From: Escherichia coli
GTDB taxonomy: Bacteria > Pseudomonadota > Gammaproteobacteria > Enterobacterales > Enterobacteriaceae
Length of the DNA stretch: 64,000 nt
Assembly: GCF_003334385.1 (NCBI RefSeq)
Contig: NZ_QOWN01000015.1
Strand: one strand, 5' to 3'
Shown here: positions 1-64,000 of the stretch, in pieces
Layout of the letters: each line of letters opens with the position of its first letter
Position numbering within the stretch: position 1 is the stretch's first letter
Translations under genes and position numbers: made by a program
Notes under the pieces: model-generated
Databases searched by the model: none
Seen by the model: only the letters and a program-made list of their open reading frames with translations
Told to the model about the DNA's origin: nothing

Positions 1-96
1 TTATCGTGAGAGTAATTCATCGGCACGTTAAATCATATCAGGCGTAATACCACAACCCTTAAGTTAGCGCTTATGGGCCTGCGCCCCACATCTGAA

Positions 97-2379
97 TCAG
101 AAATGCATATTGGCTGTGAGCAAGAAGGTTCTTGGCTCGCCCGGGTGATAACGGTAGCCGCTCTTGTTGATTGAGGCGACGTAATCGGTATCAAACAGGT
201 TGTAAACGTTTAGCTGGAAGTCGAGATTGCGATTAACTCGATACCCCAGTTTGGCATCGGCGACCCAGTAACCTTCGGTAAACGCTGGCGTTCCCACCGC
301 GCCGTCTGAACCTTTATGCATACTGCCGATATAGCGTGCGCCCGCGCCAACAGAGATATCGTCGGTTGCCTGATATTGGCTCCATAAGGTGAAGGCGTGC
401 TCCGGGGTATACGGCAGCGATGAGGAACCATCCTGGGCAACATCTTTGCCGTTTTTGATGGTTGCTTTTTGCTGGGTATAGCCGCCAATCACCTGCCACG
501 CGGGAGTGATATTCCCGGCCACGGATATCTCATAGCCTTCGACGCGTTTCTTACCGTATTGCGAGTAAGTTCCGTCATCATTTTGCTCAACTTCATTTTC
601 GATATCAGTGCGGAACAGCGCGGCGGTGAGCAACAGACGTTTATCCAGAACCTGCCATTTGGTGCCAATCTCGCTGGTGTTGGCTTTTTGCGGTTTAAAA
701 TCGGTGCGGTTGGCACTGTTACCGCTGCCAGACTGCGCAAGGGCGAAGTTGTTGCCGCCCGGAGGCTGCTGGGAAACGGCATAGTTAATATAGACATTGC
801 CGTTTTCCGTCAGGTGATACAGCGCCCCGGCTTTCCAGTTCATCAGATTGCCCGACTTGGCGGTGTCGACGGTGGTGACCGGAGAACCTTTTGCCACACC
901 AGTTGGGCAGGTGATGGCACCGCGTCCGCTGCCGCCGCAGGCGGTGGCACTGTCATATTCAGTATGATAATTATCCAGACGGATCCCGCCGTTCAGCTCA
1001 AAATCACGGGTGATTTGCAGCGTATCAAAGGCGTAAATTGCGAAGGTATCCGTCTGACCATTGGCGTTTGCGCCGTTGCGCGTCAGGCCGCCGGGATGAA
1101 TGCTGCTGTCAGGATGATAAATATTTACCGCGGGTAACGTCACCGGATTAACGCCGTAGTTAGTCTGCGTTTCACGGGTAAATTCCACGCCGGTACTGAC
1201 ATCATGACCGATAGAACCGGTATAGAACGTCGAGGTCAGGTTGGTCTGGTTGGTGAGAATTTTATTACTCACATCTTTGGTATTCGCCGTGCGTGACCAG
1301 GTCCAGCTATTCACATCGCTGGTGGGCTGAGTAATATTCGACGCCCCGCCCATAATCGCCGTCATCAGGTAATCCTGCTTTACGCGCGACCAACGGGTAG
1401 TATTGCGAATGGTGGTGTTATCGTTGATGTCGTGCTCAAAACGCATGGTGGCGGTGTCGGTGGTCGAATCGTCGTAATCGGAATCCGTGCCGTAAAAGTT
1501 ATGAGTATCAACTTTTCCGGAATGATTCAGGGCCGCCGTTCCCGCAGATGGGGCAGAATAGCCCGGCAAACCGATGGTCGGAATGCCGCCGTCTGGCGTG
1601 TTGTGCTGGGTGACATGCAGATAATTAAGATACAAACGATTCGCTGTACCAAGGCCAAAAGCGACAGAAGGGGCGACGCCGTAACGCTCATTTTTGACTT
1701 TGTCGCGTCCGGCATCGTGCGTTTTTTCGCCCATTACATTCAGGCGCACCGCGGTGGTATCACCAATGACCTGATTGACGTCCAGCGTGCCGCGGCGGAA
1801 CCAGGCGCTGCCAATACTGGCGGAGGCGTCAATGCCGGAATCATTGCGCGGCTGCTTGCTGATCATATTGATCGAGCCTGTCGGTGCGCTGCGCCCGTAG
1901 TCGGTGCCGGACGGCCCTTTAATCACTTCGACCTGCTCGGTATTGAAGGTGTCGCGCGAGACGCTGCCGATATCGCGAATGCCATCAATATAAATACTGT
2001 TAGAGGTATCGGCACCACGCATATAAATGGCGTCGCCAGTGGTGGAGTTACCGTTCTCACCCGCAAAAAACGCACCCACGCCGGGGACGTTTTTGAGCGC
2101 GTCGGTAAGGTTGGTTGCGCCCTGATCTTTAATCACTTGTTCAGAAATTACCGTCATCGTGCGGGTAGTATCCGCTACCGGACGCGAGAATTTCGGATCG
2201 GCAGATTGTTGTGGCGCATAAAGCGAAGGCGTTGATGCTTCGACAACCAGCGTGTCATCCGCGTTAGTTTGCCCTTCGGCGGCGAGTGCCTGAGCCACAG
2301 GCGTGATGCCAATACAAAGACCGGCAAAGAACGTGAGCGAATGAAATTGTCTGGCAGGGAAATTGCGATTGTTTTCCAT
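97..2379 (-). CDS. fiu: TonB-dependent outer-membrane catecholate siderophore receptor Fiu
   Basis: 760-aa ORF with signal peptide, TonB-box/plug region and C-terminal aromatic residue typical of TonB-dependent receptors; candidate Fur box upstream; recognised as E. coli Fiu. Confidence 0.93.
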   Translation of the reverse strand: MENNRNFPARQFHSLTFFAGLCIGITPVAQALAAEGQTNADDTLVVEASTPSLYAPQQSADPKFSRPVADTTRTMTVISEQVIKDQGATNLTDALKNVPGVGAFFAGENGNSTTGDAIYMRGADTSNSIYIDGIRDIGSVSRDTFNTEQVEVIKGPSGTDYGRSAPTGSINMISKQPRNDSGIDASASIGSAWFRRGTLDVNQVIGDTTAVRLNVMGEKTHDAGRDKVKNERYGVAPSVAFGLGTANRLYLNYLHVTQHNTPDGGIPTIGLPGYSAPSAGTAALNHSGKVDTHNFYGTDSDYDDSTTDTATMRFEHDINDNTTIRNTTRWSRVKQDYLMTAIMGGASNITQPTSDVNSWTWSRTANTKDVSNKILTNQTNLTSTFYTGSIGHDVSTGVEFTRETQTNYGVNPVTLPAVNIYHPDSSIHPGGLTRNGANANGQTDTFAIYAFDTLQITRDFELNGGIRLDNYHTEYDSATACGGSGRGAITCPTGVAKGSPVTTVDTAKSGNLMNWKAGALYHLTENGNVYINYAVSQQPPGGNNFALAQSGSGNSANRTDFKPQKANTSEIGTKWQVLDKRLLLTAALFRTDIENEVEQNDDGTYSQYGKKRVEGYEISVAGNITPAWQVIGGYTQQKATIKNGKDVAQDGSSSLPYTPEHAFTLWSQYQATDDISVGAGARYIGSMHKGSDGAVGTPAFTEGYWVADAKLGYRVNRNLDFQLNVYNLFDTDYVASINKSGYRYHPGEPRTFLLTANMHF

Positions 2380-2483
2380 TTTGCAGGTGACTTTTTCTTA
2401 TATGTTGAAATTTTCACTGCCACGAGAAAGCCTCTCTGCGGATGCGATGCCACTGTTAATCCCGTGATAGTGCTCGTGAAAGT

Positions 2484-2508
2484 GATAATAATTTTGATAA
2501 GCATTATC
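2484..2508. promoter_or_regulatory. Candidate Fur box in fiu promoter region (GATAATAATTTTGATAAGCATTATC)
   Basis: Three hexamers resembling the GATAAT repeat model of the Fur box, about 105-130 nt upstream of the fiu start codon; fiu is an iron-regulated receptor gene. Confidence 0.55.
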
Positions 2509-2643
2509 ACTTGGAGCGATTTTCTATCACCCATTGCGCGAAAAAGAAATACATTTATTTACATTGAGTTCATATTTGATGTTTTTTGATTACAAAACAG
2601 ACGAAAACTGCATCCAGAGGCGAATGCAGTTACGTTGGTGGGG

Positions 2644-2904
2644 TTATTTGTAGATGGTTGCAGTACCGAACATCTGGTCATTTCCGCCTGCGGAATTAAT
2701 GACATAACCTTTCGCGCCTTGTTCGCGCGCTTTTTCTGCCAGTTTATCCTCCAGATCGCTTAGGTTTGATGCGCCAGTTGCCGAAACGGTACCGGCGGGC
2801 CGTAGCTGACCGCTGTCCAGGTTACTCATCGGTTGCGCGGCATAAGCCGTGAGAGAGATTCCGCTCAGGACGGTGGCAATCAGTAGTGTGAGGCACTTTT
2901 TCAT
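2644..2904 (-). CDS. mcbA: Small periplasmic protein McbA (YbiM), 86 aa
   Basis: ORF track gives a 134-aa ORF; internal Met start MKKCLTLLIATVLSG with signal peptide matches the known 86-aa product. Confidence 0.75.
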   Translation of the reverse strand: MKKCLTLLIATVLSGISLTAYAAQPMSNLDSGQLRPAGTVSATGASNLSDLEDKLAEKAREQGAKGYVINSAGGNDQMFGTATIYK

Positions 2905-3179
2905 AATGACATCCTCATAAATACAACGGGTAGTGCCTGATAAGTGTAGGTCGCCTGCGCGATGCAAATGACGCAAAAAATTGACAGAGATGTGCTTATT
3001 TTTTGAACGATATATTTTTACAAAATAAGACAAATCAATGACATGCATAATGCTGATTTTTATGATGAATTGCCATAAACCATAGCCATGTTAAGGTTTT
3101 GGGGAATGATAAACGCAGCCAGATATTTACCCTGTCGCGTTATGCGGGTATCTTACGCCGCTGCTTAAAGGAGAATGCT

Positions 3180-4106
3180 ATGTCCGCCCAGAAACCGGGG
3201 TTGCATCCGCGCAACCGTCATCACAGCCGCTACGATCTCGCCACGCTTTGTCAGGTCAATCCTGAACTCAGGCAATTCCTCACGCTTACACCCGCCGGGG
3301 AGCAAAGCGTAGACTTTGCCAATCCGCTGGCGGTGAAGGCGCTCAATAAGGCGTTGCTGGCCCATTTTTACGCCGTAGCGAACTGGGATATCCCCGACGG
3401 TTTTCTCTGCCCACCAGTACCGGGCCGGGCGGATTATATTCATCACCTTGCCGATTTACTGGCAGAAGCAAGCGGAACAATTCCAGCGAATGCCAGCATT
3501 CTGGATATCGGCGTTGGTGCGAACTGTATTTATCCGCTGATTGGCGTACATGAATATGGCTGGCGTTTTACCGGTAGTGAAACCAGCAGCCAGGCGTTAA
3601 GCAGTGCGCAGGCGATTATCAGTTCTAATCCGGGGCTTAACCGCGCCATTCGTCTGCGTCGGCAAAAAGAGAGTGGGGCGATTTTTAACGGCATCATCCA
3701 TAAAAACGAGCAATACGACGCGACCTTGTGTAACCCGCCATTCCACGATTCCGCCGCTGCGGCACGGGCAGGTAGTGAGCGTAAACGCCGTAACCTGGGG
3801 CTGAACAAAGACGATGCACTGAACTTTGGCGGCCAGCAACAGGAGTTGTGGTGTGAAGGCGGTGAAGTCACCTTTATCAAAAAGATGATTGAAGAGAGCA
3901 AAGGCTTCGCGAAGCAGGTGATGTGGTTTACATCACTGGTATCTCGTGGTGAAAACTTACCGCCGTTGTATCGTGCCCTGACGGACGTGGGCGCGGTGAA
4001 GGTGGTTAAAAAAGAGATGGCCCAGGGGCAAAAGCAGAGTCGCTTTATTGCCTGGACCTTTATGAACGACGAGCAGCGCCGCCGTTTTGTCAATCGCCAG
4101 CGTTAA
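3180..4106 (+). CDS. rlmF: 23S rRNA m6A1618 methyltransferase RlmF
   Basis: 308-aa product starting [15 protein letters not shown] within ORF 3099..4106; SAM-dependent methyltransferase motifs ([16 protein letters not shown]). Confidence 0.88.
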
Positions 4107-6328
4107 AGCGTTGGTTCCCCCGGCGGTAACGGTTCAGCCGGGGTCGCGCCCGGAGCAGGCAGCACCTGATAAGTCTGCACTGGCGCGCGAACGCCCGCCA
4201 GGTCGAAATGTTTTTTCACCTGGCTGTCGAGGGCAAAGCGTACCGTCCACTGTTTGAGTGGCAGCGTGGTGAACGAAACACGCAGTGTAAACGCGGTATT
4301 GCTTAAGCCGACAATCCCGGCAAAATTCGGTTCACCAATAATCAGCCCGCGAATTTCTTCGTTTTCCATTAATTCCGCTACCGCATCTTTCAGTGCCTGA
4401 TTGGCTTTATCAGCATCTTCATGGCGATCAACATCATAATTTGCCACCACCGAACCAATGCCGCGGACAAAGTTAGCAAAGGTGGTTATCGAAGACCACG
4501 GAATGATGTGATACGCCCCGGTATCCTGTCGTACGCCCACGGAGCGAATCGACATCCGTTCCACTGTGCCGGTCAACGGCCCGATAGTCACCAAATCTCC
4601 AGTGTTCATGCCGTTTTCAAACTGAATAAATACCCCGGTGATAATATCTTTCACCAGCGTTTGCGAACCAAACGAGATAGCCAGACCTAATGCCCCGGCA
4701 CCTGCCAGCAATGGCGCGATATTGACGCCGATTTCCGACAACACAATCATGATGGTGATGGTACTGATAATCACCGCCAGCGCGTTACGAAACAGCGTAA
4801 GCAGGGTACGCGTGCGGGCGCTGGGTAGCGGGCGGCCATGAATATCCGAAGCCAGCCGGTTTTCGATCAAACTGGCGAGCACCGTCCAGCCAACCGCCGA
4901 GAAGAAAAGAATGAGTGCGATACGGATCAGGATATCTACGGTTTTCTGCCCCGCGCCGTTTTGCAGCCAGTTCCAGAAATCGAACAATCCCCATGCGCTC
5001 AACAGCAACATTACCGCCACGCAGACTGTCAGAATACGCGCCGTTTTCAGCGCCGCCGACAGCCAGCCATTCAACCGTTTTTGCAGCTCCGGATAGTTAC
5101 GCTGAGTATGTGGCGAGAGAGTGATGGTTTTCGCCAGCCAGCGGGAAAACATACCGGAAACAAACGCTGCGATACCAATAATCGCCAGGCTGCGCACCGT
5201 TGCACCCATCATAAATTTCAGGCTGTTGCCCGGATCGAACAACGAAAAGAAAAACAGCCCGATAAAATAGGCGCTTGCCAGCCAGTGCCACACCAGCGCA
5301 AAGGCGCGGATAAACAGGCTGAAAAAGGCCAGCGAATGCTCCGCGAAGTTGAGCAAATGCTGGGTAATCTCTTTTTTATTACGAAAGATCAGGTACAACG
5401 CCCAGACGGTCATGCACAGCATAATGATGACGTTCGCCAGCGCACCTATCTGTACATTCACCTGATTAGAGATAATCGGCACGGCCACAATCAGGCCATA
5501 ACCTATCAAACTGCTTAACCAGCTCAGGCGACGACTCCAGTAACGGGCGCTCTCGTCCTGAATCGTGAACGGGCGCAGCTCCGCCACGTTTGGGCAAAAA
5601 ATCAGGCGTAGTACGGCTTTGAAAAATTCAATGAGGGCAAAGGCGTTGAGAAACAAACTTTGTTGGAAAGCGATGGTGCGACTGCCTGCATTCAGGTTGT
5701 CGCTTAATACCTGGCCGACAAATAATGTCAGGGCCAGTAACAGCAGGTCGATAATAAACGCCCCGATAATCATCGCCGGAAGCTGCAACCAGTTGCTGCG
5801 CTCACGATTTTTTTGCCGCGCCCACTGACCCATTTTGCGATACAGCGGCAGTGCGCACAGGCGAATCAGCCAGTAAAAACCAAACACTAATACCGCTAAC
5901 ATTGAAAAATGGGTCAGCGCATTGCTGAAGGTTTGTGGATTAAACGGCTTATGCGGGGAGCCGGTGATATTGCGATAAAGTTGCCCGAAGCGGGCGGAAA
6001 GGGCTTCACCATAATGGCGGCTGACTTCGGTGACCTTTTGCAGCACGGTTTGCTCTTCGACCAGCGTCGGCGGCACTATTTTTGGTACCGGTTCAGCAGG
6101 GGGCGTAGCGGCAACGGTGCGCAACTGGTCGATCAACTCTTTACGCGAGGTGTCATTATCCAGCACATCCGCCAGTGCGCCATAGGCCGCTTTTTTTTGT
6201 TCGATATCCGGTTCCGGGGCCGGTTCAGTCGTTGAGTCCGTTGTCGTTGTGGTTGTAACGCCGGGTATGGATACCGCGTGGGCAGGTGCGCCCAGCAGGC
6301 AGAAGAGGATGAACAGGATCCACCGCAT
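4103..6328 (-). CDS. ybiO: MscS-family mechanosensitive channel YbiO
   Basis: ORF 4103..6355; start chosen at [18 protein letters not shown] (signal-like N-terminus); multiple TM segments and MscS-like C-terminal domain; stop codon overlaps rlmF stop. Confidence 0.85.
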
Positions 6329-6477
6329 GACTCCTCCAGTGAGAAAATAGAGCAAAAGATAAGTATAGATGCTGGAGGAGGGGCGATTTTAAATGAGAGG
6401 AATCTGGTGTGCCTCCCTTTCGGGTGAAAGGGAGGAAGGGATATTAAGCAGGTTGCTGACAACGTGCGGGCTTTTTT

Positions 6478-6577
6478 GCCGGATGCGGCGTGAACGCCTT
6501 ATCCGTCCTACAAGTTCATGCAATTTTAATAAGTTGCCAGATATCCTGTAGGCCTGATAAGCGTAGCGCATCAGGCA
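6478..6577. repeat. REP/BIME cluster (two inverted REP units) between glnQ and ybiO
   Basis: GCCGGATGCGGCGTGAACGCCTTATCCGTCCTACA and TGTAGGCCTGATAAGCGTAGCGCATCAGGCA, canonical E. coli REP sequences in inverted orientation. Confidence 0.8.
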
Positions 6578-6587
6578 ATGTGTCTTA

Positions 6588-7310
6588 TTAAGAGACGTGC
6601 TGCAAAAATTCCTGCAAGCGCTGGCTCGGCGGGTTCTTGATCAACACCTGCGGATTGCCATCTTCCGCAATCCGGCCTTTGTCGATAAAGATCAGCCGCG
6701 AAGCTACTTTCTCGGCAAAACCGATTTCGTGGGTCACGATCACCATCGTCATCCCTTCTTCAGCCAGATCCTGCATAACCTTCAGCACTTCATGGCGCAG
6801 TTCCGGGTCAAGAGCGGAAGTCGGTTCATCAAACAGCATCATTTTCGGCTTCACCGCCAGCGCGCGGGCAATCGCCACACGCTGCTGTTGACCACCAGAA
6901 AGTTCGGAAGGGTAGTGATGTGCACGTTCTGCCAGACCGACTTTCGCCAGCAGCTCACGTGCCAGTTTTTCCGCCTCTTCTTTGTTCGCGCCACGCACGC
7001 GTAGCGGGCCAAACATGACGTTTTCCAGCGCTGTCAGATGCGGGAAGAGGTAAAACTGCTGGAACACCATACCTGCTTCCTGGCGAATCAGGCGCTCGTC
7101 AACTTTCGGATCGTTAACCTTCAGGCCATCGACAATCAGATCGCCGGAGGTGATTTCTTCCAGTTTGTTGATGCAGCGCAGCAGGGTCGATTTACCGGAA
7201 CCGGACGGCCCGATAATCACCACGACTTCGCCCTGGGCAATGTTCAAATCGATATTGTGCAGCACCTGGGTTGGGCCAAAGTGCTTGGAGACGTTTTTAA
7301 ATTCAATCAC
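6588..7310 (-). CDS. glnQ: Glutamine ABC transporter ATP-binding protein GlnQ
   Basis: 240-aa ORF with Walker A (GPSGSGKST), ABC signature (LSGGQQQR) and Walker B ([10 protein letters not shown]). Confidence 0.95.
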
Positions 7311-7966
7311 AGGATTTTCATCCTTCTTTCCAGACGACGCAGAATAAAGCTCAGCACCAGGGTAATAATCAGATAGAACACCGCCACGGCGCTCCAGATC
7401 TCAAGGGCGCGGAAGTTACCGGCAATAATTTCTTGCCCCTGACGGGTCAGTTCCGCCACGCCGATCACAATAAACAGCGAGGTGTCTTTAATGCTGATGA
7501 TCCACTGGTTACCCAGCGGCGGCAGCATACGACGCAGTGCCAGCGGTAAAATGACGTAGCGAATGGTTTCCCAACGTGAAAGACCGAGCGCCAGTCCTGC
7601 TTCACGAAAACCTTTGTGGATAGACAGCACCGCACCACGCGTGATTTCCGCAATATACGCGCCGGAGTTGATCATGATGGTGACCACCGCCGCAGTAAAT
7701 GGGTCGATGCGTAAGTCGTTAAACGCCATCGGCAGGGCGAAATAAATAAACATCACCTGGACGACGATAGGTGTGCCGCGGATCACTTCAATAAAGACCA
7801 GCGCGACGTGGTTGGCTATCCAACCTCCGAAGGTGCGTGCAAAACCTGCCAGCAATCCGATTACCAGACCGCCTGCCAGACCGAGGACCGAAATCCACAG
7901 GGTCATTTTGGCACCTTCAATCAGAAGCGGAATGGCAGGCCAGATGGCACTCCAGTCAAACTGCAT
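7307..7966 (-). CDS. glnP: Glutamine ABC transporter permease GlnP
   Basis: 219-aa polar amino-acid permease; 4-nt overlap with glnQ start. Confidence 0.95.
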
Positions 7967-8016
7967 ATGTTGTTCCTGTTACCGTGGTGTAAATAATCAA
8001 ATTCAGGGTAATTAAT

Positions 8017-8078
8017 GGCCCCGGAGCGGGTTTGCGCCCCTCACCCTAATCCTCTCCCCATAGGGGAGAGGGAACTGC
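8017..8078. repeat. GC-rich palindromic element inside the glnH-glnP intergenic region (resembles the E. coli Box C repeat family)
   Basis: GGCCCCGGAGCGGGTTTGCGCCCCTCACCCTAATCCTCTCCCCATAGGGGAGAGGGAACTGCC with 9-bp stem CCTCTCCCC/GGGGAGAGG; family assignment is from memory of the consensus. Confidence 0.45.
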
Positions 8079-8104
8079 CAGTGCGTTTTACAGGTGTAGC
8101 GTTA

Positions 8105-8866
<762 letters not shown>

Positions 8867-8905
8867 CTATCCACGGGACGATCCCCTGCGTGACATTCAC
8901 ATATA

Positions 8906-8921
8906 TGAAAAAATCGTGCCA
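8906..8921 (-). promoter_or_regulatory. Candidate sigma54 promoter (glnHp2-like): TGGCACG-N4-TTTCA on minus strand
   Basis: Minus-strand TGGCACGATTTTTTCA about 55-70 nt upstream of glnH ATG; -24 element perfect, -12 element imperfect (TC instead of GC). Confidence 0.5.
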
Positions 8922-8994
8922 GTTTTGCAACTCCTTGATTTTTCGAGATGCGGCAAAAACGTGATGCACGATTTATAGGGCAATACCCTGAAGA

Positions 8995-9025
8995 TGCACC
9001 ATTCTGGGGCACCAATCTGGTGCGC
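8995..9025. promoter_or_regulatory. Candidate NtrC binding sites upstream of glnH (TGCACCATTCTGGGGCACCAATCTGGTGCGC)
   Basis: Dyad GCACCA-N3-TGGTGC at 9009..9023 matches the NtrC consensus TGCACCA-N3-TGGTGCA; second overlapping half-site pair just upstream. Confidence 0.55.
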
Positions 9026-9183
9026 TAAAATTGTGCACTCAACACAGTGATTATTTAGCGTAAAACCTGATGAAAAAACAATCTTTATGTAACGATTGTG
9101 TGATGATGTGGATACAAAAAATTTACTTAATCAGCTGGAGATAGCAGATGGATGCACTAAATAAGTGCGTTGAGGTGGGCTGC

Positions 9184-9216
9184 AAAACAAAACGGCCTCC
9201 TGTCAGGAAGCCGCTT
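9184..9216 (-). terminator. Rho-independent terminator downstream of dps
   Basis: Minus-strand GC-rich imperfect hairpin (CGGCTTCCTGACAGGAGGCCG) followed by UUUUGUUUUG. Confidence 0.6.
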
Positions 9217-9254
9217 TTATCGGGTACTAAAGTTCTGCACCATCAGCGATGGAT

Positions 9255-9902
<648 letters not shown>

Positions 9903-10018
9903 TTAGATATATTGATAAGAACAATTCTTATTTATCTGCTCGCCAGGAATTTTCGGAATAAATATGCTTTTGCATAATTCGATATATAAAGACGGTGTAG
10001 AGGAAAAGTAGCGAGAAA

Positions 10019-10048
10019 TTCTGCATGGTTATGCATAACCATGCAGAA
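10019..10048 (-). terminator. Perfect 30-bp palindromic hairpin immediately 3' of rhtA (likely rhtA terminator)
   Basis: TTCTGCATGGTTA-TGCA-TAACCATGCAGAA: 13-bp perfect stem, 4-nt palindromic loop, 9 nt downstream of the rhtA stop; moderately U-rich tail on minus strand. Confidence 0.5.
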
Positions 10049-10056
10049 ATGTAAAT

Positions 10057-10944
10057 TTAATTAATGTCTAATTCTTTTATTTTGCTCTCTTTGCGTACTG
10101 TCAGCGTAGACCCCATTGAAGCGGCGATGATAGCGCCGAGCGCCAGTAGCTGTATGGGTGTCAGTGTTTCTCCGAGGAAAATCATCCCGGAAACGGCAGC
10201 CAGCGCCGGTTCCATGCTCATCAGCGTACCAAATGTCCGTGTTGGCAAACGGGTGAGGGCAATCATTTCCAGCGAATAAGGCAGAGCGGTCGAGAGAATA
10301 GCGACAGCCAGACCCAATGGAATAACCGACCAGTGCCAGAGTGCTTCACCAGCCTGAAGCGCTCCAATTGGCACGAAAATTAACGCTGCAATCAACGAAC
10401 CAATTGCCACCGTCGCAGGGCCATGTTCCGCTCCTGCGCGTTGCCCACTTAAAATGTAAATAGCCCAACAAGCCCCGGCCCCCAGTGCCAGCGCACAGCC
10501 GGTTAAATCGACATGGGAAACGTCTTGCCCCAGCGGTAGCAGGAACCACAGACCAAGAACCGCTAGCACAACCCAGACGAAATCTACCGGGCGACGAGAA
10601 GAGAACAGCGCCACCGCCAGTGGTCCGGTGAACTCCAGCGCCACCGCAATACCCAGCGGTACTGTCTGAATAGAAAGATAAAAAAGATAATTCATCCCAC
10701 CCAGCGAAACGCCGTAAAACAACAGCGGTAACCGTTGCTCTTTGGCAAAGCGCAGTCGCCATGGCTTAAAGAACGCGATGAGGATCAGCGTTCCTAATGC
10801 CAGACGCAGCGCAGTGACACCCGGTGCGCCCACCAGAGGAAAAAGTGACTTAGCTAACGAGGCTCCACCCTGAATAGACGCCATGGCAACGAGCAATATG
10901 ACTATTGGTAACCAGACCGGCATTTTACGTAATGAACCAGGCAT
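10057..10944 (-). CDS. rhtA: Threonine/homoserine exporter RhtA (DMT family)
   Basis: 295-aa product starting MPGSLRKMPVWLPIV within ORF 10057..10956; 10-TM EamA-like protein. Confidence 0.9.
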   Translation of the reverse strand: MPGSLRKMPVWLPIVILLVAMASIQGGASLAKSLFPLVGAPGVTALRLALGTLILIAFFKPWRLRFAKEQRLPLLFYGVSLGGMNYLFYLSIQTVPLGIAVALEFTGPLAVALFSSRRPVDFVWVVLAVLGLWFLLPLGQDVSHVDLTGCALALGAGACWAIYILSGQRAGAEHGPATVAIGSLIAALIFVPIGALQAGEALWHWSVIPLGLAVAILSTALPYSLEMIALTRLPTRTFGTLMSMEPALAAVSGMIFLGETLTPIQLLALGAIIAASMGSTLTVRKESKIKELDIN

Positions 10945-11296
10945 CCTTTCTCCCACAAATATCTAGACTTAAGTAAAGCGTGGAGTGTACTGGATATACC
11001 CAATGCTGGTTGAGCATTTGTTGAAAAAATTTTCCCCCGTTTTGACTAAAATGCGCCAGGATTGATGGAATCATTAGTCTGGTGATTAGGAATAATCTGG
11101 ATGAATGACAGGGAAAACATGCGTAATACTTACGCAGTTCTCTGAAAAAGTGATTTAAATTTAGATGGATAGCGGTGTATGGAAACGTTCTGTTACATGA
11201 AATGGCCCGTTAGACATCACAAATCGCGAAGAGTTTCCCATTAATTTTTGATATATTTAAAACTTAGGACTTATTTGAATCACATTTGAGGTGGTT

Positions 11297-11812
11297 ATGA
11301 AAAAAATTGCATGTCTTTCAGCACTGGCCGCAGTTCTGGCTTTCACCGCAGGTACTTCCGTAGCTGCGACTTCTACTGTAACTGGCGGTTACGCACAGAG
11401 CGACGCTCAGGGCCAAATGAACAAAATGGGCGGTTTCAACCTGAAATACCGCTATGAAGAAGACAACAGCCCGCTGGGTGTGATCGGTTCTTTCACTTAC
11501 ACCGAGAAAAGCCGTACTGCAAGCTCTGGTGACTACAACAAAAACCAGTACTACGGCATCACTGCTGGTCCGGCTTACCGCATTAACGACTGGGCAAGCA
11601 TCTACGGTGTAGTGGGTGTGGGTTATGGTAAATTCCAGACCACTGAATACCCGACCTACAAACACGACACCAGCGACTACGGTTTCTCCTACGGTGCGGG
11701 TCTGCAGTTCAACCCGATGGAAAACGTTGCTCTGGACTTCTCTTACGAGCAGAGCCGTATTCGTAGCGTTGACGTAGGCACCTGGATTGCCGGTGTTGGT
11801 TACCGCTTCTAA
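11297..11812 (+). CDS. ompX: Outer membrane protein X
   Basis: 171-aa product MKKIACLSALAAVLAFTAGTSVA...; 8-strand beta-barrel family, C-terminal YRF. Confidence 0.95.
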   Translation: MKKIACLSALAAVLAFTAGTSVAATSTVTGGYAQSDAQGQMNKMGGFNLKYRYEEDNSPLGVIGSFTYTEKSRTASSGDYNKNQYYGITAGPAYRINDWASIYGVVGVGYGKFQTTEYPTYKHDTSDYGFSYGAGLQFNPMENVALDFSYEQSRIRSVDVGTWIAGVGYRF

Positions 11813-11825
11813 TCACTTTGGTGAT

Positions 11826-11866
11826 ATAAAAAATCCGCCTCTCGGGGCGGATTTTTGTTTTTAAGG
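11826..11866. terminator. Bidirectional rho-independent terminator between ompX and opgE
   Basis: AAAAAATCCGCCTCTCGGGGCGGATTTTTGTTTTT: GC stem with A-run upstream and T-run downstream; T-run overlaps opgE stop codon. Confidence 0.75.
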
Positions 11867-13444
11867 TTTCGGGTCGAAAATATCGGTTCCGAGATGGTTG
11901 TAATCCACCTTCTGTAACTGGAAGTTGGTGATGTATATCGGCCCGGCTTTCTTCTCAGATATAAACGGGTATTTGATGTTAATTTCCTTCGCTTTAATCC
12001 CCGTCCACTGGGAGAAAAAGCCTAAGAAGTCATTGGCTGAGCGGCGGGCTTTAATCACACGATGCGCTTTATCGTCGCTGGAAATGACCATAAAAGGCAC
12101 CTGGAAATTTTGCTGATATTTATCATCATGGGCAAGGTATTGCACGTCTTTACCGCGCTCTTTAAAGGCCAGACCGTGGTCAGAAAAGTAAACCAGCGAG
12201 AAGCTGCTGCCGCTGTTGCGTAACTGATCGTACAGCTTGCGCAGTAAATCGTCCGTTTGCGTCATGGTATAGAGATAGCACGACGTTTCTTTCGATTGCA
12301 CAAAGGTTTCGTATTTTCCTTGTGTCCTGTCGCAGGCCTGCGGATGTGAGCCCATCAGATGTAGAACAATCAGCTGCGGTTGCGAGTGCTCTTGCGCCAG
12401 CACTTGAGCGGTCATATCCAGTAACGCTTCGTCTTTGGTGTTTTTATCTGCTTCAAAATTACCTTCTTTCAGGAAGTACACTTCATCTGCTCGTTTGGCG
12501 ATGCTGGCGATAGCGGTATCGTATTCGCCGATTTGACCCTGGTTGGAAAACCACCAGGTCTGGAAGCCCGCGCGATTTGCCAGGGTGACAAAGTTATCCT
12601 GAAACTGTGGTTTGCCATCGACAACGCGATTGAGCGTTAAGCCAAGCGATTTCTGCGTGGAGCCACTGGCGGCAATGTAGTCAGCAAATATCAAACCGTT
12701 AACGCTGCTGGCAAACGGGGTATTGTCCCAGTGACCGCCAAAGGCACCGAGGGCATCGCGACGCGCGCTTTCACCGATCACCACCACATAGGTCTGATAC
12801 TTCGGCTTAACGGCAGTGACCGTCCAGGTATCTTTCATTCCGGAAAGTTTTGCCATCCGTTCTTGCTCTTCAATCACCTCGTTATTATTGACGATGACAT
12901 CCTTAGCAAAACGAAATACCGGATAGCCAGTATCTTTCAGTTTAAATACGCCACCCCAGGCCAGGTTTTGCACGGGAGCAACAAAAAATGTCGCCACACT
13001 GAATACCAGACACAGGCTGTCGAAGGTATTCCAGCGCGCTTTTTCATTCTCTTTTTTTCGCCTGATTGCTATTACGCCGAGCGCAAAAATAAATAAGCCG
13101 ACCAGGTAGCTGTACCACGGAAAAATCGTCAGGATTTCGGTCGACTCTTCCATATTGGTGGAGTGCAATGCCAGCAATGTATTGAAATTAGGCGCGCCGT
13201 AGGCCTGAGCAAAAGGGAAATAACAAGCCGCCACCAGCGAACTGACACCGACCAGAACTTTTTGTACGCGAGGCAATGTTCGCCATAGCAAAAGCAAAAT
13301 AGCCGTAAACGCAGCGGTGTAGAGCAAACTGAAGGGGTAACCTAAGCCGAGGTTAATTAATAGCGACTGTAAAAAGTAGAACGCAGTCCACGGGCTAAAT
13401 ACCCGGCTACGGGTAACAAGCGATTCTTTGAGGGTTAAATTCAT
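11861..13444 (-). CDS. opgE: Phosphoethanolamine transferase for osmoregulated periplasmic glucans OpgE (YbiP)
   Basis: 527-aa ORF with N-terminal TM domain and sulfatase/alkaline-phosphatase-like C-terminal domain. Confidence 0.88.
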   Translation of the reverse strand: MNLTLKESLVTRSRVFSPWTAFYFLQSLLINLGLGYPFSLLYTAAFTAILLLLWRTLPRVQKVLVGVSSLVAACYFPFAQAYGAPNFNTLLALHSTNMEESTEILTIFPWYSYLVGLFIFALGVIAIRRKKENEKARWNTFDSLCLVFSVATFFVAPVQNLAWGGVFKLKDTGYPVFRFAKDVIVNNNEVIEEQERMAKLSGMKDTWTVTAVKPKYQTYVVVIGESARRDALGAFGGHWDNTPFASSVNGLIFADYIAASGSTQKSLGLTLNRVVDGKPQFQDNFVTLANRAGFQTWWFSNQGQIGEYDTAIASIAKRADEVYFLKEGNFEADKNTKDEALLDMTAQVLAQEHSQPQLIVLHLMGSHPQACDRTQGKYETFVQSKETSCYLYTMTQTDDLLRKLYDQLRNSGSSFSLVYFSDHGLAFKERGKDVQYLAHDDKYQQNFQVPFMVISSDDKAHRVIKARRSANDFLGFFSQWTGIKAKEINIKYPFISEKKAGPIYITNFQLQKVDYNHLGTDIFDPKP

Positions 13445-13715
13445 ATGCCACTATCGTAACAAACGCCATGTGCTTACCCTGGCGTCAAGGGTCAATACCT
13501 GCAAGAGTGCGTGAAGAGTGGAAAGGGGTCCGCATCCGCGAGCCGCAATATACGCAGGGCTGCAAGAAGATAGAGCGAGCCGCCGTTCAGGTCAACTACT
13601 GACGAACAAATCTTTTGCGAAGGGGATTGCAAATCCGACAAAAAGTGGGGTTTTTCAGACCAAAACGCGTTATGCCTGCATGAAAGCAGGAGTGAAGCGG
13701 CGTACCGCGACGCCG

Positions 13716-13844
13716 CTATTTATCGGAAGGTTTATCTTGCTGCGGTTTGTTGTTGACCATATCGCACAACATAGAGAGCAGCATTAACCGTACTTTAAAG
13801 GGAGAATGACTAAACACGCGCATACACCTCTTGAACTCATTCAT
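13716..13844 (-). CDS. mntS: Small protein MntS (42 aa; lies within the RybA transcript)
   Basis: Not in ORF track (below size cutoff). Minus-strand translation from ATG at 13844 gives MNEFKRCMRVFSHSPFKVRLMLLSMLCDMVNNKPQQDKPSDK*, which I recognise as MntS. Confidence 0.85.
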   Translation of the reverse strand: MNEFKRCMRVFSHSPFKVRLMLLSMLCDMVNNKPQQDKPSDK

Positions 13845-13902
13845 AAGACCTCCTGACTTGCTAATCCCGTCGATCCTTGAGGGATGATTGCATTACATAC
13901 AG

Positions 13903-13920
13903 ATATAGCACAGGCTATAT
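13903..13920. promoter_or_regulatory. Candidate MntR operator upstream of mntS (ATATAGCACAGGCTATAT)
   Basis: Perfect inverted repeat ATAGC-N4-GCTAT, the core of the MntR box; a second partial copy TATATAGCTATTGCTAA follows at about 13921..13937. Confidence 0.55.
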
Positions 13921-14029
13921 TATATAGCTATTGCTAAAACGTTAATTTTTTGTACCTTCGCAACTCTGGTTTACAATGTGCGCACGAAATGAGAACGCTA
14001 TGTATGCGTCACCATAATGAGGAAGCACA

Positions 14030-14497
14030 ATGAGTCGTCGCGCAGGTACGCCAACAGCAAAAAAAGTGACGCAGTTAGTGAACGTGGAAGAGCACGTTGA
14101 AGGGTTCCGCCAGGTCAGAGAGGCGCATCGGCGCGAGCTTATTGATGATTACGTTGAGCTGATTTCTGACTTGATCAGGGAAGTGGGGGAAGCTCGTCAG
14201 GTGGACATGGCTGCTCGTCTGGGAGTTTCGCAACCGACGGTGGCTAAAATGCTTAAGCGGCTGGCAACCATGGGGCTGATTGAAATGATCCCCTGGCGTG
14301 GCGTGTTTTTAACGGCAGAAGGAGAGAAGCTGGCGCAGGAAAGCCGCGAGCGACATCAGATAGTCGAAAATTTCTTGTTGGTGTTGGGCGTCAGTCCGGA
14401 AATCGCCCGTCGCGACGCGGAAGGCATGGAGCACCATGTTAGTGAAGAGACGCTCGACGCTTTTCGTTTGTTTACCCAGAAACACGGTGCCAAATGA
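14030..14497 (+). CDS. mntR: Manganese-responsive transcriptional regulator MntR (DtxR family)
   Basis: 155-aa ORF with HTH and DtxR-like metal-binding region. Confidence 0.95.
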
Positions 14498-15612
14498 GCC
14501 TGCCTTTTTTACGCACGCTGCAAGGCGATCGTTTTTTTCAGTTATTAATTCTTGTTGGTATCGGATTAAGCTTTTTCGTGCCCTTTGCACCGAAATCCTG
14601 GCCTGCTGCTATCGACTGGCACACCATCATCACCTTAAGCGGCCTGATGCTGCTGACCAAAGGTGTGGAGTTAAGCGGTTATTTTGATGTGCTGGGGCGC
14701 AAAATGGTGCGCCGCTTTGCTACGGAGCGTCGGCTGGCGATGTTTATGGTGCTGGCGGCGGCGCTGCTTTCTACCTTTCTGACCAACGATGTCGCGCTGT
14801 TTATTGTTGTTCCGCTGACTATCACGCTAAAAAGACTGTGTGAGATCCCGGTTAATCGGCTGATTATTTTTGAGGCGCTGGCAGTCAACGCTGGTTCGCT
14901 ACTGACGCCAATTGGCAACCCGCAAAATATTCTTATCTGGGGACGTTCTGGTCTTTCGTTTGCCGGATTTATTGCCCAAATGGCACCGCTGGCTGGCGCA
15001 ATGATGCTGACGCTCCTGCTCCTGTGCTGGTGTTGTTTCCCTGGAAAGGCGATGCAATACCATACGGGGGTGCAAACACCGGAGTGGAAACCGCGGCTGG
15101 TGTGGAGTTGTCTGGGGCTGTATATCGTCTTTCTGACGGCGCTGGAGTTCAAACAAGAGCTGTGGGGACTGGTGATTGTGGCGGCAGGCTTTGCGCTGCT
15201 GGCACGTCGCGTGGTGCTCAGTGTGGACTGGACGCTGCTGCTGGTGTTTATGGCGATGTTTATCGACGTCCATTTACTGACCCAGCTTCCAGCGTTGCAA
15301 GGCGTGTTGGGTAACGTGAGTCATCTATCTGAACCCGGGTTATGGTTAACGGCAATCGGTTTATCGCAGGTGATCAGTAACGTGCCGAGTACCATATTGT
15401 TGCTGAACTATGTGCCGCCGTCTTTATTACTGGTATGGGCGGTAAACGTAGGTGGCTTTGGGTTATTACCCGGATCGCTGGCAAATTTGATTGCGCTACG
15501 TATGGCGAACGATCGCCGCATCTGGTGGCGTTTCCATCTCTATTCAATACCGATGCTGTTGTGGGCGGCGTTGGTGGGATATGTTTTGTTAGTTATACTC
15601 CCGGCCAACTAG
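14494..15612 (+). CDS. ybiR: Putative ion transporter YbiR (ArsB/NhaD permease superfamily)
   Basis: 372-aa polytopic membrane protein; start ATG overlaps mntR stop (ATGA). Confidence 0.88.
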
Positions 15613-15622
15613 GGTCTGGCAA

Positions 15623-15656
15623 ATAAAAAAGGCGGATTATGAGTCCGCCTTTTGCT
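15623..15656. terminator. Bidirectional rho-independent terminator between ybiR and ldtB
   Basis: AAATAAAAAAGGCGGATTATGAGTCCGCCTTTTGCTTT: stem AGGCGGA/TCCGCCT with flanking A-run and T-run. Confidence 0.75.
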
Positions 15657-15670
15657 TTAAGTTTTGAAGA

Positions 15671-16591
15671 TTAATTCAGACGAACCGGCATCCCGGAGCG
15701 GTTTTTAATCGCTTCATCAAGAACAACCTGGTCAACATCTGGCTGACCGGTCACTGTCTGCACGCTCTTCGTCAGGGTAATTGGCACAATTTCCTGACCT
15801 TCAAACTGGGCTTCGGTGGTAGACAGCGGGTTATGGACTTCAATATAACGGCTGCCGTCTGGCTCGGTGGTCGCTTTTACCGGCTCATCAATAAACTGTA
15901 CGCGGGTACCGACCGGTACTTTCTCGAACAGGAATTTGATGTCTTCGTTACGCAGACGCACACAACCATGACTTACACGCAGGCCGATACCGAAGTTGGC
16001 GTTGGTGCCATGGATAGCATACAGGCGACCGATATAGAGTGCATACAGCCCCATCGGGTTATCCGGACCTGCCGGAACGACAGCCGGAAGCGGTTCGCCC
16101 GCAGCGCGGTACTCTGCGTGCATTTTGGCGGTCGGCGTCCAGGTCGGGCCTGCTTTTTTACGCTCAACTTTGGTGGTCCAGTTGATAGGCGTATCTTTGC
16201 CTAACTGACCAATGCCGATCGGCAGCACGATAACGGTGTTGGTCCCTTTCGGATAGTAATAAAGACGCATCTCAGCACTGTTAATGACGATGCCTTCATG
16301 AACGGTATCCGGCAGGATCAGCTGCTGCGGAATGTTCAGTACAGTACCGCCTTTCGGCAGGAAGGTATCCACACCCGGGTTCGCTTCCATCATATTGGAA
16401 AGCCCCATCTGGTACTCGGCGGCAAAATACTCCAGCGGCTGAGTGTTACCTTCAGGAATGGTGATCACCTGATTCTGACCAACCAGGCGACTCCCGTCGG
16501 TTGGCAGAGGATAAGTTACCGCAGAGGCGGTACTGCAAAAGCCGACAACAGCGAAGGCCGCTGCGAATAATGTTTTCAATTTCATATTCAT
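15671..16591 (-). CDS. ldtB: L,D-transpeptidase LdtB (YbiS), links Braun lipoprotein to peptidoglycan
   Basis: 306-aa ORF with signal peptide and YkuD domain containing catalytic HGC motif (SHGCVR). Confidence 0.9.
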
Positions 16592-16688
16592 GTTAAGCGA
16601 GATTTTGTGCCTGGCAGGCCATTGGGTTGAGAATATTAGAGTATTGGAAGCGCATTATAAGTTCATTCCAGCTCACAGTGAAATCAGA

Positions 16689-16704
16689 TGTGTACGAAAT
16701 CACA
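16689..16704. promoter_or_regulatory. CRP-like palindrome TGTGTACGAAATCACA in ldtB/ybiT divergent region
   Basis: Matches TGTGA-N6-TCACA with one mismatch; by-eye motif call only. Confidence 0.3.
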
Positions 16705-16809
16705 TTTTTTGCCTTTGGCTTGAGTGTAGACCTTAAGCGAGGAGCAGGATCTTCTTTCAGACTTATGGCATAATGCGCGGTTTGTCATATCTCTTTTCAG
16801 GATACGCCT

Positions 16810-18402
16810 GTGTTAGTTTCCAGTAACGTCACCATGCAGTTCGGCAGTAAGCCGTTGTTTGAAAACATTTCCGTCAAATTTGGCGGCGGCAACCGTTACG
16901 GCCTGATTGGCGCGAACGGTAGTGGTAAATCCACCTTTATGAAGATCCTCGGCGGCGACCTTGAGCCGACGCTGGGTAACGTTTCCCTCGATCCCAACGA
17001 GCGCATTGGTAAACTGCGTCAGGATCAGTTTGCCTTTGAAGAGTTCACTGTGCTGGATACGGTGATCATGGGGCATAAAGAGTTGTGGGAAGTGAAGCAG
17101 GAGCGCGACCGCATCTATGCTTTGCCGGAAATGAGTGAAGAAGACGGCTATAAAGTGGCCGATCTGGAAGTTAAATACGGCGAAATGGACGGTTACTCTG
17201 CGGAAGCTCGCGCCGGTGAACTGTTGCTTGGCGTGGGAATTCCAGTGGAACAGCACTACGGCCCGATGAGTGAAGTTGCTCCTGGCTGGAAGCTGCGTGT
17301 GCTTCTGGCGCAGGCGCTGTTTGCTGATCCGGATATTCTCCTGCTCGACGAACCGACCAACAACCTCGACATCGACACCATTCGCTGGCTGGAACAGGTG
17401 CTGAACGAGCGTGACAGCACCATGATCATCATCTCGCACGACCGTCACTTCCTTAACATGGTCTGTACCCACATGGCGGATCTGGATTACGGCGAGCTGC
17501 GCGTTTATCCGGGTAACTACGATGAGTACATGACGGCGGCGACCCAGGCGCGTGAACGTCTGCTGGCCGATAACGCCAAGAAGAAAGCGCAGATTGCTGA
17601 GTTGCAATCTTTCGTTAGCCGCTTTAGCGCCAACGCCTCGAAATCTCGCCAGGCAACTTCGCGCGCGCGCCAGATTGATAAAATCAAACTGGAAGAGGTG
17701 AAAGCCTCCAGCCGTCAGAACCCGTTCATCCGTTTTGAACAGGATAAGAAACTGTTCCGTAACGCGCTGGAAGTGGAAGGTCTGACCAAAGGGTTTGATA
17801 ACGGTCCGCTGTTTAAAAATCTCAACCTGCTGCTGGAAGTGGGTGAAAAACTGGCGGTACTGGGTACCAACGGCGTCGGTAAATCAACGCTGCTGAAAAC
17901 GCTGGTGGGCGATCTGCAACCGGACAGCGGCACCGTAAAATGGTCTGAGAACGCGCGCATTGGTTACTATGCTCAGGACCACGAATATGAGTTTGAAAAT
18001 GATCTGACCGTGTTCGAATGGATGAGCCAGTGGAAGCAGGAAGGCGATGACGAGCAGGCGGTACGCAGTATTCTCGGTCGTTTGCTGTTCAGCCAGGACG
18101 ACATCAAAAAGCCAGCTAAAGTGCTTTCCGGTGGGGAAAAAGGGCGGATGCTGTTTGGTAAGTTAATGATGCAGAAGCCGAACATTCTGATCATGGACGA
18201 ACCGACCAACCACCTGGATATGGAATCCATTGAGTCGCTGAACATGGCACTGGAACTGTATCAGGGCACGCTGATCTTTGTTTCACACGACCGTGAGTTC
18301 GTAAGCTCCCTGGCGACCCGCATTCTGGAAATCACCCCGGAACGCGTGATCGACTTTAGCGGTAATTACGAAGATTACCTGCGTAGTAAAGGGATCGAGT
18401 AA
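16810..18402 (+). CDS. ybiT: ABC-F family ATPase YbiT (two ABC cassettes, no TM domain)
   Basis: 530-aa ORF, GTG start; two Walker A motifs ([18 protein letters not shown]) and two ABC signatures (LSGGE). Confidence 0.9.
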
Positions 18403-18411
18403 GTGATTATC

Positions 18412-18438
18412 CGTCACCCCGATACTGTCGGGGTGACG
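18412..18438 (+). terminator. Stem-loop just 3' of ybiT (CGTCACCCCGATACTGTCGGGGTGACG)
   Basis: 11-bp stem, 10 nt after the ybiT stop; no clear U-tract, so terminator function is uncertain. Confidence 0.35.
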
Positions 18439-18462
18439 GCGGCTGATGACAAATGCAAAATA

Positions 18463-18560
18463 GCCTGATGCGCTACGCTTATCAGGCCTACGCAGTACCT
18501 GCAATATATTGAATCTGCAGGACTTTGTAGGCCGGATAAGGCGTTAACGCCGCATCAGGC
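18463..18560. repeat. REP/BIME cluster (two inverted REP units) downstream of ybiT
   Basis: GCCTGATGCGCTACGCTTATCAGGCCTAC and TGTAGGCCGGATAAGGCGTTAACGCCGCATCAGGC. Confidence 0.8.
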
Positions 18561-18642
18561 ATTAACAAAGCGCATTTGTCAGCAATCTGAGTAACGTCGA
18601 ATCGATTTTCTTAATCCCACATCAATTCACTTCCATTAATTC

Positions 18643-19908
18643 TCAAACATCCATGCCCAACGCTCGCTTACCGTGAATGTTGAGGTCGGCAAGCGTAAAG
18701 CGTCCTTCCCAGTTTGTTTCATAGTCCTCGCGCGGGAAGTCGCCCGGCGATGCGCCTTTTTCCAGTGCGGCCTTCACCTTGTGCGCGTAGGCAAGATTTT
18801 TCTCGCACATCGGTGCCGCAGGAATGTACATCACGTTGCCCCAACCTTGTTGATTTTCAACGGGGGCAACGGAATGGATGACGTCGCAGTGCCACCAGAC
18901 GGAGTCTCCGGCTTCGAGTTTTGGAATGCTGGTTAACGCCTCAATCAACAGTGGATGTCATTGCTCTGATACCGGCAATACTCTTCCGGGCGCTACGCCG
19001 CACAGTTCATCCTCCGGCACATCATCAAGCAGCGGACGTAACAGTACGTACGCCATAGCTTCAGGAATGGGCACGACGTGCAGCAGCCCCTGACCAGGCA
19101 GCATATCAGAGAGCGCTGTCCAGCCCTGGAATGTCCGAAACACGGAACATTTGGTGGTGTTGTCCACCGTGTACTCTTCAACTTCCGTACGATGTGCCGC
19201 ATGCCAGGGATCATATTGCGCCAGATTGCCATTAAAGACGTTGGCGAAAACGCGCTGATACGCTGGAAGCAGCCAGCGTTCCAGTGCCCCGGAGTCGGTA
19301 TGCGCTCCAAGACCTTTGGAGGTCGTTCCGGGCGGACGGCGGCGGATACGGTCAGGGTAGATGACGCTCACATCCGGGTTAAACCATTGCTTTCCATCAC
19401 TTTCAAATGTCCACAGACGATTGAGAAACGACTGCGCATTCGCCATTTCTTCACTCTGGCGGGCCTGCATTTGCGCCTGCGACCAGTAGATGGGGTAAAT
19501 CTCGGGACGTGAAGCGCTGAGCGTCCCGAAGAAATTATCGCCGGGGCCTTTGTAGACCTCGTCAAAGCGGTTGCGGTCCAGATAGTCCAGCATCGACTGA
19601 TCCCAGCCTAGCGCTTGTTCGCGGGGGAAATGGCCTTTTATCACCGCACAACCGCGACGTTTAATCTGTTCGCGCTGCTCTGCAGTAACATGACCTGCTT
19701 TGATATCGGCATAAGACAGCACCGGCCAGACGGCATCGCCCTGTGCTTTGAGTGCGTTGATTTCAGCCACTCGCGTGGCAATGTCATCGCTTAGCTGATT
19801 AAAGATCTGCTGGACGTCGCCAAGCTGCGCCCGCAGCGCGTGCTTCATCTGACGGATAGCTGCTTTGTGATCGGCAGGCAATGTGTCGCTGGTAAAAGTA
19901 GAAGCCAT
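18643..19908 (-). pseudogene. ybiU: ybiU (DUF1479 family protein) interrupted by an in-frame TGA at 18958..18960
   Basis: ORFs 18958..19914 (318 aa) and 18643..18948 (101 aa) are in the same frame; read-through gives ...PVSEQ*HPLLIEALTSIP... and a 421-codon ORF from MASTFTSD, the length I recall for intact YbiU. Confidence 0.7.
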
Positions 19909-19923
19909 AACCACCTCTCATTA

Positions 19924-19937
19924 ACTTTCATTCGAAA
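19924..19937 (-). promoter_or_regulatory. Copy A of exact 14-bp motif TTTCGAATGAAAGT (minus-strand reading), 15 nt upstream of ybiU ATG
   Basis: Plus strand reads ACTTTCATTCGAAA; identical 14-mer also at 20946..20959 and 24394..24407. Confidence 0.5.
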
Positions 19938-20014
19938 CCATTCTGATTTGCATGTGACAATATAAGTTATAAATAAGTTAATGCAAGTTTAATGATTTGA
20001 TGTGATGTACAGGA

Positions 20015-20050
20015 TGTAAAAAGAAGGGAAAACCGGAGCGCACGGCTCCG
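20015..20050 (-). terminator. Rho-independent terminator downstream of ybiV
   Basis: Hairpin CCGGAGC-GCACG-GCTCCGG just 3' of ybiV stop, followed on minus strand by UUUCCCUUCUUUUU. Confidence 0.6.
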
Positions 20051-20059
20051 GTAGAGAGG

Positions 20060-20875
20060 TCAGCTGTTAAAAGGGGATGTGTTATCCAGCACCGCCTGAA
20101 TCACATTCAGCGCGCCTTCATGATTATTATCATCGGTAGCGTAACGGGCGATTTGTTTAATGTTTTCCGCAGCATTGCCCATCGCAAAGGAATAACGCGC
20201 CATTTTCAGCATCTCCGCATCGTTACCGCTGTCGCCAATCGCTACCACATTTTGCGGTGACAGATCCCAGCGTTTCAGTAACCGCGAAATACCGTTTGCT
20301 TTATGTAGACCGGGAATAATCAGGTCGATAAAGCCAAAACCACTGGTAACGGGTTTCATAATGCCATCGAGCGCTACGTGCAGTTTGTCGATCACTAACG
20401 GGATTTGTTCATCCGGCAGGTTGAGCGAAAACTTGAACAGTACGTCGTCAATCTCCTGATAATCTTTTACAGGTTTCAGGCGATGGTAGTGTTTTGCCAT
20501 CAGTGCGACAAATGCTTCGGGGGCATTTTCGCTGACATATGCACTTTGCAGACCGCAGGCGACAAAATTGAGTTGCTTATCTTTTAGCAACTCGCCAATA
20601 ACAATCCGCGATTCATGTCGGGTCAGTTCGCCGTGGAACAACTGCTTGCCATGTTCGTAAACCAGTGCGCCGTTTTCCGCGACAAAAGAGATCTCATCCT
20701 TTAGCTCAGGAAAGAATGAAATAAGCTGGTAATACTGATTACCGCTGGCAACAACGAACTTAATGCCGCGCTTTTTCAGTTCCTGATATTGCGCCATAAA
20801 ACGTGGTTGGTTGTACGTTTTGGCGTCGTTAAGAAAAGTACCGTCCATGTCTGTGACGATAACTTTTACGCTCAT
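20060..20875 (-). CDS. ybiV: HAD-superfamily (Cof-type) sugar phosphatase YbiV
   Basis: 271-aa ORF with HAD motif I DMDGTF and C-terminal GDSGND. Confidence 0.9.
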
Positions 20876-20945
20876 AGGTGTGCTCCTGGCTCGAAAATGA
20901 AACCGTAACAGTGTAATAACAATGTGACGCAGAGCACAAATTATA

Positions 20946-20959
20946 TTTCGAATGAAAGT
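20946..20959 (+). promoter_or_regulatory. Copy B of exact 14-bp motif TTTCGAATGAAAGT, 70 nt upstream of ybiV ATG
   Basis: Exact match to copies A and C; lies between ybiW stop and ybiV start. Confidence 0.5.
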
Positions 20960-21020
20960 AAGGATGAAATTGATGATGTGAATGATTTAGCCCGGCGACG
21001 ACGCCGCCGGGCCGAGGAGA

Positions 21021-23453
21021 TTACAGCATATGTTCAGTACGGGCGATGATATCGTCCTGAGCGTCTGGAGAGAGCGCGGTGAAGAACGCGGAATAGCCCG
21101 CGACACGCACTACCAGATCGCGATACTGATCGGGATGTTTTTTCGCATCCAGCAGCGTTTCGCGGGAAACGATGTTGTACTGAATATGCCAGCCTTTATG
21201 CACTTCAAAGAAGGTACGCAGCAGGATCATCAGTTTCTGCTTGTCAGATTCGTTCTCCAGCGTTGCCGGATTCAGTTTCTGGTTGAGCAACACGCCGCCG
21301 AGAATCGCTGCCGTAGGCAGTTTACCCACTGAGCCAATGACCGCAGTAGGGCCAAGATGGTCAGTACCGGAGGCCGGGCTTGCGCCTTCTGCCAGCGGGG
21401 TGTGGGCTTTACGCCCGTCCGGTGTTGCCATAGTCTGCGCGCCAAACGGTACGTTAGCGGAGATTGATGACGTACCCGCGTAATAGTTGCCGCCAACCGG
21501 ACCACGACCGTAGCGCGGATTATGGTACTGTTTCAGTTCGTCGATATAGGTCTGATAAGCGCGAGCCAGCAGCGTATCGACAGTATCATCGTCGTTGCCG
21601 TACTTCGGCGCACCGTTAATCAGCCGCTGACGCAGCTGCTCGTGAGTCAGGCCGTCGAAGTCATCTGCCAGTGCGGCAGCAAGCTGTTGCTGACCAATCG
21701 CACCTTGTTCAAACACCAGTTTCTTCACTGCCGCCAGGCTGTTGCCGAGGTTGGCAATGCCGACCTGCAGGCCAGAAACCCAGTCATATTTCGCGCCGCC
21801 TTGCTTGATACTTTTCGCTCGCTCAATACAGTCATCCACCAGCGCCGAGCAGAGAATATCGTGCACGTTCTCTTCCAGCATGGTGTCGACGACATATTCG
21901 ATTTCGATTGATTTGCGGGTGTAGTAACGGATTTGCGTATCCCACGCGTCCATCACTTCATCGAAGTTGTTGAAGTTACCTGCCGACAACGCTTTTTCTT
22001 GTGGCAGGAACACTTTGCCGCTGGTGGCATCATGCCCGCCTTCCAGCGCCGCCAGCATCACGCGGGCGAAGTTGATAAAGCTCATGCCGGTACAGCGATA
22101 GCCCCATTTGCCACCGACGGCGGTTTCTATACAACCAATCGCTGCGTAGTCATAAGCGTCCTGCGGTTCAATACCGAGTTTAATAAATTCCGGGATCACG
22201 ATTTCGTCGTTGTTGAACGCCGGCATCCCGAAGCCGCAACGGATCACCTGTACGCAGGCGTCGAGGAAATCGTTGCTCATTCCTGCATGGTAACGCACGC
22301 TGAGGTTAGGCTGAGTGGAACGCAGGCGACCGCAGGATTCGAGGATCGCGTAAGAGAGTGGATTCACCGCGTCCATTGGTTGACCATCAACCAGATTTTG
22401 CCCGCCAATAGTGACGTTCTGATACAGCGGACTTCCCGCAGAGGCTTTTGAGTGTGAGCCGGAGCGGATCTTGTTCACTTCCAGCAGTTTCAGCCAGCAG
22501 CTATGCAGCATCTCGATGGCGTGTTCGCGATCCAGCGTCTGGTTGAGTTCAACGTCGCGGCGATAGTACGGGTAGAGATACTGGTCCATACGACCAAACG
22601 ATACTGAGTGACCGTTAGATTCGATCTGCAAAATCAACTGGATGAAGTAACACAGTTGCAGCGCCTGCCAGAAAGTCTGCGGCGGCTGGTGGGCGATAAG
22701 ATCGCAGTTTTCTGCCATCGCCAGCAGTTCATCGCGACGGCTTTCGCGGGTTTCGGTCGCGGCCATTTCACGCGCCAGGGCAGCGAAACGTTCAATGTGT
22801 TCACTGACTGCCACCAGCACGATATCAATCGCTTTCAGGAATTGCTCACCGTGTAAATCTTCCAGCACCGTCAGGTTGATGCGCGAGCGACGTTCCGCTA
22901 CTTTCTCGCGCAGACCATCAAGCCCTTTTTCCAGCAGCAGCGGGAAATTCACCGCCAGGTGCGCATCGCCGGAGGTCATATTGCCTTCCGCTTTAATGAT
23001 TCCGGTCGCCAGCAGACCTTTTTGCTCATCGGTAAACATGCCGTAGCAGCGATCCTGTACGGTCTGACCGCGCCACCACGGGCACACTTCATGCAGAACG
23101 CGTTTGTTCTCTTCGCTCACCGCAAAGCCAGCACCGGGACGATCTGCCAGATCATCAATCTCTTTTTCGATCCACGAGACAGTATATTCCGGGAAGATCG
23201 GCGCGGCGCGAACTTCGCTTGCCTGGTTGCCAATGATCAACTCATCGTGTTTGATCCAGATGGTGCGATTCGCCAGGTGATGCGCCAGTGCCAGCGCGCG
23301 ACGTACCGGGATCGGCTTATCGAGATGTTGTTGATACATCTCGGTATAGTGCTGCGCGCGCTCGGTACAGACTGGCGGTTTCACAATATGCACCAGCGCA
23401 TTTTTGTGCGCTTTAATGCGGTCGCTGAGCGTGTCCAGTTTCAGTGTGGTCAT
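21021..23453 (-). CDS. ybiW: Glycyl-radical enzyme YbiW (PFL-like fold; active-site loop GCIE of the eliminase type)
   Basis: 810-aa ORF; C-terminal glycyl radical motif RVAGYSA; single catalytic Cys followed by Glu (AAIGCIETAVGG) rather than adjacent Cys-Cys. Confidence 0.9.
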   Translation of the reverse strand: MTTLKLDTLSDRIKAHKNALVHIVKPPVCTERAQHYTEMYQQHLDKPIPVRRALALAHHLANRTIWIKHDELIIGNQASEVRAAPIFPEYTVSWIEKEIDDLADRPGAGFAVSEENKRVLHEVCPWWRGQTVQDRCYGMFTDEQKGLLATGIIKAEGNMTSGDAHLAVNFPLLLEKGLDGLREKVAERRSRINLTVLEDLHGEQFLKAIDIVLVAVSEHIERFAALAREMAATETRESRRDELLAMAENCDLIAHQPPQTFWQALQLCYFIQLILQIESNGHSVSFGRMDQYLYPYYRRDVELNQTLDREHAIEMLHSCWLKLLEVNKIRSGSHSKASAGSPLYQNVTIGGQNLVDGQPMDAVNPLSYAILESCGRLRSTQPNLSVRYHAGMSNDFLDACVQVIRCGFGMPAFNNDEIVIPEFIKLGIEPQDAYDYAAIGCIETAVGGKWGYRCTGMSFINFARVMLAALEGGHDATSGKVFLPQEKALSAGNFNNFDEVMDAWDTQIRYYTRKSIEIEYVVDTMLEENVHDILCSALVDDCIERAKSIKQGGAKYDWVSGLQVGIANLGNSLAAVKKLVFEQGAIGQQQLAAALADDFDGLTHEQLRQRLINGAPKYGNDDDTVDTLLARAYQTYIDELKQYHNPRYGRGPVGGNYYAGTSSISANVPFGAQTMATPDGRKAHTPLAEGASPASGTDHLGPTAVIGSVGKLPTAAILGGVLLNQKLNPATLENESDKQKLMILLRTFFEVHKGWHIQYNIVSRETLLDAKKHPDQYRDLVVRVAGYSAFFTALSPDAQDDIIARTEHML

Positions 23454-23458
23454 GGTTG

Positions 23459-24358
23459 TTATCCTCGTAAGGTCGCGGTTAACCCTTTCTGGCAGGCATA
23501 CTGCTGGGCAAAGTCGAGCAGTTCTGGCGCATCAAGCGGTTTTTCCGGGGCGTCATAGGGCAGATTAAGTAAGTGATATTTGTTGATGCCCAGCGTGTGG
23601 TAGGGCAGAAAATGAATTTCGCCAACGTGCAGCTCGTCGGCGGCAAAATCGGTAATGGCTTTTACAGAGGTTTCGTCGGCATTAAAGCCCTGAATCAGCG
23701 GCACGCGGATAATGATTTTTTTGCCCGCTGCGGCGAGTTTTTTCAGGTTATCCAGCACTCTGGCGGCGTTACCGTCGGTCCACTGTTTAAACGGCGCGTC
23801 GGCAACGTGTTTTAAATCGGCAAGAAACAGATCGATATAGGGCAGAGAAGGGGCGATATATTTCCACGGCACATGCAGACAGGTTTCTACCGCAGTATGA
23901 ATGCCTGCCTCGTGGCTGGCTTGCAGTAGCGCCATCGCCATTTCCGGCTGCATAAAGGGCTCACCACCCGAAAGCGTTAAACCGCCGCCGCTGCGATCGT
24001 AAAACGGTTTATCGCGCAGAACGGTCGTCATGATCTCCTCAACGCTTTTCACTTCACCACACACGGTTAATGCCTGTGTCGGACAGCAGTCGGTTAACGC
24101 CGTCAGATGCTCCGGGGTTAACTTTTCCCGATGAATAAGCAAACCATTCAGCGCGCGCTCAATCACTTCCGGCGCGGCCTTAGCGCACAGCTCGCAGCCT
24201 TCCAGACACAGTCGTGCGTCATACAGCAGATCCTGCGTGCGGGCGCGGCTTTCCGGGTTCTGACACCAGCGGCAGCCCAGCGAACAGCCTTTAAGAAATA
24301 CGACCGTGCGGATACCGGGGCCATCATGGGTCGAGTAGCGCTGAATATTGAAAATCAT
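23459..24358 (-). CDS. ybiY: Glycyl-radical enzyme activating enzyme YbiY (radical SAM)
   Basis: Start chosen at [36 protein letters not shown] (CX3CX2C radical-SAM motif) within ORF 23459..24385; additional Cys-rich ferredoxin-like insert. Confidence 0.85.
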
Positions 24359-24393
24359 AGTTGCCTCTCTATTTCGTTCAAGCATTAAAATAC

Positions 24394-24407
24394 TTTCGAA
24401 TGAAAGT
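24394..24407 (+). promoter_or_regulatory. Copy C of exact 14-bp motif TTTCGAATGAAAGT in ybiY/fsaA divergent region
   Basis: 35 nt upstream of ybiY ATG and 81 nt upstream of fsaA ATG; flanked by 6-bp inverted repeat arms ACTTTC/GAAAGT. Confidence 0.5.
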
Positions 24408-24411
24408 TAGA

Positions 24412-24425
24412 TTGATGTGCGTCAA
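24412..24425. promoter_or_regulatory. FNR-like box TTGATGTGCGTCAA upstream of ybiY
   Basis: Matches FNR consensus TTGAT-N4-ATCAA with one mismatch; centred about 60 nt upstream of ybiY ATG. Confidence 0.45.
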
Positions 24426-24488
24426 CTGTTCAGAGAGTTTTCCCGTGATAGTCTACATTCAGACAAAAAGTACATTTTGAGGATGGTT

Positions 24489-25151
24489 ATGGAACTGTAT
24501 CTGGATACTTCAGACGTTGTTGCGGTGAAGGCGCTGTCACGTATTTTTCCGCTGGCGGGTGTGACCACTAACCCAAGCATTATCGCCGCGGGTAAAAAAC
24601 CGCTGGATGTTGTGCTTCCGCAACTTCATGAAGCGATGGGCGGTCAGGGGCGTCTGTTTGCCCAGGTAATGGCTACCACTGCCGAAGGGATGGTTAATGA
24701 CGCGCTTAAGCTGCGTTCTATTATTGCGGATATCGTGGTGAAAGTTCCGGTGACCGCCGAGGGGCTGGCAGCTATTAAGATGTTAAAAGCGGAAGGGATT
24801 CCGACGCTGGGAACCGCGGTATATGGCGCAGCACAAGGGCTGCTGTCGGCGCTGGCAGGTGCGGAATATGTTGCGCCTTACGTTAATCGTATTGATGCTC
24901 AGGGCGGTAGCGGCATTCAGACTGTGACCGACTTACACCAGTTATTGAAAATGCATGCGCCGCAGGCGAAAGTGCTGGCAGCGAGTTTCAAAACCCCGCG
25001 TCAGGCGCTGGACTGCTTACTGGCAGGATGTGAATCAATTACTCTGCCACTGGATGTGGCACAACAGATGATTAGCTATCCGGCGGTTGATGCCGCTGTG
25101 GCGAAGTTTGAGCAGGACTGGCAGGGAGCGTTTGGCAGAACGTCGATTTAA
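24489..25151 (+). CDS. fsaA: Fructose-6-phosphate aldolase 1 (transaldolase-like)
   Basis: 220-aa product [31 protein letters not shown]... inside ORF 24417..25151. Confidence 0.9.
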
Positions 25152-25226
25152 CCGGACGTTCTGCATCCTCATAAATTGCTGATGACGTGGCGGAGTGCCG
25201 CGTCTTATCAGGCCTGGAGGTGGCAA

Positions 25227-25976
25227 TTACTGCCCACACACCTCACACCCCGGATTACGCATCAGTTTCATTTCGCGAAACTGACAGGTCATCGCATCGT
25301 ACATGACGATTTTCCCGCTGGCCGGTTTGCCATAACCTGCCAGCATTTTGATCGCTTCCATTGCCTGCAACGAACCAATTACGCCGATCAACGGTGCCAT
25401 TACGCCTGCTTCCACGCAGGTTAATGCATTTTCACCAAACAAACGGCTAAGGCAGCGATAGCACGGTTCACCGTCCTGATAAGTAAAGACGGTGATTTGA
25501 CCTTCCATACGAATTGCCGCGCCGGAAACCAGCGGTACCTTCGCGGCAAAACAGCCTGCGTTCAGTTGATTACGTACCGCAACGTTATCCGTACAGTCGA
25601 GCACCAGATCGTGTTCAGCAATCAATGCTGCAAGTTCTGCGTCATCCAGCAGTGCATTGACTGGCGTAATCGCGATATGTGGGTTGATCCGCGTCAGGGC
25701 GTCACGGGCGGATTCCACCTTCGGTTGCCCGACCGTGGCATCACTGTGCAGTGTCTGGCGTTGCAGATTCGAGAGCGAAACCGTGTCGAAGTCGAGCAGC
25801 GTCAGGTTACCGACACCGGCGCTTGCCAGATACTGCGAGGCTGCACAGCCGAGGCCGCCCAGGCCCACTATCAGCACGCGAGAATCTTTCAGCGCCTCCT
25901 GGCCGTCAAAATCAAAGCCGCGCAGAATGATTTGCCGGTTGTAGCGCAGCATCTCCTGATCGCTGAGTTCCGCCAT
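25227..25976 (-). CDS. moeB: Molybdopterin-synthase adenylyltransferase MoeB
   Basis: 249-aa ThiF/MoeB family ORF with GLGGLG nucleotide-binding motif and C-terminal CXXC pairs. Confidence 0.95.
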   Translation of the reverse strand: MAELSDQEMLRYNRQIILRGFDFDGQEALKDSRVLIVGLGGLGCAASQYLASAGVGNLTLLDFDTVSLSNLQRQTLHSDATVGQPKVESARDALTRINPHIAITPVNALLDDAELAALIAEHDLVLDCTDNVAVRNQLNAGCFAAKVPLVSGAAIRMEGQITVFTYQDGEPCYRCLSRLFGENALTCVEAGVMAPLIGVIGSLQAMEAIKMLAGYGKPASGKIVMYDAMTCQFREMKLMRNPGCEVCGQ

Positions 25977-27211
25977 TACAGGCCTCCGAACAACGCGTTA
26001 AACGGTTCTACTTCCACCCATTCGCCCACTTCCACATTGCCGCGATCGCGTTCCAGCACGATAAAGCAGTTGCCGAGGCTAAAGGAGCTAAATATATGTG
26101 AACCCTGATGTCCGGTGGTCGTCACTTCCAGTTCGCCATCGGCGTTGCGTTGCAGCACGCCGCGCTGGAAATCAAGACGTCCTGGCGTTTTTTTCAGGCG
26201 GGACGCTGTGCGTACGCGCTGGCGCGCGGGCAGGCCGCTGGCGGTGTTACCGCTTAGTTTTGCCAGCAAAGGCTGTACCAGTTGATAGAAGGTCAGCGTC
26301 GCTGAAACCGGGTTGCCCGGCAGGCCGCAGAACCAGCTATTGCTGAGTTTACCGAACGCGAACGGTTTACCTGGTTTAATCGCCAGCTTCCAGAAGGCGA
26401 TCTCCCCCAGCTCTTCAAGAATCGTTTTGGTGTAATCCGCCTCACCCACTGAAACACCGCCGGAACTGATCACCACATCCGCCTGGCTGTCGGCTTCAAT
26501 AAATGCGGCGCGCAGGGCATGGGGATCGTCGCGGATAATCCCTAAGTTAATTACCTCGCATCCCAACTGTTCTAACATCAGGTGTACGGCGAGACGGTTG
26601 GTATCGTAGATTTGGCCGTCGCCCAGCGGCTGACCGGGCAACTGGAGTTCATCACCGGTAGAAAAAAGCGCTACACGCACTTTACGAATCACCGGAACTT
26701 CGGCAATCCCCAGTGAAGCAATTACTGGCAGCTCTGCGGTAGTCAGGCGAGTTCCCGCCGGGAAAACAACCGCACCTGCAGAGATATCTTCACCGCGACG
26801 GCGAATATTTTGCCCGCTACGCACTTCAGCAGTAAAACGCACGCCATTGTCCATTTGTTCAGTCTGCTCCTGCATCACCACCGCTTCGCAGCCTTCCGGC
26901 ACCGGCGCACCGGTCATAATACGAATGCAGGTACCCGCAGGCCATTCACCATGGTATGGCTGACCGGCAAAGGATTTACCGGCAACGGGCAGCGGTTGCC
27001 CGGAGGCAATATCGGCTAAACGCACCGCGTAGCCGTCCATTGCGGAGTTATCAAACCCCGGAACATCAAGCGGCGAAACGACATCGCTCGCCAGAATACG
27101 ACCAAAACACTGTACCAGTGGCAGCGTTTCCTGGGCGGTCAGTGGGGTGACGCGAGAAAGCATCTCATTAAGCGCGGTGTCGAGCGACATCAATCCGGTG
27201 GTAAATTCCAT
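25976..27211 (-). CDS. moeA: Molybdopterin molybdenumtransferase MoeA
   Basis: 411-aa MoeA family ORF; 1-nt overlap with moeB. Confidence 0.95.
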
Positions 27212-27333
27212 GAAAACACTCCTGCGGAGGCAAAATCGAATTTGCCTATTATGTCAGAAAAACGCCACAGACTGTATGCCACCTCGGGCGTAGCGCTGGG
27301 TCCTGCCTTTACATGCCATATCCATCTTTCTAT

Positions 27334-27360
27334 ATTCAAAAATTGAATGAGTAATTCATA
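27334..27360. promoter_or_regulatory. Overlapping palindromes ATTCAAAAATTGAAT / TGAATGAGTAATTCA in moeA/iaaA divergent region
   Basis: Perfect 6-bp inverted repeats ATTCAA/TTGAAT (3-nt spacer) overlapping TGAAT/ATTCA (5-nt spacer), about 55-80 nt upstream of iaaA ATG; no regulator assigned. Confidence 0.3.
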
Positions 27361-27414
27361 AAAATTCTGATATTTATAGCAAAAGTGGCGAACCACCCTT
27401 AATGGACGAATACT

Positions 27415-28380
27415 ATGGGCAAAGCAGTCATTGCAATTCATGGTGGCGCAGGTGCAATTAGCCGCGCGCAGATGAGTCTGCAACAGGAATTACGCTACAT
27501 CGAGGCGTTGTCTGCCATTGTTGAAACCGGGCAGAAAATGCTGGAAGCGGGCGAAAGTGCGCTGGATGTGGTGACGGAAGCGGTGCGTCTGCTGGAAGAG
27601 TGTCCACTGTTTAACGCCGGAATTGGCGCTGTCTTTACGCGTGATGAAACCCATGAACTGGACGCCTGTGTGATGGATGGTAACACCCTGAAAGCCGGTG
27701 CGGTGGCGGGCGTTAGTCATCTGCGTAATCCGGTTCTTGCCGCCCGGCTGGTGATGGAGCAAAGCCCGCATGTGATGATGATTGGCGAAGGGGCAGAAAA
27801 TTTTGCGTTTGCTCGTGGCATGGAGCGCGTCTCGCCGGAGATTTTCTCCACGCCTTTGCGTTATGAACAACTACTGGCAGCGCGCAAGGAAGGGGCAACC
27901 GTCCTCGACCATAGCGGTGCGCCACTGGATGAAAAACAGAAAATGGGCACCGTGGGGGCCGTGGCGTTGGATTTAGACGGCAATTTGGCGGCAGCCACGT
28001 CCACAGGCGGAATGACCAATAAATTACCCGGACGAGTTGGCGATAGTCCCTTAGTGGGTGCCGGATGCTACGCCAATAACGCCAGTGTGGCGGTTTCTTG
28101 TACCGGCACGGGCGAAGTCTTCATCCGCGCGCTGGCGGCATATGACATCGCCGCGTTAATGGATTACGGCGGATTAAGTCTCGCGGAAGCCTGCGAGCGG
28201 GTAGTAATGGAAAAACTCCCTGCGCTTGGCGGTAGCGGTGGCTTAATCGCTATCGACCATGAAGGGAATGTCGCGCTACCGTTTAACACCGAAGGAATGT
28301 ATCGCGCCTGGGGCTACGCAGGCGATACGCCAACCACCGGTATCTACCGTGAAAAAGGGGACACCGTTGCCACACAGTGA
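27415..28380 (+). CDS. iaaA: Isoaspartyl dipeptidase / L-asparaginase-like Ntn hydrolase IaaA
   Basis: 321-aa ORF with GAVALD...GTVGAV autoproteolytic Thr region of plant-type asparaginases. Confidence 0.9.
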
Positions 28381-30238
28381 TGAACTTGATGCCGGTAATG
28401 TGCTGGCGGTTGAAAATCTGAATATTGCCTTTATGCAGGACCAGCAGAAAATAGCTGCGGTCCGCAATCTCTCTTTTAGTCTGCAACGCGGTGAGACGCT
28501 GGCAATTGTTGGCGAATCCGGCTCCGGTAAGTCAGTGACTGCGTTGGCATTGATGCGCCTGTTGGAACAGGCGGGCGGTTTAGTACAGTGCGATAAAATG
28601 CTGTTGCAGCGGCGCAGTCGCGAAGTGATTGAACTTAGCGAGCAGAACGCTGCACAAATGCGCCATGTTCGCGGTGCGGATATGGCGATGATATTTCAGG
28701 AGCCGATGACATCGCTGAACCCGGTATTTACTGTGGGTGAACAGATTGCCGAATCAATTCGTCTGCATCAGAACGCCAGTCGTGAAGAAGCGATGGTCGA
28801 GGCGAAGCGGATGCTGGATCAGGTACGCATTCCTGAGGCACAAACCATTCTTTCACGTTATCCGCATCAACTCTCTGGCGGGATGCGCCAGCGAGTGATG
28901 ATTGCGATGGCGCTGTCATGCCGCCCGGCGGTGCTGATTGCCGATGAGCCAACCACCGCGCTGGATGTCACTATTCAGGCGCAGATCCTGCAATTAATCA
29001 AAGTATTGCAAAAAGAGATGTCGATGGGCGTTATCTTTATCACTCACGATATGGGCGTGGTGGCAGAGATTGCCGATCGGGTACTGGTGATGTATCAGGG
29101 CGAGGCGGTGGAAACGGGTACCGTCGAACAGATTTTTCATGCACCGCAACATCCTTACACCCGTGCGCTGTTAGCTGCTGTTCCGCAACTTGGTGCGATG
29201 AAAGGGTTAGATTATCCCCGACGTTTCCCGTTGATATCGCTTGAACATCCAGCGAAACAGGCCCCCCCCATCGAGCAGAAAACGGTGGTGGATGGCGAAC
29301 CTGTTTTACGAGTGCGTAATCTTGTCACCCGTTTCCCTTTGCGCAGCGGTTTGTTGAATCGCGTAACGCGGGAAGTGCATGCCGTTGAGAAAGTCAGTTT
29401 TGATCTCTGGCCTGGCGAAACGCTATCGCTGGTGGGCGAGTCTGGCAGCGGTAAATCCACTACCGGGCGGGCGTTGCTGCGCCTGGTCGAATCGCAGGGC
29501 GGCGAAATTATCTTTAACGGTCAGCGAATCGATACCTTGTCACCCGGCAAACTTCAGGCATTACGCCGGGATATTCAGTTTATTTTTCAGGACCCTTACG
29601 CTTCGCTGGACCCACGTCAGACCATCGGTGATTCGATTATCGAACCGCTGCGTGTACACGGTTTATTGCCAGGTAAAGACGCGGCTGCACGCGTTGCGTG
29701 GTTGCTGGAGCGCGTGGGCCTGTTACCTGAACATGCCTGGCGTTACCCGCATGAGTTTTCCGGCGGTCAGCGCCAGCGCATCTGCATTGCTCGCGCGTTG
29801 GCATTGAATCCAAAAGTGATCATTGCCGACGAAGCCGTTTCGGCGCTGGATGTTTCTATTCGCGGGCAGATTATCAACTTGTTGCTCGATCTCCAGCGTG
29901 ATTTCGGCATTGCGTATCTGTTTATCTCCCACGATATGGCGGTGGTAGAGCGGATTAGTCATCGTGTGGCGGTGATGTATCTCGGGCAAATTGTTGAAAT
30001 TGGTCCACGGCGCGCGGTCTTCGAAAACCCGCAGCATCCTTATACGCGTAAATTACTGGCGGCAGTTCCGGTCGCTGAACCGTCCCGACAACGACCGCAG
30101 CGTGTACTGCTGTCGGACGATCTTCCCAGCAATATTCATCTGCGTGGCGAAGAGGTGGCAGCCGTCTCGTTGCAATGCGTCGGGCCGGGGCATTACGTCG
30201 CACAACCACAATCAGAATACGCATTCATGCGTAGATAA
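28367..30238 (+). CDS. gsiA: Glutathione ABC importer ATP-binding protein GsiA (two fused ABC domains)
   Basis: Start assigned to TTG at 28367 (product begins MPHSDELD, 623 aa) within ORF 28259..30238; two Walker A and two LSGG signatures; overlaps iaaA 3' end by 14 nt. Confidence 0.82.
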
Positions 30239-30257
30239 CATTCAGGCGGAGAATAAA

Positions 30258-31796
30258 ATGGCAAGAGCTGTACACCGTAGTGGGTTAGTGGCGCTGGGCA
30301 TTGCGACAGCGTTGATGGCATCTTGTGCATTCGCTGCCAAAGATGTGGTGGTGGCGGTAGGATCGAATTTCACCACGCTCGATCCGTATGACGCAAATGA
30401 CACGTTATCTCAGGCCGTAGCGAAATCGTTTTACCAGGGGCTGTTCGGTCTGGATAAAGAGATGAAACTGAAAAACGTGCTGGCGGAGAGTTATACCGTT
30501 TCCGATGACGGCATTACTTACACCGTGAAATTGCGGGAAGGCATTAAATTCCAGGATGGCACCGATTTCAACGCCGCGGCGGTGAAAGCGAATCTGGACC
30601 GGGCCAGCGATCCGGCGAATCATCTTAAACGCTATAACCTGTATAAGAATATTGCTAAAACGGAAGCGATCGATCCGACAACGGTAAAGATTACCCTCAA
30701 ACAGCCGTTCTCAGCGTTTATTAATATTCTTGCCCATCCGGCGACCGCGATGATTTCACCGGCAGCGCTGGAAAAATATGGCAAGGAGATTGGTTTTTAT
30801 CCGGTGGGAACCGGACCGTATGAACTGGATACCTGGAATCAGACCGATTTTGTGAAGGTGAAAAAATTCGCGGGTTACTGGCAGCCAGGATTGCCCAAAC
30901 TGGACAGCATAACCTGGCGTCCGGTGGCGGATAACAACACCCGCGCGGCAATGCTGCAAACCGGTGAAGCGCAGTTTGCTTTCCCCATTCCTTACGAGCA
31001 GGCCACACTGCTGGAGAAAAACAAAAATATCGAGTTGATGGCCAGTCCGTCAATTATGCAGCGTTATATCAGTATGAACGTGACGCAAAAGCCGTTCGAT
31101 AACCCGAAGGTCCGTGAGGCGCTGAATTACGCCATTAACCGTCCGGCGCTGGTGAAAGTTGCCTTTGCGGGCTATGCAACGCCAGCTACTGGTGTGGTAC
31201 CGCCAAGTATCGCCTACGCGCAAAGTTATAAACCGTGGCCTTACGATCCAGTGAAAGCGCGCGAATTACTGAAAGAGGCGGGATATCCCAATGGTTTCAG
31301 TACCACGCTGTGGTCGTCACATAACCACAGCACCGCGCAGAAAGTGCTGCAATTTACCCAGCAGCAGTTAGCGCAGGTCGGGATTAAAGCCCAGGTGACT
31401 GCGATGGATGCCGGACAGCGGGCGGCAGAAGTTGAAGGTAAAGGGCAAAAAGAGAGCGGCGTGCGGATGTTCTACACTGGCTGGTCGGCTTCAACCGGCG
31501 AAGCGGACTGGGCACTATCGCCGCTGTTTGCCTCGCAGAACTGGCCACCGACGCTGTTTAATACCGCGTTTTACAGCAATAAACAGGTGGATGACTTCCT
31601 GGCTCAGGCACTGAAAACTAATGATCCGGCGGAAAAGACCCGCTTATATAAGGCGGCGCAGGATATCATCTGGCAAGAATCGCCGTGGATCCCGCTGGTG
31701 GTAGAAAAACTGGTGTCGGCACACAGTAAAAACCTGACCGGTTTTTGGATCATGCCAGACACCGGCTTCAGCTTTGAAGACGCGGATTTGCAATAA
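30258..31796 (+). CDS. gsiB: Glutathione-binding periplasmic protein GsiB
   Basis: 512-aa product [26 protein letters not shown]... (signal peptide) inside ORF 29991..31796; peptide/nickel SBP family. Confidence 0.9.
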
Positions 31797-31813
31797 GCAA
31801 CGCAGGGAGTGGA

Positions 31814-32734
31814 ATGCTTAATTACGTTATCAAACGCTTACTGGGGTTGATTCCGACGCTGTTTATCGTCTCGGTGCTGGTGTTTTTATTTGTCCATATG
31901 CTGCCCGGCGATCCGGCGCGATTGATTGCCGGGCCCGAAGCTGATGCGCAGGTTATAGAACTGGTGCGTCAGCAGCTGGGGTTGGATCAGCCGCTGTATC
32001 ACCAGTTCTGGCACTATATCAGCAATGCTGTGCAGGGGGATTTTGGCCTGTCGATGGTGTCGCGTCGTCCGGTTGCCGATGAGATTGCCAGCCGCTTTAT
32101 GCCAACGCTGTGGCTGACCATAACCAGTATGGTCTGGGCGGTTATATTTGGTATGGCGGCGGGAATTATCGCCGCCGTCTGGCGTAACCGTTGGCCGGAT
32201 CGATTGAGTATGACCATTGCGGTGTCGGGGATCTCGTTTCCGGCATTTGCTCTGGGGATGCTTTTAATTCAGGTATTCTCCGTTGAACTGGGCTGGCTGC
32301 CTACCGTGGGAGCAGACAGTTGGCAGCACTACATTTTACCCTCCCTGACGCTCGGCGCGGCAGTGGCCGCCGTGATGGCGCGCTTTACCCGCGCGTCGTT
32401 TGTCGATGTTTTAAGCGAAGATTATATGCGTACCGCGAGGGCGAAAGGGGTGAGCGAAACCTGGGTTGTCCTCAAACACGGGCTACGTAACGCGATGATC
32501 CCGGTAGTGACCATGATGGGCTTACAGTTTGGCTTTTTGCTCGGTGGTTCCATCGTTGTGGAGAAAGTTTTCAACTGGCCGGGACTTGGACGCTTACTCG
32601 TTGACTCCGTAGAAATGCGTGATTACCCGGTGATTCAGGCGGAAATTCTGCTTTTCTCGCTGGAATTTATTCTTATCAACTTAGTGGTGGATGTGCTTTA
32701 CGCCGCCATTAACCCGGCTATCAGGTACAAGTAA
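31814..32734 (+). CDS. gsiC: Glutathione ABC importer permease GsiC
   Basis: 306-aa DppB/OppB-type permease. Confidence 0.9.
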
Positions 32735-32736
32735 GG

Positions 32737-33648
32737 ATGCGACTATTTAACTGGCGACGTCAGGCGGTGTTAAACGCCATGCCACTGGTCAAACCTGACC
32801 AGGTACGTACACCGTGGCATGAATTCTGGCGACGATTTCGCCGTCAGCATATGGCGATGACCGCCGCATTATTCGTTATTTTATTGATTGTGGTGGCCAT
32901 TTTTGCACGCTGGATCGCTCCCTATGACGCCGAAAATTATTTTGATTATGACAATCTGAATAACGGACCTTCTTTGCAGCACTGGTTTGGCGTCGATTCA
33001 CTGGGGCGTGACATTTTCAGCCGTGTCCTGGTTGGTGCGCAAATCTCGCTGGCGGCGGGCGTGTTTGCCGTGTTTATCGGTGCGGCGATCGGGACGTTGC
33101 TGGGCTTGCTCGCTGGATATTATGAAGGCTGGTGGGATCGGCTGATCATGCGCATTTGCGATGTGCTGTTTGCCTTCCCGGGTATTTTACTGGCGATCGC
33201 TGTTGTTGCGGTGTTGGGAAGCGGCATTGCTAACGTGATTATTGCAGTCGCCATTTTTTCCATCCCCGCGTTTGCCCGCCTGGTGCGCGGCAACACGCTG
33301 GTGTTGAAACAGCAAACCTTTATTGAGTCAGCACGCAGTATTGGTGCCAGCGATATGACCGTTTTGTTGCGTCATATCCTGCCTGGGACCGTCTCTTCTA
33401 TCGTGGTGTTTTTCACCATGCGCATTGGTACCTCGATTATCTCTGCCGCCAGCCTCTCATTTCTCGGCCTCGGTGCGCAGCCGCCGACACCAGAGTGGGG
33501 AGCAATGCTCAATGAGGCTCGAGCGGATATGGTTATCGCGCCGCATGTCGCTGTTTTTCCGGCCCTGGCTATTTTTCTGACCGTACTGGCGTTCAATTTG
33601 TTGGGCGATGGTTTACGCGATGCGCTGGATCCGAAAATTAAAGGATAG
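32737..33648 (+). CDS. gsiD: Glutathione ABC importer permease GsiD
   Basis: 303-aa DppC/OppC-type permease. Confidence 0.9.
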
Positions 33649-33825
33649 TTACGTTTGAATATTGCTTGAAAGGGTAATCACCTCACAGGAAATTATTGCC
33701 CTAAGCAAGTGTTGTAACTTTCTGCTGATTTTGTAGAATCGGGTAATTTGGTTAAAAAGCCGCAGCAAGGGACAATTTTTGCAGCGGCACAGCGTTCAGA
33801 TAGTTATTTTGTTAAATGTATTAAC

Positions 33826-36174
33826 ATGCTGAGTTTATACGAAAAGATAAAGATAAGGCTGATAATTTTATTTTTATTGGCAGCACTGTCATTTATTGGT
33901 CTTTTTTTCATCATTAACTATCAACTGGTATCGGAGCGCGCGGTAAAACGTGCCGATAGCCGCTTTGAACTTATTCAGAAAAACGTTGGCTATTTCTTTA
34001 AAGATATTGAACGTTCGGCCCTGACATTAAAGGACTCACTGTATTTATTAAAAAATACAGAGGAGATTCAACGCGCCGTGATTCTTAAAATGGAAATGAT
34101 GCCATTTTTAGACTCGGTGGGACTGGTACTTGATGATAATAAATATTATCTTTTTTCGCGGAGGGCGAATGATAAAATCGTTGTTTATCATCAGGAACAA
34201 GTAAATGGACCGCTTGTCGACGAGTCAGGGCGGGTTATTTTTGCCGATTTTAACCCATCGAAACGACCGTGGTCGGTGGCTTCAGATGACTCTAACAACA
34301 GCTGGAATCCGGCATACAATTGCTTTGATCGTCCGGGTAAAAAATGTATCTCTTTTACGCTACACATCAACGGCAAAGATCACGATTTGTTAGCGGTGGA
34401 TAAAATTCATGTCGATTTAAACTGGCGATATCTGAACGAGTATCTTGATCAAATCAGCGCTAATGATGAAGTTCTATTTTTGAAACAAGGCCATGAGATC
34501 ATTGCCAAGAATCAACTCGCTCGTGAAAAACTGATTATTTATAATAGCGAAGGTAATTATAATATTATTGATTCTGTCGATACTGAATATATCGAAAAAA
34601 CATCAGCGGTGCCAAACAACGCATTATTCGAAATCTATTTTTATTATCCTGGCGGTAATTTATTGAACGCATCAGATAAACTTTTTTATCTGCCGTTTGC
34701 GTTCATTATTATCGTATTGCTGGTGGTTTATTTAATGACCACTCGTGTGTTCCGTCGGCAATTTTCTGAAATGACAGAGCTGGTTAATACGCTGGCGTTT
34801 TTGCCTGACTCAACGGATCAAATCGAGGCTCTGAAAATTCGTGAAGGCGATGCGAAAGAGATTATCAGCATCAAAAATTCGATCGCGGAAATGAAAGATG
34901 CCGAAATTGAACGGTCAAATAAATTGCTCTCACTGATCTCTTACGATCAGGAAAGTGGTTTTATTAAAAATATGGCGATTATTGAGTCTAACAATAATCA
35001 GTATCTGGCTGTGGGGATCATCAAACTGTGTGGTCTGGAAGCCGTGGAAGCGGTGTTTGGTGTTGATGAGCGCAATAAAATCGTCAGGAAATTGTCTCAG
35101 CGAATTGCCGAGAAATATGCGCAATGCTGCGATATCGTGACATTCAATGCCGATCTCTATTTACTTCTGTGTCGGGAAAATGTACAGACATTTACCCGTA
35201 AAATAGCGATGGTAAACGATTTTGACAGCAGCTTTGGCTACCGCAATCTGCGCATCCATAAGTCTGCCATTTGTGAACCTTTGCAGGGGGAAAACGCCTG
35301 GAGTTACGCAGAAAAACTGAAACTGGCGATTTCCAGTATCCGTGACCATATGTTCTCAGAGTTTATTTTCTGTGATGACGCGAAACTCAACGAAATAGAA
35401 GAGAATATCTGGATTGCGCGTAATATTCGCCATGCAATGGAAATTGGCGAACTATTCCTCGTCTATCAACCGATCGTTGATATTAACACCCGCGCCATTC
35501 TGGGCGCGGAGGCGTTGTGCCGTTGGGTGTCTGCGGAGCGGGGGATCATTTCACCGCTGAAGTTCATTACCATTGCTGAAGATATCGGGTTTATCAATGA
35601 GCTGGGTTATCAGATTATTAAAACGGCAATGGGTGAATTCAGACATTTTAGTCAGCGTGCGTCGCTGAAGGATGATTTCTTACTGCATATTAATGTTTCG
35701 CCCTGGCAGTTAAACGAACCACACTTTCATGAGCGTTTTACCACCATCATGAAAGAAAATGGCCTGAAGGCGAACAGCCTCTGTGTTGAGATCACTGAAA
35801 CCGTGATCGAGCGAATTAATGAACATTTTTATCTCAATATTGAACAACTGCGTAAACAAGGGGTACGGATATCGATTGATGACTTTGGCACCGGTTTGTC
35901 AAACCTGAAACGTTTTTATGAAATTAATCCAGACAGCATAAAGGTGGACTCGCAATTCACCGGCGATATTTTCGGTACTGCGGGAAAAATTGTGCGCATT
36001 ATTTTCGACCTGGCACGCTATAACCGGATCCCGGTGATTGCGGAAGGCGTAGAGAGCGAAGACGTTGCGCGCGAATTAATCAAATTAGGATGTGTTCAGG
36101 CTCAGGGGTATCTGTACCAGAAACCCATGCCATTCTCCGCCTGGGATAAAAGTGGAAAATTAGTAAAAGAGTAG
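33826..36174 (+). CDS. pdeI: c-di-GMP phosphodiesterase PdeI (YliE): periplasmic sensor domain plus EAL domain
   Basis: 782-aa product from [12 protein letters not shown] inside ORF 33748..36174; two TM segments; EAL motif (GAEALCRW) and downstream DDFGTG; AT-rich by eye. Confidence 0.8.
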
Positions 36175-36181
36175 TTTACGT

Positions 36182-37510
36182 ATGTCCAGAATCAATAAGT
36201 TCGTACTTACAGTCAGTCTGCTGATTTTTATCATGATTTCAGCAGTTGCCTGCGGGATCTACACTCAAATGGTAAAGGAACGGGTGTATAGCCTGAAACA
36301 GTCCGTTATTGATACTGCTTTTGCGGTGGCAAATATTGCTGAATATCGGCGTAGCGTGGCAATTGATCTTATCAACACGCTAAATCCCACGGAGGAACAG
36401 CTGTTGGTTGGTTTGCGCACAGCTTACGCCGACTCGGTTTCCCCCTCTTATTTGTACGATGTCGGTCCTTATCTGATTTCCAGTGACGAATGTATTCAGG
36501 TAAAGGAGTTCGAGAAAAATTATTGTGCAGATATTATGCAGGTTGTGAAGTATCGACATGTCAAAAATACAGGGTTTATCTCTTTTGACGGTAAAACCTT
36601 CGTCTATTACCTCTATCCGGTAACTCACAATCGTAGTCTGATATTTTTGCTTGGTCTGGAGCGTTTTTCTTTACTGTCAAAATCGCTGGCGATGGACAGC
36701 GAGAACCTGATGTTCTCTCTATTTAAGAACGGTAAACCGGTGACCGGTGATGAATATAATGCTAAAAACGCCATCTTCACCGTTTCGGAAGCGATGGAGC
36801 ACTTCGCCTATTTGCCGACCGGATTGTATGTATTTGCGTATAAAAAAGATGTTTATTTGCGGGTTTGTACATTGATTATTTTCTTTGCCGCATTGGTGGC
36901 AGTGATATCGGGTGCCAGTTGCCTCTATCTGGTACGCAGAGTGATTAATCGTGGTATTGTGGAGAAAGAAGCCATCATTAATAACCATTTTGAACGCGTA
37001 CTGGATGGCGGGCTTTTCTTTTCGGCTGCCGATGTCAAAAAACTCTACAGTATGTATAACTCGGCGTTCCTGGACGACCTGACCAAAGCAATGGGCAGAA
37101 AATCCTTTGACGAAGATTTAAAAGCGCTGCCGGAAAAAGGCGGTTATTTGTGCCTGTTTGACGTCGATAAATTCAAAAACATTAACGACACCTTCGGTCA
37201 TTTGCTGGGCGATGAAGTGTTGATGAAAGTGGTGAAAATCCTTAAATCACAGATCCCGGTAGATAAAGGTAAAGTCTACCGCTTCGGCGGTGACGAATTT
37301 GCGGTGATTTATACGGGTGGAACGCTGGAAGAGTTGCTATCGATTCTAAAAGAAATCGTTCATTTCCAGGTGGGAAGCATTAATTTAAGTACCAGTATCG
37401 GTGTAGCACATTCAAATGAATGTCCTACCGTCGAACGCTTGAAAATGCTGGCGGATGAGCGGCTGTATAAGAGTAAGAAAAACGGCAGGGCACAGATTAG
37501 CTGGCAGTAA
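36182..37510 (+). CDS. dgcI: Diguanylate cyclase DgcI (YliF), membrane-anchored GGDEF protein
   Basis: 442-aa ORF with TM segments and GGDEF motif (RFGGDEFAV). Confidence 0.85.
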
Positions 37511-37520
37511 TCATTATTCG

Positions 37521-37548
37521 CAGGCCGGACAAATGATTTTGCCCGGCC
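37521..37548. terminator. Stem-loop between convergent dgcI and rimO (CAGGCCGG...CCCGGCCTG)
   Basis: 8-bp GC-rich stem with 13-nt loop, flanked by A/T-rich sequence; weak terminator call. Confidence 0.4.
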
Positions 37549-37556
37549 TGAATTAA

Positions 37557-38882
37557 TTAAACCCGGCTACCCCACAAATCGTACTCATCGGCGTGCTCGA
37601 CTTTCACACGCAGGATATCACCCGGCTTAACGTTGGTTTCACCATTGAGATAAACCGCGCCGTCGATTTCCGGTGCATCTGCCATGCTGCGACCAATCGC
37701 GCCTTCTTCGTCCACTTCGTCGATAATCACCAGAATTTCACGGCCCACTTTCTCTTGCAGGCGCTCGGCGGAAATCTGCTGCTGCAGCTGCATGAAACGG
37801 TTCCAGCGTTCTTCTTTAACTTCTTCCGGAACCTGGTCAGGCAGGGCATTGGCGTCTGCACCTTCAACCGGGCTGTATTTAAAGCAGCCAACGCGATCCA
37901 GACGCGCTTCTTTCAGGAAGTCGAGTAGCATCTGGAAATCTTCTTCTGTCTCGCCAGGGAAGCCGACAATAAAGGTTGAGCGTAGGGTCAGTTCCGGGCA
38001 GATTTCGCGCCACTGTTTGATGCGCGCCAGTTGGCGATCTACAGAACCCGGACGCTTCATCAGTTTGAGAATGCGCGGGCTGGCGTGCTGCAACGGAATG
38101 TCCAGATACGGCAGGATTTTGCCTTCTGCCATCAGTGGGATGACGTCGTCCACATGCGGATAAGGGTAAACGTAGTGCAGACGTGTCCAGATCCCCAGTT
38201 TCGATAACTGTTCGCACAGGCTGACCATGCTGGTTTTTACCGGCTCGCCGTTGTGGAAGCCAGTACGATGTTTAACATCAACGCCATAGGCGGAAGTATC
38301 CTGCGAGATCACCAGAATCTCTTTAACGCCCGCATCTACCAGACGTTTCGCTTCACTTAACACTTCGCCAATCGGACGGCTCACCAGGTCGCCGCGCATA
38401 GACGGAATAATGCAGAAGGTGCAGCGGTGATTACAGCCTTCAGAAATTTTCAGATAGGCATAATGACGCGGCGTCAGTTTCACACCTTGTTCTGGCACCA
38501 GGCTCAGGAATGGGTTGTGTTTCGGTTTTGGCACGTAGTGATGAACGTGCTCCAGAACCTGCTCATAGCTATGAGGCCCGGTGATTTCCAGCACTTTCGG
38601 GTGGACTTCGCGGATCTGATCTTCTTTTGCCCCCAGACAACCGGTCACAATAACCTTGCCGTTTTCATTCAACGCTTCACCAATGGCTTCCAGTGATTCT
38701 TGTACCGCGCTGTCAATAAAGCCGCAGGTGTTGACGATCACCATGTCCGCATCGTCATAGCTCGGTACCACGTCATAACCTTCAGTGCGGAGTTCGGTGA
38801 GAATACGCTCTGAATCAACAAGGTTTTTCGGACAGCCAAGGGAAACAAAGCCGATTTTCGGCTGGGGAGTTACTTTGCTCAT
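37557..38882 (-). CDS. rimO: Ribosomal protein S12 methylthiotransferase RimO
   Basis: 441-aa ORF; MTTase N-terminal Cys triad, radical [11 protein letters not shown] motif, TRAM domain. Confidence 0.95.
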
Positions 38883-39094
38883 AGCTTAAAAAATATTCAG
38901 TTACAGGAAAGGTCAGGGCAGGGATTCTACAGAGTTCTGGATAAAATTTGTATCGCAATCTCATTCGCTGGCGGAGGCGAAGGAAATGTAAATTTTGTTA
39001 ATTCGGCGTGAAGAATTGATCCTGGACAGCATTTTGCTCAAAAAATAGCCATACTATTTAATTGCAACAAGGCAGGGAAGAGGAGGATCGAAGT

Positions 39095-39478
39095 ATGTTC
39101 GTTGACAGACAGCGAATCGATCTGCTGAACCGGTTGATCGACGCACGCGTTGACCTCGCCGCATACGTGCAACTGAGGAAGGCAAAAGGATACATGTCCG
39201 TCAGCGAAAGCAATCATCTACGAGATAACTTTTTTAAACTGAATCGCGAACTGCACGATAAATCGCTGCGGTTGAATCTTCATCTGGATCAGGAAGAGTG
39301 GAGTGCTCTTCATCATGCTGAAGAAGCATTAGCGACAGCCGCAGTATGTTTGATGAGTGGGCACCATGATTGCCCGACTGTTATTACCGTCAACGCCGAT
39401 AAGCTTGAAAATTGTCTGATGAGCTTAACGCTGAGTATCCAGAGCCTGCAGAAGCACGCCATGCTTGAGAAGGCCTGA
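39095..39478 (+). CDS. bssR: Biofilm regulator BssR (YliH)
   Basis: 127-aa product from MFVDRQRIDLLNRLIDARVDL inside ORF 39062..39478. Confidence 0.85.
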   Translation: MFVDRQRIDLLNRLIDARVDLAAYVQLRKAKGYMSVSESNHLRDNFFKLNRELHDKSLRLNLHLDQEEWSALHHAEEALATAAVCLMSGHHDCPTVITVNADKLENCLMSLTLSIQSLQKHAMLEKA

Positions 39479-39483
39479 AAACT

Positions 39484-39515
39484 AAGGGGGAGAAAGCGTC
39501 TCCCCCTTCATGTTT
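39484..39515 (+). terminator. Rho-independent terminator after bssR
   Basis: GGGGGAGA-AAGCG-TCTCCCCC hairpin followed by TTCATGTTTAAGTTTTTG. Confidence 0.65.
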
Positions 39516-39588
39516 AAGTTTTTGTAAAAATGAATTTGTTATCTCCTCCACTGACTACGCTTTAAGCCAGAGTCAATCCGGAGGCGTT

Positions 39589-40704
39589 ATGCATCGACAA
39601 TCCTTTTTCCTTGTGCCCCTTATTTGTCTTTCTTCCGCTCTCTGGGCGGCTCCTGCAACGGTAAATGTCGAAGTACTGCAAGACAAACTCGACCATCCCT
39701 GGGCACTGGCCTTTTTACCCGATAATCACGGTATGTTAATCACTCTGCGCGGCGGCGAGTTGCGTCACTGGCAAGCAGGAAAAGGATTATCTGCGCCGCT
39801 TTCCGGAGTTCCGGACGTTTGGGCGCACGGGCAGGGCGGCCTGCTGGACGTGGTTTTAGCGCCTGATTTTGCTCAGTCTCGCCGCATCTGGTTAAGTTAT
39901 TCCGAAGTTGGCGATGATGGCAAAGCCGGAACTGCTGTGGGTTATGGCCGCTTAAGTGATGATCTCTCAAAAGTGACCGACTTCCGCACCGTCTTTCGCC
40001 AGATGCCAAAACTGTCTACCGGCAACCATTTTGGCGGGCGGCTGGTATTCGACGGTAAAGGTTATCTTTTTATTGCTCTGGGCGAAAACAATCAGCGCCC
40101 GACGGCGCAGGATCTGGATAAATTACAGGGCAAACTGGTGCGTCTGACCGACCAGGGCGAAATCCCGGATGATAATCCTTTTATAAAGGAATCCGGTGCG
40201 CGCGCCGAGATCTGGTCTTATGGCATTCGTAATCCGCAAGGAATGGCGATGAATCCGTGGAGTAATGCACTGTGGCTGAATGAACATGGCCCGCGCGGTG
40301 GTGATGAAATTAATATCCCGCAAAAAGGCAAAAACTACGGCTGGCCGCTGGCAACCTGGGGAATCAACTATTCAGGCTTTAAGATACCGGAAGCGAAAGG
40401 GGAGATCGTCGCCGGGACCGAGCAACCTGTTTTTTACTGGAAAGATTCGCCCGCTGTGAGCGGCATGGCCTTCTATAACAGCGATAAATTCCCCCAGTGG
40501 CAGCAAAAATTATTTATTGGCGCGCTGAAAGATAAAGATGTCATTGTGATGAGCGTCAACGGCGACAAAGTGACAGAAGATGGCCGTATTTTAACGGACA
40601 GAGGGCAGCGAATTCGTGATGTTCGCACTGGACCCGACGGTTATTTATACGTTCTCACCGACGAGTCCAGTGGGGAATTACTTAAAGTTAGCCCACGCAA
40701 TTAG
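39589..40704 (+). CDS. yliI: Soluble aldose sugar dehydrogenase YliI (PQQ-dependent beta-propeller)
   Basis: 371-aa ORF with signal peptide; glucose/sorbosone dehydrogenase family. Confidence 0.9.
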
Positions 40705-41327
40705 CTAACGGGAATCATCACCACTTTGCGCACTGCGGGGCGTTCAGTGAGTTGCTGATACCAGCGTTGCAGATTTGGACGCGGTGTCCAGGTCAGGCCA
40801 ACGTTAAACAAATTGTAGATGAACGGTGCGATAGCGATATCGCCCACACCAAACTCGTCGCCAGAGAACCATTTTACTTTTGCCAGTTCCGCATCGAGCA
40901 GGGCAAACAGGGCGTCGCACTCTTTGCAACTGGCATCAATGGCGGCCTGATCGCGCTCTTCCGGTGGTGTTCTGACTAATCCCATCAGGATCCCGCGATG
41001 AGCATTACTGAGCGTCTGGTTTGCCCAGTCCATCCATTTTTCCGCTTCCGCACGACGTGCCGGTGAGTCGATCCACAGGCGTTTTTGCCCGTACTGTGCC
41101 GCCAGATAGCGGACAATGGCGTTTGATTCCCAAAGAATGAGATCACTTTCGTCGTCACGCAACAACGGCACCAGCCCGTTAGGGTTCATCGCCAGAAAAT
41201 CAGCATCGTGATTTATCCCAAACTCACGGCCCGCGAGAATTTGCTCATAAGGTAGTTCCAGTTCTTCGAGCGTCAGCAATACTTTTTTTACGTTAGTTGA
41301 ATTATTCCGACCCCACAGCGTAATCAT
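40701..41327 (-). CDS. gstB: Glutathione S-transferase GstB (YliJ)
   Basis: 208-aa product from [15 protein letters not shown] inside ORF 40701..41333; stop codon overlaps yliI stop. Confidence 0.85.
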
Positions 41328-41573
41328 ACTCACCCCTTTTCCGACAGGCAGCCACAGGCTGAACAGGACTCCGATGGTGAAGTAAAGTTAACTTTTAAGC
41401 AACAGCTGGCAAAAAAATGACACCAGAAGCAGCGAAGCGGCAGGATATTGCATAAACTTTAAAAACTTTACCAACTTACGGTTTCTTTAAGTTTGTGTGT
41501 GCGTTATTAATCACCAAACTTATCATACGGCGATATAACGTATTTTTTTTGAATGGATACTCGGGTGGCATTT

Positions 41574-42776
41574 ATGACGCAATACTCCTCTCTCCTTCGT
41601 GGTCTTGCAGCGGGTTCTGCATTTTTATTCCTTTTTGCCCCAACGGCATTCGCGGCGGAACAAACCGTTGAAGCGCCGAGCGTGGATGCGCGTGCATGGA
41701 TTTTAATGGATTACGCCAGCGGTAAAGTGCTGGCAGAAGGCAATGCGGATGAGAAACTGGATCCCGCGAGCCTGACTAAAATCATGACCAGCTATGTGGT
41801 TGGGCAGGCGCTTAAGGCCGATAAGATTAAACTCACCGATATGGTGACGGTCGGTAAAGATGCCTGGGCGACGGGAAATCCGGCACTGCGTGGTTCATCG
41901 GTAATGTTCCTCAAACCGGGCGATCAGGTTTCGGTGGCAGACTTGAACAAAGGTGTGATTATCCAGTCCGGTAATGACGCCTGTATTGCGCTGGCTGATT
42001 ACGTTGCCGGGAGCCAGGAGTCATTTATTGGTCTGATGAATGGTTATGCCAAAAAACTGGGTCTGACCAACACTACCTTCCAGACGGTGCACGGCCTGGA
42101 TGCGCCGGGGCAGTTCAGCACCGCGCGCGATATGGCATTGCTGGGTAAAGCATTGATCCACGATGTGCCGGAAGAGTACGCCATTCATAAAGAGAAAGAG
42201 TTCACCTTCAACAAAATTCGTCAGCCTAACCGTAACCGTCTGCTGTGGAGCAGCAATCTGAATGTTGATGGCATGAAGACAGGAACCACGGCAGGCGCGG
42301 GATATAATCTGGTTGCTTCGGCTACCCAGGGCGATATGCGTTTAATCTCCGTAGTGTTGGGGGCGAAAACCGACCGTATCCGTTTTAATGAGTCTGAGAA
42401 ATTATTGACCTGGGGTTTCCGCTTCTTTGAAACCGTGACGCCAATTAAACCTGATGCCACCTTTGTGACTCAGCGCGTCTGGTTTGGTGATAAGAGCGAA
42501 GTGAATCTCGGGGCAGGTGAAGCGGGCTCAGTGACCATACCGCGTGGGCAGCTGAAAAACCTGAAAGCGAGTTATACGTTAACGGAACCGCAGCTTACCG
42601 CACCGCTGAAAAAAGGTCAGGTTGTCGGGACCATTGATTTCCAGCTTAACGGTAAATCCATTGAGCAGCGTCCGCTGATCGTGATGGAAAATGTGGAAGA
42701 GGGCGGATTCTTTGGTCGGGTGTGGGATTTCGTGATGATGAAATTCCATCAGTGGTTCGGCAGCTGGTTCTCTTAA
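41574..42776 (+). CDS. dacC: D-alanyl-D-alanine carboxypeptidase DacC (PBP6)
   Basis: 400-aa product from [27 protein letters not shown] inside ORF 41553..42776; SxxK (ASLTK), SGN and KTG motifs. Confidence 0.9.
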
Positions 42777-42786
42777 TCTTCTGATA

Positions 42787-42815
42787 ACCGGATGGCGCGA
42801 AACGTCATCCGGTTA
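42787..42815. terminator. Stem-loop between convergent dacC and deoR (AACCGGATG...CATCCGGTT)
   Basis: 9-bp perfect stem with 11-nt loop; T-rich on plus strand downstream. Confidence 0.45.
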
Positions 42816-42822
42816 TACGTCA

Positions 42823-43581
42823 TTAATACATCAACTTAATGCGCTGCGTCTGCGCGTACTTCACATACTCATCTTCCGGGCAACAATCGCTCACCACAAT
42901 ATCAAAGCGTTTCAGGTCACCCATGCGCGCCGGACGCACCTTGCCAAATTTACTGTGGTCGACAACCAGCACATGCTTTTGCGCCATCGACATGGCCCAG
43001 TGTTTTACCGGCAACTCTTCAAGATTAAAACAGGTAGCGCCTTTACTGACATGCACGCCCGCCGCAGAATAAAAAGCGATATCCGGGCAAAAATTATTCA
43101 GCGTTTGCTGAAAATCGATGGGTTTGAAAATGGCGTTGCTGGCGTGAAATTCACCACCGCAAAGAAACGCGCGGCAATGGGGTTTCTCTTTCAGCGCCAG
43201 AAAGGTATTTAGCGAATAACAAACGGCGGTAAAAGGGATTTCATTATCAATCGCTTCAATAATCCACGGCGTGGTGGTGCCACAGTCAAAAAAGAGGGTC
43301 TGATCGGGTTCTACCAGCGTCGCAGCCAGTTTTGCCGCCCGGCGTTTTTCTTCCACCAGGCGGGATTTTTGATCGCTTAACAGGTAATGGCTGGCACTGC
43401 GCGGTTCCAGAACAATATAGCCGCCGAGCAAAACGACGGGCGCACTGTGGTTGTTCAGATCGCGACGAATCGTCATCTCCGAAACCCCAAGCAGGGCGGC
43501 GGCGTCTTTAAGATGTAACTTATCGCTGCGTTTTAATTCTTGCAGCAGCTGCCCGATACGCTCTTCGCGACGTGTTTCCAT
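42823..43581 (-). CDS. deoR: Deoxyribose operon repressor DeoR
   Basis: 252-aa DeoR-family HTH regulator (METRREERIGQLLQELKRSDKLHLKDAAALLGVSEMTIRRDL). Confidence 0.95.
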   Translation of the reverse strand: METRREERIGQLLQELKRSDKLHLKDAAALLGVSEMTIRRDLNNHSAPVVLLGGYIVLEPRSASHYLLSDQKSRLVEEKRRAAKLAATLVEPDQTLFFDCGTTTPWIIEAIDNEIPFTAVCYSLNTFLALKEKPHCRAFLCGGEFHASNAIFKPIDFQQTLNNFCPDIAFYSAAGVHVSKGATCFNLEELPVKHWAMSMAQKHVLVVDHSKFGKVRPARMGDLKRFDIVVSDCCPEDEYVKYAQTQRIKLMY

Positions 43582-43638
43582 AATCCCTCTGAATAGTTAT
43601 TGAAGCGAGCCGCTCAATACTACACTTTTTAGCAGAGA

Positions 43639-54630: not shown

Positions 54631-55743
54631 ATGACCGCCTTAAATAAAAAATGGCTATCGGGTCTGGTTGCGGGTGCTCTGATGGCCGTCTCTGTCGGCA
54701 CGCTCGCGGCTGAACAAAAAACACTCCACATTTATAACTGGTCTGATTATATCGCCCCGGACACGGTGGCCAATTTTGAAAAAGAAACCGGTATTAAAGT
54801 CGTCTACGATGTTTTCGACTCTAACGAAGTACTGGAAGGCAAATTAATGGCCGGGAGTACCGGCTTTGATCTGGTGGTTCCATCTGCCAGCTTTCTGGAG
54901 CGCCAGTTGACTGCGGGAGTTTTCCAGCCGCTGGACAAAAGCAAATTGCCGGAGTGGAAGAATCTCGACCCGGAACTGCTGAAGCTGGTCGCCAAACACG
55001 ATCCCGACAATAAATTTGCTATGCCCTATATGTGGGCGACGACCGGGATTGGCTATAACGTTGATAAAGTTAAAGCGGTGCTGGGCGAAAACGCGCCCGT
55101 CGATAGCTGGGACTTGATCCTCAAACCTGAAAATCTGGAAAAACTGAAAAGCTGCGGTGTCTCTTTCCTGGATGCGCCAGAAGAAGTTTTTGCTACCGTG
55201 TTGAATTATCTCGGCAAAGATCCCAACAGCACTAAAGCGGATGATTACACCGGACCGGCAACAGATCTGCTGTTAAAGCTGCGCCCGAACATTCGTTATT
55301 TCCATTCATCTCAATACATTAACGACCTGGCAAACGGCGATATTTGCGTCGCTATCGGCTGGGCAGGTGATGTCTGGCAGGCGTCAAACCGCGCGAAGGA
55401 AGCGAAGAATGGCGTGAATGTCTCGTTCTCGATTCCAAAAGAAGGGGCGATGGCGTTCTTTGATGTATTCGCCATGCCTGCGGATGCCAAAAACAAAGAC
55501 GAAGCCTATCAGTTCCTGAATTACCTGCTGCGCCCGGATGTAGTAGCGCATATTTCCGACCATGTGTTCTATGCCAACGCCAATAAAGCAGCCACGCCGC
55601 TGGTGAGTGCGGAAGTCCGTGAGAACCCAGGTATTTATCCGCCTGCGGATGTTCGTGCGAAGCTGTTCACTCTGAAAGTGCAGGATCCGAAAATCGACCG
55701 TGTGCGCACCCGCGCGTGGACCAAAGTGAAGAGCGGAAAATAA
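54631..55743 (+). CDS. potF: Putrescine-binding periplasmic protein PotF
   Basis: 370-aa product from MTALNKKWLSGLVAGALMAVSVGTLA (signal peptide) inside ORF 54481..55743. Confidence 0.9.
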   Translation: MTALNKKWLSGLVAGALMAVSVGTLAAEQKTLHIYNWSDYIAPDTVANFEKETGIKVVYDVFDSNEVLEGKLMAGSTGFDLVVPSASFLERQLTAGVFQPLDKSKLPEWKNLDPELLKLVAKHDPDNKFAMPYMWATTGIGYNVDKVKAVLGENAPVDSWDLILKPENLEKLKSCGVSFLDAPEEVFATVLNYLGKDPNSTKADDYTGPATDLLLKLRPNIRYFHSSQYINDLANGDICVAIGWAGDVWQASNRAKEAKNGVNVSFSIPKEGAMAFFDVFAMPADAKNKDEAYQFLNYLLRPDVVAHISDHVFYANANKAATPLVSAEVRENPGIYPPADVRAKLFTLKVQDPKIDRVRTRAWTKVKSGK

Positions 55744-55837
55744 TCCGCAGTCGTAGATGCCGGAGGGGCGCACCACACCCGCCGGCAATTCGCACCATTA
55801 TGGTGCGCTTGCACACATTCAATGCCGGAGAGCAGCC

Positions 55838-56971
55838 GTGAATGACGCTATCCCTCGCCCGCAGGCGAAAACCCGTAAGGCGCTGACGCCGCTATTAGAA
55901 ATCCGCAACCTGACCAAATCCTACGATGGTCAACATGCGGTGGATGATGTCAGCCTGACCATCTACAAAGGTGAAATCTTCGCGCTGCTGGGCGCATCCG
56001 GCTGTGGCAAGTCCACGCTGCTGCGTATGCTGGCAGGTTTCGAACAACCTTCTGCCGGACAGATAATGCTTGATGGCGTCGATTTGTCACAGGTTCCGCC
56101 TTACCTGCGCCCCATCAATATGATGTTTCAGTCTTACGCGCTGTTTCCGCATATGACCGTGGAACAGAACATCGCTTTTGGCCTGAAACAGGACAAACTA
56201 CCGAAAGCGGAAATTGCCAGCCGGGTCAATGAGATGCTCGGCCTGGTGCATATGCAGGAGTTCGCCAAACGCAAACCGCATCAGCTTTCCGGTGGTCAGC
56301 GACAACGTGTGGCCCTGGCCCGAAGCCTTGCGAAGCGCCCGAAACTATTACTGCTCGATGAGCCGATGGGCGCGCTGGATAAAAAGCTGCGTGACCGGAT
56401 GCAGCTTGAAGTGGTGGATATTCTGGAGCGCGTCGGTGTGACTTGTGTGATGGTCACCCACGATCAGGAAGAGGCGATGACCATGGCGGGGCGCATCGCC
56501 ATTATGAATCGTGGGAAATTTGTCCAGATTGGCGAACCGGAAGAGATCTACGAGCATCCGACTACCCGCTATAGCGCCGAATTTATTGGCTCGGTAAACG
56601 TCTTTGAAGGCGTACTCAAAGAGCGTCAGGAAGATGGCCTGGTGCTTGATTCGCCGGGGCTGGTGCATCCACTGAAAGTCGACGCGGATGCCTCGGTGGT
56701 CGATAACGTGCCGGTACATGTGGCGCTGCGCCCGGAAAAAATCATGCTTTGCGAAGAGCCGCCCGCCAATGGTTGTAACTTCGCGGTGGGGGAGGTGATA
56801 CACATTGCCTATCTCGGCGATCTTTCGGTGTATCACGTTCGTCTGAAAAGTGGGCAGATGATTAGCGCCCAGCTACAAAACGCCCATCGTCATCGTAAAG
56901 GGTTACCGACCTGGGGCGACGAAGTGCGTTTGTGCTGGGAAGTGGACAGCTGTGTGGTGCTGACGGTTTAA
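55838..56971 (+). CDS. potG: Putrescine ABC transporter ATP-binding protein PotG
   Basis: GTG start giving MNDAIPRPQAKTRK... (377 aa) inside ORF 55757..56971; Walker A GASGCGKST, signature LSGGQRQR. Confidence 0.85.
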   Translation: MNDAIPRPQAKTRKALTPLLEIRNLTKSYDGQHAVDDVSLTIYKGEIFALLGASGCGKSTLLRMLAGFEQPSAGQIMLDGVDLSQVPPYLRPINMMFQSYALFPHMTVEQNIAFGLKQDKLPKAEIASRVNEMLGLVHMQEFAKRKPHQLSGGQRQRVALARSLAKRPKLLLLDEPMGALDKKLRDRMQLEVVDILERVGVTCVMVTHDQEEAMTMAGRIAIMNRGKFVQIGEPEEIYEHPTTRYSAEFIGSVNVFEGVLKERQEDGLVLDSPGLVHPLKVDADASVVDNVPVHVALRPEKIMLCEEPPANGCNFAVGEVIHIAYLGDLSVYHVRLKSGQMISAQLQNAHRHRKGLPTWGDEVRLCWEVDSCVVLTV

Positions 56972-56980
56972 GGAGCAAAG

Positions 56981-57934
56981 ATGAGTACACTTGAACCTGC
57001 TGCCCAGTCGAAACCGCCGGGCGGATTTAAGCTGTGGTTGTCGCAGCTGCAAATGAAGCATGGGCGCAAACTGGTCATTGCGTTGCCATATATCTGGTTG
57101 ATCTTGCTGTTTCTGCTGCCATTTCTGATTGTCTTTAAAATAAGCCTGGCGGAGATGGCGCGCGCTATTCCACCTTATACCGAACTGATGGAGTGGGCTG
57201 ACGGGCAACTGTCCATCACTCTTAATCTCGGTAATTTTCTGCAACTGACCGACGATCCGCTCTATTTCGATGCTTATCTCCAGTCGCTACAGGTGGCTGC
57301 GATTTCGACATTTTGCTGTTTACTGATCGGCTATCCGCTGGCGTGGGCGGTGGCGCACAGTAAGCCTTCGACCCGTAATATTTTATTACTACTGGTGATC
57401 CTGCCGTCGTGGACCTCGTTTCTGATCCGCGTTTATGCCTGGATGGGAATATTAAAAAACAACGGTGTGCTGAATAATTTTCTGCTGTGGCTGGGGGTTA
57501 TCGATCAACCGCTGACCATTCTGCATACCAATCTGGCCGTTTATATCGGCATTGTTTACGCTTACGTGCCGTTTATGGTACTGCCGATTTATACCGCGTT
57601 GATTCGTATTGATTATTCGCTGGTGGAAGCAGCGCTGGATCTCGGTGCACGACCGCTGAAAACGTTCTTTACTGTGATCGTGCCGCTGACTAAAGGTGGG
57701 ATTATTGCCGGATCGATGCTGGTGTTTATCCCGGCTGTGGGCGAGTTTGTGATCCCGGAACTGCTCGGTGGCCCGGACAGCATCATGATCGGGCGCGTGC
57801 TATGGCAAGAGTTTTTCAATAACCGCGACTGGCCGGTGGCCTCGGCGGTAGCGATCATCATGTTGCTGCTGCTAATTGTGCCGATAATGTGGTTCCACAA
57901 ACACCAGCAAAAAAGCGTGGGAGAACACGGATGA
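56981..57934 (+). CDS. potH: Putrescine ABC transporter permease PotH
   Basis: 317-aa permease ORF. Confidence 0.9.
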   Translation: MSTLEPAAQSKPPGGFKLWLSQLQMKHGRKLVIALPYIWLILLFLLPFLIVFKISLAEMARAIPPYTELMEWADGQLSITLNLGNFLQLTDDPLYFDAYLQSLQVAAISTFCCLLIGYPLAWAVAHSKPSTRNILLLLVILPSWTSFLIRVYAWMGILKNNGVLNNFLLWLGVIDQPLTILHTNLAVYIGIVYAYVPFMVLPIYTALIRIDYSLVEAALDLGARPLKTFFTVIVPLTKGGIIAGSMLVFIPAVGEFVIPELLGGPDSIMIGRVLWQEFFNNRDWPVASAVAIIMLLLLIVPIMWFHKHQQKSVGEHG

Positions 57935-58776
57935 ATAATTTACCGGTAGTTCGTTCGCCCTGGCGGATTGTGATTTTGCTGCTGGGCTTTACCTTTCTCT
58001 ACGCGCCAATGCTGATGCTGGTTATCTATTCGTTTAACAGCTCGAAGCTGGTGACGGTGTGGGCCGGCTGGTCAACGCGCTGGTATGGTGAGTTATTGCG
58101 CGATGACGCGATGATGAGTGCGGTTGGTTTAAGTCTGACAATTGCGGCCTGTGCGGCGACGGCGGCGGCGATCCTCGGAACTATTGCGGCGGTGGTGCTG
58201 GTGCGCTTTGGCAGGTTTCGCGGATCAAATGGCTTTGCCTTTATGATCACCGCGCCGCTGGTAATGCCAGATGTCATCACGGGCTTGTCGCTGTTGTTAT
58301 TATTCGTCGCGCTTGCTCATGCCATTGGCTGGCCTGCGGACCGCGGTATGCTCACCATCTGGCTGGCGCATGTCACTTTTTGTACGGCTTATGTGGCGGT
58401 CGTTATTTCTTCAAGATTGCGGGAACTGGATCGCTCGATAGAAGAAGCAGCGATGGATCTCGGTGCGACGCCGCTGAAAGTGTTTTTCGTCATTACGCTA
58501 CCGATGATCATGCCCGCGATCATTTCTGGCTGGTTACTGGCTTTTACTTTGTCGCTTGATGATCTGGTGATCGCCAGCTTTGTTTCCGGGCCGGGAGCCA
58601 CCACGTTACCGATGCTGGTCTTTTCCAGCGTGCGGATGGGGGTGAATCCGGAAATCAACGCCCTGGCAACATTGATCCTCGGCGCGGTCGGAATTGTCGG
58701 ATTTATCGCCTGGTATCTGATGGCTCGCGCAGAAAAACAGCGGATACGCGACATCCAGCGTGCAAGACGTGGCTGA
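57931..58776 (+). CDS. potI: Putrescine ABC transporter permease PotI
   Basis: 281-aa product from MNNLPVVRSPWRIV inside ORF 57889..58776; ATGA overlap with potH stop. Confidence 0.9.
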   Translation: MNNLPVVRSPWRIVILLLGFTFLYAPMLMLVIYSFNSSKLVTVWAGWSTRWYGELLRDDAMMSAVGLSLTIAACAATAAAILGTIAAVVLVRFGRFRGSNGFAFMITAPLVMPDVITGLSLLLLFVALAHAIGWPADRGMLTIWLAHVTFCTAYVAVVISSRLRELDRSIEEAAMDLGATPLKVFFVITLPMIMPAIISGWLLAFTLSLDDLVIASFVSGPGATTLPMLVFSSVRMGVNPEINALATLILGAVGIVGFIAWYLMARAEKQRIRDIQRARRG

Positions 58777-58835
58777 AGACACTAAAATTTGCCAACCTGG
58801 CTACATAATGCCGCGCATGTCGCGGCATTGTTTTC

Positions 58836-59324
58836 ATGGAAGACGAAACGTTGGGATTTTTTAAGAAAACATCTTCATCTCATGCTCGCCTGAATGTGCC
58901 TGCGCTGGTGCAGGTGGCGGCGCTCGCCATTATTATGATCCGTGGCCTCGACGTGCTGATGATTTTCAATACGCTGGGCGTGCGCGGTATTGGCGAGTTC
59001 ATTCATCGCAGCGTACAAACCTGGAGTTTAACGCTGGTCTTTTTAAGCAGTCTGGTGCTGGTTTTCATTGAGATCTGGTGTGCGTTTTCACTGGTGAAAG
59101 GGCGTCGCTGGGCGCGCTGGCTATATCTGCTGACACAAATCACCGCCGCAAGTTACTTGTGGGCGGCTTCGCTGGGGTACGGTTATCCGGAGCTGTTCAG
59201 CATTCCCGGTGAATCAAAACGTGAAATCTTCCATAGCCTGATGCTGCAGAAGCTGCCGGATATGCTCATCCTGATGCTGCTGTTCGTTCCCTCGACCAGT
59301 CGGCGGTTCTTCCAGTTGCAATAA
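58836..59324 (+). CDS. ybjO: Inner membrane protein YbjO
   Basis: 162-aa hydrophobic ORF. Confidence 0.75.
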   Translation: MEDETLGFFKKTSSSHARLNVPALVQVAALAIIMIRGLDVLMIFNTLGVRGIGEFIHRSVQTWSLTLVFLSSLVLVFIEIWCAFSLVKGRRWARWLYLLTQITAASYLWAASLGYGYPELFSIPGESKREIFHSLMLQKLPDMLILMLLFVPSTSRRFFQLQ

Positions 59325-59364
59325 TGTGTATAATCGTCGCCCCTGATGATGTGAAGGTCAATGT

Positions 59365-60492
59365 ATGCAGTGCGCACTTTACGACGCGGGTCGCTGTCGT
59401 TCCTGTCAGTGGATAATGCAGCCGATTCCAGAGCAACTCTCCGCTAAAACCGCCGATCTTAAAAATCTGCTCGCCGACTTTCCGGTTGAGGAATGGTGCG
59501 CGCCGGTGTCAGGCCCGGAACAAGGGTTTCGTAATAAAGCCAAAATGGTGGTGAGTGGTAGCGTTGAAAAACCACTGCTCGGTATGCTGCATCGCGATGG
59601 CACACCAGAAGACCTTTGTGACTGCCCGCTTTATCCTGCCTCATTTGCGCCCGTTTTTGCGGCGCTAAAACCGTTTATCGCCCGAGCGGGGTTAACGCCC
59701 TACAACGTGGCGCGTAAGCGTGGCGAACTGAAATACATTCTGCTGACTGAAAGCCAGAGTGATGGAGGCATGATGCTGCGCTTTGTACTGCGTTCTGATA
59801 CCAAGCTGGCGCAACTGCGTAAGGCGCTGCCGTGGTTACACGAACAACTACCGCAGCTGAAAGTTATTACCGTCAATATTCAGCCGGTACATATGGCGAT
59901 TATGGAAGGGGAGACGGAGATCTACCTGACCGAACAACAGGCACTGGCGGAGCGTTTTAATGACGTACCGCTGTGGATCCGTCCGCAAAGTTTCTTCCAG
60001 ACTAATCCGGCGGTCGCCAGCCAGTTGTACGCCACCGCGCGCGACTGGGTACGACAGCTGCCGGTTAAACATATGTGGGATCTGTTCTGCGGTGTGGGGG
60101 GCTTTGGTTTACACTGCGCGACGCCTGACATGCAGTTAACCGGGATCGAAATTGCATCAGAGGCCATTGCCTGTGCAAAGCAGTCAGCCGCTGAACTGGG
60201 CTTAACGCGTTTGCAATTTCAGGCGCTGGACTCCACTCAGTTTGCCACCGCTCAGGGGGATGTGCCGGAGCTGGTGCTGGTTAACCCGCCGCGCCGCGGC
60301 ATTGGTAAACCGCTGTGTGATTATCTCTCAACGATGGCACCGCGTTTTATCATCTACTCCAGCTGTAACGCCCAAACTATGGCGAAAGATATCCGCGAAC
60401 TGCCTGGGTTTCGTATTGAACGGGTGCAGCTTTTCGATATGTTCCCGCATACCGCGCACTATGAAGTGCTGACGCTGCTGGTGAAGCAATAA
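59365..60492 (+). CDS. rlmC: 23S rRNA m5U747 methyltransferase RlmC (RumB)
   Basis: 375-aa ORF with N-terminal Cys cluster ([14 protein letters not shown]) and SAM-MTase motifs ([10 protein letters not shown]). Confidence 0.9.
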
Positions 60493-60494
60493 AA

Positions 60495-60512
60495 AAGCCG
60501 CATGTGCGGCTT
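60495..60512. terminator. Hairpin AAGCCGCATGTGCGGCTT at rlmC 3' end; A-run upstream gives a U-tail on the minus strand
   Basis: 7-bp stem with 4-nt loop immediately after rlmC stop; near-identical copy at 60665..60682 on the other side of the REP cluster. Confidence 0.5.
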
Positions 60513-60542
60513 CAGATTGCTGACAAAGTGCGCGTTGTTTAT

Positions 60543-60641
<99 letters not shown>

Positions 60642-60690
60642 ATTTTACCTTTGTCATCAGTCTCAAGCCGCGGTTGCGGCTTTCTGAATC

Positions 60691-61422
60691 TTACTGTGGG
60701 AACCACTGGTCACTGATTTTTTGATAAGTACCGTCAGCTTTAATTGCTGCCAGCGCGTTATTCAGTTTTTCCAGCAGGGCTTTGTTATCCGGACGTACAG
60801 CGATGCCCAGGCCGGTGCCAAAATATTGCGGATCGGTCACTTTCTCAGTAGCAACACCAAGTTGTGGATTGGTTTTCAGCCATTCGTTTACCACCGCTGT
60901 GTCACCAAATACCCCATCAATACGACCATTTTTCAGATCGATAAAGGCATTCTGATAACTGTCATAAGAGACAGTTTTCACTTCCGGGTGCTGATCCTGA
61001 ATATATTTCTGGTGCGTAGTACCGTTTTCCATCCCAATACGTTTGCCTTTCAGATCGGCAAACGTTTTGTAGGTATCTTTTTTGGCAATCACGACGGCTG
61101 AGTTTTCATAGTAGGGCGTGGTAAACGATACCTGTTTGCTACGCTCCGGGGTGATATCCATACCGGAGATTACGGCGTCATATTTTCTGAATTTCAGGGA
61201 CGGGATCAGGCTGTCGAACGCGTGATTAGTAAAAGTACATTCTGCCTGCATTTGTTTGCACAAGGCTTTTGCCAGATCGATATCAAAGCCGACAATCTCA
61301 TTATTAGCACCTATAGATTCAAAGGGTGGATAGGTGGCTGAAACGCCAAAATTGATTTTCTCTGCGGCAGAAGCACCGAAAGTAAAGGAAGCAAGTAAAG
61401 CGGCAAGAACTAACTTTTTCAT
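60691..61422 (-). CDS. artJ: Arginine-binding periplasmic protein ArtJ
   Basis: 243-aa product from MKKLVLAALLASFTFGASA inside ORF 60691..61473; paralog of ArtI. Confidence 0.9.
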   Translation of the reverse strand: MKKLVLAALLASFTFGASAAEKINFGVSATYPPFESIGANNEIVGFDIDLAKALCKQMQAECTFTNHAFDSLIPSLKFRKYDAVISGMDITPERSKQVSFTTPYYENSAVVIAKKDTYKTFADLKGKRIGMENGTTHQKYIQDQHPEVKTVSYDSYQNAFIDLKNGRIDGVFGDTAVVNEWLKTNPQLGVATEKVTDPQYFGTGLGIAVRPDNKALLEKLNNALAAIKADGTYQKISDQWFPQ

Positions 61423-61486
61423 GATGGAACTCCCGTCTGTCAATCTTATGATTTTTGGCCGTGTCTGCGGCATGGGATAACAATGC

Positions 61487-61504
61487 CATCAAGTGAATTT
61501 ATAT
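61487..61504. promoter_or_regulatory. Candidate ARG box (ArgR operator) upstream of artJ (AGTGAATTTATATGCAAT)
   Basis: Fits TnTGAATwwwwATTCAnw with one mismatch in the right half-site; about 65-80 nt upstream of artJ ATG. Confidence 0.35.
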
Positions 61505-61529
61505 GCAATAAACATGATTAAATAATTTA

Positions 61530-61571
61530 AATGAAATAAAAAAGACGGACAACTTAGTGGGTTGTCCGTCT
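61530..61571 (-). terminator. Rho-independent terminator of the artPIQM operon
   Basis: AGACGGACAAC-TTAGTGG-GTTGTCCGTCT hairpin; minus-strand tail UUUUUAUUUCAUUU. Confidence 0.7.
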
Positions 61572-61594
61572 TCATTATAAGAATTTATGCACTA

Positions 61595-61683
61595 TGTAGG
61601 CCGGATAAGGCGTCCCCGCCGCATCCGGCACAGGCACCGTGCTGATGTCTGATGCGACGCTGGCGCGTCTTATCAGACCTACA
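61595..61683. repeat. REP/BIME cluster (two REP units) between artM and artJ
   Basis: TGTAGGCCGGATAAGGCGTCCCCGCCGCATCCGGCA and GATGCGACGCTGGCGCGTCTTATCAGACCTACA. Confidence 0.8.
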
Positions 61684-61712
61684 AAACCCCCCGGCGAATG
61701 TACGCAGCCACA

Positions 61713-62381
61713 TTAATTTCGCCGTTCGAATGCCAGCGCTTTGCGCTCGATCAGACGCATCATCAGCGTCAGCAGGCCGTTAACGACCAGGTAAATAATC
61801 CCTGCCGCACCGAACACCATTACATCGTAGGTGCGTCCGTACAACAACTGGCTGTATCCCATCACTTCCATCAGCGTAATGGTGTATGCCAGAGAGGTAC
61901 TTTTGAATACCAGCACCACTTCGTTGGAATAAGAAGAGAGCGAGCGTTTAAAGGCATACGGCAGCAGGATCGCCAGCGTATCTTTTTTGCTCATTCCCAG
62001 GGCGCTACAGGACTGCCACTGACCTTCCGGGATCGCACGAATTGCACCGTAAAACAGCTGCGTGGTATACGCCGCACTATTCAGCGACAACGCAATCAGC
62101 GCACATAACCACGGTTCTGACAACAAATGCCACAGTGCCGGATACTCCTGCAAAGTCGGAAACTGGCCCGGCCCGTAATAAATCAGGAAGATCTGCACCA
62201 GCAGCGGCGTACCGGTAAACAGCGTGATATAACCCCGCACCAGCCACACCAGCACCGGCGTTTTCAGCGTCAGGATGATGGTAAAAATCAATGCCAGAAT
62301 CAGTGCCACAATCAGCGAGGCAACGGTTAGCGTCAGGCTGGTGTGTAGCCCTTTCATCAGTTCGGGTAAATACTCAAACAT
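61713..62381 (-). CDS. artM: Arginine ABC transporter permease ArtM
   Basis: 222-aa polar amino-acid permease. Confidence 0.95.
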   Translation of the reverse strand: MFEYLPELMKGLHTSLTLTVASLIVALILALIFTIILTLKTPVLVWLVRGYITLFTGTPLLVQIFLIYYGPGQFPTLQEYPALWHLLSEPWLCALIALSLNSAAYTTQLFYGAIRAIPEGQWQSCSALGMSKKDTLAILLPYAFKRSLSSYSNEVVLVFKSTSLAYTITLMEVMGYSQLLYGRTYDVMVFGAAGIIYLVVNGLLTLMMRLIERKALAFERRN

Positions 62382-63097
62382 TAGCTGGGCCTCCGCTCAA
62401 AACGTGTCGCGCGCAGGTCAATGCGTTTGAGAATGTACTGACTGAGCAGGGTGATCACCAGGTAAATCGCCGCCGCCACAATGTACCAGGTAAATGGTTC
62501 CTGGGTACGAGTAGCGATGCTTTTTGTTTGCAGCATTAAATCATTCACACTAATCAAACTGACCAGCGCGGTATCTTTCAGCAGCACCAGCCACTGGTTA
62601 CCGAGGCCAGGCAGCGCATGACGCCACATCTGCGGCATCACCAGACGGAAAAAGATAGCCGATTTCGACAGCCCCAGCGCCTGACCAGACTCCCACTGAC
62701 CCACCGGCACCGCTTTCAACGCGCCCCGAAGCGTTTGCGAGGCATAGGCGGCATACAGCAGTGACAGAGCGATGACACCACAAAGGAACGGGCTAACGTC
62801 GAAGTCCTCAATGTCCATCTGCACTGGGATCTGCACGAACCCAAGATTGATAGTGAAGCCATCCGAAAGCGTCAGCAGCAGCTGCGAGGAGCCAAAATAG
62901 ATAAACAGCACCACCAGAATTTCTGGCAGGCCACGCAGAATGGTTACCAGCGCTGAACCTGCCCACGCGACAGGACGCCATTTTGCCGACTCCCATACCG
63001 CAAAGAACATCGCCAGCGCCAGCCCGACAATCAATGCACAAACGGCAAGGCCGACGGTCATCCCGGCGGCGCTTGCTAAAGGAAAAAATTCATTCAT
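62381..63097 (-). CDS. artQ: Arginine ABC transporter permease ArtQ
   Basis: 238-aa polar amino-acid permease; 1-nt overlap with artM. Confidence 0.95.
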
Positions 63098-63103
63098 CAG
63101 GAA

Positions 63104-63835
63104 TTACTTCTGGAACCATTTGTTGTAGATGGTTTCGTAAGTGCCATCTTTCTTCACTTTTTCCAGCGCAGTGTTGAGTTTCTGCTGCAGCTCAGTGTTG
63201 CCCTGACGTACCGCGATGCCGAGGCCAGTGCCGAAGTAATCTTTATCGGTCACTTTGTCGCCCACCGCCGCCAGTTTCGGGTTATCTTTCAGCCACTCAG
63301 TGACCACTGCGGTGTCACCGAAGACGCCGTCGATACGCCCGTTTTGCAGATCCAGTTTTGCGTTCTGGTAGCTGTCATACGGAACGGTAGTGATTTCCGG
63401 GTGCTTATCCATAATGAATTTCTGGTGTGTCGTCCCGTTCTGTACGCCGACTTTTTTGCCTTTCAGCTGATCAACACTGGTGTATTTGCCTTGCTGACCC
63501 ACAAACAGGGCAGAGTTGTCATAGTACGGGGTGGTAAACAGCACCTGCTTTTCACGCTCCGGAGTGATATCCATGCCCGCCATCACGGCTTCTACGCGAC
63601 GGAATTTCAGGCTTGGGATCAGGCTGTCAAACGCCTGGTTAGAGAAAGTGCAGGTTGCATCAATCTCTTTACACAGCGCTTGTGCCAGGTCGACGTCAAA
63701 ACCAACGATCTGGTTGTTTGCATCAATCGATTCAAACGGAGGATAGGAGGCTTCGGTAGCAAAACGAATGGTTTCGGCAGCTGTGGCGGAAAGACTAAAA
63801 CCTGCAATTAACGCGGCAATCAGAACTTTTTTCAT
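63104..63835 (-). CDS. artI: Arginine-binding periplasmic protein ArtI
   Basis: 243-aa ORF with signal peptide MKKVLIAALIAGFSLSATA. Confidence 0.95.
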   Translation of the reverse strand: MKKVLIAALIAGFSLSATAAETIRFATEASYPPFESIDANNQIVGFDVDLAQALCKEIDATCTFSNQAFDSLIPSLKFRRVEAVMAGMDITPEREKQVLFTTPYYDNSALFVGQQGKYTSVDQLKGKKVGVQNGTTHQKFIMDKHPEITTVPYDSYQNAKLDLQNGRIDGVFGDTAVVTEWLKDNPKLAAVGDKVTDKDYFGTGLGIAVRQGNTELQQKLNTALEKVKKDGTYETIYNKWFQK

Positions 63836-63852
63836 TGTTGTTATCCCGAATC

Positions 63853-64000
63853 TTAGTGAGAGAGATAGTTTTTAAATGCTTCGGTTTGCGGCTCGGTAAA
63901 GCAGCTCGCGTCGCCTTGTTCTACGATATGACCATTTTCCATATACACCACTCGGCTGGCGGTTTTACGCGCCACTTCAACTTCGTGGGTGACGATCACC
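63853..64000 (-). CDS. artP: Arginine ABC transporter ATP-binding protein ArtP (3' portion only; gene continues beyond window end)
   Basis: Minus-strand frame ending ...[15 protein letters not shown] with stop at 63853..63855; truncated by window boundary. Confidence 0.85.

Follow-up and report, generated by a model that had tools for sequence, protein, structure and literature searches.

A copy of the BoxC repeat family lies between glnH and glnP in the glnHPQ operon of Escherichia coli, and a stable, abundant glnH-only transcript ends just past its hairpin. This hairpin probably defines and protects the glnH-only mRNA by blocking exonucleases in the manner of REP elements, thereby uncoupling expression of the binding protein GlnH from that of GlnPQ.

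The window, a 64,000-nt stretch of DNA, carries glnHPQ on the minus strand. The open reading frame list and comparison with K-12 place glnH, the first gene, encoding the periplasmic glutamine-binding protein, at 8105–8851 (100% match to K-12 b0811, NC_000913.3), glnP (permease) at 7307–7966 and glnQ (ATPase) at 6588–7310, with dps upstream of the operon. The glnH–glnP gap spans 7967–8104 (138 nt) and is 100% identical to that of K-12 MG1655 and many other strains; the window is K-12-like E. coli DNA, and a window position equals the NC_000913.3 position minus 839153. RefSeq annotates no feature in this gap in K-12 or the other strains checked, and an Rfam scan of 6000–10000 returned nothing credible at the element, with chance matches only (Antizyme_FSE, E = 2.5; whalefall-1, E = 3).

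An earlier note on this DNA had described a perfect, GC-rich 9-bp stem in the gap, and our repeat search bore this out. The two arms, at 8051–8059 (CCTCTCCCC) and 8063–8071 (GGGGAGAGG), are 9 nt each, 100% complementary and separated by a 3-nt loop, so that the minus-strand RNA at 8051–8071 reads CCUCUCCCC-UAU-GGGGAGAGG. When as many as three mismatches were tolerated, the pattern CCTCTCCCCNNNGGGGAGAGG had a single match in the 64-kb window, whereas shuffles predict 0.01. Folded in isolation and in operon sense, the RNA hairpin has a predicted energy of −18.3 kcal/mol and an ensemble frequency of 93%, and none of 200 shuffles folded as well. The G-rich side of the repeat sits 3′ of the hairpin in the sense-strand RNA. 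The interval 8017–8078 delimited in the earlier note comprises most of the repeat (8033–8083) and an adjoining small GC helix on the minus strand (8017–8040, GGGGCG-CAAACC-CGCUCC), which appears in the minimum free energy (MFE) fold of the whole gap and in the sister-species alignment; it lies in an E. coli-specific block and is contained in read-through transcripts only.

The palindrome belongs to the BoxC family, a resemblance that the earlier note had proposed and that proved exact. In their supplement, Cozzuto et al. 2008 (PMC2267715) list 22 E. coli BoxC members, and one of them, eco:8_BoxC (TGCGCCCCTCACCCTAATCCTCTCCCCATAGGGGAGAGGGAACTGCCAGTG), corresponds letter for letter to window positions 8033–8083, an interval to which we assign no strand. 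To avoid circularity, we also built a hidden Markov model from the other 21 members; in this leave-one-out nhmmer search the model matched 8037–8079 with E = 2.6e-11 (39.5 bits). A genome-wide check for other copies was likewise positive: across 5426 complete E. coli genomes the 74-nt core has a median of 15 matching sites, with 17 in K-12, whereas neither the pattern nor the model found a further copy within the 64-kb window, which holds one only. The element thus combines a sequence match, dispersed intergenic copies and a palindrome that forms a stem-loop. As cited in PMC2267715, BoxC was described by Bergler 1992 and Bachellier 1999 as a repeat of about 56 bp with 22–32 reported copies, one of the figures given there being 56 bp and 32 copies. 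The same family goes by two other names, PIT elements (Hoyne and Maher 2000/2002) and TMECO motifs (Holder et al. 2015, PMC4666352), and the glnH–glnP copy is a degenerate member.

With the rest of the family this copy shares the three-segment layout CCCCTCACCC / CCCTCTCCCC / loop / GGGGnGAGGGG and an intergenic position a few tens of nucleotides past a stop codon; at 11 K-12 loci the first element starts 10–35 nt past the stop. The identity of this copy to the consensus (CCCCTCACCCTAACCCTCTCCCC-N3-GGGGCGAGGGGAC) is 78%, and it differs from other members in its perfect stem (GGGGAGAGG), the commonest K-12 form, GGGGCGAGGGG, having one mismatch, as well as in having T in place of C within the middle segment and in its location inside an operon. 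A REP/BIME identity was considered and rejected, as the element does not carry the REP consensus (a GCCGGATG...-type palindromic unit). The REP-derived Rfam model naRNA4 matches only at 6447–6508, after glnQ, and has no match in the glnH–glnP gap; moreover, the element has C/T-rich versus G/A-rich strands, unlike the GCCCGG...CCGGGC hairpins found in relatives of E. coli.

The earlier note had called for mapping of RNA 3′ ends across glnH–glnP, and published Term-seq data give a positive answer. In Supplementary file 1 of Adams et al. 2021 (PMC7815308) a dominant 3′ end is recorded at 847200 on the minus strand of NC_000913.3, equivalent to window position 8047 and 4 nt 3′ of the stem, with the flanking sequence ACACCTGTAAAACGCACTGGCAGTTCCCTCTCCCCTATGGGGAGAGGATT[A]GGGTGAGGGG. 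The two rows read for this end have scores of 30331.8 and 130459, values like those of the ybiI and dps 3′ ends next to it and comparable to those of bona fide terminators nearby. A 15-mer diagnostic for the end occurs three times in the file, which holds three lists (LB OD 0.4, LB OD 2.0 and M63), and from these occurrences and the two rows read, the end appears to be present under all three conditions. The authors of PMC7815308 removed it from their 5′-UTR list, which excludes ends assigned to the upstream gene. Measured from the stop codon to this end, the glnH 3′ UTR is 58 nt long (8047–8104, minus strand) and folds at −20.5 kcal/mol (z = −2.9); it finishes with the BoxC hairpin and, beyond this, 4 unpaired nucleotides (AUUA). 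The TERMITe and SMRT-Cappable-seq supplements mention neither glnH nor its coordinates.

Because Term-seq cannot tell termination from processing, the same end could arise from a partial terminator, with RNA polymerase stopping about 4 nt past the stem in some rounds of transcription, either as a non-canonical intrinsic event or with Rho/NusG assistance at a hairpin pause, and so attenuating glnPQ. We hold this to be a real but minor possibility. It would suit an end so near the stem and in untranslated RNA 35–58 nt past the stop codon, and in 39 of 81 related species the equivalent hairpin is followed by at least 5 U within 8 nt and so constitutes a canonical intrinsic terminator. The U-tract-bearing hairpins of other genera probably act as terminators, and the original role of the site may have been to attenuate transcription in this way. 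The E. coli tail argues against it: 3′ of the stem it reads AUUAGGGU, with 3 U in 8 nt and no U-tract, and a terminator scan found no terminator-like site at 8040–8075 on the minus strand. We accordingly rejected an intrinsic (Rho-independent) terminator for the E. coli copy, since its GC-rich stem lacks a U-tract. Earlier work from the Maher laboratory, as PMC4666352 summarizes it, reported that PIT/BoxC elements have no promoter or terminator activity and leave RNA polymerase unaffected. The absence of 847200 from the Rho-region table of PMC7815308 says little, because that table gives only the best position per 800-nt window.

A processed and protected end is thus the likelier origin, given the missing U-tract, the lack of reported terminator activity in PIT elements, the distance of 4 nt between end and stem, and the same offset at lldD, where the element has the other orientation. 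A 3′ end at the base of a hairpin that follows the upstream cistron and has no U-tract is the arrangement by which REP-type stabilizers are recognized, and it is found at glnH. The earlier note had left the choice between an intra-operon attenuator and an mRNA-stability element; the latter fits better, and attenuation by termination is weakened by the absent U-tract and by the account in PMC4666352.

In the mechanism that we propose, a 9-bp G+C hairpin of about −18 kcal/mol would form in the glnHPQ mRNA 35 nt past the glnH stop codon. Full-length or prematurely ended transcripts would undergo cleavage or release further downstream, where the sequence ahead of glnP is AU-rich, after which 3′→5′ exonucleases would trim them back and stall at the hairpin, leaving the end 4 nt past the stem. 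The glnH mRNA would then outlive the glnPQ mRNA, and as a consequence the binding protein may be made in excess over permease and ATPase. Both the exonuclease block, as opposed to termination, and the excess of GlnH over GlnPQ are what we infer from this arrangement.

Other K-12 copies of BoxC bear on how far the hairpin alone could account for the glnH end. At lldD a Term-seq 3′ end (3781065, plus strand) falls exactly 4 nt after TMECO 17; at yjbD an end (4231270, minus strand) has the same relative position at copy eco:20, after GGGGAC; and at cstA–ybdD an end with a low score (632098, plus strand) lies about 10 nt after the stem of copy eco:7. In the RNAs of all three loci the element strand is opposite to that in the glnH mRNA. 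The occurrence of 3′ ends with either strand of the element therefore favours an effect of the hairpin over a strand-specific sequence effect. For the copies after adk, pstA, gcvP, zntA and tusA, however, the Term-seq tables show no dominant 3′ end where one would be expected, and the ends at ilvC/ppiC map to a separate bidirectional terminator and not to the BoxC-equivalent position. Several copies, including that of the well-known housekeeping gene adk, are thus without a dominant end, which indicates that a BoxC hairpin is not sufficient alone. A general rule by which BoxC forms 3′ ends was accordingly set aside as only partly supported, with the adk, pstA, gcvP, zntA, tusA and ilvC copies against it. 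The 23 K-12 TMECO motifs together with the glnH–glnP copy occupy 19 loci, of which 10 are co-directional, 7 convergent and 2 divergent; adding cstA–ybdD (co-directional) and rluF–yjbD (convergent) brings the number of K-12 loci to 21. One of these copies is found within a further ABC-transporter operon, between pstA and pstB.

BoxC has been studied as a DNA triplex former. In vitro, the G-rich strand of the consensus element adopts a highly stable intrastrand triplex; TMECO/PIT elements are intergenic, show no orientation bias and are linked with local sequence variability (PMC4666352). An action at the level of DNA, or one not involving the hairpin, could therefore be envisaged, in which a triplex, H-DNA or a G-quadruplex (G4) on the non-template strand or nascent RNA would obstruct polymerases or else promote recombination, the hairpin being secondary. 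In the consensus, the G-strand forms a canonical G4 motif that includes TTAGGG, such a motif is present on the G-rich strand of 21 of the 22 published BoxC copies, and in glnHPQ this strand is the non-template, RNA-like one. Like other PIT/TMECO elements, the G-rich strand of the glnH–glnP copy consists of a hairpin and a third G-rich segment, but this copy is missing from the 23-member MG1655 TMECO table. The TMECO pattern of PMC4666352, CCCTCNCCC-N3-6-GGGNGAGGG-N3-GGGNGAGGG, is satisfied by 19 of the 22 published copies and has no match on either strand of the window. The glnH–glnP copy fails it because the middle block GGGAGAGGA stands in place of GGGAGAGGG, a change that weakens the predicted triplex/G4 potential while strengthening the plain hairpin, and it is the sole one of the 22 copies without a canonical G4 motif. 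Judged by its sequence, then, it is a BoxC element with a predicted optimal plain hairpin and degraded triplex/G4 potential.

The third segment (RNA GGGUGAGGGG; 8037–8046, minus strand, placed by sequence and family alignment) lies 3′ of the mapped end and is therefore absent from the stable glnH RNA. We rejected a G-quadruplex on these grounds, as this copy alone lacks the motif and the G-tracts lie beyond the end of the stable RNA. In published work, G4 formation by the consensus oligonucleotide was excluded by NMR, and the triplex went undetected in vivo by DMS footprinting. Together with the occurrence of hairpin 3′ ends in both element orientations, these data make a triplex- or G4-based action extremely unlikely, and we return to the exonuclease-blocking hairpin as the reading that best accommodates the mapped end.

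To place the hairpin in its evolutionary context, we compared 80 orthologous glnH loci, one per species, and counted hairpins over 81 enterobacterial glnH–glnP gaps. A hairpin of −10 kcal/mol or lower is present in 78 of the 81 (mean −18.5 kcal/mol, against −7.5 kcal/mol for dinucleotide shuffles), and most begin about 20–35 nt past the glnH stop. Their sequences fall into unrelated classes: REP-like GCCCGG...CCGGGC hairpins in 35 of the 81 gaps; GGGGCG...CGCCCC hairpins, mostly with a U-rich tail and thus canonical intrinsic terminators, in 24; other hairpins in 20; and BoxC in 2, those of E. coli K-12 and of Escherichia sp. E1V33. In the 5′ part of the gap, structure is conserved and sequence is not, and the E. 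coli hairpin shares no homology with those of other species. That a hairpin is kept at a fixed place despite full sequence turnover is the strongest argument for selection on structure.

Within the genus the exchange can be followed more closely. Escherichia albertii and 'E. coli' SCPM-O-B-8794 carry a REP-like hairpin block between flanks identical to those of E. coli, which indicates that the E. coli-lineage-specific 97-nt block that takes its place (8001–8097, minus strand, delimited by gap comparison and alignment) replaced an older hairpin block. Inspection of the alignment by eye revealed neither a target-site duplication nor terminal repeats at the edges of this block. Of the 5426 complete E. 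coli genomes, 5421 contain the gap. In six of seven sampled E. coli alleles the stem arms do not vary, one of the seven has a weakened loop-closing pair, and the loop varies (UAU/UCU/GCC).

These patterns also bear on whether the element is merely a neutral relic of a dispersed repeat, with the 3′ end a by-product that any stable hairpin would yield and no selected role. BoxC is dispersed at about 20 intergenic sites in K-12, in all arrangements, with no orientation bias and no established function, and TMECO loci are reported to be unusually variable; the glnH–glnP copy itself is degenerate, as its identity to the consensus shows. Such a relic would nevertheless sit poorly with a gap retained almost throughout the species, with constant stem arms around a variable loop, with a BoxC block that took the place of an ancestral hairpin equally far from the stop codon and was not added to it, and with a strong hairpin at the site in nearly all species examined. 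We therefore consider neutrality unlikely, and structural selection on a protective hairpin the better account.

The 3′ part of the gap behaves differently from the 5′ part. The sequence CACCACGGTAACAGGAA is conserved across 80 enterobacterial species, with CACGGTA and ACAGGA kept in most gaps, and it includes CACCACGGUAACAGGAAC (7972–7989, minus strand), which comprises the published target of the small RNA GlnZ, just upstream of the Shine–Dalgarno (SD) sequence, and the glnP SD itself, as seen in the gap sequences and in published work (bioRxiv 10.1101/2022.04.01.486790, PMC9731577). GlnZ control of glnP at this site has been shown experimentally in that work. The site lies downstream of the glnH 3′ end, and the hairpin would separate glnH from it, so that glnPQ could be repressed while glnH is retained; glnH would be insulated from GlnZ-mediated repression of glnP.

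The proximity of this site could also point to a mainly translational role, with the block tuning glnP initiation or GlnZ access, for example through long-range pairing. In the whole-gap MFE fold CCUGU near the glnH stop pairs with ACAGG at the glnP SD, enclosing BoxC, and the demonstrated GlnZ control acts at an adjacent site. Yet this pairing is only 5 bp long, the whole-gap fold is marginal relative to shuffles (z = −2.5), other species keep the SD/GlnZ site beneath entirely different upstream blocks, and the strong 3′ end would be left unexplained. A mainly translational role is thus very unlikely, and protection of the glnH mRNA by the hairpin remains our preferred explanation.

The repeat family, the glnH–glnP copy and the 3′ end have each been published already. 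In our literature search, no paper was found that joins BoxC or glnH–glnP to mRNA stability or gives BoxC a role; in the literature found, BoxC/PIT/TMECO elements have been catalogued since 1992 and studied as DNA triplex formers, with no cellular function assigned. A fixed, well-expressed BoxC copy with a precise and abundant mRNA 3′ end offers a concrete, testable role, the one that REP hairpins have in malEFG and hisJQMP. Such a role would fit the regulation of glnHPQ, with the transporter core repressed or decaying while the mRNA for the binding protein persists. The site also illustrates clearly how selection can act on RNA structure while the sequence turns over completely, here across 78 of 81 species and at least three unrelated sequence types. 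We see in this no change of paradigm but a modest and useful annotation.

A more far-reaching, and in our judgement rather doubtful, extension is that BoxC, as a triplex-forming repeat of selfish or structural nature, was domesticated in the E. coli lineage, its stem having been perfected and its triplex/G4 segment disabled to yield a dedicated mRNA 3′-end module, with function residing in the degenerate copies. Term-seq 3′ ends occur at each of the three copies outside the triplex pattern (glnH–glnP, cstA–ybdD and yjbD), compared with only 1 confirmed among the 19 copies that fit it, a post hoc comparison on incomplete data. If domestication did occur, this would be the first physiological role for BoxC, and a hairpin module would have been replaced repeatedly and independently of sequence (terminator, REP, BoxC) at a fixed position in an operon.

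The function proposed for the glnH–glnP element is of a known kind, that of an intercistronic hairpin that stabilizes or attenuates within ABC-transporter operons. Newbury et al. in 1987 and Stern et al. in 1988 reportedly found that REP hairpins in malE–malF and hisJ–hisQ stabilize the upstream binding-protein mRNA. There, as after glnH, the hairpin lies just past the binding-protein gene of an ABC-transporter operon. The same stabilizing effect has been shown for REP325 in yjdMN (bioRxiv 10.64898/2026.03.23.713779). Like these REP systems, glnH has a repeat-derived, GC-rich hairpin with a 3′ end at its base and no U-tract, and REP-like hairpins occupy the glnH–glnP site itself in relatives of E. 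coli. By analogy, we propose for glnH the role of an exonuclease barrier with differential expression of the operon. The glnH element differs in coming from an unrelated sequence family and in being a single hairpin and not a BIME cluster.

The closest counterpart for the alternative of termination is the gltI–gltJ region, where an internal intrinsic terminator after the binding-protein gene yields SroC. The glnH site shares with it the position in the operon and a shorter transcript that ends after the first gene, and the Term-seq tables of PMC7815308 also list the sroC/gltJ 3′ end. The 58-nt glnH 3′ UTR is not known to work as an sRNA. The glnH hairpin differs from it in having neither a U-tract nor a terminator prediction.

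All three published BoxC copies that fall outside the strict triplex (TMECO) pattern have RNA 3′ ends in the Term-seq tables (Adams et al. 2021): eco7 between cstA and ybdD (locus L106; NC_000913.3 632098, plus strand), eco8 between glnH and glnP (L001; 847200, minus strand) and eco20 at yjbD (L107; 4231270, minus strand). Among the copies that fit the pattern, a 3′ end was confirmed for lldD only, with two further sequence matches in the tables having no locus assignment; this association of pattern failure with 3′ ends is a post hoc observation. The glnH–glnP copy is also the only one of the 22 published BoxC sequences (PMC2267715 supplement) whose G-rich strand lacks a canonical G-quadruplex motif. 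The motif in the other 21, GGGG-AGA-GGG-TTA-GGG-TGA-GGGG, contains a telomere-like TTAGGG. For a consensus BoxC oligonucleotide, Holder et al. weighed a G-quadruplex and ruled it out by NMR (PMC4666352).

Across the gaps of 80 enterobacterial species, the glnP-proximal element CACCACGGUAACAGGAAC (window 7972-7989, minus strand), which is made up of the published pairing site of the sRNA GlnZ and the Shine-Dalgarno sequence of glnP, is conserved, with CACGGTA and ACAGGA retained in most gaps; the gap sequence upstream of it shows turnover throughout. In SCPM-O-B-8794, labelled Escherichia coli, the gap is 94 nt long (L003 10748-10841) and carries an E. albertii-like REP-type hairpin in place of BoxC, which shows the BoxC block to be lineage-specific. 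GlnH of this strain is 99.6% identical, and the strain may be a member of a cryptic Escherichia clade.

Just 3′ of glnQ, an Rfam scan gave a sub-threshold match to naRNA4, a REP-derived model, at window 6447-6508 on the minus strand (36 bits, E = 6e-4), which puts a REP-type element at the end of the glnHPQ operon, whose internal hairpin is a BoxC. In other lineages the end of the operon is occupied by BoxC: copies, part of them inverted pairs, lie directly 3′ of glnQ in Pseudocitrobacter and some other genera (L042 and L044, about 12240-12350), with weaker matches downstream of glnQ in L026, L043 and L064 (about 12236-12327).

A further Term-seq 3′ end maps to window 8904 on the minus strand (NC_000913.3 848057), 53 nt 5′ of the glnH start codon and inside TGGCACGATTTTTTCATAT, a sequence resembling the region of the sigma-54 promoter glnHp2. 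This 3′ end might belong to an upstream transcript whose end lies in the glnH leader. The dps intrinsic terminator has its own Term-seq 3′ end (848340, window 9187), and a weak Rfam ctRNA_p42d match overlapping it (window 9182-9217, minus strand; E = 0.007) is almost certainly just the terminator hairpin. On the plus strand, a 166-codon ATG open reading frame (window 8015-8515) starts within the glnH–glnP gap, where it overlaps the flank of BoxC, and continues through glnH in antisense orientation. Probably this is just a mechanical reading frame opposite a highly expressed gene.

For the BoxC copy between pstA and pstB, the Term-seq listing contains no dominant 3′ end where one would be expected, perhaps owing to low expression under the conditions used. 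This canonical BoxC/TMECO element lies 18 nt past the pstA stop codon (L101, NC_000913.3 3908495-3908530), making pstA–pstB a second ABC-transporter operon with BoxC inside.

Follow-up and report, generated by a model that had tools for sequence, protein, structure and literature searches.

The small-protein gene mntS and its candidate tandem MntR operator in Escherichia coli

MntS stands beside the small proteins MgtS, AcrZ, KdpF, and SgrT, all of which are shorter than 50 aa, induced by stress, and bind a larger membrane transporter. It shares these features without any sequence relationship, and it is set apart by its target MntP, which it inhibits, and by its signal, low manganese acting via MntR. 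Previous work demonstrated that the manganese exporter MntP is bound and inhibited by MntS, so that manganese is retained in the cell; MntP is required for the MntS phenotype, and binding of the two proteins was found in two-hybrid and co-purification assays (bioRxiv 10.1101/2023.06.02.543501). It has also been proposed in the literature that manganese-dependent self-association of MntS may free MntP once manganese returns. Manganese-loaded MntR is stated to be the repressor of mntS (PMC4361602), and reporter experiments showed that repression of PmntS depends on MntR and Mn, the Mn response being lost without mntR and regained on complementation (PMC9806134). At mntP, MntR activates instead of repressing (PMC9806134).

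We analysed a stretch of E. coli DNA of 64,000 nucleotides (the window), and found that the locus at 13716..13844 on the minus strand is almost certainly E. coli mntS with its MntR operator. The genes concerned are the following.

Up to 13444, same strand as mntS: opgE (ybiP), downstream of mntS, from annotation.
13716..13844, minus strand: mntS coding sequence, 42 aa, ATG to TAG, with the translation MNEFKRCMRVFSHSPFKVRLMLLSMLCDMVNNKPQQDKPSDK followed by the stop.
13849..13854, minus strand: Shine-Dalgarno sequence AGGAGG, 4 nt 5' of the ATG, read from the sequence.
14030..14497, plus strand: mntR, 155 aa, encoding the manganese-responsive regulator that would act on the boxes, from the ORF list and annotated as b0817.

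The window and MG1655 are near-identical. Identity at the mntS locus is 100%, the DNA is the same throughout window positions 12001..16000, and the protein is the same as MntS of K-12 (b4705). The neighbour order is also shared with K-12 (opgE, mntS, then divergent mntR-ybiR), both proteins fall under the family model NF033226, and we found no difference at the locus. Elsewhere, 14 SNPs lie past position 6400 and a 1-nt indel lies near 6350; the indel shifts positions before about 6350, and the two genomes are collinear at mntS. The product matched the NCBIfam MntS equivalog NF033226 with 96 bits (cutoff 36; E = 6.3e-28; residues 1-39). A Pfam scan of MntS gave no match, which we attribute to a library version older than PF26599, the entry that database homologs of MntS bear. 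Of 5426 complete E. coli genomes, 5422 annotate the gene as mntS, and in MG1655 it is b4705 within the ncRNA rybA b4416. The preliminary description of this DNA had called the locus a known one, with MntS inside the RybA transcript, and both the annotation and the family match agree with it.

A 42-codon minus-strand ORF had been read at this position, and its translation was confirmed exactly. The length of such an ORF is unremarkable by itself, since the listing for 4.5 kb comprises 72 ORFs of 20 aa or longer. In 77 of 80 Enterobacteriaceae species, mntS lies immediately upstream of mntR and divergent from it, and two of the three exceptions have no upstream sequence. Among 78 sequences, the start codon is always ATG, the length is 41-44 aa, and the spacer between mntS and mntR measures 180-191 nt in 76. 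An alignment of 37 diverse MntS sequences contained 16 invariant residues, with an N-terminal core MNE..RC..VF.HSPF.VRL.L followed by a variable polar tail. Pairwise differences per site at codon positions 1, 2, and 3 were 0.17, 0.08, and 0.32, giving the order 3 > 1 > 2. In the mntS frame, dN/dS was 0.14 over 75 distinct orthologous sequences and 0.11 over codons 1-29, while the five other frames gave 1.1 to 3.0 in four cases and 0.30 in the fifth. The Shine-Dalgarno sequence was invariant at five of its six positions and at least 90% conserved at the sixth (75 distinct enterobacterial sequences). These results show that mntS evolves as a protein-coding sequence under purifying selection. In the AlphaFold model (pLDDT 74), MntS forms helices at residues 2-13 and 16-31 with a break at Ser14-Pro15, an architecture that has likewise been described for the protein (bioRxiv 10.1101/2023.06.02.543501).

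Whether the frame gives a translation signal, the point on which the preliminary description had made the gene depend, is already answered by published targeted mass spectrometry (PMC12529367). Parallel reaction monitoring (PRM) detected the MntS peptide VFSHSPFKVR (residues 10-19) in the wild type and not in an mntS deletion; low Mn was the only condition in which the protein was present, with about 6000 copies in each cell, and it was absent at high Mn (PMC12529367).

The ancestor of MntS has been proposed to be the signal peptide of an MntR-linked, SitA-type manganese-binding protein (Wright et al. 2023/2024). The motif FSHSPF-(K/R)-(V/L)-RLML is common to MntS and SitA-type signal peptides, whereas MntS has neither the AXA cleavage motif nor the mature domain of SitA-type proteins. 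In a single-pass search, a profile of 37 MntS sequences matched one SitA/MntC-like fragment, P0151 (147 aa), with marginal significance (E = 8.8e-4), and recovered no full-length SitA. The MntS-like stretch of this fragment occupies residues 16-44, directly before the metal-binding domain; further downstream, the fragment resembles metal substrate-binding-protein models (E ~1e-18), and its N-terminus scored 30 bits against NF033226, under the cutoff of 36.

Upstream of mntS, we located the following elements of the operator and of the two promoters.

13572..13911, minus strand: RybA/mntS transcript, 340 nt with a 67-nt 5' UTR (RefSeq ncRNA rybA b4416, MG1655 852725..853064, offset 839153).
13903..13920, either strand: MntR box 1, ATATAGC-ACAG-GCTATAT (core 13905..13918), an inverted repeat of two perfect 7-nt arms around a 4-nt spacer.
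13922..13939, either strand: MntR box 2, ATATAGC-TATT-GCTAAAA (core 13924..13937), imperfect in E. coli with one mismatch to the motif.
13919..13924, minus strand: mntS -10 element TATAAT, bridging both boxes, 8 nt 5' of the annotated transcript start.
13950..13984, plus strand: mntR promoter, with -35 TTGTAC (13950..13955), a 16-nt spacer, -10 TACAAT (13972..13977), and a transcription start at A 13984, from conservation and Cappable-seq.

An MntR-type palindrome ATAGC-N4-GCTAT at 13903..13920 had been described earlier, and it held up on comparison, since the boxes of mntH, mntP, and dps share its core and all of the 78 enterobacterial sequences keep its half-sites ATAGC/GCTAT unchanged. We refine that description at the level of sequence: the mntS operator reads as a tandem pair of boxes rather than one palindrome. 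The two boxes abut, with a centre-to-centre distance of 19 bp. Box 2 takes the form (T/A)TAGC-N4-GCTAT in 75 of the 78 sequences, 13 of which carry a perfect ATAGC-N4-GCTAT, and its half-sites stay constant as the spacer changes (CATA, AATA, CGTA). The intergenic sequence flanking the boxes is far less conserved than the half-sites. Motif identity, position, and conservation make box 1, and especially box 2, candidate MntR sites.

Among the other MntR-associated promoters, the mntH box (AAACATAGCAAAGGCTATGTTT) shares with mntS the ATAGC-N4-GCTAT core and its A/T-rich flanks, and the dps box (ACATAGCCGGTGCTATAC), which overlaps a TATACT -10 element, has the same core. The mntP gene also has two boxes, but these stand 40 bp from each other, some 370 to 420 nt 5' of the start codon. 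Unlike the mntP boxes, where MntR activates, the mntS boxes abut and enclose the -10 element.

The mntS -10 element has the form TAnnAT in 69 of 78 sequences (TAAAAT, TATAAT, TACAAT, TAAGAT, TAGAAT). We found no convincing mntS -35 element; the best candidate, TTAACG at 13945..13940, leaves a short 15-nt spacer, and a promoter scan of the locus did not call the mntS promoter, whose -35 is weak. The start of the mntS transcript was taken from RefSeq, and the Cappable-seq entries used cover the plus strand only, with none at the position expected for the mntS start. The annotated RybA 5' end (13911) falls in the spacer of box 1. Because the -10 element lies between the boxes and the 5' end lies inside box 1, the box positions support repression by promoter occlusion, given the annotated start. 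At high manganese, MntR dimers loaded with Mn would sit on both boxes, from about -28 to +9 relative to the transcript start, and RNA polymerase would be kept off the -10 element and the start site. When manganese is scarce, the boxes would be empty, and mntS would be transcribed and translated.

The mntR promoter, to which the palindrome had been described as adjacent, indeed starts 30 nt from it and 10 nt past box 2, and neither box overlaps this promoter. Its hexamers are conserved as TTGT(A/G)C-16-TACAAT, with a spacer constant in length and variable in sequence. A Cappable-seq transcription start at U00096.2 852360, with a score of 129.5 (PMC4782308 supplement), corresponds to window position 13984; the coordinate shift of 777 for U00096.2 was checked on 21 other transcription starts. 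The SMRT-Cappable-seq supplements hold no entries for the genes of the mntS locus.

The operator region may also be read as a symmetric bidirectional promoter, whose plus-strand partner would drive mntR as well, so that both boxes would autoregulate mntR. The promoter scan called a plus-strand site made of ATTACA (13892..13897), an 18-nt spacer, and TATATT (13916..13921), with a predicted start near 13928. The region is symmetric about 13921, ATTACA lies inside an invariant block at 13891..13902, and the predicted divergent starts are about 18 bp apart, a geometry described for bidirectional bacterial promoters. However, Cappable-seq recorded no plus-strand start between window positions 13814 and 13984, although this survey would miss a promoter repressed under the growth condition used and so does not exclude one fully. 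The strong start at 13984 (129.5) is accounted for by the separate, conserved mntR promoter. We consider a bidirectional promoter unlikely.

The transcript itself entered annotation as a small RNA, and the label ncRNA rybA persists. It could be mainly a non-coding regulatory RNA in which the 42-codon ORF is incidental or secondary. Its 3' region contains one further element.

13697..13716, minus strand: terminator hairpin GCGGCGT-CGCGGT-ACGCCGC, read from the sequence and from conservation.

The first base of this hairpin is the last base of the mntS TAG stop. The hairpin is kept in 74 of 78 sequences, among which its stem shows one compensatory variant, T-A to A-T. Term-seq placed 3' ends at window positions 13692 (220 nt, primary) and 13663 (249 nt) (PMC7815308 supplement), and the primary end at 13692 is 5 nt past the hairpin stem. 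The tail that follows is a T-rich TTCATTTTT in most genera and TTCACTCC in Escherichia; the 9 nt past the stem contain 2-4 T in Escherichia, and 6-8 T in 55 of the 74 hairpin-bearing sequences. A terminator scan of the locus made no call because the E. coli tail is T-poor, and the hairpin was spotted by eye and by conservation. Loss of the T-rich tail in Escherichia could explain the long RybA isoforms in E. coli.

The existence of several RybA 3' isoforms suits a role of the RNA, as does the 12-nt block of the 5' UTR at 13891..13902, which is invariant without an established reason. Gerstle et al. 2012, as cited in PMC4361602, reported that under peroxide stress aroF and aroL are affected independently of Hfq. 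The same source, however, assigns the overproduction phenotypes to the MntS protein, independently of Hfq, and data cited there indicate that start-codon or frameshift mutants of mntS do not keep all mntS phenotypes (PMC4361602). The dN/dS of 0.14, the coding-type pattern of the codon positions, the nearly invariant Shine-Dalgarno sequence, and the peptide detected by mass spectrometry (PMC12529367) also speak against an incidental ORF. Rfam returned no RybA family, either for the locus at E <= 1 or for the whole window at the gathering threshold, and the sequence past the terminator hairpin, from 13690 to 13650, is poorly conserved. Since folding of the whole RybA was at the level of shuffled sequences (z = 0.00), we dropped the idea of a structured riboregulator; only the hairpin after the stop is conserved. 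A transcript that is mainly non-coding is thus very unlikely, and we regard it as the mRNA of MntS. A separate RNA-level role for RybA beside MntS is possible.

The palindrome might instead be a chance inverted repeat or a site for another regulator such as Fur. About four generic 7+7 palindromes with a 4-nt loop should turn up in 64 kb (64000/4^7), and a loosely Fur-box-like AATGCAATCAT lies in the 5' UTR just downstream of the palindrome. The specific motif is a different matter: exact ATAGC-N4-GCTAT occurs twice in the 64 kb against 0.05 expected, and none of 100 shuffles reached two. The second copy lies in the dps promoter (9808..9821). The dps gene is said, after work by Yamamoto et al. 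in 2011, to be regulated by MntR. As mntH and mntP bear the same core and the half-sites are found in all 78 sequences, chance has little room, and another regulator is difficult to reconcile with a PmntS Mn response that needs mntR (PMC9806134). Taken together, these alternatives are extremely unlikely, and an MntR operator is the preferred reading.

The ORF list shows a further frame over mntS, and the annotation shows one short gene elsewhere in the window.

13518..13787, plus strand: spurious 89-aa ORF with a GTG start, with a 72-nt antisense overlap with mntS and the rest over the RybA 3' region.
11179..11244, plus strand: YliM, 21 aa, from annotation.

That the 89-aa frame is the true gene, with the minus-strand ORF as its by-product, has a next to negligible probability and is, from sequence comparison, already refuted: although it is the only ORF of at least 60 aa between the end of opgE (13444) and the start of mntR (14030), it carries in-frame stops in most genera and in other species of Escherichia, has a dN/dS of 1.11 over the mntS overlap, finds no NCBIfam match, is annotated in 0 of 5422 E. 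coli genomes, and has conserved stretches that coincide with the mntS terminator hairpin and an opgE promoter-like site on the opposite strand. The earlier judgement that this ORF is antisense and spurious was therefore correct. The accompanying suggestion that other small proteins of the window go unnoticed stands in part, with YliM as one annotated case below 60 aa and no other annotated case in the window.

The gene, its regulator, the operator type, and the protein function have all been published already, and for this reason the locus carries small weight as a discovery. Two details may be absent from the literature consulted, namely the conserved tandem box pair enclosing the -10 element in Enterobacteriaceae and the Escherichia-specific loss of the terminator tail; a novel reading built on them has a low probability. 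The value of the locus is that of a calibration case, in which a 60-aa ORF filter hides a functional 42-codon gene and reports instead an antisense ORF of 89 aa that is spurious. The two were separated cleanly by synteny, by dN/dS, and by how well the Shine-Dalgarno sequence and operator are conserved, and these tests are usable on other intergenic short ORFs. If the loss of the T-rich tail does lengthen RybA in E. coli, read-through controlled by Mn and MntR could extend into the promoter region of opgE, which follows mntS on the same strand. Such read-through could endow the extended RNA with its own function, or couple opgE expression to manganese.

The interval between opgE and mntR was compared with MG1655 (NC_000913.3), to which the window runs parallel, the record coordinate being the window position plus 839153 from about 6354 on. 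Beyond 6400 the window differs from MG1655 by 14 SNPs, with a 1-nt indel near 6350, and 12001..16000 is identical. The preliminary description had reported a 42-codon minus-strand ORF, and this is present, running from ATG to TAG and translating to MNEFKRCMRVFSHSPFKVRLMLLSMLCDMVNNKPQQDKPSDK; it is mntS, inside the annotated rybA. The features concerned are as follows:

9255..9758, minus strand, dps, the gene beside a further MntR-type box
11861..13444, minus strand, opgE (MG1655 annotation)
13518..13787, plus strand, spurious 89-aa ORF with a GTG start (ORF listing)
13572..13911, minus strand, ncRNA rybA, b4416, 340 nt (MG1655 annotation)
13716..13844, minus strand, mntS, b4705 (MG1655 annotation)
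14030..14497, plus strand, mntR, followed by ybiR (MG1655 annotation)

The 585-nt interval was matched in 5422 of 5426 complete E. coli genomes, each at 95% identity or more, and mntS is the feature annotated beneath these matches. By itself a 42-codon ORF is uninformative: ORFs of 20 aa or longer that overlap the 4.5 kb surveyed number 72. Using MntR as probe, we fetched 80 species loci; an mntS ortholog diverges from mntR in 77, and for two of the remaining three no sequence upstream is available. Every ortholog has an ATG start and a length of 41-44 aa. Compared pairwise, codon positions 1, 2 and 3 differ by 0.17, 0.08 and 0.32 per site, and dN/dS (Nei-Gojobori) was 0.14 overall and 0.11 over codons 1-29. 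In four of the five other frames dN/dS was 1.1 to 3.0; the fifth gave 0.30, a low value that we ascribe to constraint inherited from mntS, with which it shares third codon positions. The protein has sixteen invariant residues (M1, N2, E3, R6, C7, V10, F11, H13, S14, P15, F16, V18, R19, L20, L22 and K33), the C-terminal tail is variable, and in the Shine-Dalgarno sequence AGGAGG (13854..13849) five of the six positions never vary and the other is conserved to at least 90%.

With the NCBIfam equivalog small_MntS, whose cutoff is 36 bits, the MntS protein scored 96 bits, and its database homologs are all annotated MntS, all from Enterobacteriaceae, and carry Pfam PF26599. A Pfam scan of MntS itself returned no family, apparently owing to library age, to which a negative Pfam scan can thus be due. 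The preliminary description had looked to a translation signal over mntS, and targeted mass spectrometry supplies one: the peptide VFSHSPFKVR (residues 10-19) was seen in wild type at low Mn, where MntS reaches about 6000 copies per cell, and was absent at high Mn and in an mntS deletion (PMC12529367).

From the end of opgE (13444) to the start of mntR (14030), no ORF reaches 60 aa except the antisense one at 13518..13787 (+), which had already been called spurious. This judgement is borne out: the ORF has no family match, is never annotated in the matching E. coli genomes, carries in-frame stops in other Escherichia species (L005-L008) and in most genera, and shows a dN/dS of 1.11 in its frame over the stretch overlapping mntS. 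Where it seems conserved, it coincides on the opposite strand with the mntS terminator hairpin and a promoter-like site of opgE.

We then considered the operator. The palindrome at 13903..13920 (box 1) reads ATATAGC-ACAG-GCTATAT, a perfect 7+7 inverted repeat with the core ATAGC-N4-GCTAT at 13905..13918. The earlier identification of this core is confirmed. In its exact form it is found twice in the 64 kb, where chance would give 0.05 occurrences, and none of 100 shuffles reached two. Footprinting by alignment of 76 intergenic regions (75 distinct) revealed a near-invariant block from about 13951 to 13891, reading AAAAAATTAACG-TTTTAGCAATAGCTATAT-A-ATATAGCCTGTGCTATAT-CTGTATGTAATG in the mntS sense. 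The box 1 half-sites are found in 78 of 78 sequences. Directly beside lies box 2 (13922..13939; core 13924..13937, one mismatch in E. coli), which in 75 of 78 sequences takes the form (T/A)TAGC-N4-GCTAT, 13 of them matching ATAGC-N4-GCTAT perfectly. Between half-sites that are kept, its spacer changes (CATA, AATA, CGTA); judged by alignment, this is the signature expected of a protein-binding site, making box 2 a putative operator.

The mntS -10 hexamer, a consensus TATAAT at 13924..13919 in E. coli and conforming to TAnnAT in 69 of 78 sequences, bridges both boxes, and the annotated RybA 5' end (13911) falls 8 nt downstream of it, within the box 1 spacer. With this layout, two Mn-loaded MntR dimers would occupy about -28 to +9, keeping RNA polymerase out. 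The box core is shared with the mntH promoter (site AAACATAGCAAAGGCTATGTTT), with mntP, which has two copies upstream, and with the dps promoter in the window. Repression of a PmntS reporter is MntR- and Mn-dependent (PMC9806134; see also PMC4361602).

Several further observations concern these elements. The second exact core, at 9808..9821, precedes the dps start codon by 50-63 nt and overlaps the TATACT -10-like hexamer of dps, a reported MntR target; a SNP relative to MG1655 (C in place of T, 9802) lies 6 nt outside this core. In the MG1655 mntH region (L085), the MntR box (2224..2237) falls within ypeD (b4819, 2188..2277), an annotated small ORF that overlaps the mntH start and is another small protein gene tied to an MntR-controlled promoter. 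In Citrobacter sp. R56 (L015, about 2385..2449), the 2.4 kb preceding mntR contain no mntS; similarity to the E. coli sequence starts within box 1, leaving the GCTATAT half alone with box 2 intact and unrelated AT-rich DNA beyond, which suggests an insertion or replacement with its breakpoint in the operator. The mntS-mntR spacer, usually about 185 nt, is 432 nt in Leclercia adecarboxylata NCTC13032 (L040, 2160..2407), with an insertion of about 246 nt near the box 2 position, and a short 162 nt in locus L039. In the mntS 5' UTR, the 12-nt block CTGTATGTAATG (13891..13902, +10 to +21) is almost invariant among 75 distinct enterobacterial sequences, and the ATTACA of a promoter-like site on the plus strand falls on it. 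The mntS 5' UTR is also reported to contact the pre-16S rRNA 3' extension (preprint 10.1101/2025.09.11.675593).

On the mntR side, TTGT(A/G)C (13950..13955, +) and TACAAT (13972..13977, +) are conserved, and the 16-nt spacer is fixed in length and variable in sequence. The portion of the Cappable-seq supplement used here (PMC4782308) holds a strong plus-strand TSS at U00096.2 852360 (score 129.5). The coordinate shift to version 3 is 777, verified on 21 other TSSs: a TAnnnT -10 appears for 14 of 21 only near this shift, and a purine start for 19 of 21 only at exactly 777. This puts the mntR TSS at window 13984, 7 nt past TACAAT, and TTGT(A/G)C-16-TACAAT is the mntR promoter. The palindrome had been placed next to this promoter, and indeed the mntR -35 begins 10 nt downstream of box 2. 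A promoter scan also gives a plus-strand site for a start near 13928, as a symmetric bidirectional promoter would have, but TSS support near 13928 is absent from the same portion of the Cappable-seq data; a promoter repressed under the conditions used would be missed there, and we regard this arrangement as quite improbable beside the mntR promoter with its start at 13984. The same data contain a weak antisense TSS within mntS at 13814 (+). By the published offset, Term-seq 3' ends fall at 14041 (+), 11 nt into the mntR ORF, and at 13820 (-), 24 nt into the mntS ORF, and may reflect premature termination or processing.

The mntS transcript ends at a hairpin, GCGGCGT-CGCGGT-ACGCCGC (13716..13697), that begins on the last base of the stop codon and is kept in 74 of 78 sequences, with one compensatory stem variant. 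Term-seq places the primary 3' end at 13692, 5 nt past the stem (220-nt transcript), and a further one at 13663 (249 nt; PMC7815308 supplement), in keeping with a published major RybA band of about 205 nt accompanied by a family of longer RNAs that share their 5' end (PMC4361602). The 9-nt tail after the hairpin contains 6-8 T in 55 of the 74 hairpin-bearing sequences, typically TTCATTTTT; the Escherichia tail (13685..13696) contains 2-4 T in all five sequences (TTCACTCC), as do a few from Citrobacter and Kluyvera. As the aligned tails read, this erosion may weaken the terminator and give rise to the long E. coli RybA isoforms, and may permit read-through toward opgE, downstream on the same strand.

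The 340-nt RybA folds no better than shuffles (z = 0.00), and no Rfam family was found for it, either at E<=1 for the locus or at the gathering threshold for the whole window, so a structured riboregulator has no sequence support. A separate RNA role for RybA has been reported by Gerstle et al. (2012) and may exist. The annotated RybA 3' end (13572) is the first base of the -10 in a conserved minus-strand promoter-like site, TTGACC-17-TATCTT (13567..13595), presumably the opgE promoter. Another conserved block, 13460..13490, is in what is probably the 5' UTR of opgE, and 38 nt into opgE (13407) there is a 3' end sensitive to bicyclomycin.

Overproduced MntS raises intracellular Mn, acting as a protein and independently of Hfq (PMC4361602). 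Its toxicity depends on MntP, which it binds in two-hybrid and co-purification assays, and its self-association with Mn present is a proposed off-switch (bioRxiv 10.1101/2023.06.02.543501). An AlphaFold model from 37 sequences (pLDDT 74) predicts two helices (2-13 and 16-31) interrupted at Ser14-Pro15, matching the bihelical protein kinked at Pro15 described in that preprint, where descent from the SitA signal peptide is also proposed. A single-pass profile search with MntS found one SitA/MntC-like N-terminal fragment (P0151, E = 8.8e-4), whose signal peptide resembles MntS, and did not recover full-length SitA; this match would lend marginal independent support to such an origin.

The preliminary description also expected small proteins to be missed elsewhere in the window. 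This holds in principle and falls short in extent, with one further case, yliM, the sole other CDS below 60 aa in the MG1655 annotation. It is listed here with the Rfam matches at gathering threshold:

11179..11244, plus strand, yliM, 21 aa, METFCYMKWPVRHHKSRRVSH, annotated just upstream of ompX
18484..18526, minus strand, ES036, about 42 bits
48823..48901, minus strand, RybB sRNA, 105 bits
60577..60619, plus strand, ES036, about 42 bits
61599..61679, plus strand, naRNA4, 75.5 bits

The mntS locus is already known in its gene, regulator, operator type and function, and the initial observation and its interpretation are correct. To this the present analysis adds a tandem pair of boxes around the -10, a terminator tail eroded specifically in Escherichia and a clean comparative demonstration.

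Follow-up and report, generated by a model that had tools for sequence, protein, structure and literature searches.

The window, as we call the whole 64,000-nucleotide stretch of DNA that was analysed, is a piece of an Escherichia coli K-12-type chromosome, and its positions 13600-15700 are 100% identical to MG1655. RefSeq annotation gives the gene order mntS, mntR, ybiR (labelled "anion transporter") and ldtB. Of 5426 complete E. coli genomes, 5423 contain the mntS-mntR-ybiR stretch; two of its 5456 matching places are on plasmids, and some genomes carry two copies. The features of the locus are as follows.

13716..13844, minus strand: mntS, small protein gene of 42 aa, divergent from mntR (NCBIfam NF033226, 96 bits with a cut-off of 36; RefSeq)
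13905..13937, no strand assigned: two MntR operator boxes in the mntS/mntR intergenic region (pattern search and inverted repeat)
13950..13977, plus strand: candidate mntR-ybiR promoter TTGTAC-16 nt-TACAAT (inferred from the 14-genus alignment A2)
14019..14025, plus strand: mntR Shine-Dalgarno sequence GAGGAAG (invariant in 14 of 14 aligned sequences; -6.3 kcal/mol to the anti-Shine-Dalgarno sequence)
14030..14497, plus strand: coding sequence of the manganese regulator gene mntR, 155 aa, ATG at 14030 and TGA at 14495-14497 (NCBIfam NF008273, 269 bits with a cut-off of 153)
14494..14497, plus strand: ATGA junction, the mntR stop TGA overlapping the ybiR start ATG (sequence reading)
14494..15612, plus strand: ybiR coding sequence, 372 aa, ATG at 14494-14496 and TAG at 15610-15612 (Pfam CitMHS PF03600)
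15627..15653, no strand assigned: bidirectional terminator-like hairpin between ybiR and the convergent ldtB (terminator scan, both strands)

An earlier note on this DNA had claimed that mntR and ybiR overlap as ATGA, and direct reading bears out every coordinate of that claim. Its gene names and the 372-aa length of YbiR agree with the open reading frame list, NF008273 and Pfam CitMHS. The ybiR frame has no start codon before the ATG at 14494, and conservation among orthologues starts directly after it; stop and start overlap on the same strand. Overlaps of 4 bases are common in operons generally. Of the 24 co-directional neighbour pairs in the 42 kb annotated around the locus, two (glnQ/glnP and mntR/ybiR) have such an overlap, and two further pairs overlap by 1 and 14 bases. 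The coordinates of the glnQ/glnP operon pair, converted from locus L001, are 6588-7310 and 7307-7966; on the same conversion, rlmF (3179-4105) and ybiO (4102-6327) converge, with their 3' ends overlapping by 4 bases. The ATGA is kept in 13 of the 14 Enterobacteriaceae genera sampled, despite differing last codons of mntR. In Kluyvera the junction is a TAG followed by a 5-nt spacer, with no overlap, and in two Pantoea species a spacer of about 24 nt separates mntR from ybiR. The mntR-ybiR operon is already tabulated in a published promoter table (PMC3946193). The overlap is real, and it is an ordinary, previously known operon junction.

No terminator was found between mntR and ybiR in our scan; the hairpin at 15627-15653 is the first intergenic one and the sole terminator-like plus-strand site outside coding sequence after mntR. 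A consensus scan, which is weak evidence, gave no promoter-like site on the plus strand within 14030-14494. By these scans and the operon listing, the genes have neither terminator nor promoter between them, as is characteristic of a single transcript. In Salmonella Weltevreden growing on sprouts, mntR was up 3.9-fold and ybiR 2.6-fold (PMC4265072), and such joint induction is what one transcript would be expected to give. A single mntR-ybiR transcript would start in the mntS-mntR intergenic region and end at the hairpin after ybiR.

The two genes differ in their translation signals. The Shine-Dalgarno sequence of ybiR is weak in E. coli, at -3.0 kcal/mol, which 39% of random positions in the window also reach; among orthologues it varies from -1.9 to -6.6 kcal/mol, whereas that of mntR stays between -5.9 and -6.3 kcal/mol throughout. 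A strong independent ribosome-binding site for ybiR in E. coli was rejected for this reason, its value being no better than random, and so was a structure-gated start, since the junction RNA folds no better than shuffled sequences do (z = 0.14). Rfam has no RNA family across 13400-15800. The pair resembles known ATGA termination-reinitiation pairs in lying on the same strand, overlapping by 4 bases, having a weak downstream ribosome-binding site and lacking a terminator between the genes. It is plausible, from the sequence, that ybiR translation is coupled to that of mntR, since the ATGA is conserved, the Shine-Dalgarno sequence of ybiR is weak and variable while that of mntR is strong and invariant, and terminator- and promoter-like sites are absent between the genes. 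Ribosomes finishing mntR at the TGA of the ATGA would most likely re-initiate at the overlapping ATG, and YbiR, with its weak ribosome-binding site, would probably be made at low output tied to MntR synthesis.

Upstream of the operon, MntR boxes were searched with the consensus of the mntH operator. Box 1 (ATAGCACAGGCTAT, 13905-13918) matches this pattern perfectly and box 2 (ATAGCTATTGCTAA, 13924-13937) with one mismatch. All 16 loci in which mntR and ybiR are linked have box 1, about -120 to -132 from the mntR ATG, and 14 of them also have box 2, about 19 nt downstream of box 1. The TACAAT and a TTTG..C block are nearly invariant across the 14 genera of alignment A2, and we regard TTGTAC-16 nt-TACAAT (13950-13977) as the likelier candidate for the mntR promoter than ATTACA-18-TATATT. 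The latter was predicted by our promoter scan at 13892-13921, where it overlaps box 1, and is also given in the published promoter table (PMC3946193). The boxes therefore stand either 12 bp upstream of the candidate -35 element (TTGTAC) or inside the alternative promoter. If ATTACA-18-TATATT were the true promoter, mntR would be subject to manganese autorepression, the operon would be manganese-responsive and ybiR would be a member of the MntR regulon. In common with that regulon (mntH, mntS, mntP, dps), ybiR shares the intergenic region that holds both MntR boxes of mntS; unlinked ybiR orthologues differ from it in lacking an MntR box. Elsewhere in the window, a perfect MntR box (ATAGCACCGGCTAT, 9808-9821) lies about 50-63 bp upstream of the start codon of dps (about 9255-9758, minus strand), which fits the published placing of dps in the MntR regulon.

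The earlier note had described YbiR as an ArsB/NhaD-type permease with no assigned substrate, and this description, which amounts to membership in the ion-transporter superfamily, agrees with the Pfam match, Foldseek and hhalign alike. YbiR matches Pfam CitMHS (PF03600) over residues 27-304 with an E-value of 7.5e-43, and no NCBIfam family was matched above its cut-off; all its Pfam and NCBIfam matches are to CitMHS, Na_sulph_symp, DASS, MamN and NhaB. At E <= 0.001 the family has 4621 representatives, and at E <= 1e-30 it has 271 clusters, drawn from bacteria and archaea. Full-length members have 350-390 aa and are 30-54% identical, and 60 diverse ones were aligned (alignment A1). An AF2 model of YbiR built on this alignment has a pLDDT of 95.8 and a pTM of 0.93, and Foldseek matched it to yeast Pho90, VcINDY, ArsB and NaS1 with probability 1.0 (TM-score 0.73 for Pho90 and 0.61 for ArsB). 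Its top matches among solved structures are without exception elevator-type carriers of the ion-transporter superfamily. The model shows an elevator fold built from an inverted repeat, with two helical hairpins and two broken helices, and the repeat was detected within Pho90. YbiR is thus confidently modelled as an elevator-type secondary transporter of the ion-transporter superfamily.

Searching the PDB with the family profile found Pho90 (E 7.8e-13) as the only solved protein, and phmmer with YbiR itself matched no PDB sequence. Neighbours in the AlphaFold database carry only inconsistent automatic names (citrate, anion, cation, NhaD, DUF1646). Compared with the E. coli model, these AlphaFold database members fall into one group with a TM-score of about 0.9 and an rmsd of about 1.5 and another with about 0.75 and about 4.5, a split that predictions of two different elevator states would account for. 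The family has no characterised member, and YbiR is an E. coli transporter that lacks an assigned substrate.

Several known carrier families share features with YbiR without including it. The fold is common to YbiR, the DASS/SLC13 proteins (VcINDY, NaS1) and Pho90, with TM-scores of 0.56-0.75, and the loop motif SPQN of Pho90 corresponds to NPQN in YbiR. YbiR scores 40.3 bits with the DASS model TIGR00785, whose cut-off is 198.6, and the two SNT motifs of DASS proteins are replaced by TND and SNVP at its hairpin tips; in this YbiR resembles ArsB, whose tips are AND and NNMP. The aspartate at the tip of hairpin 1 in YbiR is not found in sodium-dependent DASS proteins (PMC13381914). By Pfam and NCBIfam, YbiR has no homology to known manganese transporters (NRAMP/MntH, MntP, SitABCD, CDF, TerC/Alx). 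ArsB (PDB 10tp), the arsenite/antimonite:H+ antiporter, shares with it the elevator fold with two hairpin-loop motifs. However, identity to ArsB is about 19%, YbiR is about 55 residues shorter, it has no Pfam or NCBIfam ArsB match, and its neighbours are mntR and ldtB rather than an ars operon.

In ArsB, As(OH)3 is held by Asn111 in hairpin 1, Asn337 in hairpin 2 and Ser380, with Asp112 and Asn158 in a marginal role (PMC13381914). The L. ferriphilum ArsB sequence, taken from the PDB alignment, was aligned to the YbiR profile by hhalign with a probability of 96.9% and an E-value of 1.4e-10. This alignment pairs N98/D99 of YbiR with N111/D112 of ArsB, N142 with N158, N296/P298 with N337/P339, and S328 with S380. 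All six YbiR residues (N98, D99, N142, N296, P298 and S328) are invariant among the 60 diverse members of alignment A1, and the metalloid contacts of ArsB, namely an asparagine in each hairpin and a serine in loop 2, have their counterparts in N98, N296 and S328. Proton coupling in ArsB has been proposed to involve Asp112, Asp148 and Asp370, which are absent in sodium-dependent DASS proteins (PMC13381914, 2026). From this set together with K374, YbiR keeps only D99 (equivalent to D112): N132 stands in place of D148, and YbiR lacks the stretch that contains D370 and K374.

Because the invariant pocket corresponds to the As(OH)3-binding residues of ArsB and retains one of the three proposed proton-coupling aspartates, YbiR most likely works as an elevator carrier that exchanges protons for a small polar solute, uncharged or anionic, and probably does not carry Mn2+ itself. 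We place YbiR outside the ArsB family proper since it lacks the profile match, two of the three aspartates and the ars context, and since ars-deleted E. coli strains, which keep ybiR, are arsenite-sensitive. This sensitivity also makes arsenite efflux an unlikely function of YbiR. An ars-deleted E. coli strain was employed in the structural study of ArsB (PMC13381914).

The synteny of ybiR with mntR was followed in one genome per species of the GTDB collection, where 80 loci out of more than 600 matches were taken as a sample and not as a census. With E. coli MntR as the tblastn query, mntR was found immediately before ybiR in each of the 14 Enterobacteriaceae loci and in both Pantoea loci, and no MntR/DtxR relative was found within 6 kb (tblastn E <= 1e-3) in any of the remaining 64. 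These unlinked loci belong to Rahnella (2), Yersinia (2), Serratia and Hafnia, and 58 are more distant, among them Burkholderiales, Halomonas, Rheinheimera, Xanthomonadales-type genera, one alphaproteobacterium, several candidate phyla and archaea. The earlier note had proposed conserved mntR-ybiR synteny across genomes as a check, with a lack of it in other genera counting against its inference. Such a lack is not what we see, since at least 14 genera of Enterobacteriaceae, as well as Pantoea, have the arrangement, but the answer is mixed, as Yersiniaceae, Hafnia and the 58 distant loci are without it. Within 400 nt upstream of the YbiR gene, no MntR box occurs in the 64 unlinked loci, with 0.56 expected by chance; this search assumes that the operator consensus is valid at least in Yersiniaceae and Hafnia.

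The linked genomes, Pantoea included, share a larger block, dps-rhtA-ompX...mntS-mntR-ybiR, so much of the synteny is plain common descent. Being limited to one related group, it does not independently support a part for YbiR in manganese homeostasis. The simplest reading is that ybiR was joined to mntR in one event in the Enterobacteriaceae/Erwiniaceae lineage, and such a single joining would by itself say little about function. MntS has been proposed to derive from the signal peptide of a SitA whose operon was paired with mntR (bioRxiv 10.1101/2023.06.02.543501), and this shows rearrangement of the locus in this lineage. In Pantoea stewartii (L017), an ORF divergent from mntR (5015-5215, minus strand, 66 aa as called) holds an MntS-like core, SPFTLRLML, where E. 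coli has SPFKVRLML; it was missed by tblastn at E <= 1e-3.

Outside Enterobacteriaceae, neighbours were read with crude ORF calling, which failed in several high-GC loci. In Burkholderiaceae (Paraburkholderia, Caballeronia and Burkholderia; for example L066, 4219-7860) the YbiR homologue lies between parA-parB and atpI, a conserved position that seems unrelated to transport function. The neighbours are a MarA-like regulator in Hafnia, a LacI-type regulator and the phosphatase Agp in Yersinia, and HipA in Rheinheimera; in a methanogen (L052), a SaoE or Cu-Zn-efflux-like permease, a distant match below cut-off, stands upstream of the homologue. We rejected conserved neighbours as a clue to function outside Enterobacteriaceae, as the neighbour clusters are taxon-restricted and mutually unrelated. 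In one MAG of candidate division WOR-3 (L030), the magnesium transporter gene mgtE (4562-5959; TIGR00400, 403 bits) precedes the YbiR homologue (5980-7089) by 20 nt on the same strand. Among the neighbours read outside Enterobacterales, no other is clearly related to metal ions.

As the joint best explanation, at a probability of roughly 0.7, we favour an annotated two-gene operon in which ybiR would be translated by reinitiation at the ATGA, YbiR would be a proton-exchanging elevator carrier, and the link to mntR would be restricted to one lineage. Alternatively, the overlap could reflect compact gene packing only, with ybiR translated independently of mntR, whether by means of its own weak ribosome-binding site or on an internal transcript. 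The frequency of 4-base overlaps in this region agrees with such packing, as does the fact that the Kluyvera and Pantoea orthologues work without an overlap. Shine-Dalgarno-like sequences of -5 to -6.6 kcal/mol precede ybiR in some orthologues, and a fair one, at -6.5 kcal/mol, could permit independent initiation there; the junction RNA, moreover, has no unusual structure that upstream ribosomes would need to open. However, the Shine-Dalgarno sequence of ybiR in E. coli is not stronger than random sequence, the ATGA is invariant across 13 genera while the adjacent codons vary, and mntR has no promoter-like plus-strand site inside it, so that we consider translation independent of mntR quite improbable.

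The other alternative concerns the cargo, and it takes up the suggestion of the earlier note that YbiR may move an ion relevant to manganese homeostasis. YbiR would then be a working part of this homeostasis. Its cargo would be Mn2+, a metal complex, or else a counter-ion or ligand (phosphate, for example), and its level would follow MntR and, by way of the shared operator, manganese. A conserved overlap between a regulator and a transporter often reflects functional pairing, which counts against reading the link as positional only, and here two families retain the operon and its ATGA junction. The MntR boxes lie just upstream of one candidate promoter or inside the other, the sequence profile points to the phosphate carrier Pho90 as the nearest solved protein, and mgtE adjoins a YbiR homologue in the one WOR-3 genome. 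The members that gave Pfam CitMHS its name carry metal-citrate complexes, which can be counted on the same side. Were the operon link functional, YbiR would be an added component of a well-studied metal circuit. Nevertheless, 64 of the 80 loci have no link to mntR or another DtxR-family gene, those of Yersiniaceae and Hafnia included, their genes show no MntR box, and no neighbour recurs across lineages. YbiR has no likeness to manganese carriers, and its ArsB-like pocket holds a single acidic residue. The manganese papers that we found do not mention ybiR. A microarray of an mntP mutant under manganese stress gave mntS at 0.08-fold, and the pathway-grouped tables of that study name mntS but not mntR or ybiR, a weak point, as these tables are incomplete lists (PMC5605510). 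The suggestion thus finds no support in our results, and a manganese role is in our view unlikely. The comparison of loci argues instead that the mntR-ybiR link would be positional and confined to one lineage. A further picture, in which YbiR would be a proton-coupled ArsB-like elevator carrier of a small oxyanion or hydroxylated solute (e.g., phosphate or a similar manganese ligand) that Enterobacteriaceae took into the mntR transcript as an unrecognised branch of manganese homeostasis, the operon being manganese-responsive through the shared MntR operator, appears very unlikely.

To the known operon our analysis adds the limit of the synteny, which goes no further than Enterobacteriaceae and Erwiniaceae. 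It also adds a binding pocket in YbiR that resembles the one in ArsB, is probably proton-coupled and suggests concrete substrates and point mutants. This pocket is a more useful lead than the linkage to mntR. The searchable literature yielded no metal phenotype or functional study of ybiR. Besides the operon listing and the Salmonella induction table, ybiR came up in one silver-nanoparticle mutation list. The only phenotype that we found concerns the cationic dye diS-C3(5): its uptake is lowered in the Keio ybiR knockout, one of the most strongly affected strains, and this effect is unspecific (PMC6704527).

Follow-up and report, generated by a model that had tools for sequence, protein, structure and literature searches.

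The region described here lies within a window of 64,000 nucleotides of Escherichia coli DNA (contig NZ_QOWN01000015.1), the window being the whole stretch that was analyzed. The ybiU frame extends over 18643..19908 on the minus strand and, as read from the sequence, contains a single internal stop, TGA at 18958..18960, in the read-through context ...PVSEQ*HPLLIEALTSIP... An earlier note on this DNA described two minus-strand ORFs that share one frame and are split only by a TGA and three sense codons, and the sequence confirmed this arrangement (the three codons are CAT CCA CTG). The mechanical ORF at 18958..19914 comprises 318 amino acids from an upstream GTG (19914) and 316 from ATG; the extent given in the note was right for this ORF, whereas the annotated start of ybiU is the ATG at 19908. 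The second mechanical ORF (18643..18948, 101 amino acids) begins with TTG at 18948, three codons past the TGA. Reading through the stop yields 421 codons starting with MASTFTSD, and the length given in the note for intact YbiU was correct: ybiU of K-12 MG1655 encodes 421 amino acids. The features of the locus were as follows.

18958..19908, minus strand: 5' part of ybiU, codons 1-316 and the premature TGA; its 316-amino acid product is on record in public assemblies.
18958..18960, minus strand: premature opal stop, in which TGA replaces the ancestral TGG (Trp) of codon 317; no other position of the 1361 nt compared differs from K-12.
18643..18957, minus strand: 3' remnant of ybiU that is left untranslated; it spans codons 318-421, ends with the native TGA (18643..18645), and is identical to K-12.
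19914..19919, minus strand: GAGAGG, a Shine-Dalgarno-like element of putative function read from the sequence; it stops 5 nt short of the ybiU ATG.
19992..20020, minus strand: sigma-70 promoter-like site upstream of ybiU (TTTACA, 17 nt, AATCAT), a consensus match only.
20032..20052, minus strand: terminator-like hairpin (8-bp stem, 6 GC pairs) and T-run just past ybiV.

ybiU is transcribed after ybiY, ybiW, and ybiV and is convergent with ybiT; because no gene lies downstream of ybiU on its strand, polarity is irrelevant. Judging from the hairpin after ybiV, ybiU may form a unit of its own, bounded separately, at the end of the ybiY-W-V-U cluster. The promoter-like site (9 of 12 consensus matches) is a weak candidate: one site was found, and 1.3 were expected in shuffled sequences. 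A PPG motif (RRRPPG, codons 198-200 region) is located at 19309-19317, 5' of the premature stop, and ybiU is among the EF-P-dependent genes, with RNA and protein changed at least twofold in EF-P mutants (PMC5021804), a further layer of translational control ahead of the stop.

REP-type repeats were found in the ybiT-ybiU intergenic region (18443-18590), with related copies at 6449-6579 and 60512-60660. In Rfam, 18484-18526 (minus strand) matched ES036/CssrF above the gathering threshold (41.6 versus 37.6 bits), and 18530-18566 (plus strand) was a weak naRNA4 match. In many complete genomes, the ybiT-ybiU-ybiV stretch contains an inserted IS110-like IS621 transposase that adds about 1.3 kb (for example, NZ_CP115370.1 and NZ_CP019953.1, listed as H81 and H92); this element is absent from the window.

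The comparison with K-12 MG1655 revealed one difference in 1361 nt (1360/1361 identical) and no indel. The differing base is position 18958: T on the plus strand here and C in K-12, corresponding to A and G, respectively, on the coding strand, namely, a G:C to A:T transition that turns TGG (Trp317) into TGA. The 105 codons past the premature stop were the same as in K-12. This result agreed exactly with the point nonsense change, most simply TGG to TGA without an indel, that the earlier note had proposed. The mutated site is not a Dcm site (CCWGG); the local plus-strand sequence is 5'-ATGCCATTG.

By megablast with 18600-19960, ybiU was found in 4309 of 5426 complete E. coli genomes, none of which matched this segment at 100%; the best value, shared by K-12 MG1655, was 99.9%. 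An 81-mer centered on codon 317 matched 3955 complete E. coli genomes, none exactly (best, 80/81). Alignment to reference ybiU alleles, the check suggested in the note, thus gave TGG (K-12) as the ancestral codon, with the TGA-bearing 81-mer in no complete genome; because of this absence, the TGA317 allele is considered rare.

A single-base difference whose exact 81-mer is missing from all complete genomes might also be produced by a sequencing or assembly error, in which the strain truly has TGG and the coding-strand A is a consensus miscall. However, an exact-sequence look-up found the 316-amino acid truncated YbiU in public assemblies, and the same base is present in a Logan contig (L006; ERR1948963) that matches the window at every base of 18527-22908 (4382 nt; 100% identity), the TGA and the non-K-12 base at 22904 among them. 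This contig was built from sequencing-run reads and represents 5 samples, which could include the source of the window or stem from a single clone sequenced repeatedly. Furthermore, the site is outside any homopolymer or repeat, and elsewhere in the window, the comparison with K-12 shows neither a frameshift nor a premature stop. We consider the error reading, as a whole, to have a very small probability; the recurrence of the allele in other sequencing data makes a random miscall very improbable, and the TGA is a real mutation. The choice between pseudogene and error that the note had left was settled in this direction by the identical contig, whereas its description of the pseudogene as strain-specific stood only in part: the mutation is real, but the allele is lineage-specific and not unique to one strain. 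Five other contigs (L008, L009, and L011-L013), ending 0-2 nt past codon 316, were first taken as assembly-graph bubbles at the SNP; they were set aside and carry no evidential weight, since searching for a product of one exact length favors contigs that happen to end there.

From fiu to artQ (75-64000), the window and K-12 are collinear, with 15 substitutions and one 1-bp deletion between them; these 16 differences comprise 5 synonymous, 7 missense, 3 intergenic, and the ybiU nonsense change, and no gene other than ybiU is broken relative to K-12. A laboratory K-12 derivative or a mutator background, suspected from 16 differences in 64 kb, was rejected since natural isolates matched better (H56: 4 sites in 24 kb); among them, NZ_CP144926.1 from raw milk has 4 differing sites in the first 24 kb. 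Accordingly, the strain is a wild K-12-like one with normal polymorphism; it is neither a mutator laboratory derivative nor a low-quality assembly.

Positions 1-74 of the window have no K-12 match; they are the terminal part of an IS4-family element (IS421/IS186 type) that is inserted 22 nt past the fiu stop. The insertion, roughly 20 nt upstream of the K-12 ybiX start, splits ybiX from fiu, and the junction also occurs in several natural isolates, such as NZ_CP144926.1, which has the first 74 bases of the window. At 5259, 6354, and 10564, the window departs from K-12 as well as from the nearest complete genome; the changes are ybiO V357G, the 1-bp deletion, which falls in a T-run located 26 nt before the ybiO start, and a synonymous change in rhtA.

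Codon 317 is also interrupted in other lineages, as verified at the codon level in the following loci.

L004:3949-3951 (NCBI GCA_900094025.1) and L007:3949-3951 (ERR1790175): W317 to TAG, in a near-identical background.
L005:3949-3951 (ERR6411473) and L010:2399-2401 (ERR1656437): W317 to TGA, in a divergent background.

The background of the latter pair differs from the window at approximately 75 sites in roughly 4 kb, and at least three independent nonsense events have occurred at this codon. The alleles of both pairs were likewise found in no complete E. coli genome. A mutational hotspot or selection at Trp317 was considered as a cause of this recurrence, and truncated products were on record for all 10 tested ybiU Trp codons, with 16-170 contigs each:

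W142, 99 contigs; W166, 33; W175, 26; W212, 58; W235, 170.
W263, 71 contigs; W317, 26; W338, 56; W356, 16; W400, 65.

Since these counts mix true stops with contig-end partials, loci for W263 and W338 were inspected as controls: at W263, TGA as well as TAG occurred across at least three backgrounds, and at W338, TAG occurred in two. Truncations of a like order were also recorded for the neighboring genes (14-53 contigs for six ybiT Trp codons and 13 for the single ybiV Trp). Because Trp codons elsewhere in ybiU, and in ybiT and ybiV, gave similar counts, and the site is not a Dcm target, a hotspot or selection at Trp317 was rejected; the recurrence is the expected outcome of very deep sampling, in which every TGG codon of these genes is hit. 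This crude comparison of contig counts with ybiT and ybiV did not clearly indicate an unusual frequency of ybiU disruption.

Intact K-12 YbiU, which is the read-through translation of the window with W at 317, matched Pfam PF07350 (Gig2-like, formerly DUF1479) with E = 2.4e-154 over residues 16-419 (model positions 5-408 of 408), and this is the single domain of the protein; both fragments of the split allele were tagged PF07350. With the full-length match, near identity, and synteny between ybiT and ybiV, the gene in the window is the ybiU orthologue. Crystal structures of this family are those from E. coli (2dbi and 2dbn), Salmonella (2csg), Yersinia (4rgk, 7twc, and 7twe), and Candida GIG2 (6akz).

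Conservation was assessed in an alignment of YbiU with 27 diverse full-length homologues (28-51% identity), taken from 1.84 billion representative proteins. The stop removes the C-terminal 105 residues, and past position 317 are 5 of the 14 invariant positions in this 28-sequence alignment (G334, D335, W339, N371, and E397) and 9 of the 23 nearly invariant ones (P329, V337, H340, D342, H345, Y361, P366, P388, and L409). The lost part holds the conserved GDxVWWHxDxxH motif (G334-D335-x-V-W-W339-H340-x-D342-x-x-H345), and the conserved H203-x-D205 pair is still present in the 316-amino acid product. H203 was conserved in 27 of the 28 sequences and D205, H340, and H345 in 26 each; in a putative H-x-D/E ... 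H metal-binding triad, H340 and H345 would be candidates for the distal ligand. Position 317 itself is variable: W in 8, Y in 4, L in 3, and C, F, and T in 2 each, with other residues in the remaining sequences. In the AlphaFold model, YbiU has a PhyH-like double-stranded β-helix fold, in which the lost part contributes strands 336-340, 345-347, and 359-361 and helices 369-384 and 411-416. Because the C-terminal motif and three sheet strands are lost, conservation and fold indicate that truncated YbiU is almost certainly inactive; it is probably also unstable.

Three readings in which the interrupted gene would retain a function, namely, selenocysteine, a split gene, and a leaky stop, were assessed under the heading ALTERNATIVES. 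The selenocysteine machinery is present in E. coli, and gene callers predict a downstream ORF of 101 or 62 amino acids with a PF07350 hit, so that the UGA might be recoded as selenocysteine, or the C-terminal part might be re-initiated at TTG 18948 to give a functional split pair. However, no SECIS-like fold was found in the 69 nt from 3 nt before the UGA (18963..18895; -11.7 kcal/mol, z = +0.66), since 145 of 200 shuffles of these 69 nt folded at least as well, and Rfam gave no recoding element or other hit within ybiU. The sequence flanking the UGA was the same as that in TGG alleles, and homologues have mostly aromatic or hydrophobic residues at this column, with Cys in only 2 of 28. A selenoprotein gene was rejected on these grounds: no SECIS stem-loop 3' of the UGA and no general Cys/Sec at the aligned position. 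As for a split pair, there is no Shine-Dalgarno-like sequence ahead of the TTG, and the double-stranded β-helix would, judging from the AlphaFold model, be cut between core strands, making reassembly unlikely. Recoding or a functional split pair is therefore exceedingly improbable.

A leaky stop deserves more weight in principle: the base after the premature TGA is C, giving the context CAA-UGA-C, and the ancestral residue is Trp, so that readthrough by the near-cognate Trp-tRNA(Trp) would produce wild-type, 421-residue YbiU. With a UGA reporter in K-12 BW25113, readthrough was about 2% at 37°C and 4% at 25°C, and was ascribed to competition between Trp-tRNA(Trp) and RF2 (PMC10570021); C after the stop codon is associated with inefficient termination, especially at UGA (PMC5289835). 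Low-level readthrough to wild-type YbiU probably occurs by analogy with these reports, and the allele, instead of being a strict null, may act as a strong hypomorph. That such a hypomorph is physiologically relevant or selected is, however, very unlikely. The TGA is not conserved, since none of the 3955 complete genomes that matched the 81-mer did so exactly, and a sister background has TAG at codon 317, which is not rescued in this way by tRNA-Trp; this pattern resembles random inactivation. The reported readthrough values are those of K-12, which has a weakened RF2 variant, whereas prfB of this strain is outside the window, and the few percent that would remain of a dispensable enzyme give no sign of selection. 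With respect to programmed readthrough, the leaky UGA-C context was present and a conserved stop was not; this context makes leakiness possible but does not show it to be programmed. An extended form, in which the opal allele is a tunable hypomorph kept by selection and supplies a few percent of YbiU varying with the growth state, is very unlikely; higher cAMP and tRNA-Trp levels increase readthrough. If true, an oxygen-dependent enzyme would be kept at low expression next to the strictly anaerobic YbiW/YbiY pathway for 1,5-anhydroglucitol-6-phosphate.

A match to 80% or more of ybiU was found in only 4259 of the 5426 complete E. coli genomes, and approximately 20% are without the gene, including a large group in which ybiV adjoins ybiT with nothing between them, as in the following example.

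L015 (NZ_CP016007.1, strain NGF1), 1241-1441: ybiV-ybiT junction, ybiU absent, genes 199 nt apart.

Since about one-fifth of complete genomes lack it, ybiU is a variable, not a core, E. coli gene, the loss of which is common and tolerated. This absence, together with truncations at every tested Trp codon, is consistent with a weakly constrained, dispensable gene, and this may partly explain why the gene has stayed uncharacterised. ybiU has been listed as a gene of unknown function without information in EcoCyc (PMC6412132). YciT binds upstream of the cluster, the genes of which were suggested to form an uncharacterised pathway (PMC8464067), and YbiW has been reported to function in the anaerobic cleavage of 1,5-anhydroglucitol-6-phosphate (review PMC12441222, citing Ma et al.), with no role for YbiU given in the passage of the review on this reaction. 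Literature searches by PDB code and accession (for YbiU function, DUF1479 structures, and sequencing runs) returned nothing relevant.

Collectively, it is highly likely that ybiU in the window is a recent, lineage-specific nonsense pseudogene (Trp317 to opal) with a product predicted to be inactive. A spontaneous G:C to A:T transition converted the Trp317 codon TGG into the opal codon TGA, and ribosomes would release a 316-residue fragment that retains the H203-x-D205 half of the presumed metal site. This fragment, without the 105 C-terminal residues, would lack the conserved motif and three strands of the putative PhyH-like Fe(II)/2-oxoglutarate dioxygenase fold. Since ybiU is the last gene of the cluster and convergent with ybiT, nothing downstream is affected, and its loss is tolerated as the gene is dispensable in E. 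coli. This is an ordinary pseudogene in a dispensable gene, a kind of feature that is already known. ybiU should be annotated here as a pseudogene with an internal stop, and not as two small genes. The lineage is a natural ybiU knock-out or strong knock-down, which is relevant for studies on YbiU or on the ybiY-W-V-U / fsaA cluster.

The closest known counterpart is ybiU of K-12 MG1655 (WP_000168797.1; crystal structures 2dbi/2dbn), which has the same start, native stop, and neighbors (ybiT, ybiV, ybiW, and ybiY), and differs in having TGG at codon 317, where the TGA of the window ends the product after 316 of 421 residues. PhyH-like Fe(II)/2-oxoglutarate dioxygenases (TlxI, 7vbq; AsqJ, 6k0e; EctD, 4nmi; human PhyH, 2a1x) share 7-16% identity with YbiU, which has an extra N-terminal helical region compared with these enzymes. 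The other natural ybiU nonsense alleles (W317, W263, and W338) likewise arose by a single G-to-A change in TGG and give a truncated product; however, they arose independently of it, in a different background or at a different codon, whereas the allele of the window is TGA in a K-12-like (phylogroup A-like) background.

Follow-up and report, generated by a model that had tools for sequence, protein, structure and literature searches.

Which protein reads the three identical 14-mers that lie in front of ybiU, of ybiV and between the divergent ybiY-ybiW and fsaA genes of Escherichia coli? Within the window (the whole 64-kb stretch of DNA analysed), TTTCGAATGAAAGT occurs exactly three times, at 19924-19937 on the minus strand (copy A) and at 20946-20959 and 24394-24407 on the plus strand (copies B and C, respectively), and an exact search found no further copy there. 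An earlier note on this DNA had reported these three sites, placed them in 5′ regulatory regions at 15 nt from the ybiU start codon, 70 nt from that of ybiV, 35 nt from that of ybiY and 81 nt from that of fsaA, and judged them not to be due to chance. All of this was confirmed, with not a single match in any of 100 dinucleotide-preserving shuffles. When up to three mismatches were allowed, the window held 6 matches against 7.0 expected by chance, which is no excess. The inverted repeat described in copy C is also present, as a full 16-bp palindrome, ACTTTC-GAAT-GAAAGT, at 24392-24407 (operator C).

We found no similarity among the three copies beyond these 14–16 bp. The claim that GATG-rich sequence follows each copy was not upheld: the three flanks are unrelated and share no element, that of copy A being the ybiU ribosome-binding site, that of copy B a sequence without conservation across species and that of copy C an FNR-like box. 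Three copies exactly alike, with copy A inside the predicted ybiU 5′ untranslated region (UTR), might point to a non-functional repeat (left behind by a duplication or by a mobile element) or to an RNA element of 5′ UTRs. We give this reading practically no chance, as the likeness ends so abruptly, the sites are kept across genera while their flanks diverge, and the sites do not all face the same way with respect to the gene that follows, site B even flipping among species. A structured RNA or riboswitch in the 5′ UTRs was rejected on this inconsistent orientation and on the lack of any Rfam family match in 19700-24700 at E ≤ 1.

Conservation upstream of the orthologous genes, a check that the earlier note had proposed, was evident in 45–61 Enterobacterales species, with column identities at the three operators of 0.97, 0.97 and 0.86 compared with 0.70–0.76 in nearby intergenic DNA; the three sites are among the intergenic stretches best kept in these species. 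Mean identity was 0.97 for operator A versus 0.74 in the remaining intergenic region (45 orthologous sequences), and 0.97 for operator C versus 0.70 (61 sequences), with the 14-mer exact at site C in 47 of the 61 distinct orthologous sequences. Across 80 loci, 165 of 198 occurrences of TTTC-N4-GAAA fell at the three operator positions, and the CTTTC and GAAAG arms are near-invariant among species. Operator B keeps its position in 49 sequences and varies in orientation by species (variants ACTTTCATTCGAAA, n = 15; ACTTTCGAATGAAA, n = 11; ACTTTCATATGAAA, n = 6); in some species the site in this place has a symmetric centre, ATAT. Its occurrence in either orientation indicates that the site is functionally symmetric, and together with the near-invariant arms this bears out the suggestion of an operator for a dimeric factor.

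The same note had assigned the five genes to one regulon under a factor it could not name. The regulon is supported by published RNA-seq, and the factor does have a name: it is YciT, a DeoR-family regulator that has been studied by RNA-seq and ChIP-exo (Gao et al. 2021, NAR 49:9696, PMC8464067) and, in a second publication, by pull-down. In a ΔyciT strain, the log2 fold changes were +7.7 for ybiY, +7.0 for ybiU, +3.5 for ybiW, +2.2 for ybiV and +1.8 for fsaA, which include the strongest changes seen, yciT itself aside; for ybiU and ybiY, deletion of yciT alone gave more than 100-fold de-repression (PMC8464067). YciT was enriched on the ybiY promoter by DNA chromatography and mass spectrometry, as a repressor, in a Reg-Seq preprint according to which RegulonDB lists it as an activator (bioRxiv 10.1101/2025.05.13.653802). 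We conclude, with a probability of about 0.9, that the three 14-mers are YciT operators with the element (A)CTTTC-N4-GAAAG(T). The operator set is real and the regulon already known; the finding is right, but not new. The 14-mer was not found as a YciT site in the text or supplements of the YciT papers examined, where the motif is described as palindromic (PMC8464067) and the published logo is a figure.

Comparison with ChIP-exo data, also proposed earlier, gave a divided answer. YciT peaks have been assigned to ybiV and ybiY (PMC8464067), but the ‘ybiV’ peak lies 156 bp from copy A and the ‘ybiY’ peak 104 bp from copy C, and copy B has no YciT peak in the published table. These offsets would fit another factor on the 14-mer, with YciT binding 100–150 bp away, inside ybiV and fsaA. 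At the other loci examined, however, YciT peaks are centred on the motif: TTTC-N4-GAAA (or the N5 form) is centred under K-12 YciT peaks at yfcV, phnA/rdcA, pdeR, sixA, yjiT, ybiO and ompX, while the yjjI peak covers ATTC-N4-GAAA, which departs from the motif by one mismatch. The yfcV site, ACTTTCCGAATGAAAGT, is under the strongest YciT ChIP-exo peak of all. Two of these sites fall within the window, on the plus strand: a weak YciT-type site upstream of ybiO (TTTCGGGTGAAAGG, 6418-6431), which came from the three-mismatch search and lies exactly under peak 6 (NC_000913.2 844783-844814), and a variant site, TTTC-N5-GAAA, in the ompX-opgE interval (11867-11879), under peak 7 (signal-to-noise 14.9). 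In 169 kb of K-12 sequence, TTTC-N4-GAAA occurs 11 times; three of these are the 14-mers and five lie inside peaks that span 0.5% of the bases.

The sequences under the ‘ybiV’ and ‘ybiY’ peaks, on the other hand, do not resemble the motif shared by the remaining YciT peaks. Moreover, the Reg-Seq study places its YciT site at ybiY ~100 bp from the ChIP-exo coordinate (10.1101/2025.05.13.653802), in agreement with the 104 bp that we measured and hence consistent with copy C. Since, in addition, other genera with the motif have yciT physically linked to the cluster, we consider it very unlikely that another factor binds the 14-mers.

That linkage qualifies the earlier statement that no regulator gene sits within the cluster, which is true of E. 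coli but not of other Enterobacterales, where yciT belongs to it. The targets form a locus of their own in E. coli and in most of the Enterobacteriaceae sampled, yciT itself being ~485 kb distant on the E. coli chromosome. By contrast, at least 17 of 80 species have a YciT-subfamily gene immediately beside ybiW or fsaA, two of these genes scoring above the NCBIfam YciT cut-off. In eight species, the cluster is found within the rnb-pdeR...yciT-yciH-pyrF locus with fsaA/ybiY-ybiW directly beside yciT, which identifies the regulator there as orthologous by position to yciT of E. coli; at the yciT locus of some other Enterobacterales, ybiY, ybiW and yciT are apparently transcribed together as one unit.

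YciT has the DeoR architecture (an HTH_DeoR domain and a DeoRC sensor domain), and E. coli has many paralogues of the DeoR family. Rouxiella L059 has two YciT-subfamily genes near the cluster, which raises the question of whether a paralogous regulator, for example the second Rouxiella gene or a regulator of the pflD cluster, also uses the sites. On NCBIfam models, YciT scores 488 bits with its own model compared with at most 151 bits for AgaR, GlpR, SrlR, UlaR and DeoR, so that the next families reach about one-third of its score, and loss of yciT alone is enough for the de-repression of ybiU and ybiY described above; shared use by a paralogue is, if anything, a slimmer prospect than binding by a different factor.

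The surroundings of each operator were then mapped; all promoter positions and start sites given here are predictions from conserved −10-like blocks. The stretch best conserved between ybiV and ybiU (45 sequences) is the predicted sigma-70 promoter of ybiU (19959-19986, minus strand; −35 TTGCAT at 19981-19986, −10 TATATT at 19959-19964, spacer of 16 nt with conserved direct repeats TTAACTTA). Operator A (19924-19937, minus strand) would then cover about +16 to +29, the ATG of ybiU being at 19908. The gene itself (18643-19908, minus strand) encodes a DUF1479 protein and carries a W317* nonsense mutation in this strain (stop codon at 18958-18960), which is the sole nucleotide difference from K-12 ybiU. 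An intrinsic-terminator-like hairpin 3′ of ybiV (20032-20052, minus strand), retained across species through compensating changes, splits the ybiV and ybiU transcription units.

Upstream of ybiV (HAD-family sugar phosphatase; 20060-20875, minus strand, ATG at 20875), operator B (20946-20959, plus strand) is immediately upstream of the predicted −35. The predicted −10 (20910-20915, minus strand) reads TACACT here and TAGAAT in most species, within the conserved block TTATTAGAATG. Adjoining the operator is a candidate CRP palindrome, TGTGA-N6-GCACA (20923-20938), which shares 9 of 10 positions with TGTGA-N6-TCACA and is strongly conserved in 49 sequences; its centre, at about −27.5 over the predicted −35 and spacer, is at no classical activating position.

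Operator C occupies the control region between ybiY (glycyl-radical activating enzyme; 23459-24358, minus strand, annotated ATG at 24358), which precedes ybiW (annotated glycyl radical enzyme; 21021-23453, minus strand), and fsaA (24489-25151, plus strand, ATG at 24489). The earlier note had been right that the 14-mer is not an FNR site, but had overlooked a conserved FNR-like box, TTGATgtgcGTCAA (24412-24425), 4 nt from copy C. This box has 0–2 mismatches to TTGAT-N4-ATCAA, and the 4-nt spacing is kept, in all 61 distinct orthologous sequences. Its distance is ~41.5 bp from the start predicted for ybiY and ~42.5 bp from the one predicted for fsaA. For ybiY-ybiW, a −10 hexamer, TTTAAT (24384-24389, minus strand; conserved block GATTAAAT), predicts a start near 24377, which would put operator C at −17 to −30; for fsaA, an extended −10, TGaTAGTCT (24446-24454, plus strand; conserved block CGTGATAG), predicts a start near 24461, with the operator at −54 to −67. 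The ybiY promoter was reported to be active only anaerobically and to carry, ~15 bp further upstream than the site for YciT, the footprint of an activator that is not named there (10.1101/2025.05.13.653802). Going by the sequence of the box, FNR may be that activator; a literature search for fnr-mutant or FNR ChIP results on this promoter returned none.

With one operator copy per control region, YciT would govern four transcription units, ybiU, ybiV, ybiY-ybiW and fsaA, with copy C common to the last two. At ybiY-ybiW, YciT wedged between the FNR-like box and the −10 hexamer would keep RNA polymerase out and prevent activation by FNR. The ybiU operator would follow immediately 3′ of the start site, while its place upstream of the core promoters of ybiV and fsaA would fit their weaker de-repression. 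A single FNR box would give anaerobic activation of both divergent promoters, with the adjacent YciT operator as a veto.

Repressors of the DeoR family are released by a phosphorylated intermediate of their pathway. By analogy, the inducer of YciT would probably be 1,5-anhydroglucitol-6-phosphate or 1-deoxyfructose-6-phosphate. According to Ma et al. 2024 (summary in PMC12441222), YbiW cleaves the former, and the two compounds are its substrate and product. The genes that YciT represses are those with which E. coli degrades the sugar analogue 1,5-anhydroglucitol anaerobically. Expression of the cluster would then require both substrate, to release YciT, and a lack of oxygen, to make FNR active. 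That YciT is a dedicated sugar-phosphate sensor of radical-mediated 1,5-anhydroglucitol glycolysis, AND-gated with oxygen through a shared FNR box, is a tentative proposal, to which we assign slightly less than even odds.

Our operators agree with the K-12 YciT regulon in targets (ybiU, ybiV, ybiW, ybiY and fsaA), in repression and in a palindromic motif, and differ from it in that the published ChIP-exo positions are displaced from the motifs and the ybiV promoter has no listed site of its own. Gao et al. took ybiUVWY as a single operon and suggested a function in osmolarity (PMC8464067). Neither that paper nor 10.1101/2025.05.13.653802 connects the YciT regulon with the breakdown of 1,5-anhydroglucitol, with FNR or with the presence of yciT in the cluster of other genera, and the synthesis of sensor and FNR AND-gate is not stated in the YciT literature examined.

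YciT nevertheless has the marks of its family, with several operators spread over a cluster and induction by a phosphorylated intermediate to be expected. The operators of DeoR, GlpR, AgaR, SrlR and UlaR likewise come several to a cluster and are short and AT-rich with dyad symmetry, as YciT sites are. In contrast to other DeoR-family repressors, YciT has a specific element, CTTTC-N4-GAAAG, and its gene in E. coli is not linked to those it controls. The combination of an FNR-dependent class II promoter with a pathway-specific repressor is a general principle, to which the putative box ~41.5 bp from each predicted start would conform, as would an anaerobic-only ybiY promoter serving an oxygen-sensitive glycyl radical enzyme. 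In contrast to that general scheme, a single predicted box apparently serves two divergent promoters, and the repressor site lies between box and −10. If this arrangement is true, the ‘unknown activator’ of Reg-Seq at ybiY would be FNR.

Exact copies of the 14-mer TTTCGAATGAAAGT lie at 19924–19937 (minus strand; copy A, ybiU), 20946–20959 (copy B, ybiV) and 24394–24407 (copy C, the divergent ybiY/fsaA region). That they are not there by chance, as the earlier note had held, was borne out by dinucleotide-preserving shuffles, 0 of 100 of which gave one, and its distances to the start codons (15 nt for ybiU, 70 nt for ybiV, 35 nt for ybiY and 81 nt for fsaA) proved right against the annotation. 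Copy C carries the full 16-bp inverted repeat, ACTTTC-GAAT-GAAAGT. The 64-kb window has no fourth exact copy, and in 169 kb of K-12 DNA only the three 14-mers were found. The ybiU–ybiV–ybiW–ybiY/fsaA locus was found in all 5,426 complete E. coli genomes searched.

The factor behind the 14-mer is very probably YciT. The earlier interpretation, an operator for a dimeric factor governing five genes, was correct in kind, and went wrong in calling the factor unidentified. Gao et al. 2021 (PMC8464067) tagged YciT (b1284), a member of the DeoR family, and by ChIP-exo mapped 49 sites, for which they reported a palindromic motif; sites credited to ybiV, ybiY, ybiO and ompX are among them. The five genes proposed as one regulon are the same five that rise in the ΔyciT RNA-seq of that study (log2 values: ybiY, +7.7; ybiU, +7.0; ybiW, +3.5; ybiV, +2.2; fsaA, +1.8), where they rank among the most strongly changed genes (PMC8464067). 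A Reg-Seq preprint (10.1101/2025.05.13.653802) found activity of the ybiY promoter only under anaerobic conditions. The promoter enriched YciT from lysate, and the authors conclude that it acts there as a repressor; neither the 14-mer nor its sub-strings were found in the text of the preprint or in two of its supplements. The domains of YciT are HTH_DeoR and DeoRC. With regulator and five targets already published in 2021, there is little new on the regulon itself, and novelty is low.

The ChIP-exo coordinates, given on NC_000913.2, were carried over to NC_000913.3 (+778/+1977), and the K-12 sequence was compared with the 14-mer. Relatives of the 14-mer lay exactly beneath YciT peaks at unrelated K-12 loci, the other peaks checked being centred on the motif: yfcV, the strongest peak (ACTTTCCGAATGAAAGT); phnA/rdcA (TTTCATTTGAAAG), at whose promoter YciT was also recovered by mass spectrometry (Ireland et al. 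2020); pdeR (TTTCAAACGAAAGT, 5881–5894 of K-12 segment L003, NC_000913.3 1346880–1346893); sixA (TTTCATCTGAAA); yjiT (TTTCATTTGAAA); yjjI (ATTCATTTGAAAGT, upstream of the gene at 46148–46178 of K-12 segment L085); ybiO (TTTCGGGTGAAAGG, window 6418–6431); and ompX/opgE (TTTC-N5-GAAA, window 11867–11879). TTTC-N4-GAAA occurred 11 times in the 169 kb of K-12, five times within peaks that span 0.5% of the bases; three of the 11 are the 14-mers themselves. The pdeR site is near-perfect and lies 138 bp upstream of pdeR, the gene upstream of yciZ–yciT on the same strand; the site may therefore be autoregulatory for YciT. The yjjI–yjjW genes are another pair of glycyl-radical-type enzyme and activase, and the peak with ATTCATTTGAAAGT upstream of them means that YciT may touch a second radical-enzyme locus.

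At the ybi locus itself, the published peaks and the operators do not coincide. The ‘ybiV’ peak (NC_000913.2 858455–858488, window 20080–20113) falls in the 3′ end of ybiV, 156 bp from copy A, and the ‘ybiY’ peak (NC_000913.2 862873–862900, window 24498–24525) in the 5′ end of fsaA, 104 bp from copy C; copy B has no peak in the ChIP-exo table. The TTTC/GAAA element is absent from the sequence under both peaks, and the ‘ybiV’ peak contains a palindrome, CTGAATcacATTCAG. Conversion between the assembly versions did not remove the offset: it sets the other peaks checked exactly on motif-like sites and leaves 156 and 104 bp here. The YciT site of the Reg-Seq preprint (10.1101/2025.05.13.653802) is likewise ~100 bp off the ChIP-exo coordinate. 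The three operators now have base-pair positions (in K-12, NC_000913.3 859077–859090, 860099–860112 and 863547–863560), which differ from those in the ChIP-exo table.

A single YbiW scan gave 80 loci from different species of Enterobacterales, and in these the operators were conserved. Of 61 distinct ybiY–fsaA intergenic sequences, 47 carried the exact 14-mer. Related copies stood at matching positions ahead of ybiV and of ybiU, and column identity in the three operators was 0.97, 0.97 and 0.86, compared with 0.70–0.76 for the remaining columns of each intergenic region. The three operator positions accounted for 165 of the 198 occurrences of TTTC-N4-GAAA in 1.32 Mb. The GATG-rich sequence that the earlier note had seen after each copy was not conserved across orthologous intergenic regions and was discarded as a shared element. 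The ybiV site has invariant arms and a centre that is ATTC, GAAT or ATAT according to species, so that both orientations exist, as predicted for the symmetric site of a dimer. The comparison thereby demonstrates operator symmetry; it speaks against an RNA element, a reading that was rejected on these orientations together with the lack of any Rfam match in the region. Two further arrangements were seen. The 50-mer around copy A (19909–19958) was present in 2,763 of the 5,426 E. coli genomes, compared with 4,639 for the copy C 50-mer; a second ybiU haplotype encodes a YbiU that is 82–84% identical, with a 99% identical YbiW, and its operator, TTTCGAACGAAAGA (locus L004, 11517–11530), retains the arms with an altered centre. 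In Salmonella enterica subsp. diarizonae (locus L012, 10516–12846), ybiV points the opposite way from its E. coli counterpart, fsaA is not next to the cluster and the divergent ybiV/ybiU region has two operator-like sites.

Among the 80 species, at least 17 have a gene of the YciT subfamily that directly adjoins ybiW or fsaA. The Buttiauxella and Franconibacter copies score above the YciT-specific NCBIfam cut-off, and the others score 351–415 bits versus ~150 bits for the next NCBIfam family. Eight species have the order rnb–pdeR–…–fsaA/ybiY–ybiW–yciT–…–yciH–pyrF, which is the chromosomal context of yciT in E. coli, so these regulators are positional orthologues. Next to its cluster, Rouxiella aceris (locus L059, 10565–17107) has a ROK-family kinase, a GldA-like glycerol/hydroxyacetone dehydrogenase, a second YciT paralogue and a PtsG-like gene; beside the kinase, GldA-like and second YciT genes, the motif TTTCATATGAAAGT lies 85 bp upstream of a gene for an MFS sugar transporter, which suggests a non-PTS uptake route governed by the same operator.

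Promoter positions were inferred from conserved blocks. An FNR-like box, TTGATgtgcGTCAA (24412–24425), lies 4 nt from copy C in 61 of 61 sequences at constant spacing, with 0–2 mismatches to the FNR consensus. It is flanked by conserved −10-like blocks that place the predicted divergent ybiY and fsaA start sites (near 24377 and 24461) ~41.5 and ~42.5 bp from its centre; at such distances one FNR dimer could serve both promoters. On the predicted ybiY promoter copy C would cover −17 to −30, a strongly repressing position, and on that predicted for fsaA −54 to −67, which would agree with the weak de-repression of fsaA. Operator and box centres are 19 bp apart; this matches the Reg-Seq repressor site with, ~15 bp further upstream, an activator footprint that had been assigned no factor (10.1101/2025.05.13.653802), and makes FNR a candidate for that activator. 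No paper turned up when the literature was searched for ybiY in combination with FNR.

The predicted ybiU promoter, TTGCAT-16-TATATT, is well conserved and has its predicted start near 19952, with copy A at approximately +16 to +29. Its spacer (19965–19980, minus strand) is nearly invariant across genera and holds direct repeats, TTAACTTA-N3-TTAACTTA, similar to the half-site of the extended operator, TTAACTTTC; they could be auxiliary YciT half-sites and might be a reason for the 130-fold de-repression of ybiU. Copy B lies immediately upstream of the predicted ybiV −35 (predicted start near 20903), adjoining a strongly conserved CRP-like palindrome, TGTGA-N6-GCACA (20923–20938), which overlaps the predicted −35 and spacer, an unusual position for activation. 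In this strain a TGG-to-TGA change (18958–18960, minus strand) truncates ybiU (18643–19908) at W317*. It is the sole nucleotide difference from K-12 ybiU, so the gene is probably a pseudogene here, despite an intact promoter and operator.

Typically, a repressor of the DeoR family is released when it binds a phosphorylated intermediate of the pathway that it controls. YbiW is described, in a review citing Ma et al. 2024 (PMC12441222), as a glycyl-radical enzyme of an anaerobic pathway that converts 1,5-anhydroglucitol-6-phosphate to 1-deoxyfructose-6-phosphate. By analogy, the inducer of YciT would most likely be one of these two compounds, the substrate or the product of YbiW. What remains of value is modest and testable: corrected positions for the sites, FNR as a candidate activator, and a comparative link of YciT with 1,5-anhydroglucitol catabolism. 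The comparative evidence binds YciT to the recently described anaerobic 1,5-anhydroglucitol pathway, not to osmotic stress; this tie suggests a specific inducer, and it provides a functional assignment for YciT where an osmolarity-related role had been proposed.

Follow-up and report, generated by a model that had tools for sequence, protein, structure and literature searches.

A likely route of anaerobic 1,5-anhydroglucitol breakdown in the ybiV-ybiW-ybiY-fsaA cluster of Escherichia coli, with a model of its control by YciT and FNR

The ybiV-ybiW-ybiY-fsaA locus

The window analysed here is a stretch of 64,000 nucleotides of Escherichia coli DNA in which the genes ybiV, ybiW, ybiY and fsaA lie at positions 20060-25151. 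This four-gene cluster had been predicted earlier together with a set of protein motifs, and the list of open reading frames confirmed it, each frame being located where it had been placed and all of the quoted motifs being found. Several E. coli chromosomes match the 5092-bp stretch from ybiV to fsaA at 100% identity, with the same gene names, and every one of the 5426 complete E. coli genomes contains the cluster. No difference from K-12 is seen in YbiY, YbiV, FsaA or the three intergenic regions, and YbiW departs from its K-12 counterpart by a single residue change, E184K (Lys184 here, Glu in K-12).

The central gene, ybiW (21021..23453, minus strand), encodes an 810 aa glycyl radical enzyme with Gly786, Cys441 and Glu443, published as a ring-opening lyase of 1,5-anhydroglucitol-6-phosphate (AG6P). 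Immediately 3' of its stop codon lies a G+C-rich hairpin (20990..21013, minus strand; -24 kcal/mol, z -4.6) that has no U-tract and may terminate transcription in part or serve to stabilise the RNA. The preceding gene, ybiY (23459..24358, minus strand), encodes a 299 aa K-12-identical protein with a Cys-rich ferredoxin-like insert and the arrangement C25-x3-C29-x2-C32, formed by Cys25, Cys29 and Cys32 of the motif CSLGCRWC. Its start was taken at MIFNIQ, as in RefSeq and K-12, though the longest open reading frame extends to 24385. The role of radical-SAM activase originally assigned to YbiY is supported by a TIGR02494 score of 370 bits, above the cut-off of 174. Only 5 bp separate the ybiY stop from the ybiW start, which suggests that both genes form one operon.

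Transcribed divergently from ybiY, fsaA (24489..25151, plus strand) encodes a protein of 220 aa when the annotated ATG at 24489 is used as start, the mechanical open reading frame opening at a GTG at 24417. FsaA belongs to the fructose-6-phosphate (F6P) aldolases of the FSA/TalC/MipB type, scoring 451 bits with NF009296 (cut-off 306) and 279 bits with TIGR00875 (cut-off 246). Its Lys85, within VVKVP, is the catalytic lysine that forms the Schiff base and is kept in the neighbouring aldolase of C. butyricum. At the other end of the cluster, ybiV (supH; 20060..20875, minus strand) encodes a 271 aa sugar phosphatase from the Cof-type HAD-IIB family (221 bits with the family model, cut-off 137; PDB 1rlm, 2hf2). 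It appears to be a separate transcription unit and is followed on its 3' side by a hairpin with a T-run that resembles an intrinsic terminator (20032..20052, minus strand).

Family and active site of YbiW

Gly786 of YbiW is contained in an RVAGYSA motif that aligns with RVAGYS in 1r8w, PflD and HypD and with RVSGYA in PflB. The Cys loop, AAIGCIETAVGG, holds Cys441 and Glu443, and a gapless alignment places these two residues on Cys433 and Glu435, the catalytic pair of glycerol dehydratase (1r8w). PflD and HypD show GCVE at the same site, whereas in PflB Cys418-Cys419 stand opposite Gly440-Cys441 and a Ser opposite Glu443. The eliminase-type active site of the original prediction is therefore borne out by alignment against glycerol dehydratase, HypD, PflB and PflD, with Cys and Glu at catalytic positions and the Cys-Cys pair of PflB missing.

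At the family level, YbiW reaches 1410.9 bits with TIGR01774 (cut-off 678.2), and PFL2/glycerol-dehydratase is the only subfamily model that it passes, its score with the pyruvate formate-lyase equivalog TIGR01255 being 165 bits against a cut-off of 994. The crystallised chains 8id7 and 8yjn match the window protein over 810 residues (1863 bits) and are identical to it over the C-terminal 409 residues.

Substrate and proposed pathway

The chemistry of the cluster is already known and was assigned in 2024. According to section 5.1 of PMC12441222, which relates the work of Ma et al. (JACS 2024, 146:26187), YbiW converts AG6P into 1-deoxy-fructose-6-phosphate, and this answers the literature question posed by the original prediction, whether a substrate had been assigned to the enzyme. 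The reaction is described in PMC12441222 as cleavage of the C1-O5 bond beside the C2 hydroxyl, and bacterial growth on the 1,5-anhydroglucitol compound is reported there as well. It had been proposed that YbiW dehydrates a sugar or polyol phosphate to a deoxy-keto sugar phosphate; the product agrees with the PMC12441222 account, but the reaction given in it is an intramolecular ring-opening C-O cleavage in which no water is lost. Apart from this dehydration wording the proposal was essentially correct, so that reasoning on sequence alone arrived at the right chemistry; the involvement of YbiV and YbiU in an adjoining step, also suggested there, is a putative one.

In the pathway envisaged, a PTS imports 1,5-anhydroglucitol as AG6P and YbiW turns it into 1-deoxy-fructose-6-phosphate, both of these being published steps. 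By analogy with the chemistry of glycyl radical eliminases, YbiY would use S-adenosylmethionine to install the radical on Gly786, from where it would move to Cys441, which in turn would take the C2 hydrogen of AG6P. Glu443 would deprotonate the C2 hydroxyl, the vicinal C1-O5 ring bond would be cleaved and the hydrogen would go back to C1. Because the leaving group is still attached, the net outcome would be a ring-opening isomerisation. FsaA would then split 1-deoxy-fructose-6-phosphate into hydroxyacetone and glyceraldehyde-3-phosphate, a reaction that Ma et al. reportedly ascribe to both FsaA and FsaB, and GldA would, again reportedly, reduce hydroxyacetone to 1,2-propanediol; conserved gene linkage supports these two steps. 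As already published, the pathway enables bacteria of the gut to ferment 1,5-anhydroglucitol. This polyol is abundant in the diet and in blood, serves as a clinical glycaemic marker and, as its 6-phosphate, is toxic in two human neutropenias.

A different possibility is that YbiW really removes water from a linear polyol or sugar phosphate and that AG6P is no more than a side substrate. Glycerol dehydratase (1e-163) and propanediol dehydratase (2e-151) come nearest to YbiW in sequence among characterised enzymes with structures, both have the Cys-x-Glu loop in common with it, and the depositors titled the PDB entry 'Probable dehydratase YbiW'. However, the published activity, as given in PMC12441222, is the ring-opening of AG6P, with growth on the compound; YbiW misses every dehydratase equivalog cut-off (HypD, 531 of 1100 bits; sulfopropanediol dehydratase, 518 of 1000), and the conserved aldolase neighbour suits a 1-deoxy-ketose-phosphate product. 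We consider a dehydratase of this kind very unlikely.

Control by YciT and, probably, FNR

According to published work, ybiYW, ybiV, ybiU and fsaA are under repression by the DeoR-family protein YciT. These five genes are the top derepressed set in a yciT deletion, with log2 changes of +7.7 for ybiY, +7.0 for ybiU, +3.5 for ybiW, +2.2 for ybiV and +1.8 for fsaA (PMC8464067 supplement), and binding of YciT in vivo has been documented by ChIP-exo peaks published with the RNA-seq of the deletion strain. As fsaA and ybiV rise together with ybiYW, the co-expression anticipated for the cluster holds, and the objection that a lack of it would have raised falls away. A Reg-Seq preprint provides a YciT footprint and pull-down and reports that the ybiYW promoter is active under anaerobiosis, in agreement with the anaerobic expression foreseen in the original prediction.

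The addition of this analysis is the operator core TTTCGAATGAAA at three promoters. It occurs exactly three times in the 64 kb, at the promoter regions of ybiU, ybiV and ybiY, and nowhere else. Upstream of these genes it is found at fixed positions (79 of 80 loci for ybiU, 63 of 67 for ybiV and 59 of 59 for ybiY), its conservation extends over about 80 Enterobacterales species, and in C. butyricum and Pantoea it lies beside YciT-like regulators too. The candidate operator of the ybiY/fsaA divergent region, TTTCGAATGAAAGTTA (24394..24409, plus strand), lies 36-51 bp ahead of the ATG of ybiY and agrees with the footprint that the Reg-Seq preprint gives for YciT. A second candidate, TTTCGAATGAAAGTAA (20946..20961, plus strand), precedes ybiV, and a third, again TTTCGAATGAAAGTTA (19922..19937, minus strand), lies between a promoter-like TTGCAT-16-TATATT and the ATG of ybiU, 14 bp from the latter. 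From its position and conservation, it is probably through the TTTCGAATGAAA box that YciT acts at all three promoter regions; the ChIP-exo supplement gives coordinates at a distance of about 100-170 bp from these boxes, and this only when an older genome numbering is assumed.

Next to the operator of ybiY lies an FNR-type box, TTGATGTGCGTCAA (24412..24425), which is the sole such box in the window and whose half-sites are conserved in all of the 53 distinct upstream sequences compared. A conserved TTTAAT at 24389-24384 on the minus strand is a candidate -10 element of ybiY, with transcription predicted to start at about 24377, and this assignment would centre the FNR-type box at -41.5. From there FNR probably activates ybiYW anaerobically, position and conservation being what ties the box to this regulator. 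The box could also correspond to the footprint of an 'unidentified activator' described in a recent reporter study. The control model thus combines a YciT box overlapping the core promoter with an FNR-type box in a class-II position. In Shigella, YbiW protein is strongly increased in the gut.

Conserved gene linkage

The association between a radical enzyme of this type and an aldolase extends beyond the window. In C. butyricum, a YciT-like DeoR regulator and an activase accompany a radical enzyme 50% identical to YbiW, which is directly adjoined by an F6P aldolase, and in E. coli itself gldA-fsaB-ptsA adjoins frwCB-pflD-pflC. Among 62 Enterobacterales loci with full flanks, the radical enzyme adjoins ybiU in 49, and in 41 of these 49 fsaA is present too. 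In Klebsiella, Raoultella, Phytobacter and others fsaA is not beside the cluster, which means that the enzyme of the aldolase step can be encoded elsewhere. In Mixta, ybiU, fsaA and yciT form a single co-directional string.

It is highly improbable that the five genes are adjacent by chance synteny, with fsaA, ybiV and ybiU unrelated to the YbiW reaction. This would agree with the lack of fsaA beside the cluster in several genera, with Firmicute and Chloroflexota homologues that have no adjoining ybiV and ybiU, and with YbiV being a broad hexose-phosphate phosphatase. Against it stand the joint derepression of all five genes upon yciT deletion, the operator motif common to three promoter regions, the aldolases beside the radical enzymes of C. 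butyricum and the pflD locus, and the Mixta string that joins ybiU with fsaA and yciT; its co-regulation part is already contradicted. Overall, we regard it as very likely that the cluster is a route of anaerobic 1,5-anhydroglucitol breakdown under the proposed control of YciT and FNR.

YbiU and a possible second branch

Beyond ybiV, ybiU (18646..19908, minus strand) encodes a DUF1479/Gig2-like protein, placed by Pfam in the Gig2-like family PF07350. In the window it carries a TGA at codon 317 (18958-18960, the changed base being 18958), a nonsense codon private to this strain by which the conserved His340 and His345 are lost. His203-x-Asp205 and His340/His345, candidates for the HxD...H metal triad of Fe(II)/2-oxoglutarate-oxygenase-like proteins, are invariant among 5 homologues, and a comparison of YbiU with PDB sequences gave no match to known oxygenases. 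In aerobically grown yciT-deletion cells, ybiU is among the strongest derepressed genes.

The best YciT box is that of ybiU, and yciT lies immediately 3' of ybiU in 14 of the 62 full-flank loci, 10 of which lack a radical enzyme within 10 kb (among them Pantoea and Rosenbergiella). It is conceivable, yet rather doubtful, that YbiU and YbiV form a branch of the YciT regulon independent of the radical enzyme, which would deal with the same inducer once YbiW has been inactivated by oxygen. As pure speculation, the oxygenase-like YbiU might hydroxylate AG6P at C1 to yield glucose-6-phosphate, and YbiV might act as a safety valve by removing phosphate. Since both proteins also accompany the regulator at loci that have no radical enzyme, they constitute a defined experimental target.

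Comparison with known systems

The K-12 enzyme studied by Ma et al. (PDB 8id7, 8yjn) is the product of the same gene as ybiW of the window, and the two systems show no functional difference in ybiW, ybiY and fsaA, ybiU alone being interrupted by a nonsense codon here. A paralogous locus of E. coli encodes PflD/PflC, FsaB, GldA and the Frw PTS (PDB 8yjo). Its radical enzyme likewise carries GC(V/I)E and RVAGYSAFF, and an activase and a paralogue of the F6P aldolase go with it. With 39% identity to YbiW, PflD uses 1,5-anhydromannitol-6-phosphate, the C2 epimer of AG6P, which according to PMC12441222 leads to the same product. The pflD locus differs in having its own PTS, gldA and the AraC-type regulator YijO, and in having no YciT box, ybiU or ybiV.

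The B12-independent glycerol dehydratase of C. butyricum (1r8w) and propanediol dehydratase (5i2a) have the same Cys-x-Glu and Gly loops as YbiW and follow the same logic, in which a vicinal C-O bond is broken by radical 1,2-elimination. These enzymes lose water from a small diol, whereas YbiW opens the ring ether of a phosphorylated six-carbon substrate and its leaving oxygen remains in the product. Choline TMA-lyase CutC, hydroxyproline dehydratase HypD and isethionate sulfite-lyase IslA belong to the eliminase branch of YbiW (E-values of 1e-110 to 1e-128, the basis on which CutC was compared), but their leaving groups (amine, water and sulfite) are different and YbiW falls below their NCBIfam equivalog cut-offs.

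That YbiW might be a third pyruvate/2-ketoacid formate-lyase ('putative pyruvate formate lyase 3', 'formate C-acetyltransferase'), a label that persists in the K-12 annotation and in several PDB and RefSeq names and that fits older papers handling it as an alternative PFL, has practically no chance of being right and is refuted by the family features tested, namely its single Cys and its Glu, its low TIGR01255 score and its distance from PflB, while the reaction related in PMC12441222 is also a different one. PflB and YbiW do have in common the superfamily fold, the glycyl radical motif and the type of activating enzyme, but PflB, 24% identical to YbiW, performs C-C cleavage and carries Cys-Cys and Ser where YbiW has Gly-Cys and Glu.

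Gene content of the cluster

The stretch from 20060 to 25151 is a real gene cluster, comprising ybiV (20060-20875), ybiW (21021-23453) and ybiY (23459-24358; a mechanical ORF reaches 24385) on the minus strand and fsaA (24489-25151; its mechanical ORF begins at GTG 24417) on the plus strand. All 5426 complete E. coli genomes carry it, with the genes named ybiV, ybiW, ybiY and fsa in RefSeq, and several E. coli chromosomes are 100% identical to it. NCBIfam models place YbiY in the glycyl-radical activase family and identify FsaA as a fructose-6-phosphate aldolase and YbiV as a Cof-type HAD-IIB phosphatase. Between 18400 and 25300 only two bases differ from K-12 MG1655, giving E184K in YbiW and a stop codon in ybiU. 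Codon 184 of ybiW (in the region of 22904) specifies Lys here and Glu in K-12 MG1655; the Lys184 allele is common to other natural isolates, and the DNA of strain 203740 is 100% identical.

The arrangement of the genes suggests that ybiY and ybiW, separated by 5 bp, form one transcription unit, that ybiV is a separate unit with its own candidate operator and a canonical terminator at its end, that ybiU likewise has its own promoter-like site and box, and that fsaA is transcribed divergently. Directly 3' of the ybiW stop lies a G+C hairpin with an 11-bp stem and no U-tract (20990-21013, minus strand; -24 kcal/mol, z -4.6), which may act as an attenuating terminator or protect the RNA end.

YbiW is an eliminase-type glycyl radical enzyme

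The motifs on which the original prediction relied are present in the translations: RVAGYSA, containing Gly786, and AAIGCIETAVGG, containing Cys441 and Glu443, in YbiW, and CSLGCRWC in YbiY. YbiW belongs to the PFL2/glycerol-dehydratase subfamily (1411 bits in NCBIfam, cut-off 678) and scores below the cut-off of each equivalog model tried, namely HypD, CutC, sulfopropanediol dehydratase and PflB. In a PDB search the B12-independent glycerol dehydratase 1r8w aligned with YbiW at 1e-163, and because the alignment is free of gaps up to the Cys loop, the counterparts of Cys441 and Glu443 in 1r8w are Cys433 and Glu435, its thiyl-radical cysteine and general-base glutamate, respectively. YbiW was also aligned with K-12 PflD, a HypD and E. 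coli PflB. Both PflD and HypD carry GCVE in the Cys-loop columns, whereas PflB has Cys418-Cys419, with Cys419 under Cys441 of YbiW and a serine under Glu443. The eliminase-type reading of the enzyme thus stands, since its Cys and Glu occupy catalytic positions in the 1r8w, PflD and HypD alignments. A pyruvate formate-lyase identity is rejected, as the Cys-Cys pair and the serine belong to PflB, whose equivalog cut-off YbiW fails to reach. The enzyme has moreover been crystallised: the YbiW of the window is matched over all 810 residues by PDB entries 8id7 and 8yjn, titled 'Probable dehydratase YbiW', and 8yjo is PflD.

Substrate, pathway and mechanism

In the passages of PMC12441222 that summarise Ma et al. 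(JACS 2024), 1,5-anhydroglucitol and 1,5-anhydromannitol are phosphorylated by a PTS, and the resulting 6-phosphates are cleaved by YbiW and PflD, respectively, to 1-deoxy-fructose-6-phosphate in a reaction that requires the glycyl radical. According to the same passages, this route allows strictly anaerobic growth on the compound, both in E. coli and in many gut bacteria. The oxygen that leaves belongs to the ring, which makes the reaction of YbiW an isomerisation by ring opening rather than a dehydration. FsaA or FsaB reportedly splits the 1-deoxy-fructose-6-phosphate into hydroxyacetone and glyceraldehyde-3-phosphate, and the hydroxyacetone is said to be reduced to 1,2-propanediol by GldA. 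The central proposal, a C-O-cleaving radical enzyme that yields a deoxy-keto sugar phosphate for FsaA to cleave, consequently holds for the radical step as summarised in PMC12441222 and, reportedly, for the aldolase step; the part that fails is the dehydration. The first interpretation was essentially right, and the function is already known, having been in the literature since 2024.

By analogy with the chemistry of this branch of glycyl radical enzymes, the radical on Gly786 would be generated by YbiY and then handed to Cys441, which would abstract the C2 hydrogen of the substrate. Glu443 would take the proton of the C2 hydroxyl, the resulting ketyl-type radical would expel the vicinal C1-O5 bond, and the C1 radical would regain a hydrogen from Cys441 to give the methyl ketone.

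Control by YciT and a candidate FNR site

At the regulation level, co-regulation of the cluster is also already known, having been published since 2021. ChIP-exo places peaks of the DeoR-family repressor YciT at the cluster, and deletion of yciT in aerobic glucose cultures raises ybiY, ybiU, ybiW, ybiV and fsaA by 7.74, 7.04, 3.53, 2.20 and 1.78 log2 units, respectively (Gao et al. 2021, PMC8464067). The co-expression of fsaA and ybiV with ybiYW that the first interpretation called for is thereby borne out, all of these genes being derepressed in the deletion. In the Reg-Seq preprint, activity of the ybiYW promoter is confined to anaerobic conditions, and the promoter pulls down YciT, which acts as a repressor; a further activator footprint lies about 15 bp upstream, with no protein assigned to it there.

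The 12-mer TTTCGAATGAAA occurs in exactly three copies in the 64-kb window (0.5 expected with one mismatch allowed), each in one of the cluster's promoter-type intergenic regions, namely those preceding ybiU and ybiV and the one separating ybiY from fsaA. The three copies belong to a shared 16-bp motif, TTTCGAATGAAAGT(T/A)A, a candidate YciT operator found at 19922-19937 on the minus strand for ybiU and, on the plus strand, at 20946-20961 for ybiV and 24394-24409 between ybiY and fsaA. The conservation of this box was surveyed in 80 Enterobacterales loci, taken from one genome per species through a YbiU alignment, with at most two mismatches allowed and within 220 bp upstream of the gene. The box precedes ybiU in 79 of 80 loci, ybiV in 63 of 67 and ybiY in 59 of 59, at fixed distances from the genes and with varying flanks. 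Klebsiella aerogenes keeps the boxes in the same places despite the divergence of the surrounding intergenic DNA and the lack of fsaA. Near-identical boxes stand upstream of ybiU in Pantoea (TTACGAATGAAGGTTA and TTTCGAATGAAATGAA) and between the activase and radical-enzyme genes in Clostridium butyricum (TTTCGAATGAAATTA and TTTCAAATGAAATTA), and the regulators adjoining the Firmicute clusters share 40-41% identity with YciT, with the YciT model as their best NCBIfam match. Given its position and conservation, the box is probably the YciT operator. The supplements of PMC8464067 do not hold the YciT motif sequence as text. In current MG1655 numbering, the YciT sites of its dataset S4 (858455-858488 and 862873-862900) are internal to ybiU and ybiY and do not match the boxes; a shift of about 777 bp, which assumes an older numbering, brings them to a distance of 100-170 bp from the boxes, an offset that agrees with the 100-bp discrepancy remarked on by the Reg-Seq authors. 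Synteny by mere chance is rejected in view of the shared derepression in the yciT deletion and the common box at three promoter regions.

Three bases beyond the ybiY-side YciT box lies an FNR-type box, TTGATGTGCGTCAA (24412-24425), the sole match to TTGAYN4RTCAA in the window. When upstream sequences are anchored on the YciT box, each of the 53 distinct ones retains both half-sites, TTGA(C/T) and (A/G)TCAA, with a variable 4-bp spacer. The strict pattern TTGATN4RTCAA occurs in 19 of 60 upstream regions, and position 5 is C or T in 53 of 53 distinct anchored sequences. A conserved TTTAAT (24389-24384, minus strand) follows the YciT box. If this is the -10 element, the predicted transcription start is near 24377; the YciT box would then extend roughly from -31 to -14, and the centre of the FNR-type box would fall at -41.5, as is classical for class II sites. 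This predicted layout would explain both anaerobic activation and repression. The FNR-type box and the YciT box are spaced relative to each other like the two Reg-Seq footprints, and the former may be the activator footprint left unassigned in the preprint. In the open-access literature searched, no paper names ybiY together with FNR, and two papers that name both ybiW and FNR draw no link between them and treat ybiW only as an alternative pyruvate formate-lyase. What the analysis adds to published work is modest: this model of operator and FNR site, and the question of what YbiU and YbiV do.

YbiU and YbiV

YbiV is a crystallised HAD phosphatase (PDB 1rlm, 2hf2) that has been used in engineering as a hexose-6-phosphate phosphatase. 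YbiU, encoded by the neighbouring gene (18646-19908, minus strand), belongs to the Pfam Gig2-like family, formerly DUF1479, whose structures (2dbi, 2csg, 4rgk and Candida GIG2 6akz) have no function assigned; it carries an invariant His203-x-Asp205 together with His340 and His345. A sequence-profile search with YbiU against the PDB returned DUF1479/Gig2 structures only and no characterised oxygenase. In the strain studied here, codon 317 of ybiU is changed from TGG to TGA (base 18958, minus strand), which cuts the protein to 316 of 421 residues and removes the invariant C-terminal His340 and His345. The exact 61-mer around this change is absent from all 5426 complete E. coli genomes, so the change is either private to this strain or a sequencing error. 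Rfam recognises the sRNA family ES036 (CssrF) at 18484-18526 on the minus strand, in the interval from ybiT to the end of ybiU, with 41.6 bits where the gathering score is 37.6; position 18521, one of two differences from strain 203740, lies inside it.

Gene neighbourhoods were classified for 62 YbiU loci with full flanks. ybiV-ybiW-ybiY stands beside ybiU in 45 of them, 37 of which also have fsaA; three others have lost the radical enzyme and kept ybiV-ybiU, and in 14 yciT lies immediately downstream of ybiU. This last order occurs in Erwiniaceae and a few other genera (comparison loci L077-L093 and, on Pantoea plasmids, L011, 5925-9089, and L013, 5956-9055). Ten of the 14 lack a radical enzyme within 10 kb, and five of these ten, from Pantoea, have a divergent YbiV orthologue (51% identical in P. 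agglomerans). The other four (Mixta, Mangrovibacter) have ybiW-ybiY-fsaA nearby without ybiV; in Mixta, ybiW and ybiY on one strand are followed by co-directional fsaA, ybiU and yciT on the other. The surroundings of the Mixta and Mangrovibacter loci (ParA, threonate genes, a beta-glucoside PTS and a metal ABC transporter) do not point to any substrate. These classes tie YbiU to the regulator at least as tightly as the radical enzyme is tied to it, and it is a reasonable idea that YbiU may work independently of the radical enzyme, possibly with the use of oxygen and on the same inducer.

Related loci

Klebsiella, Raoultella, Phytobacter, Trabulsiella and some Kosakonia have no fsaA between moeB and ybiY (K. 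aerogenes locus L008, 3187-9804; L045, L050, L057, L058, L061-L064, L066 and L068). These loci keep ybiY-ybiW-ybiV-ybiU and their boxes, so the aldolase step is either supplied from elsewhere or absent there. Radical enzyme and aldolase are also paired outside the ybiW cluster. On a C. butyricum megaplasmid, a fructose-6-phosphate aldolase, 38% identical to FsaA, comes directly after a 50%-identical YbiW homologue, before which stand a DeoR-family regulator and a divergently oriented activase. Enterococcus gilvus likewise has a YbiW homologue with an activase and a DeoR regulator, and on a Chloroflexota plasmid the homologue has sugar ABC transporter genes and a ROK kinase as neighbours. In E. 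coli itself the same pairing is found at the paralogous locus, where gldA-fsaB-ptsA adjoins frwCB-pflD-pflC-frwD.

Follow-up and report, generated by a model that had tools for sequence, protein, structure and literature searches.

The region between ybiY and fsaA in Escherichia coli raises the question of which factors control the ybiY promoter and from which positions they act. The DNA analysed here, referred to as the window, is a 64,000-nucleotide stretch of contig NZ_QOWN01000015.1 (assembly GCF_003334385.1), in which the open reading frames and RefSeq names give the gene order ybiU-ybiV-ybiW-ybiY / fsaA / moeBA. The first-pass annotation of this DNA had proposed that an FNR-like box and a -10-like element bracket one copy of a 14-bp motif upstream of ybiY, and that the layout fits an FNR-activated class II promoter that is additionally gated by a factor binding the motif. 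The genes and the region between them are as follows.

21021 to 23453, minus strand: ybiW (pflF), glycyl-radical 1,5-anhydroglucitol-6-phosphate enzyme, 810 aa
23459 to 24358, minus strand: ybiY (pflE), glycyl-radical enzyme activase, 299 aa, beginning MIFNIQRY (RefSeq annotation)
24359 to 24488: ybiY/fsaA intergenic region, between the ybiY ATG at 24358 (minus strand) and the fsaA ATG at 24489 (plus strand)
24364 to 24369, minus strand: ybiY Shine-Dalgarno sequence GAGAGG, in a purine-rich block before the ATG that is conserved
24489 to 25151, plus strand: fsaA

The answer that we favor, with a probability of about 0.72, is that the ybiY promoter is an AND gate, at which FNR would activate transcription from a class II position and YciT, a repressor of the DeoR family, would repress it from the promoter spacer. 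The ybiU-ybiV-ybiW-ybiY/fsaA locus was found in all 5426 complete E. coli genomes searched. The argument begins with the box.

24412 to 24425, read on the plus strand: FNR binding site TTGATGTGCGTCAA (TTGACGCACATCAA in the ybiY sense), dyad at 24418.5

As the first-pass annotation had stated, the box at these positions is one mismatch away from TTGAT-N4-ATCAA. The mismatch lies in one half-site, and 13 of the 14 specified-plus-spacer positions are compatible with the consensus. Plain counting of consensus matches is not significant, since five one-mismatch matches to TTGATNNNNATCAA occur in the window against 2.4 expected, and five or more were reached in 9 of 100 shuffles. Therefore, a matrix made from published FNR sites was used instead. 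It was symmetric, was applied in leave-one-out fashion and was derived from the 62 other ChIP-seq-bound FNR sites of Myers et al. 2013. With this matrix, the box is the best match in the 64-kb window (15.67 bits; the runner-up scores 12.36), and it ranks 27th among the 63 ChIP-bound sites. Matches as good as this one are expected about 0.29 times per 64 kb and about 6e-4 times per 130-bp intergenic region. The other two copies of the 14-bp motif, A and B, had been said to have no comparable box nearby, and this is correct: the best score near them is at most 9.7 bits, compared to 11.8 bits for the weakest ChIP-bound site.

Binding of FNR at this position was published in 2013. In anaerobic cells, an FNR ChIP-seq peak labeled "ybiY/fsaA" was found at genome coordinate 862807 (Myers et al. 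2013, Table S5, PMC3688515). The peak was called by all three ChIP-seq peak callers (MOSAiCS, NCIS and CisGenome), but not by ChIP-chip. The predicted site given for it, at 862788, is TTGATGTGCGTCAA, with a PatSer score of 14.54 and an ln p of -13.06; no nucleoid protein overlaps it, and it carries the entry "at ChIP-seq peak: +" (Myers et al. Table S6, PMC3688515). Coordinate 862788 is window position 24412 exactly (offset 838376). FNR ChIP data for the locus, which the first-pass annotation had named as a check, are thus available in the form of a published peak with the exact box sequence.

The sequences of related bacteria were compared through a protein-guided scan for ybiY orthologues, which provided 80 loci from more than 20 Enterobacteriaceae genera, including Escherichia, Citrobacter, Salmonella, Enterobacter, Klebsiella, Raoultella, Kluyvera, Lelliottia, Kosakonia, Phytobacter, Trabulsiella, Yokenella and others. 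The best FNR-matrix match within 130 bp upstream of ybiY is the box in all 80 loci, with scores of 13.1 to 20.3 and a distance to the ybiY ATG of 67 to 72 bp. The half-sites TTGA and TCAA are unchanged in every locus; position 5 is always C or T, and position 10 is always A or G. The central N4 is free to vary (mean top-base frequency 0.53), and the mean top-base frequency in the 20 bp upstream of the box is 0.63. A CRP site (TGTGA-N6-TCACA) was considered for this position and rejected. The specificity base is the T of TTGA, not the G of CRP-type GTGA, the box reads TTGA-N6-TCAA in 80/80 loci, and occupancy by FNR is documented by ChIP-seq. Taken with the published peak, the conservation in 80/80 loci places the box well beyond chance, and it is a genuine, previously published FNR binding site.

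The conservation extends to the elements on the ybiY side of the box. The operator described below starts exactly 20 bp past the box start in 79 of the 80 loci, and the mean top-base frequency over its 16-bp palindrome is 0.99 (79 distinct sequences). The hexamer at +36 from the box start is TTTAAT in 69 loci and a single-base variant of it in ten more. There are 17 loci (Salmonella, Klebsiella, Raoultella, Trabulsiella, some Phytobacter and others) that lack fsaA and have moeB upstream. Even there, the positions of the box, the operator and TTTAAT relative to ybiY are retained, and ybiY is therefore a target of the box. Some loci without fsaA retain a remnant of the 3' end of fsaA adjoining the FNR box, for example TTTGAACAGGATTGGC, which encodes KFEQDW. 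This suggests that, in the lineages bearing a remnant, fsaA was lost by internal deletion rather than never having been present.

These data also bear on whether the site does anything once bound. Like many weak ChIP peaks, it could be occupied by FNR and have no function. The ybiY/fsaA peak belongs to the group for which expression did not change in an fnr-dependent way in anaerobic glucose minimal medium, in an entry that gives ybiY as the estimated target and does not record a regulator or a start site (Myers et al. 2013, Table S9, PMC3688515), and it was missed by ChIP-chip. A functionless site is hardly credible, though, when its half-sites and spacing are absolutely conserved in more than 20 genera while its flanks and N4 drift, and when it is retained after the loss of fsaA.

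The spacing of the conserved elements allows a promoter to be proposed for ybiY, with the following parts.

24384 to 24389, minus strand: putative ybiY -10 element TTTAAT, 36 bp from the box start, 5/6 to TATAAT with T for A at -11
24377, minus strand: predicted ybiY start (A), give or take about 2 nt, the seventh base past TTTAAT, with a 19-nt leader

The box centre (24418.5) is 29.5 bp from the first base of TTTAAT (24389, minus strand), and a start near 24377 would place the FNR dyad at -41.5, which is a class II arrangement. FNR is reported to prefer -41.5 (Wing, Williams and Busby 1995). The sequence at the -35 position for this start, ATCTAA, is poor (2/6). The geometry fits the class II layout put forward earlier, with the box at -41.5 of the predicted start, a near-invariant TTTAAT and a poor -35. 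The -10-like element put forward with it needs correction. The minus-strand sequence from which it was read, TATTTTAATG, is present, one base off the earlier position, at 24383..24392 and not 24382..24391, but the hexamer TATTTT within it (24392..24387) is not conserved. The two bases needed for TATTTT vary between species (AA, TA, CA, CG and others), whereas TTTAAT is kept, and TATTTT was demoted as a -10 in favor of TTTAAT.

Alternative -10 registers would shift the FNR dyad to -38.5 or -43.5. The register with FNR at -43.5 is TAATnT (24387..24382, minus strand), a hexamer that ends in C here. This minus-strand C at 24382, in TTTAATGC, is T in other Escherichia species and in most genera (TTTAATGT, TTTAATAT or TTTAATCT). 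If the TAATnT register were real, this lineage would carry a down-mutation at -7. A generic sigma-70 scan returned TTGAAC-16-TATGAT (24381..24354, minus strand) as its sole candidate, and this was rejected because transcription from it would begin within the ybiY coding sequence and because its -35 lacks conservation. A mapped ybiY start was not found in the Reg-Seq supplements, which do not mention ybiY, or in the Salmonella supplements of Colgan et al., which have no entry for it. Among the rows listed in Myers et al. 2013 (PMC3688515), there is no sigma-70 peak at the ybiY/fsaA coordinates. Just downstream of the predicted ybiY start, at 24370..24376, the minus strand reads ACGAAAT. In most genera, a block of the form ATAYGMAA / ACGAAAG is kept after the -10-like hexamer. 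It is similar to the operator's right half, TCGAAAG, and could represent an accessory half-site for YciT or a constraint on the initial transcript.

Between the box and TTTAAT lies the third element. The 14-bp motif, TTTCGAATGAAAGT, has three exact copies in the window.

24392 to 24407: YciT operator copy C, a perfect 16-bp palindrome ACTTTC-gaat-GAAAGT that holds the 14-bp motif at 24394..24407
20946 to 20959, plus strand: YciT operator copy B, upstream of ybiV and downstream of ybiW, conserved in most loci
19924 to 19937, minus strand: YciT operator copy A, immediately before the ribosome-binding site of ybiU

The motif in copy C had been described as sitting where a promoter spacer would be, and at 24394..24407 it indeed covers -17 to -30 of the predicted ybiY start; the full palindrome spans about -15 to -30. 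The additional factor that had been supposed to bind it can be named as YciT from published ChIP-exo, deletion RNA-seq and DNA chromatography. YciT ChIP-exo gave the targets "ybiUVWY and fsaA" and a palindromic motif (Gao et al. 2021, PMC8464067). In the same study, deletion of yciT raised ybiY by 7.7 log2 units (about 200-fold), ybiU by 7.0, ybiW by 3.5, ybiV by 2.2 and fsaA by 1.8, and the absolute level of ybiY in these data was low, with a baseMean of 24 compared to 6488 for ybiU. That ybiY remains so low in air even when derepressed is expected if its activator is inactive in air.

The published YciT peaks were also placed in window coordinates. The peak at ybiO (6407..6438) covers TTTCGGGTGAAAGG, a motif-like site at 6418..6431, and the peaks at ompX and potF contain sequences of the TTTC-N5-GAAA type. 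Together, these support TTTC-N4/5-GAAA as the YciT site. The two peaks in the cluster itself, at 20079..20112 in the 3' end of ybiV and at 24497..24524 in the 5' end of fsaA, are 100 to 155 bp away from the exact operator copies, and TTTC-N4-GAAA was looked for inside them and was absent. The displacement could be due to a large oligomeric or looped complex, or to peak calling.

The other two copies are placed differently. Copy A has the opposite orientation and lies 4 nt upstream of the ybiU Shine-Dalgarno sequence (GGTTTCGAATGAAAGTTAATGAGAGGTGGTTATG). It is probably downstream of the ybiU start site, judging from its position, unlike copies B and C, which are in promoter spacers. Despite this placement, ybiU is the gene raised by 7 log2 units in the yciT deletion. 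In the window, ybiU itself (ATG at 19908, normally 421 aa) has an in-frame stop at codon 318 (18958..18960, minus strand; '...PVSEQ*HPLL'). A 121-bp query around this stop had no 100% match in the 5426 complete E. coli genomes, the best match being 99.2% with one mismatch, and the nonsense change seems private to this sequence. When copy B is read in the ybiV sense, TATAAT comes immediately after it (most other genera have TAAATT), then a CRP-like palindrome, TGTGC-N6-TCACA, and then a conserved TAGAAT-type hexamer (ybiW-ybiV, 20923..20938 and 20940..20945). Among 60 distinct orthologous sequences, 59 retain the GTG/CAC cores of this palindrome, and the spacer is free to vary. Copy B is thus also paired with a box of the CRP-family type, in an order different from that of the FNR box at ybiY. 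By the downstream hexamer, the CRP-like box would be at about -27.5, which is not a standard activating position.

Anaerobic induction, which had been expected for genes of this kind, agrees with expression data. The ybiY promoter was active in anaerobic cultures only, with or without nitrate (Reg-Seq preprint, 10.1101/2025.05.13.653802). In Salmonella Typhimurium 4/74 and D23580, where fsaA is not upstream, the raw counts of pflF and pflE, which are unnormalised, are highest in anaerobic growth. Those for pflF (ybiW) are 52-83 and 124-162 in anaerobic growth compared to about 6-25 in aerobic laboratory conditions, again unnormalised. The unnormalised counts of pflE (ybiY) behave in the same way, and the neighboring moeB changes little. 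In Shigella dysenteriae recovered from the piglet gut, YbiW was one of the proteins with increased abundance.

The Reg-Seq preprint gives two further results for this promoter. YciT was enriched on the ybiY promoter bait, with its site "in the vicinity of -5" of a computationally predicted start, and an activator footprint was seen "around -20", without a candidate factor (10.1101/2025.05.13.653802). The word FNR does not occur in that preprint. Since the lysate for the pull-down was aerobic, active FNR would not have been recoverable on the bait. The activator footprint is about 15 bp upstream of the YciT position, in agreement with the centres of the palindrome and the FNR box, which are 18 bp apart. 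A companion preprint finds activator-like couplings at -30 to -15 and strong couplings at 0 to +20, and its authors suspect that the predicted start is wrong (10.64898/2026.05.18.726006).

Three mappings of the predicted start onto the window were considered, and a position near 24396 is the one that we prefer. It would put the described features on the palindrome (centre 24400), on the FNR box and on the region of TTTAAT and the start (24389..24377). The Gao et al. site was said to be "about 100" bases upstream of the Reg-Seq site (10.1101/2025.05.13.653802), which agrees with the displacement of 96-110 bp measured here. A predicted start at 24377, which would make the palindrome the "activator" site, is less likely; neither the FNR box nor the anaerobic response would then have a footprint, and a repressor role of YciT at its own motif would be contradicted. 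A predicted start near 24347 would fall inside the gene. With the preferred mapping, we infer that the Reg-Seq start is off by about 20 bp relative to the ybiY start proposed here, and FNR is probably the missing "unknown activator".

Two other explanations of these expression data were weighed. The Reg-Seq authors' own model is that YciT alone gives the oxygen response, as a repressor that acts in air and is relieved anaerobically, and accordingly TTGAC would be a -35-like hexamer and FNR binding would be incidental. TTGACG (24425..24420, minus strand) does match TTGACA at 5/6, the upstream element was described as possibly 'part of an RNAP site' (10.1101/2025.05.13.653802, 10.64898/2026.05.18.726006), and an fnr effect was absent in Myers et al. 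2013. Nevertheless, we consider this model unlikely. Both half-sites are invariant and symmetric around a free N4, which is the signature of a dimer site and not of a -35 hexamer. If TTGACG were the -35, the -10 would have to be CATTCG (24402..24397), a sequence that does not resemble a promoter element. Thus, TTGACG was rejected as a plain -35, the second half-site being equally invariant and there being no -10 at 17 bp. Moreover, ybiY stays very low in the aerobic yciT deletion. Repressors of the DeoR family are not known to be oxygen sensors.

The other explanation is that FNR is a repressor or a roadblock, with the true start at the Reg-Seq prediction, about 20 bp upstream of the start proposed here, and the box at about -22. 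The preferred mapping does put the box at -16 to -29 of the Reg-Seq start. This is nonetheless very improbable: mutating the element lowers expression, which is the signal of an activator, and the promoter is on only anaerobically. The Reg-Seq authors doubt the predicted start themselves, and the conserved -10 is absent at the place where it would be required.

The mechanism that we favor, the AND gate of FNR and YciT, would operate as follows. Without oxygen, dimeric [4Fe-4S] FNR binds TTGATGTGCGTCAA, about 41.5 bp upstream of the predicted start near 24377. From there it would bring in RNA polymerase by class II activation at a promoter whose -35 is weak and whose -10 is TTTAAT. YciT binds the 16-bp palindrome, which takes up the spacer that separates the FNR site from the -10, and would thereby keep polymerase off even with FNR bound. 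Transcription of ybiY-ybiW would then need both anaerobiosis and the release of YciT. YciT is presumably freed by a sugar phosphate from the 1,5-anhydroglucitol pathway, such as 1,5-anhydroglucitol-6-phosphate, as the family of YciT and the pathway it controls would lead one to expect. Such a gate is sensible physiologically because the chemistry of YbiW is strictly anaerobic and its product is reportedly cleaved by FsaA. In a strictly anaerobic glycyl-radical reaction, YbiW turns 1,5-anhydroglucitol-6-phosphate into 1-deoxy-fructose-6-phosphate (Ma et al., summarised in PMC12441222).

Several points stand against the AND gate. TTTAAT lacks the A at -11 that is usually critical. The second Reg-Seq mapping, with the palindrome itself as the 'activator' region, is possible, and the YciT ChIP-exo peaks in the cluster are 100-155 bp from exact motif copies. 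The gap between the palindrome and the FNR box is only 4 bp, and YciT and FNR might therefore compete rather than occupy the promoter together. Lastly, an fnr effect was absent in its only direct test, in glucose minimal medium (Myers et al. 2013). The simplest explanation for a promoter that is bound by FNR and yet silent in glucose medium is that YciT keeps it shut there. The negative fnr result is compatible with a repressor-gated promoter and is not counted as evidence for it.

The same box may also serve fsaA, for which the following elements are predicted.

24446 to 24454, plus strand: putative fsaA extended -10 TG-a-TAGTCT, with TG at 24446..24447 and the hexamer at 24449..24454
24461 (approximate), plus strand: predicted fsaA start, with the FNR dyad at -42.5, 84 bp from the predicted ybiY start

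As a tentative extension of the AND gate, the same FNR dimer might act on the two divergent promoters, from -41.5 at ybiY and from -42.5 at fsaA. For fsaA, the operator of YciT would then be at about -61.5 (about -54 to -69 of the predicted start), where it would hinder the alpha C-terminal domain of polymerase instead of blocking the core promoter. Of the 62 loci with fsaA, 56 have the pattern TGnTAnnnT at an identical distance from the box, and the pattern is missing where fsaA is missing. In the yciT deletion, the increase of 1.8 log2 units for fsaA compared to 7.7 for ybiY fits a weaker, upstream geometry of repression. Co-regulation would make metabolic sense, as FsaA reportedly cleaves the product of YbiW, and single CRP sites can reportedly drive divergent promoters in synthetic constructs. 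Against a shared dimer, the peak was assigned to ybiY by Myers et al. 2013, an extended -10 promoter may work without an activator, and the compactness of the intergenic region could by itself account for the fixed spacing. The full version, in which a natural bidirectional class II FNR site is combined with a single YciT operator that would gate ybiY by spacer occlusion and fsaA from about -61.5, to unequal extents, is somewhat more doubtful still. If this version is true, anaerobic 1,5-anhydroglucitol catabolism would be under a compact switch with two inputs and two outputs, and the locus would illustrate in detail how standard media can leave many FNR-bound sites silent. The closest parallel is the set of CRP constructs of El-Robh and Busby 2002, with one symmetric dimer site midway between back-to-back -10 elements at -41.5/-42.5. 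Those constructs were synthetic; the present site would be a natural FNR case, and it is proposed from conserved spacing alone.

Other parts of the ybiY promoter have counterparts in known systems as well. Like the class II FNR-activated promoters of the other E. coli glycyl-radical enzymes (pflB/focA, grcA/yfiD and nrdDG), ybiY has a TTGAT-N4-ATCAA site that is bound by FNR in the same ChIP-seq set (focA, yfiD and nrdD). As at those promoters, this site would overlap a weak -35, and the radical enzyme that is made is labile to oxygen. Unlike them, ybiY has a start that is only predicted, is silent in anaerobic glucose and has a pathway-specific repressor in its spacer. Several repressors of the DeoR family that respond to sugar phosphates use more than one operator per cluster, examples being DeoR at deoO1/O2/OE, GlpR, AgaR and UlaR. 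YciT resembles them in having three identical operators within 4.5 kb, which front ybiU, ybiV and ybiY/fsaA, and its deletion derepresses all of these. The ybiY/fsaA site is itself one of the FNR-bound, transcriptionally silent targets in Table S9 of Myers et al. 2013, which gives no co-regulator for it; a co-regulator (YciT) and a substrate pathway (1,5-anhydroglucitol) can be named here.

In these respects, the ybiY promoter is an ordinary FNR promoter of the class II type with a local DeoR-family repressor, like those FNR targets that need a second, substrate-specific signal. FNR binding (2013), repression by YciT (2021) and anaerobic activity with an unnamed activator (2025-26 preprint) are already known. 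The synthesis adds FNR as the probable missing activator, a correction of about 20 bp to the start, YciT as an explanation for the silent FNR site, and a possible shared site. The comparative footprint from 80 loci is strong enough to guide mutagenesis directly. More than half of FNR ChIP peaks are silent for reasons that Myers et al. 2013 left open, and a concrete, testable reason is offered here for one of them. The locus controls the enzymes with which E. coli and its relatives ferment 1,5-anhydroglucitol, a polyol of diet and host, in the gut.
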